This document shows positions 1-64,000 of a DNA stretch of 64,000 nucleotides, piece after piece; position 1 is the first letter of the stretch, and each line of letters starts with the position of its first letter. The DNA lies in NCBI RefSeq assembly GCF_006345805.1, contig NC_042999.1, positions 92,938,001 to 93,002,000 on the forward strand. Reading direction: 5' to 3'. The DNA comes from Octopus sinensis (lineage: Eukaryota). Made by a program: the position numbers and the translations under genes. The notes beneath the pieces were generated by a model that saw only the letters and a list, made by a program, of their open reading frames with translations, did not search any database and had not been told where the DNA came from.

Positions 1-1159
1 GTCAAAGAAATGAAATTTGATAAAGTAGGAAATATCAGCAAGGTTATTTTATTCAGCAGAAAAGTGATAGTAAAGGTTTTATGTTTGCACACATATCCGG
101 AAAAAATATGTAAAAGCCTGAAAAATATATAACATTTCCTTTCAAATATTGCATAAAATATTAAATTATTTATGAATGCATCAAATTTGGTAAAAATGGC
201 AACCTGAAATGCAAATAACATTAATCATCACATCCTTCTTTGAAAGAATAACTCTTTCTTTATTCCTCTCTTTCTCTCACTTCTCTCTCTCTCTCCCTCT
301 CTCTCTTTACTTCTGTGTGTCTCTCTATCACATCTTATACTCCACCTAGTCATACATGTGTTCCTTAAAGCTCCTAATGCTCTTATACTCGCAACCCAGA
401 TAAAAATTAAACTTTGGAAGTATTGTCTTACGTTTCCTATTGTTCATTCTAGAAATAATATAAAACCCTCTATACGCGTTACATTATTCTGCACTGACTG
501 TTATTTAAGACTAAATTATATTCAATACTGAAGATTCCATTCTTTATACTTTATCTTAACTTTTTATTCACATCAGTTATTGGAATTTAGCCATACTGGC
601 TCACGCACGTAAAACATTTTAATAGTTTATATCAACACCAATTATTTTTCACGTACATATTGTATTCACTTCCTAAGAAATAAACAGTGTAAAAGCGTAT
701 TAATCAATCGAAATTAAATACCATAGAAAATATATTCAAGGCACCGATTTATTTCTTGCTCCGATACATACACGCATACATACATGTATATATATATATA
801 TACACATTGTGTGTGTACAGTTAGATGTTCTATAGCTACTGCATGAATTAGGGCTTGACGTAGTTTATCATTATCCAGCCAGTTTCCAGTATAGTGGTTA
901 GTCTTTTACTCTACTTAGTATTGTTTCTGGTTATTATATTTAGAGCATCTGTAGGAGAAAATGTTGATAAACACGGGTAGAAATTACGATTATCCTCATA
1001 CATCTCTATCTATCTCTCAATCTCTCTTTTTATCTCGCTCTAACTCTCCCCTCTCTCTTTCCTCTCTCTTTCTCTTTCTCTCGATATACATGTTTTGTTT
1101 TTGTTATTGCTTTTGTTGTTTTTTTTCTGTTAGTTGACTTTAACCTTATTGCAAAATTA

Positions 1160-1985
1160 TTCTTATATGGTTGTGATGTTGGATGTTACATGAGAGAGTA
1201 TTTACTCCATTCATTCTTCCTATTGAGTGATGGTGTGTGTGCGAGTGCCCACGTGTGTGTGCGTTTGTTGCGTCAGAATCTACTTATAGCCCCTGTAATC
1301 TCTCAAAATTTAGGGATTTTCGGATGTGCCAAATATTCTTCCTTCAACCGCGTTTATCAATCCATTGTGTAAAATATGGATATCAATTTCTGTTTAGTAT
1401 GTTCATGCCTTTGATCATATCAGTTATACCTTGCGGCGTTTTTCCTATATAGGTAATGACACCACCTTTGCATCTCATGTGAGATACTAGGTATATAGTT
1501 TATCTGTGGATCAATTATTCACACTTTCAACTGCACGTAGAAAGTTTTTTCTCTTAAATGGATTTGAAATATGTGATAATGACTTGATGTATATGGTGGC
1601 CTTTCCTATCACTTTCATTTCAAGATTTGTTCCATATCGCTCTTTCCTACATTTCTGGGTTAGCTCACCTCTCAGTGAAACTTGAGAAGTCTCACATCTT
1701 GGAATTTCCTACAATCATTTCGGGAGCTTTCCTTGCCTAGTTTCTTTTTTTCTGTTTAAGAATTTATTCCAGTATATAGGCGTCCTCCTATTGCATTATT
1801 TTATATATCAAACTTCCTATATGTCACTCTTTGCATTCTGATTCTGCTCGTTGGACGTACCCCGAGATTTGCACACAGTGGCAACGACCTGTTTTGTATT
1901 ATCCTGGATGTTCCGATGTGGGAAGGGTTTGAACTGCGAGATGGTGTTTATGTCTACTCGTAACTAAATACCATCTACCATCATA
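1160..1985 (-). mobile_element. Decayed Penelope-like element 3' part (GIY-YIG endonuclease remnant)
   Basis: Minus strand ~1498-1436 translates TIYLVSHMRCKGGVITYIGKT (IY-x-C-x-YIGxT, the GIY-YIG signature). The surrounding frames are interrupted and the boundaries are approximate. Confidence 0.55.
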
Positions 1986-2042
1986 GTAAATAAATATCAT
2001 CATACCACTTATAGTCACTTACGTATGACGGGTGTAATAATA

Positions 2043-2102
<60 letters not shown>

Positions 2103-2145
2103 ACAGACATATACAAAAGAACATACATACACACACAACTATATA

Positions 2146-2207
<62 letters not shown>

Positions 2208-2439
2208 ATATATATGTGTGTATATATAAATGTGTATGTGTGTTTATATACTTCATAGATGAGACCCAAATATTCTCAGTGAAAAATATCCTTAGCAGTG
2301 CTGAAAAGATTTAAATTTGAGCGGGTATAGAGGTAAATATAAGAATAAGCGAATTAGAGAGATCAATATATAGGGTGTATTAAATACATGAAATACAAAA
2401 AATGTATATAAGTATCCATACGAAAAGATCCAAATTACA

Positions 2440-2970
2440 CAGATTAGAAATGATAGAGAAAATTAAACGGGTGGAGGAAAAATATTACAAACCCAACAGC
2501 TGTTTCTAGAGGCTCAATGAGCCATAATAGTGTTTGTAGAATGATTTCATCATAGGGTGAGACGAGCCTCCATCTTCCAAGAAGAGATCTCACATTTGAG
2601 ATGTTAAACGTGAGAAGTTCAAAGATGGAATGAACGCATCTCGAATTACTTATATCAACACATGCACAAGCATAAACACAAACCAAACTTGAGCAAAAAA
2701 AGAAAGAGCTGAGCTGAACAAATTAAAAGATGACAAAATAATAACAATCAAAAAGCTGATAAAGTGAGTGCAGTTGTCTTAATGGACACGGCATACTATA
2801 TAACTCTAGTACTATTCATATTGGAAGACAATCTATTATGAAAAGGCCCAACAGTATAGTCAGCAGAAAATAATGAGAGACCTAAAATCCACATTAAACC
2901 TATACAGAGATGGGCTCATCGACAAAGAATATGAATATATGAACAATTTCAAAAGTAAAACCGGTACTGA
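2440..2970 (+). mobile_element. Decayed Penelope-like RT N-terminal fragment
   Basis: 2714-2799 translates LNKLKDDKIITIK / ADKVSAVVLMDTAYY across a frameshift, matching the PLE RT motif 'L..L......I.KADKG..VV.MD...Y'. Confidence 0.55.
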
Positions 2971-3017
2971 AGTGATTTTTATTAAATTATTTTAGCATTT
3001 TCTACCTTGACCTTTTT

Positions 3018-3050
<33 letters not shown>

Positions 3051-3052
<2 letters not shown>

Positions 3053-4518
3053 TTTAAAAAAGGAGATGTGGAACACGAGTTGTGATATATAAATAAAGGA
3101 AATGAAGAAAATGCTGACAATATAATTTAAGTAAGGGAGAGTGTATTTAATTAGGTGAAAGTTATTTTTTTAAACAAAAAAAGAGAAAAATTGGGTTAGA
3201 ATACAATGTTCATTTTTTGTGAATGATTTCAGTGTATAAGAAAAAAAGTAAGAGTCTTTTAGAGTGTTCTGTTTCAGAATAAGATATTTAGTAATATACC
3301 CAGCGAATAACCATGGGATCCCACCTTATTAATAAATACAGACCACTTCTAAACACATCCCCCTAACACGAACCCACAACAAACACACTTACACCTGCAC
3401 ACACCCTACACACACTTTTACCCAGATATTAACACCATGACACACGCAAACATATGGTTCCACACATACACATAATTTGATACGAGCACAAAACATCCAA
3501 CAATATTTTTTGGAAATTAGTGTAAATATTGACTTCACACAAACACGTTGCTTCCCGATACAGGCACAAGGCCAGCAAAACTATAAATATTGAAAATTGT
3601 ACCCACACACGCACACATATATACACGCGCGCGCGCCTCAACACACATATAAACACACACACACGCACACATACATACATATAGCTCTTCCTGTCCTAAA
3701 CGAACTTACTTTTCCAGCTCAAATTCAGTCAAGCGGAAAATACACTCCTTAACTACGCGCTAAAAAGCTATTCAAAATATCCACATGACGTCTACTGACC
3801 AGCCTGAACAATAAGAATTTTCAACAACGCTATTTTCGAAAACTCCATACACCACCTACATCAACATTCATTCTAAACATTCACTTGACCTCTCTATTAT
3901 GACCACATTCACGTGGCCTCTTTATTATGACCAATAAGAAATTTTAGGCGCAATACCAGCCAAATTTTAACATCTCTGGAGCCTATTTTCTCACCCCAAC
4001 ACCAACTTCCATTCAAACATTCACGTGACCCCTTTATAATGACCAATCAAAATTGTATTGACCATTGTCCACAAGAAATTTTAGGCGCGAAACCAAACAA
4101 ATCTTAAACAACTCTGGAGCCTCTTTTTCACATATAAGACACAGCAAACCCAACATAAAGTCAGATAAGAGAAAAAAATCAATCAGAAAGGAACTCTATC
4201 TCACTCAAAATATCTTTTGATAAGCATAACAAATGCGCAACCGGTAAACTCTTACTTTTTTTATTCTACACTGAAATCTGACATTAAACTTTTCCATAAA
4301 AAACTGTATCTTACACGCTTTTACTAAATATCTTATTCTGAAACAGAACACTGTAAAAGACTCTTACTTTTTTTCTTATACACTGAAATCATTCACAAAA
4401 AATGAACATTGTATTCTAACCCAATTTTTCTCTTTTTTTTTGTTTAAAAAAATAACTTTCACCTAATTAAATACACTCTCCCTTACTTAAATTATATTGT
4501 CAGCATTTTCTTCATTTC

Positions 4519-4524
<6 letters not shown>
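3051..4524. mobile_element. 1.5-kb non-coding insertion with ~200-bp inverted arms, bounded by (TA)n; probable PLE derivative
   Basis: 3093-3294 is the reverse complement of 4321-4524 (one substitution plus a poly-A length difference). (TA)n lies at 3020-3050 and 4522-4608. There is an internal degenerate duplication at ~3877-4128 and an eroded HHR-like motif at 4217-4246. Confidence 0.7.
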
Positions 4525-4610
<86 letters not shown>

Positions 4611-4659
4611 ACTATGTATTACTTTTCAAACTTATATATATATATATATATATATATTA

Positions 4660-4945
4660 TGGTGAATTGAAGAAATGGAGCTGAACGCAGATTGAACAGA
4701 AATCGTTTTATTTCATTCTACACGTGCCTTTCGAAACACGTGTAGAATGAAATAAAACGATTTCTGTTCAATCTGCGTTCAGCTCCATTTCTTCAATTCA
4801 CCAATAATGTTTTAATTTCAATTATCCGCACCAACGCACGGTTGCAACGCCAGATGGTTGTACCTCCAACCGTGCTGTTCACTGCTGTGATTTTTGCTAC
4901 TAAGGTATCGGTTAAACTTTTGATTAATCTACTTCAAGATTATTC
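4660..4945 (+). repeat. Fold-back unit: perfect 67-bp inverted repeat plus tail, between (TA)n tracts
   Basis: 4660-4726 is the exact reverse complement of 4737-4803. The spacer is CCTTTCGAAA, and the right arm begins GAAACACGTGTA followed by AATAAA. Confidence 0.85.
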
Positions 4946-4960
4946 ATCTTTCTATTTCAC

Positions 4961-5032
<72 letters not shown>

Positions 5033-7298
5033 CATATATATACATATATATACATATACACACACATATATGATACATACATATATATACATGTGCGTTC
5101 CTACTGATATTATTGTGATTGAATATAATTATGCATTCCACGGCAATTATGATTGAGGCAGTAAAGACTTGCCACTGCTTGACATCTGGATTATGATATC
5201 TATATCTACTAATTTATCTCTCTATCTCTCCAAAGCAAAATTTTATCCCTTTGGGAGTTTAGGTCATTAATAGCAACATAGTTTTCATTATGTAATACAT
5301 GAGTATAGAAAGGATGAATTAATATACAGGCAATGAACAGAATTATGGAGAATATTTTGATAAAGCGATGTCTCATATAATGCCATCCCAAATTTTTAAA
5401 TGTTTTAGAATATTGATTAAAATTGTTCTTCATTCTCAATAGCACGCAATCTCCGTAAGGCACCATAGACATGAGAAATTGAATGTGTCGTGTCCTTCAG
5501 TTCACATTAATCACGCGATTTGGTAAAAAAATGCAAAGTGGGACTTTAGCTTCTTCAACTGCAAAAGTCCCTTTCCTATGAACAATGTTCTTTTGTCAGT
5601 ACAGAACATTTATGTTAGTTGTAAAGTAGAATGAATACCGTATGCCAATACAGTTAACAGTAAATGAAAAAAAAGGTCGCAAAATCGAAACCAGGACCTC
5701 ATTTGCTAAAGGTCTTGTTATGCGTGAAACATGAACTACATTGTCCTTATCTGCTATATTGTCCAGGACGTCATCGGCTAAAAGTATTGCTTTGTATGAA
5801 ACAAACTATATTGTCCAGCCACCTCATCGTCTAAATGAAATATTACCTTGAGGATGTACAGCGTTGCTTAAGGGAGAACGTGTTACCAGCATAGCAATGC
5901 AAGGCTTTCTTTGCAAAGCAAAACCAAGAAGTAATGTGATCGTTGGAACGGAAGTACTTCCTCATCCTTATGCTCACTCATGAAAGTGAGTACCTGTGTA
6001 TTAAAGCATGATTCGAATGAGAGAACATTTCATAATTCACAGAATATTCGAAGACGTAGGAGACGTTGTAAATTCTATAGCAAATGTTATGGTTAAATCA
6101 TGAAATGGAAGTGTTTTATTTATCTATTTTTTTCTTTTGAACGATTGTGCGGAGCAGTAGACTATTTCTAGTTAAGGTATGAATGATCATTTCACATATA
6201 ATAAAGTCTTGTATTTGAGCTGATTAAAATTCTTCTATTATATATCCCAACCTATTGACATATACTAAAAAACAAACATACCGCGCTATAGATTATTGAG
6301 GACAGCTGCTTACTAATTAGTTGAGAGTCTGTAACTTTTACTTAAAGAAAGTTACGGCAATTCTTAAACATTCTAATTTTAGTATATATTTTTCATGTGG
6401 AAGAATGTGGTTTACTAGCATCTTACATTATTGAAGATCTCAACTACAAAAAACTAATTTTAATTCATTTCCGGATCACTGCAACTTTGTACGGATCAAA
6501 CGGGTTTCCTGTGTGTTTTCGGATATGAACTGGCGTGTCATCAGTATATACAACGTGTATTGAATGTCTTTGCCCACTACAGTTGTGTTAAACTATACCG
6601 CCAACTGAAACCTTTGGGGATGACCCTCATTGATTTTCTGGAATCATTATTAATATTTTGAATGCATTGGATAAAATATCAGTGTTCAAACGTTAGAATG
6701 GTTGTTTCTTTCTGAATCTTGTGTACAAAAGACATTGCAAGATTTAGAAAGCCAACAATGTTTAAATCACTTTCCCCCACATATATATGACAGCAATAAC
6801 TTGCATGTCCTTTCAGTTCTTCTGTTAGTATTTTATCTGCCATGGGGAATCTGAAAGCAATAAAAGAGCATCTTTTAAATGGCAAGAAGGAAGTTCTACA
6901 CTGATAATTAAGGGTTCTAAAACACCATACACACGCTGTTCAATGATTAACTGGCTCTGTGGTATGATTCATATTTCTCTGTATTATTGTTGCTTTAAAT
7001 ATTCTATTTTCGTTCACCTCTTATAAGCGTTTATACACGCATATGTACACACGCATGTATATATGTATAGCCATTGATGTATATGTGAGTATGAAACATT
7101 GTAATTGTTAATGAATACGTGGTAACAGTTATGGGGTTTATGACCTTTTGTGTGTACATATATGTGTGTGCATATATGCATACACACACGATCTCGCATA
7201 TATATATATATATCTGTATATATACATACATATATATATACATATGTACATATATACATGCATACACACACACAAACACCCACACATATACACAAACA

Positions 7299-7381
<83 letters not shown>

Positions 7382-7987
7382 CGATTGAATCGCCTCACGT
7401 TTGACCTCTAGAGGCAGCATAACACTGTTCTGCTTAATTTATCTGAAATATGTTACATCTACTCCCCACTTGATAAATGATTTATCGATAACTGCTTCGG
7501 TTGTCTTAATCACATTTTTCGCTAATAAAAATAATAACTTTTCCTGTGATATTTTTTTTATTACAACGGATAGAACTGGGATTCCGATAATCTACCTTGT
7601 CCCGATGCAAACATCTCTAACCCAGCCTCTACTACAATGCGTTAAACATTCCTTTGTTTTTGTCGTTGCTGTTGTTGTTGTTGTTGTGGGGTTTGATGAT
7701 TTGATACTTAGTGTTATCTATAATTACATTTTCTAATTAGGGAAATAACTCTTGTTGCTCTGTGGTGGCCCGAAATTCTATCATGTACAGCCAAAGGGAA
7801 AAAGGGTAACACAGAAATTGATTCCAATTCGGTGTAACACAAGCACGCATACACATATGCATGCATGTATGTATGTATGTATGTATGTATGTATGTATGT
7901 ATGTATGTATGTATGTATGTATGTATGTATGTATTCATGTATTTATGTACGTATGTATATATATACATACATATATATATGTATATA

Positions 7988-8052
<65 letters not shown>

Positions 8053-8189
8053 TTCAAAATGCATACATACATATGTTTGCTTCTATGTATGTATGTTTGT
8101 GTGTGTATTTATATATAGAGATAAAATTTACTTGGAAAAGGATGCGTGGCGTTCGAACATATAATAATATTAATAATATATGCATATAT

Positions 8190-8420
8190 ACATAGATATA
8201 TGTACATACCTACATATACATGCATATATTGGTATAGGACATTAAAAAAAATATGTAGACACAATGAGAAACGAAAGCTTAAAGACAAAATCATAGAAAA
8301 CGAACGTTTTACGAAAAATGAAAAAGAAAACAGAGAACCGAGACATGCAGCATAAAGGACATTCCATTCGTCAGTTGTCCCTGTTTCATCTGCTCCGCGT
8401 TTCAAAGGTAAGGAGAACGC
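8190..8420 (-). repeat. Diverged partial copy of the 747-bp repeat unit found at 61735-63568
   Basis: Collinear shared motifs: tatatgtacRtacctacat, taYaggaca, gagaaacgaaa, aaacagag, ttcRtcagYtgtccct, gtttcRaaggtRagg. Confidence 0.65.
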
Positions 8421-9009
8421 GTAAACGTTGTAAATGTCAATGGGATTTATATTAGAATGCAAAGACTGAACAAATAGCGCATGCAACGTTCAGAGGATTT
8501 CCCGATTCAGTAAATCTAATTCGCAAATGTTTTTAATTGAAGTAAAAAGTCAGAAATTGTGATAAGAAGGGCTAGTTAACAATATGAACCCGCAGGCCTT
8601 GTGTAGTACTTTACTGTATAAATTAGTAATGCAATACTACAGTATTGCTTTTCAGTAAAGAATAGCCCGTGACGGAAAAATACACAAAGTAGTAAATATA
8701 TGGCACAACGAAGTACCGATATTTACTGGAAATAGCGAACGTAATAATACGACGCTAATGTATAGCTTCACCGCGTATGTATTAGCAAAAATGCGTGTGT
8801 GCAACAAACAAGAAAAAAATGTCTTACCTCCAGGGAGCACATCTGAAAGATGAAATACCTGGAAAAGGATAATGTGGGACCTGCAGGTTTCAGATTTTAC
8901 AAGATATGTCTACCACCCATAATCTTGTTCTATCTTCATCAGCCAAGCATATACCATGACAAAATCTCAGATGTTACCACATTAAAGCCATTACAATCGA
9001 CTGAAACTT

Positions 9010-9047
<38 letters not shown>

Positions 9048-9533
9048 TAGGTATATGTTCGCGCATATGTCCGGTGGATAGTTGGTATGTAGCGTCTATT
9101 AATGTCTATTGAAAATGGAATTGATAGTCTTTCGTTTTCATGTTGTTTGCAATGTGATGTCGTTTCCTTCTCTATCTGCACTTTGTCTCGATGTCTCATG
9201 TTTCCTTTTAGACCTTTGGTAGCCTTGTTGAAAGCACCGTATTTGCTTTCATTCGGTGAGGCACATGATTTGTTCCGTTGGGAGATTTGCTCATTTTGAA
9301 AGAAGATTAATTCCTGTTTGGCCCACAGCCTATCCTCCTTTAATAAATGAATGTTTCCTAGCACATTAGCATTGACGAACTTTTAGCCAAATGAATCCAC
9401 TCCAGAATTTTTTTCTTTTAAAGGCTGTTACTTATTCAGTCGTTTCCTTTTACCGAACAGCTAGATTTAGGGGGGCGTAAATCGGTTAACAAGTAGTAGT
9501 AGGGAAGGGGCACACAGGTTTAAACACACACAG

Positions 9534-9569
<36 letters not shown>

Positions 9570-9601
9570 GTGTACGTGCACACACACACGCACACATACA
9601 C

Positions 9602-10811
9602 ATATGGTGGTTGTCTACTTCTCATGCAGAGTCTGACCATCTCATCTACTTACACCTTAGATCCATCATGGCGTCTGATGTGGCTTTTTAAACAAAACAT
9701 TGTATTGAAAAGACACCCACATACGTTGAAAATCAACAAAGTTTGCTACCTCGCAGAAAATGTGTCTAGCTTCGAAGAGCATTCATGCTGTCATGTTTGC
9801 TACATCAGCGAATGATGCTCCAGCTTTATCAACAGTGCTAAAAGAGGCAGTTGAATTTAGGATTGGAAGGGAGAGTTGACATAAGGCCTGAACGTCTGAA
9901 TGATGATGATCTAAGATCTGAACGTCTCCCAACTACAACCACCGAGGAAAACTTTGATTGTGTTCACCATACGATGATGGATGACTGGCAACTGACTATA
10001 ATTCGAATAGTCAATGCCGTTAGTATAACTCACGAGAGACTTGAAAATATTCTGAACAATGAACTTAGCATGACGAAGATTTCAGCTGGTTCCGTGCCAT
10101 GTCTTCTAACACATGATCAAATGCGCACTAGTCTGATCACATCACAGCATTGCCTGAGGCAGATCCAGCTGGTTTCTGTCAAAGTCTCCTAAGCCAGGAT
10201 GAGTACTGGCTTCATCAGTTTGAGTCAGAGATAATAGGAGACAATCTGTGATGGGGAAACACCTCTCTACACCTGCTCCTAAGAGAGCCAATGTCGTTTT
10301 ATCAACAGGGCAGATTATGGCTTCAATCATTTGGGAAGCAAAAAGCATTGCCTTTATTGTCTATCTTCGAAATGGCTACATTATCAATGGAAAGTACTAT
10401 GCCAACATGCTGAGGCAGGCAAGAAAAGCGGACGACAAACGTTTATGCTCCAGCAGACAATTCTATGATGTCAATGGCTGCTATGCGTGACTACAGCTTT
10501 GGACTGGTTGAGCATCCGCCCTATTCGCCTGAGGTGTCCACATCTGACTATCATCTGTTCCCTAACATGGAAAAAAAAAAAAAACTTCCTTGGAAATTAG
10601 TATCGAAGCGATTATGACGTCATGTGTAGGGTTGTTAACTATTTTGAGCAGCAGGATGAAAACTTCTAAATCAATTGGATCCATACACTGTATCATTAAT
10701 AGAAAAAGAATGTGGATCGCAAGGAGGACTATGTTGAAAAATGAAACTCACTTGATCACATTCCACGACAGTATCTTGGTCAGTCTATGAAATTTTCAGC
10801 AGACCCACGTA
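9602..10811 (+). mobile_element. Decayed mariner (Tc1/mariner) transposon
   Basis: ORF 10248-10490 contains GQIMASIIWEAKSIAFIVYLRNGYIINGKYYANML. 10513-10569 reads HPPYSPEVSTSDYHLFPNM (YSPDLAPxD motif). A right TIR-like end ...aaattttcagcagacccacgTA lies at 10811; the left end is uncertain. Confidence 0.8.
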
Positions 10812-10842
10812 TTAAAAAATCGTAAAACCCTATAAAATATAC

Positions 10843-11202
<360 letters not shown>

Positions 11203-11207
<5 letters not shown>

Positions 11208-11853
11208 GGTGGACGCCTCTGAAAGGATTGGAGACAAACACTTTCCTCTCTGGTCAATCTCTCATCAACTTATTCAAGTACCACTTGAAAAGGAAAGTGA
11301 GAGTAGAGAGGCAAGTTTTGTCTAGCGAATGTTTTAAAAAAAGATGGGTGAATGTAGCAAGGATGGCACGTATGAATGACGAAGCCACCTTGAGCATAAT
11401 CCTATGAACCCAGAAATTGAAAACAGAGGGTTACCCACTTGCAAACAAATGTGGTAACATATAACAATATTGACCAAGGTTACCGTGGTCTTTTTCGTAG
11501 GCTTTTCTTCCCACAGATAAACCTTACTTGCTTTCCCCTTTACACCATATATAATAACACGATCTATTTTGATCGTTTTTTTTCCTCTTCCCTCTTTTTC
11601 CCCCTTTTTTCTTCTTTTTTCATTTCTCTTTCCTTTTGTTCCTTTTCCTTTTCTTTTTTTTCTTTTTATTCCTTTTATTTTATTCAAATTTTTTTTTGTT
11701 CTCTCCTTCCCTTTTACGATCCCTCTTGATCGAAAACCTACGCCACCCCCTTTTTTTTTCTTTTGTTTTTTGTTCTCTTCATCCCCCAAAAGAAAAGCTC
11801 TACCTTGTAACTTGTCCCATCTGTGTGCAGCCCTGTGTGGCCAATAAAGAAAC
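11203..11853 (+). mobile_element. Short 5'-truncated copy of the Tx1/L1-type LINE (ORF2 end + 3' UTR)
   Basis: 11203-11430 is highly similar to 14298-14525. Both copies end ...ctgtgtgcagccctgtgtggcYAATAAAgaaac followed by (TATC)n. Confidence 0.9.
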
Positions 11854-11917
<64 letters not shown>

Positions 11918-11945
11918 ATCTATCTATCTATCTATTTATCTATCT

Positions 11946-14502
11946 GTCTCAGCAAAGCACTAGCCATAGATAGAAATAGAGTAGAGGGTGAGCTAGTTAA
12001 GAAGCTAGAAGAGGCAATTAGACGCGGCATCGCATCCGACGTTTTGGCGGCGAGGTTGGCCCTCGACCAACACTTCAACGCCAAACACGAAGGATGTGCT
12101 GTCAGAGCTAGGATGCGTGCTCTAAGGAACGAGGGTGTTGGAGCCGCGAGAGAGGCCCGGGTGGCAGAGGCGCAACAGGACAACAAAGCCACCATTCGGT
12201 CCCTGGTAGATGAACAGGGGCGCGAATTGCTCGAGCCAAGTAAAATGTGTGAGGCCTTTCAGCAGCATTTTGCCCGACTGTTCGGAACGAGTGAAGGGCA
12301 AGAACGTAGGGTGGACTTCAGTGCCTACCTACATAGCCTACCACGACTCTCGACAAGAAAGGCAGGGTGCTGCGAAGGTGCCATCACGGCGGCGGAGGTG
12401 CAGGAAGCGATGGCAGAATGCTCGGGGGACAAATCACCGGGTTTGGATGGTCTACCCTACGAGCTTTACAATTGTATGCCAGACTTGTTTGGAGATCTCT
12501 TGGCGGCGGTGTACTGCAACTGGCAGCAAAACGGGAGCATTCCTGGTTTTGTGAGCCGAGGAGCCGTAACACTGCTGAAGAAAGATCTAAACAAGGGAAA
12601 TGTAATAGATAACTTAAGGCCCATCACTCTGCTTAATGCAGACTTGAAAATGTTGGCCAAGGTGCTAGCCAAGAGGTTGGCGCTTGTCATCGAGAAACTG
12701 GTCGACAGGGCGCAAACATGCGCCGTGCCAGACCGGACCATCCATGACAACCTCCACCTGATGCGCTACATCATAGACAGGGTAGTTAACGAACCTGGCA
12801 TGGGTGGGGCGCTGATCAATTTGGATCAATCAAAAGCTTTCGATAGGGTGGACCATCGATACTTGGAGGCGGTCCTCGGAGCGGCTGGCTTCGGTCCCGT
12901 CTTCCGCGGCTGGATAGCCGCTTTGTACAGAGGCATCCGTTCGGTAATTCGCGTGAATGGACATCTATCGAGACCCTTCGACATCGCACGTTCGGTCCGT
13001 CAGGGATGCCCCTTCTCGTCGCTTCTATACGTATTGACTCTCGAGCCATTATTGCGGAAGCTGGCAACCTTGAGAGCCATCCGCGAGAACTGGGATGCGG
13101 GACGAGCGTGTCTGCATACGCGGACGACGTCACCGTCATAGTGTCTAGCCACGAGCACATCGAGCAGGTCGGCGAGACACTGAAAAACTACGAAGCGGTG
13201 ACAGGAGCGAAAATCAACCGGGAAAAGTCAGTGGGCTTGCGACTAGGCACCTGGAGAAGCAAGCCCATGCCGTCCACCAGCGCCTCCGTCGTGGGACGCT
13301 GGACCGACGGCCCGGTTGAGTTGCTCGGGGTCTGGTTTGGTCCGGACCTCCAAGTGGAGAAGAACTGGAACGAGATAACGAGTAGGGTGGTCACTCTCGC
13401 CCGGCAATGGGCCGAGAGGAAACTGTCCCTAAAAGGTCGGGCGGAGGTGGCGAACACGTACATCGCGTCCGTCATCTACTACCGCCTGACCGTCGTACCT
13501 TGTCCCGACCCTACCATCACCAAACTACAACGCATTCTCTTTCGCTTCTTGTGGAAAGGATGCGTCCCGATGGTCAGGCGATCCATTTGCTGTCAACACC
13601 CGTTAAAAGGAGGGCTGGGCATGCCGTGGTTGATGATGCGCAGACACGCGCTGAGACTGCGACATCTCTGGCTCTATGTAGACGACGGTGAACAGGTGTG
13701 GTCGCCGTTTGTGAAGCACGCTTTCCCGCAGCTCGTCTCCATGACCGAACTGCAGTCGTGGATCAAAAAGAGGCCGAAGAAGGGCGAATGGCACCGCGAG
13801 TGTCGCGTTGCTCTCAAGCAACTCTGCCGTCCTGGGTCGACCTTAAGTGACTTCAACACAACCAAAGCATTCTATAGGGGTTTAGTGGAGGGGAGGTACG
13901 ACGACGAGCTCGGGGCGAACCTGGACGTCGACGAGGAGTACCTGACCCGCCTGTTCAGGACGACTTTCGGGCCAGGGCCCATCGACAACTTCCAGAGATC
14001 CCTGGCCTGGCAGTGCTACCGAGAAGCGCTACCCGTTCGGGATAAGCTCTACAGACACGGCTCGAGAAACACGGGGCCAACCTGCCCGAGATGCGGTCAG
14101 AGCGACGAAACCGTTCTGCACGCACTCGTTCAGTGTCCAACAATTTCCGACCTCTGAGCTTGTGTCGAACAACTGCTGTCACGTGTGGGACGAGTCGGTT
14201 TATCAGCTGAGTCTATCGTTAATATTGTCACGCCTCCCTCCTTCAAACGGGAAGGAAGAGCTATTTTCATCATCCTTGTGGCTATGGCGAAAGAATGTAT
14301 CTGGTGGACGCGTCTGAAAGGATTGGAGACAAACACTTTCCTCTCTGGTCAATCTCTCATCAACTTCTTCAAGTACCACTTGAAAAGGAAAGTGAGAGTA
14401 GAGAGGCAAGTTTTGTCTAGCGAATGTTTTAAAAAAAGATGGGTGAATGTAGCAAGAATGGCACGTATGAATGACGAAGTCACCTTGAGCATGATCCTAT
14501 GA
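11946..14502 (+). pseudogene. LINE ORF2 (RT + CCHC zinc finger), truncated before the RT (no APE domain), one frameshift (~13080) and one in-frame TGA (14155-14157)
   Basis: ORFs 11636-13141, 13006-14157 and 14185-14502 join into one Tx1-like ORF2. Confidence 0.88.
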
Positions 14503-14882
14503 ACCCAGAAATTGAAAACAGAGAGTTGCTTATTTGCAAAAAAAAAAAAAAAAAAGAAATATAACATGTGACTCCATTGACCGAGGTTACCGTGGTCTTT
14601 TCCGTAGGCTTTTCTTTCCACGGGTAAACCTCACCTGTCCTCCCCTTTACACTTCATATTGACATTTCTGTGATAACGATCCCTATTGATCAATTTTTTT
14701 TTTTCCTCTCCCCCTTTTTTTTAACCCCCCTTTTTTTGTCCTCTTTCTCTCCTTTTACGATCCCTTTTGATCGAAACTCCCCTTCTTTTTTTTTTTTTTT
14801 TTTTTTTTAAACCTTCAAAAGAAAAGCTCTACCTTGTAATTTGTTCTATCTGTGTGCAGCCCTGTGTGGCTAATAAAGAAAC
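11946..14882 (+). mobile_element. 5'-truncated Tx1/L1-clade non-LTR retrotransposon inserted in (TATC)n
   Basis: GC-rich ORF2 with RT motifs KSPGLDG, LRPITLLNADLK, LDQSKAFDRV, VRQGCP, YADD and GGLG, plus C-terminal CPRC..ETVLHALVQC (zf-RVT). It has a U-rich 3' UTR with AATAAA at 14872 and is flanked by (TATC)n at 11854-11945 and 14884-15011. Confidence 0.92.
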
Positions 14883-14883
14883 A

Positions 14884-14915
14884 TATCTATCTATCTATCT
14901 ATCTATCTACCTATC

Positions 14916-14996
<81 letters not shown>

Positions 14997-15011
14997 TTAT
15001 CTACCTATCTA
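14884..15011. repeat. (TATC)n array
   Basis: Directly follows the LINE 3' end. Confidence 0.97.
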
Positions 15012-15569
15012 TAAAATAGTGAATATATATTTCGTCAAGATAATTCGTGTGAAAATGTCAAATGTCGATGCTTTCAATTCTCAATAGACTTCCAATTATT
15101 TATTTGCTTCTTTTTTAATATATAGGTTAGAAAATTTGTTTAAATTAAATACGCTGATATCAAATTATCATTGAAACATAAAGCTAAACAAATAATGTAT
15201 TCATTGTTTGAGGATTATATTTATTGAAAGATAGAACTCTCCACAGACGTTTCAATGACTCTTAGATTATTTTACATTGCAAATATTTTGCAAACAAGAA
15301 GCTGAGATTTCATTTTAGAGTGTATAAGATAAAGAATTTACGATAAATCCCCTGAGCATTGCACAGATACCGCTTCGATTATACAATCGCATTAATTTCC
15401 AAGATGCACGAGCAAACATAACTCTAGGCATTATGTATGGGCGTTGCACACTTGTCTTCACACTAAAGAGTTTAAAAACTCAAAAATATCTCGGAAGCAA
15501 AATTTCTCGATTCTTTATATACATTTATCAAAAGAGAACTATTTTACTAAAACATATAATATTAAAGTG

Positions 15570-15705
15570 AGATGTTGGCACAAGGCCAGCAATTTCGGGA
15601 GAGAGGATAAGTCGATCATATCGTCCCTCTTGCTCGAATGGTACTTATTTTATCGACCCCGAAATGAGAGAAGGCAGAGTCAACCTCAGCGGAATTTGAA
15701 CTTAG
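15570..15705 (-). mobile_element. SINE fragment (same family as 16398-16626)
   Basis: Reverse complement contains gttcaaattccgctgaggttgactctgccttc...ggggtcgataaaataagtacca. Confidence 0.65.
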
Positions 15706-15849
15706 AACGTTTTTATGCTTGGACAGTAACGGTTATGCGAGCTCGCCACCTCACTAGGACACATGATATTATTGTTTCCGAGTTGATTACATAGATGCAT
15801 ACCTACCTACATTTGTATATGTATATTATTAAATATATATATATATATA

Positions 15850-16070
15850 TTCTTTCACTTGCTCCAGTCAATTGATTTCAACTAAACTGGAGTGCCGCCT
15901 TGAGGTGTTTTAGCCGAAAACATCGCCCTCCAGACTTTTCTTTTAAGCCTACCATTTATTCTGTCGGTTTTTTTTTTATGAACTGCTAATTACGGGGACA
16001 TATACACATCAACACTGGTTGTCATGCGGTGATGGGAGGAAAAACAGACTCAAAACACATACACACACAA

Positions 16071-16135
<65 letters not shown>

Positions 16136-16255
16136 CTTTTGATATAATTTAAATTAATTAATTTTATCTTTTGATATAATTTAAATTAATTAATTTTATG
16201 TATTGGCTTAAGTTTTTCATTGTTTGATTTGCCTAATAGTGGTTTTATCTCTAAT

Positions 16256-16289
<34 letters not shown>

Positions 16290-16395
16290 GCTGAGCTTCT
16301 TTCATCATTCCGTCAACCAAATACACACATAGGGCGTCGGCCTGACGATATAGAAGTGAGACTGAAGTGTTTAGGAAGCAAGCTTCATATCACTA
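15850..16395 (-). mobile_element. Decayed SINE with internal CA/TA microsatellite (family of 43710-44133), interrupted by an AT-rich insert at 16131-16262
   Basis: Collinear with 43710-44133: ttctttca..tg.t.cagtca.ttga, ccgcctt, taagcctaNNaNttattct, ggggacRtaNacac, ttctttca..ttcc.tc.accaaat.cac.ca. Confidence 0.65.
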
Positions 16396-16397
16396 TA

Positions 16398-16626
16398 AGG
16401 CGGAAAGGTGGCAGAAGCGTTAGCATGCCGGTAGAAATGCTTAGCCGTATTTCGTCTGCCGTTATGTTCTGAGTTCAAATTCCACCGAGGTTGAACTTGC
16501 CTTTCATCCTATTGGGGTGGATAAATTAAGTACCAGTTACGCACTGGGGTCGATGTAATCGACTTAACCCCTTTGTCTGTCATTGTTTGTCTCCTATATG
16601 TTTAGCCCCTTGTAGGCAATAAAAAA
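16398..16626 (+). mobile_element. tRNA-derived SINE with conserved central domain (Nin/Deu-like)
   Basis: A-box-like tggcagaagcgttag, B-box gagttcaaattcc, central gcctttcatcctattggggtggataaattaagtaccag, and an AATAAAAAA tail. Confidence 0.75.
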
Positions 16627-16689
16627 GTATATATCTATATGTATGTGTGTGTGTGTGCGTGTGTGTATGTGTGTGTGTTTGAGTGTGTG

Positions 16690-16895
16690 TATGTGTCTTT
16701 GTGTCTGTGTTTGTCTACCCCTCTACGCTTACCAACCGGTGCTGTTGTTTTCTCGTCCGCGTAAGTTAACGGTCCGACTAAAGAGACGGATACAATAAGT
16801 ATCATGCCTTCAAAAATGTACTGGGATCGATTCGTGTGACTAAAGTTCGTCATTGCTGTGCAGCAGTCGAATATCTGAAACAAATAAAAGGCAAA
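16690..16895 (+). mobile_element. 3' half of microsatellite-containing SINE
   Basis: Matches the reverse complement of 43710-43920 (gtgtctgtgttt..., gagacNgataNaataagta, ctgaaacaaataaaag). Confidence 0.65.
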
Positions 16896-17902
16896 AGATA
16901 AATATATACATACATACATAATGCATACATATACCGTCACGCATACACACACACACGCGCATATATTCACAGATTCAGTTCGAATCAGAGCATTAAAACG
17001 TTGTAAATCTTCATCTAGAGTACATGTGTACAGTTGACCGGAGTATCTTACCATCATCACTAATACAGCGTTGTTTACTCATAATCACAAAACAAGCATC
17101 GGAAAATTGAATTTTCTCCTCCCTAAACCTCAGAAGTGCAGACAAGGCAGGTTTTTTTTAACTCGTGCTAAAATGGTTACCCTAATCCTCATATCTAGCT
17201 CTGATCTATGAAAATAAAAATACTACTTTCACGGTGCATTTCCTTCCAAAGCCTACCTATAAATATATGGTCTATTTGAGATCTATAGCTAAATCTAAAC
17301 TGATACGTGCAAATTTCACTGGTATTGTCCTCTTATATACGTTCTTTCTATCAACAATCTCTGCACTAATGAACTCCGCGCTAAACATTTTAACAGACTT
17401 CCTTTCTACGTATGCAACCATACTACACCTATCTCTGTCTTTCTCTCATTTTCTGTTTCTCTCTTTCTCTTTCCTCCTCTCTTACTCTTTCGTTCTCTCT
17501 TACTCCTACTCTTTCTCTCTCTCTCTCGCTCGCTCTTTCCCCCTCTTGCCTGCTCTTCATTCAAACATCAATGTATTGTGGTTTGAAATAATACATTGGC
17601 GTGTGACTTTCGATCATTAATCACAACACACTGAGATTTTTCTGTATTAAGAAAGAGGCCAACTATGGTTGTGGCATTAGCAATGATACTCATCCACATA
17701 CACAACACACACACACACGCACGCACACACACACAAACACACTCACACACACACATACACACACACTCACACATGATAGGTAGATAGATTGATACATACC
17801 TACAGTATATGTATATATAAACGTATGTGTATATATAATATGCCTATATATTTCTACATACATAATACATACATATATACATACATACATACATACATAC
17901 AA

Positions 17903-17935
<33 letters not shown>

Positions 17936-20900
17936 TATGCATAAATATATTCAAAGTTTTATCGGTATATTTTCACAAAAAAGAAACTTCGACGCTTTCT
18001 CATGAATATCTCTGATCTCATTTATGCGTGTATAAGTATAAACTCTTGATGTCTTTACTGGTAACCTAATGATACTCTACCAAGGACAATGTTAAATTAT
18101 ATAATCAAACTGTTGAATGAATGAGATGGGCCATATAGGAAACGGAATAAAGTTGTATTCAATTCACGTTTGAACAGCTTAATTATCAGTGTTAACTTCT
18201 GCTAGATTTGATTTAAGATTACAGTTGCTTTCTTGACTATAATACGCACCTCTCATCAAATATTGATAACGAGCTCTCAACTAGCATGACTGGACACATT
18301 GGTTTCCTATCATGTTATTATTCATGGCAGATAACATGAACATAATTGCAGTCCTGCTAGGGAATAAAGCTCACATCTACCATACTTTAATATCAGACAT
18401 CAATTTATTTCTAAAGCGAATGATCTTTATCACTCCATCATTATTTAAATATAACCCTTTTTGTAATGTCTCGATCAATTTCCTAAGATGTTAAAATTTA
18501 TAAAATAAAACTTTAATTCCAAGGGAACTCATATAATACTAAGATCCCTTTCAGAAAAGAGAGCTATGTAATACTTTTCCATTACTAATAGTAGCTCCTG
18601 GGTATAGTTTGTGCAATAAAACTTTAATTCCTAATTGAAACCATTAACGGTTATGTTATTACATAACAACAGAAAACAGATAGCGACTACCATAATTTCC
18701 TTCTATCCATTTTCGATATCAAACTACTGTTAGGATAAATAATTCTCATTTACATAATCTCTGTATCTAATAACATATTGCATGTAATCTCATTTCGGAT
18801 TTCATATATCTTATAGTTGGAATTATCTATTTGCAAGGGTACGCATTGGATCTCATGAATCCTCACAAGGTTAATAAAACTTTGAATTAATTGCATATGG
18901 TGATTTCTGTTAGTTTCCTCGTCATCCAATATACTGAACAATGCTGCTGCCGACTCACAATACACAGTTAGTGTCAAAAACATTAGAAGTTTTAATCTTG
19001 TTCAAACATCAGAGATCAGCAGAGAATTAAATCAAATCAGATACTGACATGTGAATACAATATTTGCAAGTAATTCTTTTATAGCTATTGTTAATATTTA
19101 GTTTCAGCTCTAACCGATAAATCTTATGATCAGAGACCTTCTTGATTACTCCGTTTCATTTTTCAGGGATAATATACGTTTGATTACGTAATGCAACGTG
19201 CAGTTCTTTTGTGAAGAACGGTAGGGCGAGTTTTGACTGGAATTTGAATGCTACATCTAAAGACCTCTTCGTGTGAGTCGAAATCCTTATACTGTGATAC
19301 GGTTGATGTCTTCCAATTAAATTAACTTCTTCCAGTTCTAGGCTGGAAAAATACTAATTTACAGAGCAGGGCTTAAATGTAATTTCAAAAAATCCTCGCA
19401 ACAGGATAATTAATATTTGCTGGTGCCAGAATATTCTGGATACTACCGAACCTGGAAACGTAGCGTATACTACCTGACAGGGTTATTATTTAGTAGTTTA
19501 AAATTTTCAGTTGTGATTTTCTTGAAAGTAACTTAACCGAGTGGAAGCATGATATTCTGCTGGACAAGAGACATAGCCATAATTAAATGCAATTATTAAT
19601 TCATAGGAACCACATCACTGGGAACATACCACGTATCTCATATATTCAGAGGTGTTATTTGAACGAGTGCTAAAAATTGTTTTCTGCTCTCATTTGATTT
19701 CCTACAAATAACAGCCTAGACCCCCCCCCAATCACACCATAACGTCACAAATGAAAGTGTAAGCCAAAGTAAATAGTGTTTACTGTGTCTGAGGCATACA
19801 TGTTGCGTCCGAAAAATGAGGCGAACGTTGTTGGAAAATAAACACTGTGTGTGGAAAATGAAGTAAACATGATTAGAGATACTCTGTTCCTAAGTTTTCT
19901 TAGTCAAGTTTATCTGGGACAATGTAACCACATTCTGAAACATTGCAATTCATCAGAATCAATCCTGACGATATGTGAAGAGTCCGACAAGCTATCATAT
20001 ACTTTGACTTGGAGTATTAGCCCATTATATTCTATATCGCGAACGCTTCCTAATCTCATATTGGACAAAATAGTTATGTGATGTGTAGACAGAAATGTCT
20101 TATTTAACGCCTAAAGATCTATGATCCATCAGCAACTGATTTATGTCTTTATTCGGAATTTACGTAATCAAAAATTGTAAAATATAAGTTATCACGACTG
20201 TGAAATATTAGAAGTTGAAAGACTAACTCGGCTTGATTTCCCATTCTCTTCCTTTCATATATTAAATTATTAAATGTAGAAATATAAACATATTTGTATA
20301 GATACAAGCACGAGCTCACATTTGGAGTAGATTTAATATATCGTTAATTTCAATGAAACCATTTTGCTTTTATATGACAACAACAGTTTTCGCTCTATTG
20401 CTGACCTTAATGAGTTTCAAAGTTTTCCATGTAGGCTATTATGGTTTCTGTTATATATCCTTTAAGCATGACAACATTTTTTTTTTCATATAATTCAAAA
20501 TGCCGGGAAGATTCGCAGAAATCATTGTCTTCGATTTACACACCAATGTTAGTAATCGGTTTTTGTTTAACCAATAATTTCAAATCAATCTTTGAAATGA
20601 TTTAAGATTATTTTTGTAGGGATGACGACGGAATTAGTTCAAATATCAAGTATTTCTGGGAAATCGGACAATTAAAAAAAAATTCTCACTTTTATTTATG
20701 TTTCTGTTTAATATGTGTTAGAAGTGTACGAATGTTGAATTTTGTCTATAATTTTATAATTTTTATAATTTTTAAACAGTTTTATTTTCACTCCTGTTGG
20801 ATCCGGCTTATCTGTCCACGGCAGCTTTTTTAAAAGTATGGCTGCAATCATTGTCTCAAACTCAGTATGGTAGCAGTTGTTTAAGTGAACGCATTCACTT

Positions 20901-21890
20901 AACAGTGTAACAGATAACTCCGAAAATGCTTCAAGACGTGTTTCGCAACACCAAGGATAGATTTGAAATTTGCAGAGATAGAGACGGAATACTTGTTGGA
21001 AATGTTTAATAAAGTTTTGACATGAGATTTATAAATCTATTTCTTTCTGTATCATAATTACATAATAAACATAAAATAAACTTTTCCTGATTCCATTGAA
21101 ATAGATAGTTAATTCTGGAACACTCTGTATAAGGAAGTCTGAGCTATGAAATTATACGTAGTGAAATGTCAAAGCATAATGCAAAATGACTTACATCTTA
21201 GTACCAGTATATGACGAGTGTATAAAAATGTCAAACTAAATTATAACTGATATGTTTAAATTTGTTAACTCGAAAAGTTACTATGTTGGTGTATTTTTTT
21301 CACATAACAACAATATGTGCCAATTGAATAAATACTTGTCACATATTAGAACGAAGCTTATACAGCAAAAGATAGGAATTTCTTATTTTTCTTCTGTTTC
21401 TAATAAAGTTACAATGTCTGATCTTCGAGTAATCAAAATATACTGTTTTGGTGAGCACGAAAATTTAAATGCTTTTAGAAGCGTAATATACATTAAATGA
21501 TATTTTTTCTTTGTTATTGAGACACTTGTGGACTACAGCAACTTTTATAGGTTAAAAGAATTTCTCAAATATAGAATTCATAAACGAAAGAATAACAAAG
21601 TTGTTATAGAGTAGTTTTTCACTTACACAAACAAAATTCACTACTTCAACGGAAGTCTGAAGGGTGAGGTAAGGCTAGTTAGGCGTAGAAAATACCATAA
21701 CATACATATGTTATAGGTTTTGAATTATTAGAGCGGAATCCTTGCTAATTCTTGCTTCCAGAGTGTAAAATAATACCCATAAAGGATCTCTCTCACCACA
21801 ATTCTCATTGATCTATCTAATGCATTCCCTCTGTCTCTGTCACTCTGTCACTCTGTTTCTCCCATATATTATAACTAACGTGAATTGTTT

Positions 21891-21892
<2 letters not shown>

Positions 21893-21954
<62 letters not shown>

Positions 21955-21969
21955 TAATAATAATAATAA
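21893..21969. repeat. (TAA)n microsatellite
   Basis: Direct observation. Confidence 0.95.
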
Positions 21970-22329
21970 CATCGTTGCAATGGAAGAAAGGTTCCACAAA
22001 ATATCTTTTCCAAATGTTCTTTTAAGGCAAAGTAACTAAAAAGTGCGAACTATTATTGCCATATATAGTATGGCTTTCTTTCTTTTATGCGTAATATTTC
22101 CATGTGACATGCATAAGAAATAGAAGCGAACATCAGAGCTCTTGAAAGAGTAAGTACATAAATTGATTAATTAATTAATTAATTAAATAAGTATACATGC
22201 AACTGTTTATGCATACACGTACACATTTTAATTATAAAGCATAAATAATGCTTACACGCGCTCACACGTACACACAGAAAGAAAAACCACGTTACGCGGA
22301 CGAAAACAAAACAAAAACAAAGCGATTTT

Positions 22330-25300
22330 TCACGAACAAACGCAAAAAAGAGCAAATTGGTCACTGAATTTAGAAAGTCACTGAACAGTTATGCCCGGAA
22401 ACATGTCTACCAAAAGAAATAGAGGCGAATTTCGATCTGTAAGTCTTATGCGAGTTCGATATGAACAATATATTAATTCGGAGAATTCAGAAGCGGTGTC
22501 TTGTCAAAAAATTGACCCTGTACAAACAGTCCCTTCTTCTAACGTCACTGTCACAGAAGTTGACTCTGAAAAAATGGACCCCTCTGATGTCGCCGTCAAT
22601 CATTTAATGAAAACAAGCCAAAAATCATGCCGGATCCGTCATCGCCCGGGACAACAAGGACCGTGTTACCCAGTAGGGAACCAGACTGGGGTCGAAAAGT
22701 TTGCTGCTGGAACAAACTCTCAAAAAGACGATCTACCAGGTGACCAGAACCAGAATACTTCTAACTCTGGACTTGTAGTGACACCACCAAAAACACCACC
22801 TAAAGCAAAACGTATAAAATGGATCAGAGATGACTATAGAGACGTGTTGAAAGCTTTTTATACAGCCCAACTAAACCCAAACAATAACCACAGTGTACAA
22901 ACATACATCTCATGGAGAAATTCAGTAGGCAATGACGTACGTAGATATATAGACGCAAATAAATTAAGTAATGTACGCAGAGATATAATTAAAAACAAAA
23001 AACTAACTGACGCTGAAATTGACAAAATTAGGACACTAATAGCTCATGGTAGACCAAAAGAAAACAGCAACAATGTAGACGAAATAGGTAACAGTAGCAT
23101 AGAAGCCAGTGTACAAGCGGAAAATCAACTTCCCAATGGGGAAGTTAAACAAAGAATAGCGAAGACGAGAGATTTGAAAAAAGAGGAGAACGTAGACCTT
23201 CCTCAAGAAAACCAAAATAGATATGACATAGACTTTGAGGTGAATAATTGAGAAAAGATTATGGAAGCAAAAGTGGACATTATGAGAGAACTCGGCAAGA
23301 TTGAGCTCACTGACATGGTTAATAGAGAACCGCTACCAAAGTTTTCAAATGGCACAAGAAATAGCAACACAATCATGACATATAACGTTGCCCTAGGACA
23401 GATCTTAAGAAATAAGGGGAATGATCTGACAACCTTAAATAATCTCATCTATTCCACTGCTAAAGTAGTAACTACCCAACTAGGTATTAAGATGACAAAG
23501 AAAAAGGCCAGGCATGTCAATGTACCTCCTAAGTGGAAAGTAGCGATACAAAAAGAGATTGAATCTCTGCGGGCGGATGTTTCAGTTCTCGATGAGCTTG
23601 CTCGTGGAGTGAATATTAAGTCGAGAAAAGCTAGAAAATCAAGCAAAAATATAAAATCAAAGATCTCATAAACCTCCCTGCAACTAAGGAACTGTTGAAA
23701 CAACGGATACAGTTGAAAGCCCAACGGCTTAGAAGGTATGACAAAAGAAACAAATTTTATCGACAAAATAAATTTTTTAAGATAGATGCAAAGAAATTTT
23801 ATAGGGAAATTGGCAAAAATAAAATACACATAGAAGATCCACCTAAGATTGAGGAAGTGGAGGAGTTCTGGAAGAAGGTATGGAGCAACGAAAAAGAGTT
23901 TAATGCTGAGGCTGACTGGATATAACGTGAGAAAGAGAGACTGGATGAACTTGAAGAACAGAAATGGGAAGCAATAGGAATAGAGGAGCTAAGGTGTGTC
24001 CTTAGGAAGGCTCATAAATGGAAAACCCCAGGACTGGATCGGATCCCTAACTTCTGGCTGAATTGTTTGACAGAGGTACACGAAAATCTCGCTGCATCTC
24101 TGTCTGATGTCATTCAGAACCCAGAGCAAATACCTGCTTGGCTGACTGAAGGAACCACCTACCTATTACCTAAAACCGAAGACACAAAAATCCCAAAAAA
24201 TTACCGGCCAATAACATGTCTCAACACCACCTACAAAATCATCACATCCATAATAACGGAGAGAATGTACGCTTTCCTTGAACAAAACTCTATCCTTCCA
24301 CAAGCTCAAAAAGGTTGTAAAAGAAACTCTAATGGGTGCAAAGACCAATTGCTCATAAACAGAATGATTGTAGAGAATTGCCGGAGCAAAAACAAAAACC
24401 TGAGTATGGCATGGATAGACTACAGGAAAGCGTATGACAGTGTCCCACATAAATGGATACTCAAGGCCCTTGAGATATACAAGATCTCTCCTGTCGTCTC
24501 AAAATTCTTAGAGAATAGCATGACCATGTGGAACACACGTCTCTTTCTAAGCCATAGTAATGGGATGAGCCAGTCCAACAGCATCGACATCAAAGGAGGC
24601 ATCTTTCAAGGTGACTCCCTCTCTCCATTACTTTTTTGCATGGCACTGATCCCACTCTCAAACGAATTGGATAGTACCAGATATGGGTACAAAGTTTTAG
24701 TAAGTTAATAAACCACCTTTTCTATATGGACGACCTAAAGCTGTTTGCCAGGAATGACCAAGAGCTAGAAGGGCTGTTAACAATGGATTTTGGCCTTGAT
24801 AAGTGTGCTAAAGCAACTTTTGTAAGAGGCAAGCTCAGGCAAACAGCTTCTGTTAAATTAGATATTGACACTACCCACAAGAAAGTTACAAATACCTAGG
24901 AATCAACGAAGGAGATGGTATACATCATGCTACTATGAAGGAAAAAATAAGAAAGGAATACTATAGGAGAATAAGGCTTGTACTGAAGACTGAACTCAAC
25001 TCCAAAAATTGCATTGAGGCCATTAGCACCCTGGCGCTTCCAGTAGTCCAGCACAGTTTTAACATCATTAACTGGAACCTTACGGAACTCTAACGCTTGG
25101 ACAGGAAGACTAGAAAATTACTGACATCCAAGAGCATGCACCACCCTAAGGCAGATGTAGACCGCCTGTACCTACCTAGAAGCAGTAGGGGGAGAGGAAT
25201 GATGCAATTAGAGCTGTGCTATATGACCTCTACTGTAGGAATGAACAGGTACCTATCTAGTACAAAGGACTGGATGCTGCGACTTGTGTGCGAACACGAA

Positions 25301-26390
25301 AGCAGCAAAAAGCTGCATTCTATTGACAAGGAAGCCTATAAGTTCGAAAGGGAACTAGACATTAACCTTGAACCAGATGAAGAGCCGGATACCACTGCTA
25401 CCAAGCAAGCAAAGCGAATCAAGCAGACTGCAAAAAAGAACGGGCAGAATCAAATTGAGGGGCGGTGGAGCCAGAAGCCCCTGCATGGACAATATACTCT
25501 CCGAAGCCAAAATGCTGATGTAGACCAAGCAACAACCCATCAGTGGCTGAAGAGTTCTGGATTGAAAGCAGAGACTGAAGGCTTCATAATGGCAGCACAA
25601 GATCAAAGCTTGTTTACTAGAAATTACCAGGCTAACGTTCTCCGAAACGGTACTGACCCTAAATGCAGATTCTGCGACACATTTGACGAAACGATAGACC
25701 ATCTCGTTTCGGGATGTCCTGTGCTGACACCAAACGAATACAAAAATCACCACGATAGGGTAGGACAGTATATACATTGGAAGATATGTAAATACTACAA
25801 ATTCGACACTCCTGCTAACTGGTATGAACACCATCCTCAGCCAGTTGTTGAAGGTAAGGATGTCACCACCCTCTGGGATTTTCCAGTCAACACTGACAGA
25901 ACGATCAAGGCTAATCGACCAGACATAATTGTTAAAGACAGGGAAGAAAATAGGGAAGACTAATAGAGGTAAGCGTCCCCACTGATAAAAATGTATCTGT
26001 AAAGGAATTTGACAAACTTAGTAAATATAATGACCTGGAAATCGAAATACAAAAGATGTGGAATCTTAAAACAAAAACTGTTCCTGTTATTGTAGGTGCC
26101 CTAGGTATGATAAAAAAGGGATGTCAGAAACACCTAGACAATATCCCTGGAGAACCATGTCTCAAGGAAATCCAAAAGATTGTGCTAACAAGTACTGCCC
26201 ACATCCTTAGAAAAACCCTATCAATGTAAATGTTTGTGTTTGTATTACATGGAGATATTTCTCTACTTCCCCTCCCCAAGCTTTCAGCTATATTTCAACA
26301 ACTCTTAACCTTCACTTGCCCTAGGGCGCGGGGTGTGCCCCGGCAAGTGATTGCATCAAACATGCAGATTAAAAGTAAATGACAATGATA

Positions 26391-26412
<22 letters not shown>
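22330..26412 (+). mobile_element. Near full-length R4/Dong-clade RLE non-LTR retrotransposon with (TAA)n tail
   Basis: Single long broken ORF: N-terminal KRIKWIRDDY..KAFY domain; RT motifs WKTPGLD, PKNYRPITCL, WIDYRKAYDSVPH, GIFQGDSLSPLLF and FYMDDLKL (~24720); CCHC knuckle CRFC..ETIDHLVSGC; RLE RPDIIVKD...IEV...K..KY. The ORF ends at 26229, a 3' UTR hairpin lies at 26312-26350, then (TAA)n follows. The 5' boundary is approximate. Confidence 0.9.
22391..26229 (+). pseudogene. R4/Dong polyprotein (DNA-binding N-term, RT, zinc knuckle, restriction-like endonuclease) with several stops and frameshifts
   Basis: ORFs 22391-23251, 23261-23671, 23695-23925, 24067-24708, 25097-25963 and a final frame to 26229 are collinear pieces of one protein. 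Confidence 0.88.
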
Positions 26413-26413
<1 letters not shown>

Positions 26414-26421
<8 letters not shown>

Positions 26422-26647
26422 ACGCTACTGGACCTGGAATTACCGCGGTTTATGGCTCCAGACTTGCCCTGCGGTGGATCCCCACTAACGGATTTGAAGT
26501 GTACTTATTCCGATTGTGGGGCCTCGACAGAGTCCCGCGTCGTTATTTTTCGTCATCCCCCCCCCCCACATGCCAGGAATGGGTAATTTGTGCGCCTGCT
26601 GCCTTCTTTGATTGAGGTAGCTGTTTCACATGCTCCCTCTCCGGCAT
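26414..26647 (-). pseudogene. 18S rRNA gene fragment (~230 nt, diverged)
   Basis: Plus strand reads tttaatatacgctaNtggaNctggaattaccgcgg...cagacttgccct...gttatttttcgtca...tgggtaatttgNgcgcctgctgcctt...ggtagcNgtttcNcaNgctccctctccgg. This is the reverse complement of the conserved eukaryotic SSU rRNA region around the 530 loop. Confidence 0.93.
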
Positions 26648-26654
26648 AATAATA

Positions 26655-27057
26655 TGTCCTCATGCAATACAAGGCTCATGACTTCTGATCTTAACTGAAT
26701 GAGACTGTTATCATGTATATTCTTTTGTCTTGGTATAAGAGAATGGGCTGAATTCTTTGGGGTTTGAATAATTAACCTCTGGAAACATGGGCCTTTCATT
26801 CATCACATTTAATCAACCCTTATACAGAGCTATTTTGAGCGGGATGTGCTACTCAACTTGAAGAAAATTCTAACTAGGACCCAACTGCAATTTCATGCGC
26901 TATTTATCTTGATATCAGATCACCATGCCGCGCATATCTGGTTGTGATGCATGTAGCTATTGTACCTTTATCAGACAAATAGTCATGATGGGTATACTGG
27001 GCTTCGTATATTTGTATCCCATTATCACTTTGATGGCATGCACTGCTCTCTCACTCA
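26655..27057 (+). repeat. Unclassified segment ending in a long (AAT)n array; possible retroelement 3' tail
   Basis: Sits between TAA remnants and runs directly into (AAT)n at 27058-27167. No protein motif was recognised. Confidence 0.3.
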
Positions 27058-27072
27058 ATAATAATAATGATG

Positions 27073-27167
<95 letters not shown>
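27058..27167. repeat. (AAT)n array
   Basis: Direct observation. Confidence 0.97.
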
Positions 27168-27168
<1 letters not shown>

Positions 27169-27603
27169 TGTCTCCCTAATCGATGCTCAGAGGCCAGACG
27201 TTGTTGTGGCAGGAAAAGGAAAAAAAGGATTGCAATACCTGGAGATGCCAGCAAAAAACTTGAAAAAAATTTTAAAGTACAAAATACTAAAAGATGAAAT
27301 TGCAAGAATGTGAACTATGAGGAGAGTTTCAGTCATTCCAGTAGTTGTAGGGTCACTCTGAGCACTAACAAGTCTAAGAAATATGTCAGAGATATCAGAA
27401 TTGACTTGAGAGCAGATCAAGCTGAAAAAACTGCTCTGCTTGGGATAGCTACAATTTTGAGATTGGTACTTGGCTCTAGAATGCCTCCTACGATAATTAA
27501 CAGCCAAATATCAAAGTTTATAATTTGAGGAAAGAGACCTTGTGAGACTCTGACAGCAGACTCTCACATAATCCATCAAAGCGAACAGGATCGAGCGCTC
27601 TGA

Positions 27604-27605
<2 letters not shown>
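27168..27605 (+). mobile_element. 3' fragment of a second R4/Dong-type RLE LINE between (AAT)n arrays
   Basis: Broken translation RPDVVV..., IAIPGD, KYKILKDEIARM*, VSVIPVVVGSL, EKTALLGIATILRLVL parallels the C-terminus of the 22.3-26.4 kb element. There is a 3' hairpin gtgaga..tctcac. Confidence 0.8.
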
Positions 27606-27635
<30 letters not shown>

Positions 27636-27665
27636 GTAATGATAATAATAATAATGGTAATAATG

Positions 27666-27734
<69 letters not shown>

Positions 27735-27745
27735 GATAATAACTT
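27606..27745. repeat. (AAT)n array
   Basis: Direct observation. Confidence 0.97.
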
Positions 27746-28171
27746 CAATAATTAACATACATGCAGAGTTTTCTCTGCAACTCTCTGTTTGACTCTGTCC
27801 CTACACCCCTTCCTCTCTTCTCTCCTCCCTCTCTTCTCCGCCCTCCCTCTCTTCTTCGCCTTTCCTCACTTCTCTGCCCTCCCTCTCTTCTATAAACTCC
27901 CTCTCTTCTCCCCCTCTCTTCTCCCCCTCTCTCTGAATATATAACACGAAAACACTATTGTTACACTTCACCGCTTACTAAATTTATTTATACTTTAATC
28001 AAGAAACTGCGGGAAAACAGCTGATGATGTTTATATACATCCTTGCATAATGCATGCGGTATATGTATGTATATGTGTATATATATATATACATATACAT
28101 GCATACATACTTATATATATATATATATATGTATATACATGCACACACACACGCACACACACACAAACATA

Positions 28172-28389
28172 TACAGGGTTATTCAAAAGTAAATCGAAAC
28201 CATTTAATCCTAAGATTTATTTATGTTTAACAACTGAATGAATTTAATAAAAGAATTTAAACATGAAGCATCATGAAAATTCTTCAAATGCTTGAGCAAC
28301 ACATTTTTCCAATCAAGTGAATACAGAATTACAGATAGTATTTATGGAATTTTGAGTTACTGTCGAGTGACTTTTGACCAGTCCTATAT
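28172..28389. mobile_element. Tc1/mariner-type MITE (degenerate TIRs)
   Basis: Left end TAcagggttattcaaaagt; reverse complement of the right end TAtaggactggtcaaaagt. Confidence 0.45.
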
Positions 28390-29499
28390 ATATGTATATC
28401 GATGTACGAATTTGTATAAAGTGATCATATACATACGCACTCAAAGACTCACACGCGCAAACATACAGTAAATCTACGAAAATCACGACTTAAAGTAATA
28501 AAACATTGTTAAGATGAAATACGCTATTCAAATGCAAAAAATTAGAGTTGCTGATAATTGCATAATCAGTTAACATGTATCATATTTCGCAGCAACATAT
28601 CTGGCGGTAAAGCCTTAAATTTCAAATATACTTCATACCTCTATGAACTCCAACAGCTGTTTCATTACGATAAACAACATCATATGTATAAATGCATAAT
28701 TGTCATACTAAATGAAGTAAAATTATATGTATTTAAACACTATGTTAAGCAAAATGGGGAGGAATATTTGTTCTATGTTGAACGGTTATCGGATGTAAAT
28801 ACATTGAAAGAGAATGAAAAACACAGGAGGGAGCGGAAGAACAACAATAAAAATCTAAAAATATGAATAAGTAAATATACATACGAATATACATTACTGT
28901 CTGCATACTTTGGTGAAGTACACCTACCAACATTATGATGGATTTTCGAATTCCCAGAAACAACTATTGGACTTATAACGCCTTACCTTCTCCCACATAG
29001 TTTTCCCTATCGTTTGTAATGTGTACATTTGATCTATTAATATATAAATATCTATATAGTTATACTTAAATATTCATCGTCTAAAACTTTCTTTCTCTTT
29101 ATATACATACATAGAAATATGCATACCTATCTATCTGTCTGGACTTACCTCAAACCAAGAAACACAGAGTTGGGCAACAAAATCAATCTCCCTATTTCAC
29201 CAAATGTTTCACATGAAATGAGGTTTAGTGAGCGTGTAGCAAAGTAAACGGCGGTGCTCCCAGCATGGTCTGAAACTAAGAAAAAGAAAGGATAAAAAAA
29301 CAGAACAAATTGCAAAATATTATACACTGAATTAGAACGGAAGGAGATAAAGGATTCCACATCGATGTAGGGGCATGACTGCAATGGAAAGAAGCTTGCT
29401 TCCCACTCTGCAGCACCTTGTACATGTCTCTTCATCTATCACGGACCGCCCAAAAACTTATGAGAGAACTTGGTTCACACAAACCTAAAGAAAACCATC

Positions 29500-29572
<73 letters not shown>

Positions 29573-29820
29573 ATATTTCGGAATGGTCATATTGCCAGTT
29601 TAGCCAACAAATATTTAAATATATATACATATATATATTACAAAATTAGAGAATGGAGAAACATACTTAAATCAATAAAACATCAACTATCAGATGATAC
29701 CCAATCAATACTTTAATACAGCATTACATATCAGTAAAGGCATTATACAAAATATACAGTAAGAGTAAATAGACAAAGAGATATAAGTATAAAATTTCCA
29801 ATATAATATGTAATTAAATC

Positions 29821-29936
29821 AAATCTGACAGCTGTTTCGGCAGTGAGGGCAGTCATACCTCATTTAACCTATAAGCCATAAAGGCAGGTATAAATGAGGC
29901 ATTAACAAGGATGCCCCACGGCCTCTTCAGAGAATT
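29821..29936 (-). ncRNA. Type I minimal hammerhead ribozyme with extended helix II
   Basis: AATTCT-CTGAAGA-[GGC...85-nt hairpin...GCC]-GAAA-C-AGCT-G-TC-AGATTT. The core is intact, the cleavage triplet is GUC, and helix III is palindromic (ACAGCTGT). Confidence 0.8.
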
Positions 29937-30272
29937 AAATTTGTTATAATTGTGAAAAAGATTATTTAACCATATACATATAAATATAAAAATATAAAAA
30001 TGTAAAATATAAAAACTTATACATAAACTTCATAATGCTACACTTATATAATATAATACTCATTGGTACAATAATGGAAGGTAAACAGAACAAAATAAAA
30101 CAAAATATATATCAGTGTATATATTAATATTAATAAGCACCGATATTATACATATTTGGCTAATAGTTTTTAAAAAAAAGTAACACATAGGGAGATGAAA
30201 AATAATAATTAAAACCATGGTTCAGTTCATAAAATTATAAAGCTATAAAAGTCAATAAAAATTACTATTAAT

Positions 30273-30309
<37 letters not shown>

Positions 30310-31954
30310 GATACAGTTATGTTTGCACCAAGTCCATCCTTTCAAGATCGAAATAACTATGAGTTTAGAAATACTGACCACTAGGTAATGATAATTTAGA
30401 TTAATTCGATTGGCTATTGGTTTGAAATTTAAATCACAAAAGAAATTATACGGTTGGTTAGTCAAGGAACGCCAATATTCATACGCGCATCTACAGATCA
30501 ATCGCACATACACACATAATTATATGTATACACATACACTTATACACATACATAACCACAAGCAACAACTAGCACATAGATAAACAAAAAGGGAAGCAAC
30601 TATGCTGCCATTTAGTCCTTCAAAATTATAACTATGCCTCAAATAACGAAAATGATCCACTCAAGCGTTTCATAAAATATTTAATTTAAAGATAGAAATA
30701 TATTTTTAAATATCAGTATGTTACGAAGTCAGATACTATTTCATTGGGTTACTTAAAATTTATAACACCGGTTTGTTGCATAGTAAACATACGGTTGTTA
30801 GATTTACCGTAAGTTTGTTATGATTCCAAGTACACTAAGTTATAAAATATAAAATATATATTAATTTATATATTATAAATATATCTCTTATTTACTTAAT
30901 AAATTTAATGCCATAATATACCAGTTTAGGCATTAAATAATATCAACAAGGGGAAGTACTAATGCAAACGCATATGAGAACATCCCAGAAATTAAAAAAA
31001 AATTTATATTATAAATACTTAAGATAAAATGTGATAAAATAAATAAGAAGGAATAAATACGGTTATACACATATTATAAGTACAAACCAGTATATATATA
31101 TTCATATATTATTAAAATAAAATAAAAATAAATGATAGATATGTATGTATAAAACTACACTTGTATAAGTAAATAAGTAAAAAATAAATAGATAACAAAT
31201 TAGATGACTTGATATGTATGTAAAAATCTACACTTAAATAAGCAAATAAATAAATAATTAGAAGACTAAATGCAGAGATTGATAACATTACAATAAAATA
31301 AATAAATAAATAAAGTGAATATATATGTTATATTGATGAAAGTAAATATGTATGGAAGGATAATTTAAAGTACAGATCCAGAGGACTATAGATATAAACT
31401 AAATATATAAGGCTGGTAATATTTATAAAGCCAAATGTATGCAAATTAAAAAAATGAAAAAGGTTTATTAGTAAATAGCATAAGATACAAATTAAGGTGA
31501 GTACAAAGAAAGACCAAATATACAATATAAACCTGCCAAATAAACACATACAAAAAACCTATATTCTCAACCTAAACAAACCAAACTCATTAAAGGCTCT
31601 CATATATTACATATTATACAATAGCATTACATTATCTAGAGCTAGGTATCTAACCAGGATATACATATATACTATGCAATATTAGAAAACTTCAAAAATC
31701 ACATATTACAAGGCAAATACCAAAATGAATATGTTATTTCATGTCATATTGCATTTCCCTTAAAAAACAAACAAAAACCCACATATAAAAAAACAAGAAA
31801 CAAATAATACTAGACACATCTATTATTATTATACAAATGTAGCTATAAAAATTATAAAATTATAAATTTATAAGTTGCATACTTTAGAATTATAGAAGAC
31901 CACTGGTATAGTTAGTTATAGAAGGGAGTTAAAAAATTATTAATAGTGGAAGTG

Positions 31955-34072
31955 CTAAGTTCTATTTGAATCTAGAAAAGGTGAACGGTAGCCTATGAAT
32001 GCAAAAGAAGTTTTTTTCATTATGTTGTTAATAATTTGCCGACCCGCTTTAATAATGAAAAAAATTTCATTAATACATAGAGAGCATTTTTTATTTTTTC
32101 CATTATACCCAGGTGCTGAAGTTAATATTTTCCAGTTTAATCTAAAATCTAAGTTCTTACTTTTAAGTTCCCAGATGTATGCACTTAGCCCTGTAGAGTA
32201 CATTCTATTTTTATTTCTAAAAGTATATCTGTGATAATTCAATCTTTGTTTTATGCTATTCATAGTTGCCCCGATGTACACCCTACTACTCAATTGTGTA
32301 TCTACAGTGCATTGGTAAACTACCTCCTTCCTGAGGCATTGATTACCAAACACACATTTATTTCTGTTTCTGAAATTACAAAGATTAACAGAATGAGGTA
32401 ATCTAAGATTGGTCCCCACCCCTATACTACCATTCACATTATAAGTGTTACAATTGTTATCATCATCCAAACCCAAAATCAACGAATGAGTTAATTTCAC
32501 ATTATTGGCTATATTCCTATCACTAGTACTAGTATTGGTAGTAGCAGTATGATCTATTACATTTATATTATCTCTAACAGGTACGGTGCACTCATTATTA
32601 GTAAGGGGGTTGTTCACATTCGTTCCAAGAAAGTTTCTGTTCCTATTATTATTAAAGAGGGGCAGATTTCCATTGTCTAAATTCAATTTTCTATCCTTAT
32701 AGAAGTGATCCAGTTTCCTGTTATTAAAAGAAGAGATAATGGTGGCTAGATTATGAGTAATGCTATATCCCACTCTAACAGTACCGTTGTTAATTAAAGG
32801 ACTAAATTTATTCTTATCCTTACCAAAATGCCTAAATATAACATTATGCAAAGCTCTCACTATGTTTGTTTTAATCTGCATTGCATATAGGATAATCAAC
32901 CAGAGTGTATCCTTATCAGAATTAGGATTGCCTATAGAATTATTGTTATTTGTAAAAATCCTATTCCTAGACCAACCCATAGGATTACTATTCTTACCAC
33001 TGTCATTGTTATATCTATCTATATCAATATTCCCATGATTATTGCACAAGTAAACTTTACCATTATCATGTCTACCATAAGTTTTAATATGTATATTATT
33101 ATTAATATTACTACTATTACCCGTATGCTCAGATCTATTTGAGCTACCGTTCACCTTTCCGAGGTTAACATCACTTCTACATTTATTATAGGTGTTATCA
33201 TATATTCTATTTTTACTATTCTTATGTTTATTGTTGTTTATCCTAAATCTATTGGTGTTGTTCCTGATAGTTCTACCTCCTTAGGTATAAACCATATCTT
33301 ACTTTTGTATCCTGCCTTAAGCAATGCTGCATTGTATCTATCACAATGCTTGTTAAAAATTTCCTCGTTAGAGGATAAACTAGAAATTCTCTGACTAATG
33401 CTACGCACTAGTGCATTTTTAATTTGAGGGGGGTGATTACTTGAACGGTTAATATATATTAGGTTAGAATTAGGTTTAATATAGGGTTCATGTAAACCAT
33501 TAGTAATGTTACAATTAACATCTAAATAATTAGCAGAATAATTTTCACTTTCAATGATAATGGATAGGCCGAAACTTTTAAAAAAATTATTTATTCTTTT
33601 TTTCAGAAGATCTAATCTCCTATTAGAACACAAAATAAGGCGTCATCCCTGTATAATCCACCTTTTAATTCAGGGAATTCCCTACTAAAGTTATCTAATA
33701 GATACATCCCAACTAGATCAGTCACCTCCGCCGAGTCCGGCGATCCCATTGTGATATCGAACAAGTTGGGTGTGTCCTTTCTAGCCCAAAGTTTATTATC
33801 AAACTCTATTAAAGTTTTCTTGGCTGTTAATATAACGTTAATCTCCCCCCATACTTAATTTAGTGTGTTTTCTAGCAAAAATTAAGGACTTATTTAATAT
33901 AATAGGGTTAATGGAAGTGTAATAATTCTGTATATCAAATTGGATGAATTTATTTCTATTATAGCTAAAGTTGTTATTGTCACAGACCTTAATGGCAGAA
34001 AACCAATCCAAAGCACCCTGAGTATTCTTCCAAAGGTTTAGTTTGATTTTACTGCGGATGGTGGGTAGATAT
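31955..34072 (-). pseudogene. PLE RT-GIY-YIG polyprotein, frameshifted, with Asn-rich insertions
   Basis: ORFs 33238-33633 and 31955-33154 plus the RT core at 33640-34070. Confidence 0.85.
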
Positions 34073-34101
34073 TTATATACATATATATATATATATATAT
34101 A

Positions 34102-34299
34102 TTACGGAGATGTACTCGCATAGCAAGTAATTTGATCTGAGATCGTGTGCTGAAACGAAAACAATTGCAGCGTGGAAGGTGTTTATAAGCCATTTAAGAA
34201 ATACACAAAAGCCGTTCGATTCACTTCAACATTTAAGTTTAATTCGTCAAAATATTTTCGTCGCTAAAATCCGCGACCTGTTCACTGACAAAGTCCGTG

Positions 34300-34300
<1 letters not shown>
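34102..34300 (-). mobile_element. 199-bp non-coding unit between (TA)n tracts carrying a variant HHR; probable PLE pLTR-derived element
   Basis: Sharp boundaries against (TA)n on both sides, with an HHR fold at 34243-34292. Confidence 0.65.
34243..34292 (-). ncRNA. Minimal hammerhead-like motif with G3-C8 swapped core
   Basis: TTTGTCA-GTGAACA-G-GTCGC(ggatttta)GCGAC-GAAA-ATAT-TT-TGACGAA: 7-bp helix I, 5-bp helix II and palindromic AAATATTT in place of helix III. Confidence 0.65.
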
Positions 34301-34337
<37 letters not shown>

Positions 34338-34426
34338 TATATATATACATACATACATACATACATAATATATATATATATACATATATATATACATATA
34401 TATATATATACATATATATATAATAT

Positions 34427-34457
<31 letters not shown>

Positions 34458-36270
34458 ATTGTCGAACGATGAAAATGAGTGCTCAGCACCGCGGTGATGG
34501 ATGTAATTTCTTTATTTGTGAATTAAGGCTACCATTAATTTCATGTTAAATAGGAAAATATCGTAGTGTCTTTACATATATATGATTTTATTCCACACAG
34601 GTAGAAATATAGGAAAAATAGAAGTGGAAAATGCACTAAGAATATTTAAAATATATTTTATTAATATATTTAAAGCTTTAACCTCTTTCACAATTTACAC
34701 TGATTTTCAAAAACTTCAAATAGAAAGATGTAGCTTTTGCTGTAGCTGTCTTGCTTCTGACTAGTGTTTTAATCTTACCCTATTTTTATTAGGAGTTCAT
34801 GGCTTTAATTAGTATAGGTTTTGAGTAGTATTTGATTGGTAGAGGATAGTCACATGACTGGTCTTAGAAATGTTTGTAGGTTCCCCTCTGCGTCCGTGTG
34901 TTTGTATCAAATAACAATGTTTAGCGTAGTAATTTAAGGCTGATACGATTGACTGAACATGCCCAAAGAATCAATGCACTGTGTTCTGTCAAGTGTTTGT
35001 ACAGAAAGGACATATGATTAAGTTTATAACATTTTAGACGTTTTCTTCTAAGTCCGTGCGTTAGTCTCACGTGACAATATCTTTTCGCCTAAAAAAAATG
35101 TTATCATTTGTTTGAAATGATTACAAAGCGACGCAGAGCATGGCTGCTGTCACATGACTGAAACAAGTAAAAGATGAAACTTATTATTTCAATTATATTA
35201 ATATTATTGATCGGACCATCTATATCAGTTACTTTGTGAAAGACGGGAAAACAAAAAAAAGACAAAATCATTCGGCAGCGTGGTGAGTGAATTAATGCCT
35301 TATTTGGCTGTGCTATTTGCATATATTTACTCCCATCGCATGCCTATGGACAATCCGTCGCTACTGTTGCAGAAACAACAGTGATTGGAAAATTGCTGGT
35401 GTTGCAATTAGCTGCATGACAGAATAAAATCTGTCATGTGCAACAAAAACGAGGTTAGGTTCATATAGCTATATGCGTAATGCAAATATACTAATTACCA
35501 ACGGTAATCGACTGGAGATAATATCTCGTATGGATCTACTTCGTTTGAAAAGAGATATATATAAGAAGCAAGAGGAATTCGTTGAACATTAGCGGTGAGA
35601 ACGCTAGATGCGTATATTTGCCTTCTTGGGCTTTGTCATATGTTCGCTGCCAACCTCATATCCAGACAAAATTCGTTGCTACTATATTATAGGAGAAATG
35701 CTTTCCTTAATTCGAATTTGGCAATATATTTACAGTTAGTATGATTAGCAGATGACTATTTTATTCCAGCATTTTATTCTATTAAATGTGAGAGAATATT
35801 ATTGAACCGGGAGGTTAATTGTAAAACCAGCTATTTTTTTTTTATTTGATTATACCTTTCCCATATCAGTAGTAAGAGGTTTTACCTCAGGATCCATTGC
35901 TGTGAGTACATGTCACTGACAAGGTACAACTGAGCAGAAATGCATATCGAGCGAGGAGTCTGCATTAACTTGCTCTTTCTCACTCACTCTGTCTGTCTGT
36001 CTGTCTTTACTTCCCTATACTATTAATTTCTATGGCTTTACTTCTCCCTGTTATCTCAGTCTCTTGATCTAATAGTTTTCCGATTAACAGCAACCAACAT
36101 ATCACACATTTTGAGTAAACACAATTTTTGCTTTAATTTATATTTACATCATTTCACTTTATGACGTACCACAATTATAACTTTCTGCATTGGGTGGTAT
36201 TTAACTTAATGAAACAGCCGGCGATTGTAATTAAAGTTTGACCTACGTGAAGTTTTCCATGCATATAATA

Positions 36271-36317
<47 letters not shown>

Positions 36318-37206
36318 CGAGAGAGAGAGAGAGTGAAAGAGAGAGAGATGCATAAATATATTTGCATGTATATATACTTATATATATTAAACACATAAAA
36401 ATACATAATTTCATCGGACTATTAAGGTAGAAAGGTATCTATTTGATTGCTTTACGTTTCATAAATCAGTTTAACATTGACTTAACACCAACCAGTCACC
36501 CGATTTTATTTTTTGCTCGGCTACTAATTATTCTGTATTTATTTAAAAGAACGTCAAATCGATTCCTAAAGAGCAAATCTAAATTAAAGGATAATAAATC
36601 TATCAAACAATTTTTGGCAAAGCGCCATCTATAATGGTTTATGCCGAAATTTTGAAATCATTAAAATCATTGGAAATTTATATATTGCATTGTGTTTGAA
36701 ATTAATCATTTGCAATTCAAGTTAAGCTCATCGTCTGCTTCTCCCAGTTCTTCTCTAGTTGTCTGTATTTCTGTCTTTCTTTCTGTAAATTATTCATTGA
36801 AATATCATTTATTTTTACGGAGCTCTTTCGTTTTGTCATTTTCTATGTTGTAATTTGCTCTTGGGTATATATTCGTTTATATGTTTGTTTCTTTTCTGCG
36901 CGTATGAGTGAGTGAGTGAGTGTGTGTGTGTGTGTATGTGTGTATTAATGTGTGTGTATGTGTGCATGTGTATATGCCTCTTTGTTTATATCTGAACATG
37001 CACGTTTATAGAGAGAAATGCATTTTGATCGTAATGTTCCGCTCCCATTCTCATTATTTTTTGTCATTCTATTTTTTCTTTAACATATAAGTCTCTCTTT
37101 CTCTCTCTCTCACTCAATCTATTTATCTCTCTATTTGTCTGTCTGTCTATGTGTCTATTTATCTATTCATCTATCTATGTGTGTGTGTATGTGTGTGTGT
37201 GTGTGT

Positions 37207-37520
37207 GGAGGCGCAATGGCCACTGGTTAGGGTAGCGGACTCGCAGTCGTAGGATCGCGGTTTCGATTCCCAGACCGAGCGGTGTGAGCGTTTATTGAGC
37301 GAAAACACCTAAAGCTCCATGAGGCTCCGGCAGGGGGTGGTGGCGATCTCTGCTGTACTCTTTCGCCACAACTTTCTGTCACTCTTTTTTTCTGTTGGCC
37401 TCCTCGCTTAGGCAGCGGGGTGGCGTCATTTGAAAGCTAAAACAATACGAAGCGCATTGTGATCAGCGATGTCTAGCAACATCTGATAGTCTGGTCGATC
37501 ACGGTGATCATGGTGATATG
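37207..37520 (+). mobile_element. tRNA-derived SINE
   Basis: tRNA-like head ggaggcgcaatggccactggttagg...ggtttcgattccc (A and B boxes), followed by a non-tRNA GC-rich body. It starts at the end of a (TG)n tract. Confidence 0.8.
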
Positions 37521-37529
37521 TGTATATGT

Positions 37530-37560
<31 letters not shown>

Positions 37561-37795
37561 AAGAGAGATAGATAAATATATACACACACATACACACACA
37601 TATATATGCATACAAGTATATTTGTACTTACACGCACGTAGCTATGTTCTTACACATACACACGTGAGAGAGTTGCGTGAGTGGAAGTGTGTTGTCAGTC
37701 ACAGTTTCTTTTTGCATGCCCTGTGTCTCATGCATGTATACACGTCTAATGCTTCTATCTACCTATTCCTGTATGTGATCATATGCATATGCACG

Positions 37796-38015
37796 TGCGA
37801 GGGATGGCGAAAAGTTTCTGGTTTGGGGTAAAAAAAAATTCAGGAAGATCAGTTCAATACAATTATATTTAATATATTCCCCTCTTAGATTTGCACACTT
37901 ATTTCAGCAGTCCTTCAGTTTTTCTAAACCCTGTAAAAGAACTCGGAATGTTTTATCTCCAATCAGGCCTTTCGCAATATCCTTAAAACCAGGACCATTC
38001 CGACACACCCTCGTA
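37796..38015 (-). mobile_element. Mariner-derived MITE (~220 bp)
   Basis: Degenerate TIRs (t.cgaggg...gaaaagtt / ...ccctcgta). The internal sequence is the reverse complement of 49682-49889. Confidence 0.7.
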
Positions 38016-39035
38016 TAAAGGAATCTACATTTTCATGAAGGCACATGGCTCAGCGGCTAGAGCGTCCGGCTCACAATCATGAGGCTAAGTGTGTGTCTAT
38101 GTGTGTATTTGTGTGTGTGTGGATATTCTTCATATTCCTAAACTAAATAACATGACTTCCGATGGATATACATACATGTAAACGCATATGTATGTATATA
38201 TGCCTTATTTCCCTCTCCCTCTCTCCCTCTCTCTCTATCTATCTGTCTATGTATAGATGTGTGTATATGTGTGTGTGTGTTTTGTGTGTGTTTGTGTGTG
38301 TGGTATGTGTGTATGTATACAAACACATACAGATACACATGCACATATATGTTATTTGCTCACATATATACAACGTTAGCATTCACTATGGAATTCACTA
38401 TCCATGTCAAAATTATTACCGCTAATATACTGATACTTTAATATTCTGTTTTCATCAAATATTTACAATTTTTAAGACCATTATAATAACATTCCTTATC
38501 AGTTAAGCTTTTTATTTACTATAATGTTAAATTTAATATTTTATTAATACCATTATAATTCCATTTCTTATCTGTTTTAAGTTTCATATTATCTGCCGTC
38601 ATACCAAATAACAAAAAAAAAAAGTCATTATTGTTTTTCAACATAAAATGCAAAAACCGAAAATTCAGCATATTCTGAAAATGTACTATTACTATACAAA
38701 ACATTAATCAAAAAACACTAATGACGATTAATTGCAAAGATTTATTTCAGCAGAGCTTTGTTTCCTTGCCTCGTTTTCACTTTCTTCAGTTAGACATTTT
38801 CTTACACCCTGATTCCTTTCTCTCTTTCTCTACTTAATTCATTAGCATGTGAATATATTCTCACGATTTTTCTCCACCAAACCCTTTGAATTCTATTAGC
38901 TAACTGCCTCTTCTTTGTTTACGCGACACAAAAATTTGATAATACTGGAATAAAAAAGCCTTTGCATCGCTTAATGATTTCTCATTTTTAAAAAGAAATG
39001 GATGCACATCTGTAGCTTTCTGGCCTTTTCACTAT

Positions 39036-39088
<53 letters not shown>

Positions 39089-42000
39089 GTATATATGTAC
39101 AAAGAGAGCAAGTTATGTAGATAGTGGTGATCCAGCATGGCCGCAGTGAAATAACTGACACATGTAAAAGAATAGTAACTTTCCTAAAATGAACCAACTG
39201 CACTTCAGCTAAAAATAGCCACCGCAGCAACGCTGTTACAAAATCTCTAGAATATTGTTTGACAAAACAATCTTCGCTGCCGTTTAATCATTTTCCAATA
39301 AAGCCTTAAAACAGTTCAAGGGATAATTTGAGTACATATATGGCCTCACGGAATCGGCAATATAACAAACGAAATCAAAAAGAGAAACAAATATCTTGTT
39401 CAATCCAGTCTTCAACCAAAACATACCAAAAGTCTAAGGGAGTAACATTTTAGCACCAATTAGGAAACGTTAACTACGGCGGTATTAGTAACCAAGATCA
39501 AGTTACTTCATCGATGAATAATGGAATATCTAGAAAACAAGAATCGAAAACGAAGCCATAATAATATATAGAGATCATGTCCATTCCATGGATGAATATC
39601 AAGAAATAAGTAGTCTAAAACACAAAAGATTTTTAACAGTTACAAAACGCCATTGAGACAATGAATAAGACATTATATGCAACCCATTGTAAGATAAAGT
39701 TTAGCCCTGCCTTACATAGATTCGAAACCGAATCCACACACTTGTTGCTCTTGTCAGATGAATGTCTGACTCCATCATGTTTTATCTCCATGCTGGGAGA
39801 TTAATGAGAAACATCTGACCTCCTAGAACTGTTGTGGGTCACAGAACGGTCAGCTCTTTGGTTTAGGTTGGCCATACCCTATATAACTGGAATTATCCCT
39901 CACTCCCCCTCTTCGTTTGGCCTTTTCTTACACCTTGCTTATTTTCTTTCTTTCTCTATAAGTTCATTACAATGTGCATATTCTCACACGCTTTTCCAAT
40001 TATAAATTCTTTCAACTAACTGCCCCTTCTTTGTTTTCGTGAGGCATCTCTATTCGTGTCAGCCGTGAACGTGAAAAATTGCATCGGCCGAATGGAAAAG
40101 GACAACGTAATCCTTACACTTTCTTTATCTTTGTCAGCAGAAAGCACAGTACAGTTTACACACTACTAACTACCAGCGCGCCACCAACACGTCATTACTA
40201 TTGTCAGTTACTACTATGTATATTTTACCAACCACTGCCTGCAAATATATTTGTGAATTTTTTCTTTTCACTTCAACGTTGTTATGCTGTTTTATCCTGC
40301 TTTCGACTGTCTAGATATGGTGACACTTCGCATCTTACCACTACATTTAATAACCTCCATGTACACACATCTGTTCGTTGCAACATACGCAATTATCATA
40401 CAATAATGATTGAATGAACGCATCTCAAAAACTCTTTTATATTATGATAATAATTATTATAAATATAAACTAGGCTATGATCTTACATAAATAATTTACG
40501 GTTATGCTTATCGTGCATCACAGAAAATCATTACACAATTGCAAACAAAGAACCTGCATTTGGAAGTGCATACATGAAGATATCACGTTGCAAACACACG
40601 AATAAATATCACGTTGCAAACACACGAATAAATTCATTTTTGAAACATTTTCTGAATTGCAAATACGTTAAGGAGATGATGACGCAACAAAAATAAGTCA
40701 GGTCAGATGTTGTGACATGCGCCGTTGCAGCGTGTTGCTGAATTTATCCGTTGTCGTTTTATTCCTGGGTCTTATCGATCAACCTGTCAAGAAGAGTGAC
40801 AAACAGTCGACACCTTTGCGAGATACTTCTTCATCCGCTCTGACCGTGTCGCATGTAGTCAACTAACACTAGCCGTTAACCCAGCCGGATCCTCAGTGAA
40901 GAGACTACGGTAAGCAAAGTCTCAATCGGAAAATCGAGCAACATCATGAAATAATGTGAGCCGATGTTCCTCAATCATACAAGTAACCGAACGCATTCCT
41001 CGTAGAGTCGTAGGCAGGACACGAAATCCCCGCAATCGTAACCAATAAACTCGTGAAGCTCCTGGCAGCAAAGGCAGTTAGGCGGCTCCTGAAGGTCCTG
41101 GACACTATCCAATTCTCACTTCAATAAAGCAGGACAAAGAAGACCAGACACCTAAAGACACGAGCTTTTGTCCTCCTTCACAGATATTAATAGCGCCAAA
41201 CACCCTTGTCCAATATGCCCTAAATCACTCAAACGTTTTTAGGACTTCAGACTCGCAGCTAATACTACTATGAATCTCACTCCCGAGGTATGAATCTCAC
41301 TCCAGAAGCTCAGCAAGAATGACTGCGTCATCCAAAAATCTGGATCTGTAATCATAATTTCACTAATGAGTGCACCACAACTTGATCAAGCCACAATTTG
41401 CCCAAGTATTCAGTTCCTGTACGCATTGAACAGAGTGGGAATCAAGACACAACCGTGACGACCCCAGAGGTAATTGGGAAAAAGTAAAACGTTGAACCTG
41501 CAATCCGACCTGCACTCACTGGCCATCATGAGCCCAATCATTTACTTTGGAGGAATCTGGATTGTAGAGCTTGAAGGAACTTAAAATTCCAACAAATAAT
41601 CCAAACAAAAAATATTTTTTGCTAATTCTAACAAATAAATCAGCTAATAGCATTAGCAGGTTATAAATAACACAATCAATACGTCTTTACAAGAAAATCA
41701 CTGAAACAAGTAGCACCCAAGGGATGCTCGCTTAAACTATCCTCGAGACAGCAGAAAGAGCATAGAAAAACAGTGACACTACACTGTTGCCTAGCTAAAA
41801 ATAATATAGGAAGATCACTAAATTGAATAATAAAAGATGATACATATAAGATACGGAAAATAATATGCAGATAATTGAACAATGTATTGAGTAACCTCAA
41901 TACACTGGGTACCATTTATTGAATAATCTCACATTTTCATTGATTCACTACAGTTTCTGCTTTGCATATATATAGATATGCGTGTATGTGTATGTGTGTA

Positions 42001-42721
42001 GGTGTATGAGTGTATATACTTATACATATATATATGCAGATGTATGCATACATATGTATATGTATGTATGTATGTACATATATATATATATGGTGCCCCA
42101 GCATAGCCACAGCCTACGGTTAAAATATATGAAAAATTAAATAATTTATGTGCACACATGCAGATATAGATGTAAGCATAACTGTATGCGTGCGCACAAA
42201 CCCATACACACATATACAGCGTGAGTATATGTATATATATATATATAATAAAGGGTATTATCATAAATGTGTCTTACCAAATGTGTTTTAAAAACTGTAA
42301 GTAAATTAATATAAATATATTATAATTATATAAATAATTATAACAAGGACACGACGCAAGGAAAAATAGACGTCAAAAGATACTACTAGCACTATAATTT
42401 CACCGAGAAAAACACACTACACATAGGCCAGTAGGAGAATGAAAATGAACTACAAGCTTTGGTTAACCGCGTACATGATCGTGTTTCGGGCTTAAAGTAA
42501 TACAAAACTTTACATTTTGCCTTCATAAGAGACGGTCTACCCAACCATATAAATACGAGTCGTGGCCACACACTTGCACACACACTTGCATACGCACTTG
42601 CACACAAATCCACACACGTCAAAGTCACTAGCCCCTATCCACACACACATACACACACACTTACATATTCACACATACATATACATATAGATACACACAC
42701 ACACACACACATATATATATA

Positions 42722-43355
42722 TTATATAATAATAATATTAGGGAGTATATCCAAACTTACAGGCAAAAATTAGATTTAGGATTAAATCAAATTTCACAGT
42801 ATAAATTAAATTAGAGATAAAACCACTATTAGGCAACTCAAATAGTGATAGACATACACCAAAATATAAAAAACAAAAAATAAATATAATTATTATAATA
42901 TACAATATATATATATATATAATATAAAATTTAAAATTTAAATTATTAAAATTTTAAATTTTAAAATTTCTATTTATAAATTTTTATATTTTTATATTTT
43001 AAATTTTAAATTTTTAAATTTCTAAACTTTTTAATTGTTTACTGTTTTTAAAAACTAACCAAAAGTTATAAAAAGTTATAAAAGTTAAATATAATATATT
43101 GTTATATTTAACTTCTTATAACTTTTGGTTAGTTTAAAAAGAAAATTATAAATTAAAAAGTTTAAAAATTTAAAAATCAAAAATTTAAAATACGAAAATA
43201 TAAAGATTCATAAATATAAATTTTAAAATTTCAAATTTTCATAATTTAAATTTTAAATTTTATATTTTATATATATATTGTATTGTTTTTTATATTTTGG
43301 TGTATGTCTATCACTATTTGAGTTGCCTAATAGTGGTTTTATCTAATTTGATTTA
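42722..43355. repeat. AT-rich fold-back element (~270-bp imperfect arms) between TA tracts
   Basis: The left arm (from 42815 agataaaaccactattaggcaactcaaatagtgatagacatacaccaaaatat) is mirrored to 43344, with the axis at ~43097. It shares its head with the 56455 unit. Confidence 0.85.
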
Positions 43356-43367
43356 TATATATATACA

Positions 43368-43680
43368 TATAGCAGTCTCAAAATATGTAACACTACAGTT
43401 TATATGCATTGTAGTATGTTCAATGTAGTAACTGCTCGAATTGGTTTCTCTCGACTGTGCAAAATTCCTAAAAAGTGTACAAAACTCTATTATAAGACTC
43501 AGATTCTCATCTGCATCTATGTCAATATTTGCTTTCGATATGAATTGTTGTACTGTTTGGGGCTTTCTCTCATATACATTATCCTTCAATATGCACCCCA
43601 TGCTCCAGATATGTCAAGTTAGGTGAATTTCGTGGCCTTGCTATGCTGCTACATCGTCCGATCCATTGCCGTGGGAAATA
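43368..43680 (-). mobile_element. Tc1/mariner-superfamily 3' fragment
   Basis: Minus strand reads SPNLT..(fs)..GCILKDNVYERKPQTVQQ, resembling SPDLTP.D..LWG.LK..VY..KP.T. Confidence 0.55.
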
Positions 43681-43709
43681 ATAAATACAGGAATAAAAAT
43701 AAAAATGTC

Positions 43710-44133
43710 TTTCTTTTATTCTTTTATTTGTTTCAGTCATTTGACTGCGGCCATGCTACAGCACCGCCTTTAGTCGAGCAAATCGACCCCAGGACTTATT
43801 CTTTGTAAGCCTAGTACTTATTCTATCGGTCTCTCTTGCCGAACCGCTAGATAATGGGGACGTAAACACACCAACATCTGTTGTCAAGTGATGTTGGGGG
43901 AATAAACACAGACACACATGCACACACACACACACACACATATATACACACACATATACATACATATATACGGCAGCCTTCTTTCAGTTTCCTTCTACCA
44001 AATCCACTCACAAGGCTTTGGTCGGCCCGAAGCTATAGTAGAAGACACTTGTCGAAGGTACCACGCAGTAGGACTGAACCCGGAACCATGTGGTTCCTTA
44101 GCAAGCTACTTACCCCACAGCCACTCCTACGCC
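43710..44133 (-). mobile_element. Full-length tRNA-derived SINE with internal CA/TA microsatellite
   Basis: Head gcgtaggagtggctgtggggtaag...gggttcagtcc (A/B boxes), body, internal repeat at 43915-43970, and tail ...ctgaaacaaataaaagaataaaag. Confidence 0.8.
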
Positions 44134-46816
44134 TACGTCTCTGTATAAAGTAATAATAAATAAAACAGTTTTCTGGATAGGTTTGCAGAATATTGCATAG
44201 TCGATGGAAGCCTGTTTGAGCATTTACGAGTTTAAATATACTAAAATAGAAATAAATTGTTCAGTGTATACCTATATTCTGACCACCTTCTATATATCCA
44301 TGAATGCATACATACGTACTAAGCATACTCACAGACACACAAATACTCACAAACACTCACTCGCTCGCACACGCAGACTTACACACACGTACATTGAGTT
44401 AGAAAGATAGAAATAAAGACAGACCAACAGATGTACACGCGAAATATATACATTAAGATGATTCTATCTAAAATTTATATTATGCTATTTAGTTGTCTGC
44501 ACATTTACTATAAATTTTATCCGATAAATTTCCTAAGTTTTGTCTGTTGTTCGTGTTTTTTCTTTCCTATTAGTCTGTTCAATCCTCGGTTCTCATATCT
44601 ATTACACACCCAATATTCATTTTGTGAAAGGTATTTATTTTTATCTTAATATATATTATACACATATCGTATATATTTTATCTAAATATGGCAGCTAGAC
44701 GGTGGACGTGTAATATATTCCATATAATTTCTAATACAAATGCAACAACAATAATGCTGTTTTGTTTTTGTGCACAGATTATTTTCTCCTTTGCTTTAAA
44801 GTCTATTACAAATTTTAAAATAATATTTATTTTATTCTTAGAATTTATTCTTCTGTAAAGCTATTCGGTTATAAATGTAAATAATAAATAACTGAAAGAA
44901 AAAAGAGAGAGAGTGAAAGAAAAGGAAATGCATTAGAAAGAGGTATCGATTAGAAATTAAAGCGCTACTAAATGATATTTTATAAAATTTTATTGCAGCT
45001 ATACATACATGTATATGTGTTTGTGTGTGTGTGTGTGTATAAAACAATATTATCACGAAGGATTTTCACCGGCATCAAAAACATGCTTCGTCTTGCATAA
45101 TGTATTTATCACAAGCTTGAACGATTTCACGTGAATTTATATAGGACAATGGCACTAAATCACTAAAACATTTTCCCAAATCTCGTTTATTCGGCGCTCT
45201 GCTCACTGTATGTCATTCAAAATATCGTATATACGTAGACCAATTGTTTTTCTTTTTAAAAAAAACAGATATAACGAAAATTTCATTTACGTAAAGCAAC
45301 AGTAATATTGTGACAAATCACTTTGAAATCAATTCCACAAATCCGTTCGGTAGTATTTAAAATACCAATTCTCCGTCAATAGTTTGAGCTACCTTGTGTT
45401 ATATGTTCCATTCATCTTCTAATATATAGTATAGAGTTCAGTGACATATCCGCCGCTTAGGTTCTTAGCATCTATACATATAACATATCCACCGCTTAGG
45501 TTCTTAGCATCTATACATATGATTCTATGATAAGATCAGCAACAGGAAATCCTGGCTTGTTGTCGAGATTTAATACAAATATTTCGGATTTCTTCTAATA
45601 ATGGTTCCTTCCCGCCGTCCTTAGACATTCTAGATTAGCAGTTAAATCACCTGCAAGCCACATGGTACTGTCTTAAAGTAAGGATTGATTCAAAAATATA
45701 ATCTGCAAAGACATGAATAATCAAATCTGAAATGCTGTAGATTGTAATCGCTGTTGAATTAGTTTGATTGCTGGCTAAATAGCAACAACAAACACGATAT
45801 ATTTGGTCACTATAAGGTTTGAAATTATCATTTTGGAGAAAGACAAGAATCCAATGATTGGTCTAATTAGGTGACGGATACAGTAAATTAGAGTGAGAAA
45901 AGCAACTGCAAATATTGGCTCCTGGTATTTTACTTCCTTGCCTGAATATGATCCTTGATGGTATTTGGTGAATAGTAAGAGAAGGAAGGAAGGCGTAATG
46001 CTTACAACACACAAATCCTCTCCCTTTCAATGAGCTTGCTTATAAATAAAAAGCCCTTGGCAAGATACGCTAGCTCAATTACTACTCCTATCCTTACGCA
46101 ACCTAGAGGATCATGCGGATTTTGTTTACAAGGCATTGCAACAAAACAGTAATAAGACCAGATCTATATTGCAAAAAGTGATATTTTTATTTATTTTTAC
46201 ATTAGTCAAAGAGCTGGATTGATCAGGGTTAAAAATCAGTTTTACATCAGAATTCAATGTGCTGTAATATCTTTATTGATGTTGCTAATTGAACAAACCT
46301 ATCACAGACATTCCAGCCATGATCATATCATTTTATTCCATAATACGTTACGGAATATATCATCTGAATGAGATATGGATTCTATTTATAGTAGGCCAGG
46401 TGAACATGGAGAGATTACCTGATTTTCCTTAAATATAACTTCGTTGTTGTTGTTTAGCCTGCAATCGAACCTAAATGAGCAGAGATTCAATCAACATTTC
46501 TACGCCTGGTTACTCGAGGTTTTGTAGATTAGAGCTAGATCATTTAATGTGTCCTTACTTTAAGATAGTAGAATGCGACTAGAATAAGTTATAGCTGATG
46601 ATTCTAGTGGTCCTACAGATTATGGAAATGCTCCGTCATGTGAAGACAATCAAAATGATAGTACAAAATCTCACCGCCAGCAACTTTAAGATTTCTGCGG
46701 CTGGCATGATCTGCAATCGTCTTGTAATGTAAAACACACACCGAGGTGGAGCAAAAACTAACTAATAGGGTATGTCTCTGATCTCTATAATGGTATGTAA
46801 TACTGATATATTAGAT

Positions 46817-47073
46817 CAGTGGTTCCCAACCATCTCTTTACCTATGGACATTCTTTGATTCCTATTTTATTCTACTGGACCCTCATTGTCATTGAATATT
46901 CAGAAAATCCTATTATATTTTTATACATAAATATTAGGAATTGTATGAAATATTGTTAACATTGCTAAATTGTGTATCGTAGAAGTATAAACCAATATAT
47001 TGGCTGTTGCCCATTTTAACAACATCTTTTATGGATCCAAAATGGTCATACGGACTCCATTTAAGAAACATTG
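46817..47073. mobile_element. hAT (Charlie-like) MITE
   Basis: Ends CAGTGGTTCCCAAC / ttaagaaacattg. The flanking 8-mers tattagat and ttttagat match at 7/8 positions (TSD). Confidence 0.65.
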
Positions 47074-47404
47074 TTTTAGATGAATGGAATATCTAACACA
47101 CAGCATCTAAAACTATTGATAAAGAATAATTTTATCACGTTTCACAGATCGGGCTATTCATTAAGGAATCTGGTGGATTCTTTTTGGAATGATGCTGAGT
47201 GAAAGAATCATTACAACTTCTCCATAAACTGTAAAAGATAACTAGTGAAAATATTAAGCTTCAGGCATTTTAAAAATACTGAATAGTCAGTAATGTGGAG
47301 GTGGATGTACAGTTGCGTTTGAGGGGAGGAGGGTGTATATTGTTTTCAACAAACAAGTAATTCTTCTGATTGGTTGATAGACCTACGAGAAATACTGGTC
47401 TAAA

Positions 47405-47540
47405 CTTTTGGTAGAAGGCTAGCAATTTTCGGAGGAGGGGATAAATCGGTTATATCGACCCCAGTGCTCAACTGGTATTTATTTTATCGACTTCGAAAGG
47501 CAAAGTCCTCTTCCGTGGTACTTGAAATCGGATCATAAAG
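47405..47540 (-). mobile_element. SINE fragment (family of 16398-16626)
   Basis: atcgaccccagtgc..aactggta.tta.tttatc is the reverse complement of the central domain. Confidence 0.6.
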
Positions 47541-48418
47541 CCAGAAGACCTGTTAGAAATATAGACCAAGTATCCTACAGATCACGTCAATCGCATCAAG
47601 ATGGGGGAGATATTTGGTAAAGTAGCTGCAGATGCATATTATCCGACAGAAGGTCAGAATAGTTATGGTTGAATCGATTTTATCAGTTTTCCTTATATCA
47701 GAATTATCCAGAGCTAAACATCAACAGCAAAAAAAAAAAACAACCACGAAACAACAACAGCCGCAACAAAAACAACAACAATAGCCAAAAAGCAACAACA
47801 GCAACAACAACAACAAAAAAAGACAGCAAAAGCAAATACGTCACGAAAAACAAATTACAACTGTACTATAGCAACACGATAAAGACTGCACTAGTCTTTG
47901 TGATTTGATAAATTCATGTCCATATAGACGTAGATCATGAAAGTTATTCGAATTATCAGATGATATGTAAAGTTAACAAAGTTTTTAAGTAGAGGCTATT
48001 GGGACTGCTTGACAAGAAGTGACATTCAAATAACGAGATTTAACTCCACCATGTATACGATATTGCATCATCACTTACGAATATTAACTCTACATGATAA
48101 TCTCTCGTTATTAACACCAGTGGAATATTAACGTAGCGTGGAAATGAAGAGTATTTGGTAGTCTTGCAAAGTGTTTTCATTTTTTCCAGGGTTAGTATAG
48201 AATCTGTTTTAAAGAAAGATTCATCTTTTATCTGTCGTATCAAATGGCAAGAACCGCTCTTATGGATTCCTTATTATTTGAATGAATCCCTTAGTCTTAG
48301 CACGCGCGCACATACACACGAAGATACAGACAAATAAACGTATATGAACACATGTTCAGATCCACACAACTCTTTCATACATACATACACATAAATGCAT
48401 GCACACGCACACACACAT

Positions 48419-48466
<48 letters not shown>

Positions 48467-49681
48467 CATTGCACTTGAGTTACATGAAATGTTGGTTTCC
48501 GTGCGTCTGTAGGAGGCATTTCCCTCATAAAGACCTTGGATTATTGATTGCAAGTTTGCAAGGCTAGAAAACGAGTAGCCATTAAAAGAGAAAGAGCGAA
48601 TGCGAAAAAGAGCGAGAGAGCGAGAGACAGCGAGAGAAAGAGAGAGACAGAGGCAGACGGTAACTGAGAGAAACAGAAAGAGACGGAGAAAGAGAAAGAG
48701 CGTGACGTGAGAGAATTCTGAATATAAAATCTATTTAAAAGACAGTAGATATCTCCTTTGAAAACACGATACAATCGAACGCATACAAGGCACACAAACT
48801 CACAATAGCTCTGACTACAATCATGCATTCTGGTCGATTAGCAAGTTCACATTCAAATACGTAATTATATATACAAAATTACATGAATACAACTCATACA
48901 CATAAACACTCACATGCTTACAGCAGTCAACCCACGTAAACGAATGCATGCATACACATGGACGTAAATACTGTGAAATCTTGTATTTATTATATAGTGT
49001 AAGCATCAGAATGGTGTAACCAGAAATATCTCCATTTACCTGCAGGCCTTAGCATTTATATTCAACAAAATCACCCCACCAGTTGCATATCAATCAATTT
49101 CTAATAACAATTTATCGTATAAACGTGTTTCTCTCTGTCCAAATATTCTCATGCATCATGGCCTTTATATGTATAATAAATTTCATGGAAATATTCTATG
49201 ACTACAGTAATTTGCTTAAATGTATTCCAACCGATATAGAATTATCTCCTAGTGTTATTTCTAATCCTTAGCTCCTTCCTTATATCCAGAACTCAGCTTT
49301 ATAGCACTGATTTATTCTAGTGAGATATATTTAGATATATGAACGACATCCTCACACTGGTAGTAGTAGTAGTGACAGTAGTGGTAGTACATTGTTGGTT
49401 TTGTAGTTTAGTTTCAGGTAAGCACTGATCAGTCAAATGCATTCCATTCTAGCCGTGATAAGCTAAATATTTTTCCCATGCACCGAAAGTGACCAAGTAC
49501 ATTACTCAATATGTCTTCTTCTAAGAAGGAATGTGTGAGTGAGGGAGTTGTGACTGCTATTTCCAGCAATGTGAACGGTTGTAGTTGTTTGTGCTGGTAG
49601 CATTTTTATATCTTTGTTTATGTTGTTGAACTTGAATATTCCGAGTCATTTTGTCATTGTAGCATTATTGCTGAATTGTTA

Positions 49682-49889
49682 TACGAGAGAATGCTCAAAA
49701 GTTCATGGCTTTAGAGCATTGTGTAAGACTTGGTTGGAAGCCCAACGTTCAGACTTCTTTCATAGGGCTTAGAAAACTGAAGGAGCGCTGCAATAAGTGT
49801 GTGAATCTGAGAGGAGAATATTTAGAATAAAATTATAATTTACTGATCCTCCTTACCCAAATCTACGATGCTTTCAGCACCACCTCGTA
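49682..49889 (+). mobile_element. Mariner-derived MITE (sister of 37796-38015)
   Basis: Ends TAcgagagaatgctcaaaagtt ... ctttcagcaccacctcgTA, with the internal sequence shared with 37796-38015. Confidence 0.7.
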
Positions 49890-50696
49890 AATATTGTAGA
49901 AGGAACACAGAAATTCAGGTTCCTTAGTACCTTCAATACGATCATTTACTACAATAATCAAAGCCTAGGCTGCATGATGGTGAAAACGTCGCTCCTATAA
50001 CACAACTACTTACAGCTCAGTTATGTTCTACGTGATATGTATTTACAGAAGATTGAGCTTGCAGTCAGCGTTATCGATGGCTATACAGTCAGCCTATACT
50101 GACTACTTTCCTGGACCAGCCAAGAAGATACGTGGAATGAATATCCAGTGATTTCTAAACTAACGACACGTGTTGCGCCATACTCCAATATAAATATGTA
50201 AGGTGACAGGAGATAGAGAAAGAGAGAGAGAGAGAGGCAGAGAGGGAGAGAGAGAGGGGGAGCGAAAGACCGAGGGAAAAAGAGAGAGAGAGAGAGAAAG
50301 AAGGAAATATTCTAATTGAGAATCAGAACCGAGTAGAATAATTTAACCAATAAAAATTTTATTGTAATCTGTAGGGAACAACCAGTGCATAATAAAAATA
50401 TAGCTTTTAAAGACGGAATGATAAGCAGGAAGTCAGTAAATATATGAGTGAGAGTTATTGTTTTTGTATCCTGTTGAGTGGAAATTTGCAGAGAACAGTT
50501 TTGATATTTCAACAATTTGTAATTGCTAAAGTGAATTGTAGTAAAGCTGGGGAAACAGATGCAGCACACACACGCACGCACACACACACACACAAATCAC
50601 AAACACACACACACATACACACACACACACATACACACATACAAACACACATACACATTCACCACATGCACAAACCCACACATTAGTACTTATATA

Positions 50697-51913
50697 TCAG
50701 GTCAACCCATAAGTTCTGTCCGATTTTACATTTTTTTAAAAATTGAATGAAATTTAATAGTATTTCAGAATGTCTAATGGAATTGAAAATTATTTTTATG
50801 CATTTGTGTATATTTAAACTAATTAAATATTATTTTACAGAATAATAGAATTAAAATTTTTTTGATTAAAACTTTTTCTAACATGGAAGTATTCAAAGAG
50901 CATTTGAGGCACATAATACTTTATGAGTACAAAAAAGGAAACTCTGCAGCCGAAGCGACTCGAGACATACACTCAGTTTATGGGAAAGAATCCTTGAATG
51001 CCTTTCACATGAAGATCGAACACGACGTCCAGTTGAGTTGATGATAAGCTCCTTGAGGCATTACTTGAAGAAAATCCTACATTATCAGTTGAAGAATTGG
51101 CAATAAGGTAACTGTTCATCGTCATCTTCAACAACTTGGAAAGGTTCCTAAACTTGGAAAATGGGTGTCTCATGAATTGTCCGAAAGCAACCCAAATCCC
51201 GAGTTGACTACTCTTCTCTCCCTTCTTGCGAATTCATTTCACCCATTTTGGATAGACTTGTGACTGGTGACGAAAAATGGATCTTCTATCGAAATGTTAA
51301 ACGTCGTAAACAGTGGTTTGGTAAAAGTGGAAAAGCTCAACCACAACCGAGGAAGGAATTTCATGGGAAAAAGGTTCTTCTCTCTATCTGTTGGGATTGC
51401 AAAGAGTAATTCACTTTGAATTGTTACCACCTAATGCAACAATCAATGCTCAAGTCTAATGTCAGCAATTAGAGCGTTTGAACCAAGCTTTGAAGAAAAA
51501 AGACCCGCTTTAGTGAATCGAAAACGAGTGATGTTTCATTAGGACAATGTGCGACCCCTCACTGCAAAGATCACATCACAGAAGATCGAAGAGCTTGGTT
51601 GGGAAAAAATTCATCACCCACCTTATTCTCACGACTTCGCTCCTTCAGACTACCATTTCTTTCGTAGTTTACAGAATCATTTGGGGAACATAAATTTCGC
51701 AAGCTAGGAGGAGGTTGAAACTGACACTTCAGAGTTCTTCGCTTTGAAACCAAAAGAGTTTCACATTGACGGGATTAAAAAGCTTGTAAATAGATGGAAG
51801 GAAGTCATAGATAATCAGGGAAAATACATTGATAATTAATTTCAATTAAATATCACATTTGATCACTAGTTTTCTTTATCTACAATTTGGACAGAACTTA
51901 TGGAATGATCCGA
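50697..51913 (+). mobile_element. Mariner (DD34D) transposon with both TIRs and TA TSD; transposase decayed
   Basis: TIRs tcaggtcaacccataagttctgtcc / ggacagaacttatggaatgatccga. ATG at 50883 (MEVFKEHLRHIILYEYKKGNSAAEA), then KWVSHEL, LVTGDEKWIFY, FH*DNVRP, HPPYSHDFAPSDYHFFRSLQNHL, and a stop at 51837-51839. Confidence 0.93.
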
Positions 51914-51978
51914 TAGACGCATACATGCATACATAATACACACATGAATATATACAACACACACACACATATACATAC

Positions 51979-52040
<62 letters not shown>

Positions 52041-52391
52041 TTTAACTCTTATTTCTAGAAATGTAGGTGCTTCGGCAACCTCAGTCACATTTAGTGTCGA
52101 TTAAAATTTTCCTTTATTGCATTATATTGTGCCTAGATGTTTATATATTATTATTTTTTAATGTACGTACTAGCATTTCGCTAAATCAGTGATAATTATT
52201 TTTGGTAAATATCTATATACTGGCAGACGGAGCTAGCCAAGCAATCGATAGTCTGAGTAGTGTTTACTGATGATGCTTACAAAAGAGGCAAAACTATTCT
52301 AGCCTAGTAATTCTAGAGACGGTAATGGAACGGTTACCTCCCTTGTCAACACACACACACACACACACACTCACACACACACACACACACT

Positions 52392-52431
<40 letters not shown>

Positions 52432-52432
<1 letters not shown>

Positions 52433-52712
52433 GGCCAAGAAGTGGTTTGTGAGTTGCACTCATGATCGTCAGATCGTGGTTCCGCTGACCGGGTGGTGCG
52501 TTGTGTTCCTGAGAAAAACGCTTCATCTCACGTCGCTCTGTCATCACTTCATGTAGTACATAGTGTAACTGTTCAGACAACGTCGATTTGATGGAGAGAG
52601 TGAGCTAATACGTAGCGCGAACATTTGATCACTTTAAAAACAAATTATTTGTGTAGGTCGATTTAGCGAAAAGCTGAATGCTCATACGTCGTCTTCGACG
52701 GGAGAATCCATC
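52432..52712 (+). mobile_element. Decayed tRNA-derived SINE
   Basis: Eroded head tggccaagaagtggtt...gatcgtggttccg, then ttgtgttcctgagaaaaacgcttcatctcacgt.gctc; flanked by TA tracts. Confidence 0.55.
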
Positions 52713-54503
52713 ATATATATGTATATATGACAATTTTTTTGAGTGTTTGAAAATGCATCTTAATCTCAAAACGTGTAGTCGATTTTAAAAATCTTGCTTA
52801 TCAATTTCGTTTCAACAATGTTTTGCATAACAATGGTAAAAATATATAAATAACGTGTTTAGGAGAGCTTAAAATTACGAGGTAAAATTCGAAAAGACAA
52901 GTTTAAACGATCAAACGTTCAAATGTTCATAGAAATTTCAATGAGTTTCAGTTATATATGTTTAAATTTTCGACGAAGCTCATAACAAATATTCATAATT
53001 GAATGTTCAGTCATATTTAGTTTTTATTAAAAAAGTTGGAGCGGGGAGACGGAAAAAGATGAGGAGAAATGGGTGTTTATTTCTTGTGATCTTTATCGAA
53101 CATTTAACGCTCTTGTTAGAAACACAAAACTGTTACTTTCATTACAAAAGAAGAGCTACAACTCTACTGGCCCAACGTCTGCTGTCTTATAACCCTCACA
53201 TCTAACACAGAAAATGTGATGACTGCAGCCGAAAATCCTTGCATTTACAAATACTTTTTATCTTGAAACCTAATTTGTGATTATCAGCACCACTTTCATA
53301 ACGCAAGATATATAGGAGACCTACTATACCACGTGAATCTTCAAGCCTGAAAACTTTGGTACCAATTATGTCGTGTTCAAAATCAACGGATATTTAGATC
53401 ATAATTTGTACGAAATTCTCCTGAGAAAGTTTTCCTACTCATGTGGTCTCTTTGATCGAAGATTTTTTCGGCTTGAACGCAATGTGAACTGACAGATGTC
53501 TCTCGTACTCTTCATAAATTTATTGGTCCAAGATATATCTTTGAAGGCACGCAAGTGGTGTCTTATATTTCCCTTACACTGGTAAATAAAGAGTGTTAGG
53601 AAAACAGCATTAAAGGGAAGGAATCTTCTCCGTTAAAAAAAAATACAACAATCACTAATTCATGTTCCACGTATATAGACGCACGCACAGACACCAACAA
53701 ACACGCGCACATACACACAAACTCGCAAATATATATAATTATATGTATATACGTGCGTGTGTGTGTGGTATGGTCAGATAGTTATTGAGCTCTGTGTGTT
53801 TAAATTTGACGGCGCATTTGTATACAGTAATTTTGTGGGTAACATCAATAAAAAATTGGTAGGCTTAGATCTCGCTAAATAAGTACTTAGATGTTCTGTC
53901 TCTATATTTGGGGTACAATTTTAAAATATTTATTTAGAAGCATTTTTCAGCATGTGCCTCAATAAAATGACTACCCTAGTCACGATAAATAATTACACGT
54001 CATGAAAAGCTTCTTCCCTTTGTAAAATACTGGAATACACTTTCAATATCTCGAGATTTATGTTTCCTTTGCTCTCTTTGAGATTCATACTAATGCATTT
54101 TTCATGATGTATTTCTCATCTTCACACAGATTCATGCCAAGTAAAACAGAAAGTACAAACAACAACAATAACAGCAGCAGCAAGCGGCAGCTGCAGCAAC
54201 AAAAGCAACAACAAATGTATTAGGTCTTACTATGTTTTACTAAATATATATAGAGCATAAAATATTTTGTGCGATTATATTGAAACATTTTCGACACACA
54301 ATATGTATGTGTGTACATATGTATGTATGTGTATGTATGTGTGTATGCATGTGTTTGTGTGGTATATATGTATATGTGTATGTATATATTTATGCTTGCA
54401 TACACATACAAACGCACCCACACACGTCTCTTCACTTACATTCACATTGTATTCATCGATATATGAATATAATACATACATATAAACATACGTATGTGTT
54501 TGT

Positions 54504-54541
<38 letters not shown>

Positions 54542-55368
54542 GTGTGAATATTAAATTATCGGGAAACGAAGACTTGTGAGATCACAAACATTATTTCTTT
54601 CAGCCATGCCGAGAGTCTCAAAGACTTTAAAATATTGTCATTTCACGTCACCGGAACATTCTGTCTATCTGGCTGCCATATAAAATAAAAAAATGATAAA
54701 AACGCCATACATTTGGCGTCAGTTGTCTATTTGGTTTTCATTTTGCTGCACCGATTTCAGGTAAATGATTTACAACAGCAAACATGAAGATTTAGAAAAT
54801 AGAATAACAAGGCTTTCTTGATTTATTTCATGTGTTTGATGTTTATTCTTCTTCCTTTAATGATTTCCTATTTATCATTATAAAAGAGAAATCGTTTGAT
54901 GCATGTTTCAGTTCTCTTATTTTATCTTTTCCCTACTTCTCTTGGATTTGAATATTATTTAATAGATTAAATATGAAAGACTTCAGGAAGATATATAGAA
55001 GATTTCTCTGAAACAGACAGAAGACGTTCCGTTTGTATCTCACAATGAAAGGAGTTTTTATGCTGGACATGGCTTTCAGAATAGTTAGAGAGTTCATTCT
55101 AGGGAATGATAACAAGAAAGAATCGAATCATAGTCTCAAAATTTATTTGCCAGCTGTTTTGCCTTTCACATGGAACGAAAGTTTTAGCAAGAAAATATTA
55201 CATTAATACGAAGTGCACTTGAAGATGAAGGAATACACACACACAAAGACACAAACATACAGACACACACACATATACGCAAACACATACACATATTAAC
55301 ACGCAAGTGCATACATATATATGTATATGAATATGTGTATGTATATATATATATGTACACGTATATGC

Positions 55369-55400
<32 letters not shown>

Positions 55401-55450
55401 ATATATATATATATACGTATGCATATATATATATATATACACATCCTTAT

Positions 55451-55484
<34 letters not shown>

Positions 55485-55485
55485 C

Positions 55486-55521
<36 letters not shown>

Positions 55522-55563
55522 GTACATATACATCATACATACATACATACATACATACATACA

Positions 55564-55599
<36 letters not shown>

Positions 55600-56356
55600 T
55601 ATATTCAAAATAAGCAACAAGAATATCTCCAGTAATTTAGTACGATCGTTTCACGGTACATCATTTTATTAAACATTGTAAGTGTTACAAGAGTTTTAAA
55701 ATGTTGAGCAATCATCAGCCATTTATAGAGGTTTTCCTTCAATACATATACTTATTTCCATGTTAATTGATAACATTATAAAGAGGGTAGATATTCAGAT
55801 AGAGATGTTGATTTGAATGTTAAGAACATTAAGGTATTGGAATTTATCTTCTGACTGAAGATTTTCTTTAAGTCATTTTGATCTGGTAGAAAGTGGGGAG
55901 GGATATTCGGTACTTAAGTACCAGAATATGGTACTGACTTAAGTATCATATTCATTTGAATCTAAATTTTGCTGAACTTATATATATATATTCATCCCGT
56001 AGGACTTCTGACATTAACCACATGATTGAGATGGGCTAGAAGATGCAATGTATAACCGGGAAATGTACGTGTACATTGGTATCTAAGGGCGAATTTATCA
56101 GTGGGTATTTTTCTCGTTTATATATTAGTAGTATATTCTACTGAAGATAGTCGAACAATTTTTGCAGGACATGAAATCTCGAGGTATAGAATTATCCAAA
56201 CTTTTGCTTAGTTTCTTACTGATTCAGTTGTGTTCGTACATGTGGTTGAATATAGAGAACAAATTTTAGAGTGGATTGTAAGTATTTGACATCTACTGGT
56301 AGCGCAGGCGCTGGTTATCTCCAGTAGCTCTTAACTATAGTAACATTTTTATAATT

Positions 56357-56429
<73 letters not shown>

Positions 56430-56454
56430 ATATATATATATATATAAATAATAA

Positions 56455-56736
56455 ATATTAGGGAATATATCCAAATTTACAGGGAAAAAAAATCAGATTT
56501 AGGATTAAATCCAATTTTATAGTAAAATATTATAAAATATTATTTGAGACAAAACCACTATTTGCAAAACAAACAAGGAAAGACTTAATCAATACATAAA
56601 ATTTAATAAATAGTCAAAAGACAAGAAACGATTGTAGTGGCGGTTTTTTTGACTATTTATTAAATTTTATGTATTGATTAAGTCTTTCCTTGTTTGTTTT
56701 GCAAAATAGTGGTTTTGTCTCAAATAATATTTTATA
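56455..56736. repeat. Fold-back element with ~89-bp near-perfect arms, between (TA)n tracts
   Basis: 56531-56619 pairs with 56647-56736 (one indel), and the spacer contains GAAACGATTGTA. The head ttagggaNtatatccaaaNttacagg...gatttaggattaaatc is shared with 42738. Confidence 0.88.
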
Positions 56737-56781
56737 TATATATATATATTATATATATATATCACCTCATTGTCATTTTGA

Positions 56782-57918
56782 GAGCTTTGGGAGAGGGCTC
56801 CAATATTGGTGTCTCTGGAAAGTTACTACAATGGATCAAGTGTTTCCTGACAGGCAGAATCAAACATTTTGTAGTCGAAGGAGTAAAATCAAGACCAGCC
56901 AAATACAGTAGTGGTGTCCCACAAGGCACTGTGTTGGGCCCATTTATTTTCATCATCTACATCTCTGACATTACTGACATCATCAAGCACAGTAGCATAA
57001 GAATCTTTGCAGATGATTCTAAGATCCAGATGTCTATCAATTAATGGGTGGCCGGGCATGCGTTCAGTCAGATCTGCAGGCTGGCATCTAATGGGTGGAA
57101 AAGAATAGCATGTTGCTGAATTAGGACAAATTTGAGTTGATCCACTTCGGAAAAGAGGATACCCAGAAACTCCGATACTCCCTTCCTTCAGGTGAAATCT
57201 TCATGGTATCCAACAACATCAGAGACTTGGAAGTAATTGAGGACAACATAAGCTGGACCGCTCATATAAACAAGAAAGTTGACATGGCGCGCCGAATGTG
57301 TTCCTGGATTCTCAGAACTTTCCAGTCGAGAGATATCTACAGTATTATCTTTCTCTTCTGTACTGTTGCCCGACCCCACCTTGAATACTATTGTTCACTG
57401 TGGTCTCCCCACACGAAACAAAGTATCATTGAAGCACTTCAAATGTCAATCATAAAACAGACCGATAGCATGAAAGGCCTTGTCTACTGGTGTCGACTAG
57501 AAAAGCCAAAGCTTTATTCTCTCCAACGCCACCATAAGCGCTGCATCTGCTGCATGGTGTGGAAAGTATTCCATCGGCATTGCCGAAATGATATTGGCAT
57601 CGCCTTTAAGACACATCCAAGATTTGCACTCCGTGCTGTCCGCCCATAATATAGATCATACTCGCATCACATATACGGCACAAATATTTCACCTCATTTA
57701 GCCCCGCTCTCTTTAACATTACACTAAAACAAATTAAGGCAGAAACAGACCCCATAAAGTGCAAGAGGTTTTTGGACAAATGCCTTCAAACTATCTAGGA
57801 TAAACCGCCTACACCATGTTATGTCTCCATAAACAATAGCTCTCTCCGCGAGTGAGCCATGTTGTCAGATCCCTGATTTGAATGGCTTCGCCAGGTCTGC
57901 TATCAAAATTTCAAGGTA
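56782..57918 (+). mobile_element. 5'-truncated decayed CR1/L2-group LINE (RT 3' half)
   Basis: GVSGKLLQWIKCFLTGR...SGVPQGTVLGPFIFIIYISD...IFADDSKI, then IRDL, W..HI, VARPHLEY..LWSP, L..L.SLQR. Confidence 0.88.
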
Positions 57919-57939
57919 TATATACATACATACATAAAT

Positions 57940-58020
<81 letters not shown>

Positions 58021-58575
58021 CATATATATATATGTATGTATGTATGTATGTATATGTATGCATACATATTTCAAATAATTGATAGGGAAGACAGAATGTA
58101 CTGTAAACTTTCTTTCGGCTTTCATTTCCGTTAATGGATTTGTGAACTATAAACGCATGCATCATGCAAAGACTATGCTGCCATACATCGTAGCTAAATG
58201 TATATATAATACTGTAACGTATCATGTTGGCTGATGAGTTTTCGTCGACCCTATGGGGTACATTGGATTTCAATATATCGTTCCCCACCCAGGAAGGAGT
58301 TGTGCAGTTGTAGGCCGAAACGATCGGCGTGCTAAATAAAGCTTACTGTAAACTCTGTCTTCCCTATTAGTTATTTAAAATGTGGTGAAATTGCACTGAT
58401 TAATTCTCTACGCAGATCCTGCGATCAAAATGTAGTACCGCAGATGAGAGGCTTTGTAACCGCAAGTGACGAATGTTCTCTCAAGGCATACTACTAGGGA
58501 TATACCCAAATGAAGCTTTGGAGTCTTCTACATTTTAAAGTCTTCTATCTAATCTTTAATTTTAGCAATCACCTG

Positions 58576-58625
<50 letters not shown>

Positions 58626-58629
<4 letters not shown>

Positions 58630-58836
58630 ATCCAAACAAGAAAGCACAAAAAAAAACACAACAACGAAAGGACATGGAACAAATATAGTATTATTGGGCG
58701 CTCAGGAAAAAAGGAAAGAAGGAGGGTTTAACGTTTCGAGCGGAGCTCTTCGTCGGAAACATAGGAGAAGGAAAGATCCAGAGAGGGGAAGACAGGAAAA
58801 AAAATCGCCAACGGTACACACGAGGTCACATTTTGA
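58626..58836 (-). mobile_element. Short non-coding HHR-bearing unit whose 3' end abuts (TA)n; probable PLE pLTR derivative
   Basis: (TA)n at 58581-58625 and an HHR-like fold at 58726-58760. Confidence 0.6.
58726..58760 (-). ncRNA. Ultra-minimal hammerhead-like motif (U4C core variant)
   Basis: GTTT-CCGACGA-A-GAGC(tcc)GCTC-GAAA-CG-TT-AAAC, with palindrome AACGTT at the helix III position. Confidence 0.55.
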
Positions 58837-59157
58837 AAGACCAAACATATACATATTTATATATGTAAATTCCATTTATGTTTCAGCCTTGGAGATTACA
58901 TAATAAATCTTGTCGTACGAGTAGCGGCTATGATGTACTATCATCCGACGAATCCCCCGTGCCCCCTGTTCTATTTAGTCCATTCACTCTTTCCATAGTG
59001 TGTATCATTAACTGTGCATGTTTTTCTGTCTGCATCTGTGTGTATTAAATAGCATCTTTAGAATTTTGTGAAAACGCCTGAAATTGGTTGTTCAAGAAAG
59101 ATTTTTTATTAAACTTAGTGTATAATATTGATGCTTTCTTCTCCAGTCATATTGCGC

Positions 59158-59193
<36 letters not shown>

Positions 59194-61677
59194 CCAAATA
59201 AACACTCACAGTATATATTCTTTCTTCACTCGTTTATTATTATTATTATTATTTTATCTTATTGCTATTGTCTGGAAATCTTTCGTTACACAACAGTGAT
59301 CTCTTCAGTGACTCTTCCATCCCACGTTTCCCACCTTACTGTGTTTAGCCCAACCAAAATATACTAGAGATTCATGTTCGTGGATGATACCCATGGCTAC
59401 GATCAGCATGTCTTTTTCGGAAACCTTTAGATAAGGTAAATCTATTAATTAATGTAGTAGAAAGGCTAGGAACTCCCAATAAAATCTCTGATCTGTAGAA
59501 CATATCTATTTGATAGATACGGTGAACTACTGTATAGTATATAAAGTGACCCAACAGGTTAACTGTAAGATTAGGAATGTAGTCTATAGCTTACTACGGT
59601 GCAGAAACAAGACAACTTATCTTGGGAAGCCGGCATGTAGCATAGAGGAGCGGATAAGCGTACACTGGTAGGAGCTCAAAAAGGAGACAATCTCGTCCGT
59701 ACTATCCCAACATGATCAATTTGTACACAGGTTAAGGCATTATCTACGCATAGAACAGACACAACACTTAGACCACGGAGGCAACACACATAATAATAGA
59801 CAAACCGAACCTCAAAAGAAAACACGAATGAAACAATAATACCCACCACCACCACCACCACCACCACCACACTACGTGACACGAGGACTAAAGACAGAAG
59901 CGGCGAAAGAGACAAATACGAACAGTATAATAATTTGTATTGTGAATTTCCTCACTAGAACCGAATGTTCCACATAATAACATAATACAGTTATATCCCC
60001 AGATAATTATTTGGTGTGCAGCAAAAAGCAGTTAAATGGCATCTTCTCAGATGCTTCTTTATTTTGAAAAACGAAAACCAAACTCTTATTGGAAAATCTA
60101 TATAAACCTATATACAAACACATACAAGAAACACATACACAATCTAAGAAAATAGAAAAAGAGATAAATAAATAAATGAAAGGAAAACTATATAAAGGGC
60201 ACGGAATATAAAGAATATAGTGAGCGAACTCATACACACACACCAAAACACATAGAAAACACATAGACACGCGTACACACATGCACGCACACAAGCACCC
60301 CCCACACATACACATATGTATACACGTACTCACACCTCTTGTCTATTCATGTCAATTCCAGTGCTAGATTATCCAATGAGAATTTGGTTTCCTTTATTTA
60401 AAGAAAAACCAAATTTTCTTTAAATAAGAAAATTTATTTAAAGAAAGCGTCTGAGAGGACGTGTCATTTAATTGTTTTTTGATGCACAACAAATTATTAT
60501 TGGTTCTTGTGAGGAAATTCACAACACAAAGTGAATTTCTTGGACCTGGAATTAAAATCAGATCGGTTAACTAACTTACTAGACATGCTGTGAATCCGTC
60601 TACCTTCTGACATTAAATATATCACTAAAAGAGTCGAGTGACGATGAAAGATCCCCAAAGTCGATTCTTTGGAATCATAGCCAAATTCTCTTTAAATCAA
60701 AGTCTGCAATATTTAGAAACGCAAGGGCACATTAGATAATGTATGGAAGTAAAATGATTGAAAAACATATGTAAATGTGACACATATATAAATGTCTATG
60801 ATAATATATCTGTTCCATGAAGTAATGCAAAGACCCACAAAGACCAACATCAACAAGAAGATTTATTACCAAAGGTATCTCTAATTCGGTATATCTGAAA
60901 ACATCTGCCAAATTAATGAAACTGTTGCGTTTGATTTGAGGTAGATTTGGCTCCTATTTTTAAAGGATCGAGCGACCGTGTATTGGCTTGCACGTTCGCT
61001 CGTCAGAATTCTTTTACACTGTGACAGACATGTACATTTAAAATTAGAAAGTCAGTTATATCCGTCAGAGATTGATACCCATGCATACTGTTATAAAAAA
61101 AAGAACCATCCAGTAATCCCTGTCAGTTATTCAGTTGAAATGCTTCAAATATGTCACACTAAGTCATGGTTTATGTAACATGGATACTTTTACGAGTACG
61201 ATTCGCATAAAAGCTATCAAAATATCTAAAGTAGATTTCACAAAGTACTGATGTACTGCTGTAAACTATATCAAATATTTACTATAAGACGTATAAAACA
61301 TACACACAAACAAAACCGCATGCGTTTACGAAGATTTTCTCTCTTTCTCTTTCACACGCATATGCATACAATCACACAGCTATAGGCGCACATTAAAATA
61401 TAAGTATAAAACACACAAACACACACAAACACACGCACAGTCATGTTAGTTGCAGTCGGCTGTAACATACACAGAGATTCGAGGGAGCATAGACTTACCT
61501 ACAAGTTATACGTACAACCATATGCCTGTACTAAATACATGCATTTAGCACAAGCATACTCACGTACACACATACACGATCGCACGCGCGCACACAGTCA
61601 CTCAAATACACACACACATACACACACACACATATATATATATATATACATACATATACATTTGATGTATATGTATA

Positions 61678-61734
<57 letters not shown>

Positions 61735-61738
<4 letters not shown>

Positions 61739-63568
61739 TAATAAATAAAATATATGCATACATACAAACATATATGTACGTACCTACATCTACATGTATA
61801 TATACATGCATATATAAATATATATACGTGTGTACAGGACACCACAAATAGACGTAGAACTCAACGAGAAACGAAAAAGTAAAAACAGCATGGGACGGAC
61901 CACTTTTTAACAACGAAAAAACCAGAGTACAAGACAACTACACAAGGAAAAAACCCCTTCATCAGCTGTCCCTAGTTCAACTCCAGCGTGTTTCGAAGGT
62001 GAGGACAGAAAACGTCTCGCCGAACAAGTCCTTACTGCGAAAGAATTAAATAAAATTCCTTTGCAGAGGGGTAAACACAAGGGAAAAAGAAGTGACAAAA
62101 ACAGGACGTAAAAACAATACAAAATAAAAATACAATTACAAAAAATACAGTACAAGAGGGAATAGAAACAGGACAGGAAAACAAATAATGAAGGCCTATA
62201 AGCCTAGACGAGGAAAAAATTTTCACGAGCGCAGGAAGAAACATGTTTACTTGAAGAAGGCCGCCAGTGAAAGGAAGTTCGTCAACCCGGCTGTGAGAGA
62301 GATGAGGAGGAGTGAGAGAGAGAGAGAGAGAGAGAGATAGAGAGAGGAAGGAAGCCAAAGAGGGTGAAAGAGAGAAGAAGGAGTTATAGAGTTTCGCGTC
62401 ATAATTATGTATAAAAACCAGTTTAGAGAAGAGGAATAACGAATCGAATCGAATAGACGCGAGGGCGCTCAGTCATACAATAGTGTAATAAATAAAATAT
62501 ATGCATACATACACACATATATGTACGTACCTACATCTACATGTATATATACATGCATATATAAATATATATACGTGTGTACAGGAGACCACAAATAGAC
62601 GTAGAACTCAACGAGAAACGAAAAAGTAAAAACAGCATGGAACGGACCATTTTTTTAACAACGAAAAAACAGAGTACAAGACAACTACACAAGGAAAAAT
62701 CCCCTTCATCAGCTGTCCCTAGTTCAACTCCAGCGTGTTTCGAAGGTGAGGACAGAAAACGTCTCGCCGAACAAGTCCTTACTGCGAAAGAATTAAATAA
62801 AATTCCTTTGCAGAGGGGTAAACACAAGGGAAAAAGAAGTGACAAAAACAGGACGTAAAAACAATACAAAATAAAAATACAATTACAAAAAATACAGTAC
62901 AAGAGGGAATAGAAACAGGACAGGAAAACAAATAATGAAGGCCTATAAGCCTAGACGAGGAAAAAATTTTCACGAGCGCAGGAAGAAACATGTTTACTTG
63001 AAGAAGGCCGCCAGTGAAAGGAAGTTCGTCAACCCGGCTGTGAGAGAGATGAGGAGGAGTGAGAGAGAGAGAGAGAGAGAGAGATAGAGAGAGGAAGGAA
63101 GCCAAAGAGGGTGAAAGAGAGAAGAAGGAGTTATAGAGTTTCGCGTCATAATTATGTATAAAAACCAGTTTAGAGAAGAGGAATAACGAATCGAATCGAA
63201 TAGACGCGAGGGCGCTCAGTCATACAATAGTGTAATAAATAAAATATATGCATACATACACACATATATGTACGTACCTACATCTACATGTATATATACA
63301 TGCATATATAAATATATATACGTGTGTACAGGAGACCACAAATAGACGTAGAACTCAACGAGAAACGAAAAAGTAAAAACAGCATGGAACGGACCATTTT
63401 TTTAACAACGAAAAAACAGAGTACAAGACAACTACACAAGGAAAAATCCCCTTCATCAGCTGTCCCTAGTTCAACTCTAGCGTGTTTCGAAGGTGAGGAC
63501 AGAACACGTCTCGCCGAACAAATCCTTCCTGCGAAAAAATTAAATAAAATTCCTTTGCAGAGGGGTAA
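61735..63568 (-). repeat. Head-to-tail tandem of a 747-bp non-coding unit (2.46 copies) starting at a (TA)n tract
   Basis: Units start at 61735, 62482 and 63229 (the last is 340 bp). The duplicated ORFs 62032-62358 and 62779-63105 are exactly 747 bp apart. Confidence 0.95.
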
Positions 63569-64000
63569 GAACGTGTGTGTGTGTGTGTTTATGTGTGTGT
63601 CTATGCGTGTTAGTGTTTGAATGACAGAGTGAAGCTGAAATGTAGTACAACAGTAACCACTTCATACGAGACAGAAGAAAGTTTGGGTTTCTCCAAATGC
63701 AGGAGAAACTAGCGTACATAGACTTGTCGCTTGACACGCTAGCATGTTCAGCACTGTAAAGGGAGACCTAAACTCGATACATACACACGCGTACGCACCT
63801 AATTTTTCGGTAGTTAATAGAACATGTGATCATAATATCAGGTTTCGTTTCCTAGAGTGGATAGTATGTTGTGTGCTGGATAAGAGCGCATTGTTTACGG
63901 TTTCTTGTTCATCAGTGAAAACATGTGTCGCACTGATGCCTTTTCCTAATCCTCTGTCTCTCCTATTCTTGAAGTTAAGCTGACCACATTATAGTAGGTC

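Follow-up and report, generated by a model that had tools for sequence, protein, structure and literature searches.

The hammerhead ribozyme is regarded as having an almost invariant core, for which genome surveys search with the string CUGANGA (plus UUGANAA). A locus of Octopus sinensis, within a stretch of 64,000 nucleotides (contig NC_042999.1, 92,938,001 to 93,002,000; hereafter the window), raises the question of whether a natural hammerhead can carry this core with the tertiary pair between positions 3 and 8 turned around, as G3-C8 in place of C3-G8. Read on the minus strand from 34292 to 34243, the motif consists in order of the 5’ strand of helix I, GUGAACA, an extra G, helix II, GAAA, AUAU, UU and the 3’ strand of helix I. 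Its parts, all on the minus strand, are as follows, with the evidence in brackets.

34286..34292, minus: helix I, 5’ strand (sequence and fold)
34279..34285, minus: core strand G3-U4-G5-A6-A7-C8-A9 (sequence, family tally, covariation), in which G3 is 34285 and C8 is 34280 (sequence)
34278, minus: extra nucleotide, a G, between A9 and G10.1 (sequence; accessible part of PMC4209133)
34260..34277, minus: helix II of 5 bp, first pair G10.1-C11.1, with the 8-nt loop II (fold, covariation)
34256..34259, minus: G12-A13-A14-A15.1 (sequence)
34250..34256, minus: 6-nt A/U palindrome from A15.1 to U16.1 in place of helix III, followed by U17 (sequence, duplex energy)
34250 and 34249, minus: U17 and U1.1, with the predicted cut between both
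34243..34249, minus: helix I, 3’ strand (fold, locus comparison)

The predicted cut at 34250/34249 presumes the established hammerhead numbering. The 50-nt piece folds into exactly helices I and II (MFE -14.4 kcal/mol, z -3.0, with 1 of 200 shuffles equally stable), the same helices as in the original prediction of a G3-C8 hammerhead on this strand, and the layout pattern had no match in 100 shuffles of the window. When 3.84 Mb of shuffled window sequence was searched with a G3-C8 descriptor, there were 0 hits. Helices, core and palindrome of the predicted layout stand, whereas the extra G at 34278 was missing from it and the G at 34245, which gives helix I a G.U pair, proved to be a variant of the window copy: a Watson-Crick A occupies this position in 28 of the 30 best-matching loci (70 bases compared), with G in the window copy and L002. 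The CUGANGA core with C3-G8 is replaced by G3-C8 both in the window and family-wide, so that positions 3 and 8 form their Watson-Crick pair as G-C; U4, G5, A6, A9, G12, A13, A14, A15.1-U16.1 and H17 are all present, as are helices I and II with covariation. An intramolecular helix III is absent, a palindrome being found there instead, as in the minimal hammerheads of Penelope-like elements (PLEs), whose extra nucleotide between 9 and 10.1, palindromic 15.2-16.2 and location in a pseudo-LTR (pLTR) are likewise found here. According to the accessible part of PMC4209133, the extra nucleotide is a known trait of PLE hammerheads and a loop I-loop II contact is unrecognisable in many PLE motifs. That CUGANGA pattern searches would miss the motif was correctly foreseen; an Rfam scan of the window also returned no hammerhead match for it at gathering score or at E<=10, just microsatellite artefacts, and a canonical-core motif at 29930, belonging to a neighbouring Hydra-type element, was likewise missed at gathering score.

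The G3-C8 core is the state of a family and no private mutation of the window copy. Within the octopus’s own genome (2.7 Gb), the 198-bp unit carrying the motif has at least 998 candidates, the best 40 of them at 99-100%. A looser pattern with the G3-C8 core matched 6,907 genomic sites against 2 in the reversed control, and the same pattern with C3-G8 instead matched 5. One of those five, L094:5049 (plus strand), is a decayed family member in which C3-G8 is either a chance double change or an ancestral relic. When positions 3 and 8 were left free, the exact core and helix II gave 1,412 matches in the genome; among the 100 matches listed, 97 were G3-C8, 1 was G3-G8, 2 were G3-A8 and none had C3. 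As a guard against circularity, copies were also chosen by a 3’ flank word alone (7,127 sites, the first 100 of those listed yielding 95 distinct copies). Of the copies covering the respective position, 72 of 74 had G3 and 73 of 79 had C8, in agreement with the claim that both partners had changed jointly. Contigs of four sequencing runs covering the motif contained, among the matches listed, no variant of position 3 or 8 at 3% or above. The family consensus, which the genome search with the 34102-34300 unit had been proposed to check, is thus G3-C8 and not canonical CUGANGA. A search for G3-C8 families with G/C palindromes showed no enrichment (58 sites against 89 in the control) and led to the older subfamily described below.

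The element to which the motif belongs was determined from the arrangement of the unit and its neighbours.

34301..34457, no strand: (TA)n target microsatellite, 5’ side (sequence)
34101..34300, minus: solo pLTR of a Neptune-like PLE, ending at the family’s distal 3’ end
34101..34193, minus: first 31 codons of the Neptune-like ORF (the frame continues into the element’s ORF in L335)
34101..34162, minus: optional ‘tail’, lying from one common 3’ end (34163) to the other (34101) (copy comparison; tail concept of PLEs from the accessible part of PMC11167929)
34069..34102, no strand: (TA)n target microsatellite, 3’ side (sequence)
29501..34076, minus: unrelated Hydra-type PLE, 5’-truncated and frameshifted, not part of the pLTR unit
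29822..29934, minus: the Hydra-type element’s own canonical C3-G8 minimal hammerhead, C3 = 29930 (sequence)

The window sequence agrees with the predicted (TA)n-bounded unit of about 199 bp. The unit and the adjacent PLE (34076-29501) lie on the same strand with just ~30 bp of (TA)n between them, from which the unit had been taken as the upstream repeat of that PLE. The adjacency is real, but the membership is not: the unit is absent from 35 of 35 other loci of the Hydra-type family, which has a different pLTR and a C3-G8 hammerhead at both ends of its intact copies, while the unit itself both follows and precedes a different, Neptune-like ORF. The upstream-repeat reading is scarcely credible. 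Both families target (TA)n, and the Neptune-like unit and the Hydra-type PLE share such a target by coincidence. Intact 960-codon copies of the Hydra-type element were found at L066 and L067, and the L066 frame contains an RWK-like motif, DKT, a CxCX5C linker, and CxxC and CxH near the C-terminus, motifs of the Hydra clade as given in the accessible part of PMC8557442. Helix II of the Hydra-type hammerhead (29822-29934, minus) is unusually long, at ~85 nt. Elsewhere in the window are a degenerate 18S rRNA fragment (26426-26787, minus) and broken non-LTR retrotransposon ORFs at 11573-14157, 22385-25963 and 57125-57649, all on the plus strand.

In long copies the unit is continued upstream by a 3’ UTR and by an ORF that encodes RT, a CX3CxxC linker and an endonuclease at its C-terminus. 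The copy at L073 has an intact 1042-codon frame with RT, a CX2-5CxxC-type linker and, at the C-terminus, a GIY-YIG endonuclease (by eye against the accessible part of PMC8557442). In eight loci G3 lies 919-1109 nt behind the Neptune-like stop codon, and in L335 the unit stands directly before the ORF, its 3’ end passing in frame into it. Because the unit is found both behind the stop and in frame before the ORF, it is the pLTR, within which lie the hammerhead and, as the beginning of the ORF, 31 codons; the start of the ORF is 56 nt from the predicted cut on its 3’ side, and the window pLTR is ~7 nt short of the commonest 5’ start. Family copies show two 3’ ends ~60 nt apart and inverted partial copies, matching the tail and inverted arrangements of PLEs (PMC11167929 and PMC8557442, in the parts available). 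The best named homologue of the Neptune-like protein is from Octopus vulgaris, and Pfam gave no significant family for the Neptune-like or the Hydra-type protein. The host element appears Neptune-like by its motifs, with Nematis as a possible alternative. A suspected tandem full-length array on C1 turned out to be a segmental duplication of a solo pLTR. Sequencing run X4 on L061:755-1000 contained low-level T>C at 17 places and A>G at 7, and run X17 at 3 and 4; the X4 differences resemble those expected if hairpins of inverted pLTRs underwent A-to-I editing, the type of run being a guess.

The older G3-C8 subfamily has its 3’ flank in common with the young one and was found at 108 sites against 1 in the control. 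Older copies found by the flank alone (29 loci after removal of the query) have a majority of G3 (17 of 27) and C8 (19 of 28), truncated rows included. The flanks of older and young copies agree in 111 of 137 columns (81%) and differ in 26, while 14 of 14 core positions are identical. What has changed within the motif is N7, loop II, loop III and, with compensation, the distal pair of helix I, U-A in the young and G-C in the older subfamily, whose palindrome is just 4 nt. The claim of selection on function is supported by this constancy of the core beside a varying N7, loop II and loop III, and since the motif was kept while neighbouring positions changed, it probably represents a natural self-cutting RNA that works in this variant form. 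An ORF was not found upstream of the older subfamily’s pLTRs in the loci examined, and the subfamily is for this reason absent from the tree below.

Related families were retrieved by a pattern of the same architecture that had another palindrome and left positions 3 and 8 unspecified; it matched 2,377 sites against 15 in the control. The first 30 of these loci comprised 20 with C-G at 3-8, 2 with G-C, 1 with U-A, 1 with U.G and 6 unpaired, and 20 further loci chosen for unusual cores yielded U3-A8 and U3.G8 families and the older G3-C8 subfamily. Across 25 hand-picked representatives, a set biased by choice and relatedness, positions 3 and 8 were always paired (10 GC, 9 CG, 3 UA, 3 UG) and 4 of the 5 helix II pairs had changed on both sides, slid controls being far lower. 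The proposed check on helix covariation thus came out in its favour, as helices I and II and the 3-8 pair covary across related families. U3-A8 and U3.G8 cores are carried by C1 families (L143-L146, L150, L156, L159-L162), whose ORFs were not found and whose U.G wobble is a plausible natural intermediate.

A tree was built from the C-terminal RT/endonuclease region (15 rows, midpoint root), leaving out L077, of which just a 15-residue piece was retained. The four G3-C8 copies form a clade (100/99) that is sister to the C3 families of the same genome (98/99) and nested among metagenome relatives. Sixteen such relatives of the element were found: the four with enough flank (L165, L170, L173 and L177) have canonical C3-G8, L168 is degenerate, and the remaining ones had no motif. 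Since the G3-C8 clade is nested among C3-G8 relatives, the swap is derived and arose once, in the Neptune-like lineage, and with this single origin the covariation rests on few independent events. Such an origin, and the position of the motif just 3’ of the putative transcription start, would suit a neutral double substitution hitch-hiking in one master lineage, with conservation stemming from DNA-level promoter elements or recent common descent and not from RNA structure. This explanation is improbable, however, as no related family examined has mostly unpaired 3-8, changes in helices I and II are compensated, and the loops vary whereas paired and core positions are constant. Judged by these comparisons of sequence, the motif is a real variant of the PLE minimal hammerhead, with a core that is derived and under selection.

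Other hammerheads were seen in passing. A covariance model located a decayed C3-G8 hammerhead of a related family in the window at 59266-59316 (minus), followed by (TA)n. In L095 a unit of ~1 kb is repeated in tandem in a retrozyme-like manner, with C3-G8 minimal hammerheads at two sites ~1 kb apart. The motif at L108:2162 (minus), which has no relation to the family, is canonical and type I-like, and its 6-nt palindrome contains G/C. In viral contigs a complete type I fold was present at 1 of 22 G3-C8 sites and at 0 of 41 G3-G8 and 0 of 64 C3-C8 control sites. The one fold, in the phage contig L373, indicates that the G3-C8 swap is not unique to the octopus genome; what is distinctive there is its fixation in a family that counts thousands of copies and whose origin can be traced.

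Whether the motif cuts was approached through the 5’ ends of genomic copies. For short copies that abut (TA)n without intervening sequence, at a joint no more than 30 nt upstream of the flank word, the starts were read by eye in the first 100 of 216 rows, with duplicates, one internal deletion and indirect joints excluded. Among the matches listed, 7 of 29 have their start at the predicted cut or 1 nt from it, an excess over a uniform null with p = 0.022, or 0.055 without the single inverted joint L344. In the 20 (TA)n-joined loci examined, copies starting at the cut had no same-strand ribozyme piece upstream. By alignment, 3 of the 95 flank-anchored copies start at the cut, all of them inverted joints, which is attributable to the 7-bp helix I complementarity; a fourth, L287, was recognized by eye. 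Truncation in this set is non-uniform, with other 5’ hot spots at -43 (10 copies) and -33 (5 copies).

Most flank-anchored copies retain the 5’ part of the pLTR, and most short copies start near -58 to -55. The commonest start is directly preceded by a G in 23 of 32 short copies, compared with 0 of 19 among the long ones (Fisher p 2e-7, the copies being partly non-independent). This extra G is read as a copied cap, as in LINE-1, and hence as a sign of uncut templates. At L061:960-990 and in other long copies, a branch-point-like word, a pyrimidine run and an AG stand directly before the commonest solo-pLTR start, a stretch that is possibly a 3’ splice site or a core promoter. An origin of the common 5’ start by splicing is disfavoured, the sequence upstream of the extra G not being shared among copies.

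The dimer helix of the palindrome is predicted at -0.2 kcal/mol and a competing 10-bp register that ties up A13/A14 at -3.8 kcal/mol; the monomer MFE lengthens helix I by a G3.U17 pair. The G3 families have U and not C at N17 and thereby avoid a G3-C17 pair, for which an inhibitory effect is suggested in the accessible part of PMC3884650; as U17 is also found in the U3 families, it represents no specific co-adaptation to G3. A very weak dimer helix with competing pairings, together with the origin of most copies from uncut RNA, would suit a hammerhead fold, including the 3-8 pair, kept as a structural RNA handle for protein binding or 5’ UTR translation control and practically non-cleaving in vivo. 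The available part of PMC11167929 points the same way for Anolis, where in vitro insertion was unaffected by hammerhead mutations and none of the reads had its end at the cut, and rescue by G3-C8 is just partial there and in PMC8495972 as far as available. A handle of this kind is nevertheless unlikely, given that G12 (the general base), A13, A14, A15.1-U16.1 and the 3-8 pairing are kept across subfamilies and that copies starting at the predicted cut are in excess.

The reading that is preferred, with a probability of roughly 0.7, is that the motif is the minimal type I hammerhead of a Neptune-like pLTR with lineage-wide G3-C8, likely a slow, conditional, dimer-dependent and probably protein-helped self-cleaver. 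Self-cleavage activity of the G3-C8 motif is likely, and a slow, conditional, protein-assisted ribozyme would fit the evidence both for and against cleavage. The accessible part of PMC11167929 describes cleavage by a PLE hammerhead as dependent on the element’s protein. Transcription would begin inside the pLTR, ~58 nt upstream of the cut site, and a pLTR-ORF-pLTR transcript would contain two motifs able to build a dimer helix III. The cut after U17 (34250) would occur just when two copies pair via the palindrome, probably with assistance from the element’s protein. Most RNAs would be reverse-transcribed uncut, giving rise to solo pLTRs such as the window copy, and a minority would be cut. As a solo insertion, the window copy would have no partner in cis. 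The stronger proposal, of a catalytically active, polarity-flipped hammerhead that is fixed in an expanding lineage and cuts in vivo, with fossils that start at the scissile bond, is held tentatively, at slightly worse than even odds.

A lineage of ~7,000 G3-C8 copies shows that evolution can cross a mismatched intermediate and that current descriptors overlook whole families, and it would be a confirmation from nature of the tertiary 3-8 pair in both polarities. If true, four natural 3-8 states (C-G, U-A, U.G and G-C) coexist in one genome, and these sister motifs form a ready series for studying the role of PLE hammerheads, for which genomic 5’ ends could serve as a read-out in vivo. Thousands of ribozymes would then be invisible to CUGANGA surveys, possibly also in PLE clades reported to be hammerhead-free; according to the accessible part of PMC8557442, the ‘no hammerhead’ result for Naiad/Chlamys relied on the cuganga core string.

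Within the partly available literature, a natural G3-C8 hammerhead was not found, although Lünse 2017 or variants appearing only in figures could already show one; none was present in the accessible text of PMC6765202, PMC6155905, PMC2920678, PMC10085705, PMC13282606 or bioRxiv 10.64898/2026.07.22.740005. In the same partial sense, natural U3-A8 is reported in PMC3088659 (Perreault 2011) and PMC4209133, and G3-C8 is published as an engineered mutant in PMC11167929, PMC8495972 and PMC3884650.

Four known systems offer a comparison, drawn from those parts of the cited papers that were available. The host element resembles the Neptune clade (PMC8557442) in its RT followed by a C-terminal GIY-YIG-type region, its CX3CxxC linker, which fits CX2-5CxxC, its DKG-like DKSG, its (TA)n targets, its pLTR with a tail, and its tandem and inverted copies. 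The motif shares with the minimal type I hammerheads of metazoan PLEs (Cervera & de la Pena 2014, PMC4209133) the pLTR location, the palindrome for helix III, the extra nucleotide between 9 and 10.1, G10.1-C11.1, and a predominance of solo truncated copies with inverted partial copies. Their published consensus is CUGANGA with U3-A8 as the sole 3-8 variant, and the octopus motif differs in G3-C8, a 7-bp helix I, an A/U-only palindrome and U17. The U3-A8 variant (PMC3088659; Cercyon PLEs of Schistosoma, PMC4209133) is similarly a compensated change of the tertiary 3-8 pair, and U3-A8 and U3.G8 families are present in the octopus genome too. That variant retains pyrimidine-3 and purine-8 and is reachable by transitions via a U.G wobble, whereas in G3-C8 the polarity is flipped and transversions through a mismatched state are needed. 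The identical core change has been engineered as the C3G/G8C double mutant of the PLE hammerhead of Anolis Poseidon (PMC11167929; reviewed in PMC8495972), in which cleavage was partly restored. The mutant is a laboratory construct, whereas the octopus G3-C8 is natural and fixed in an expanding family of thousands.
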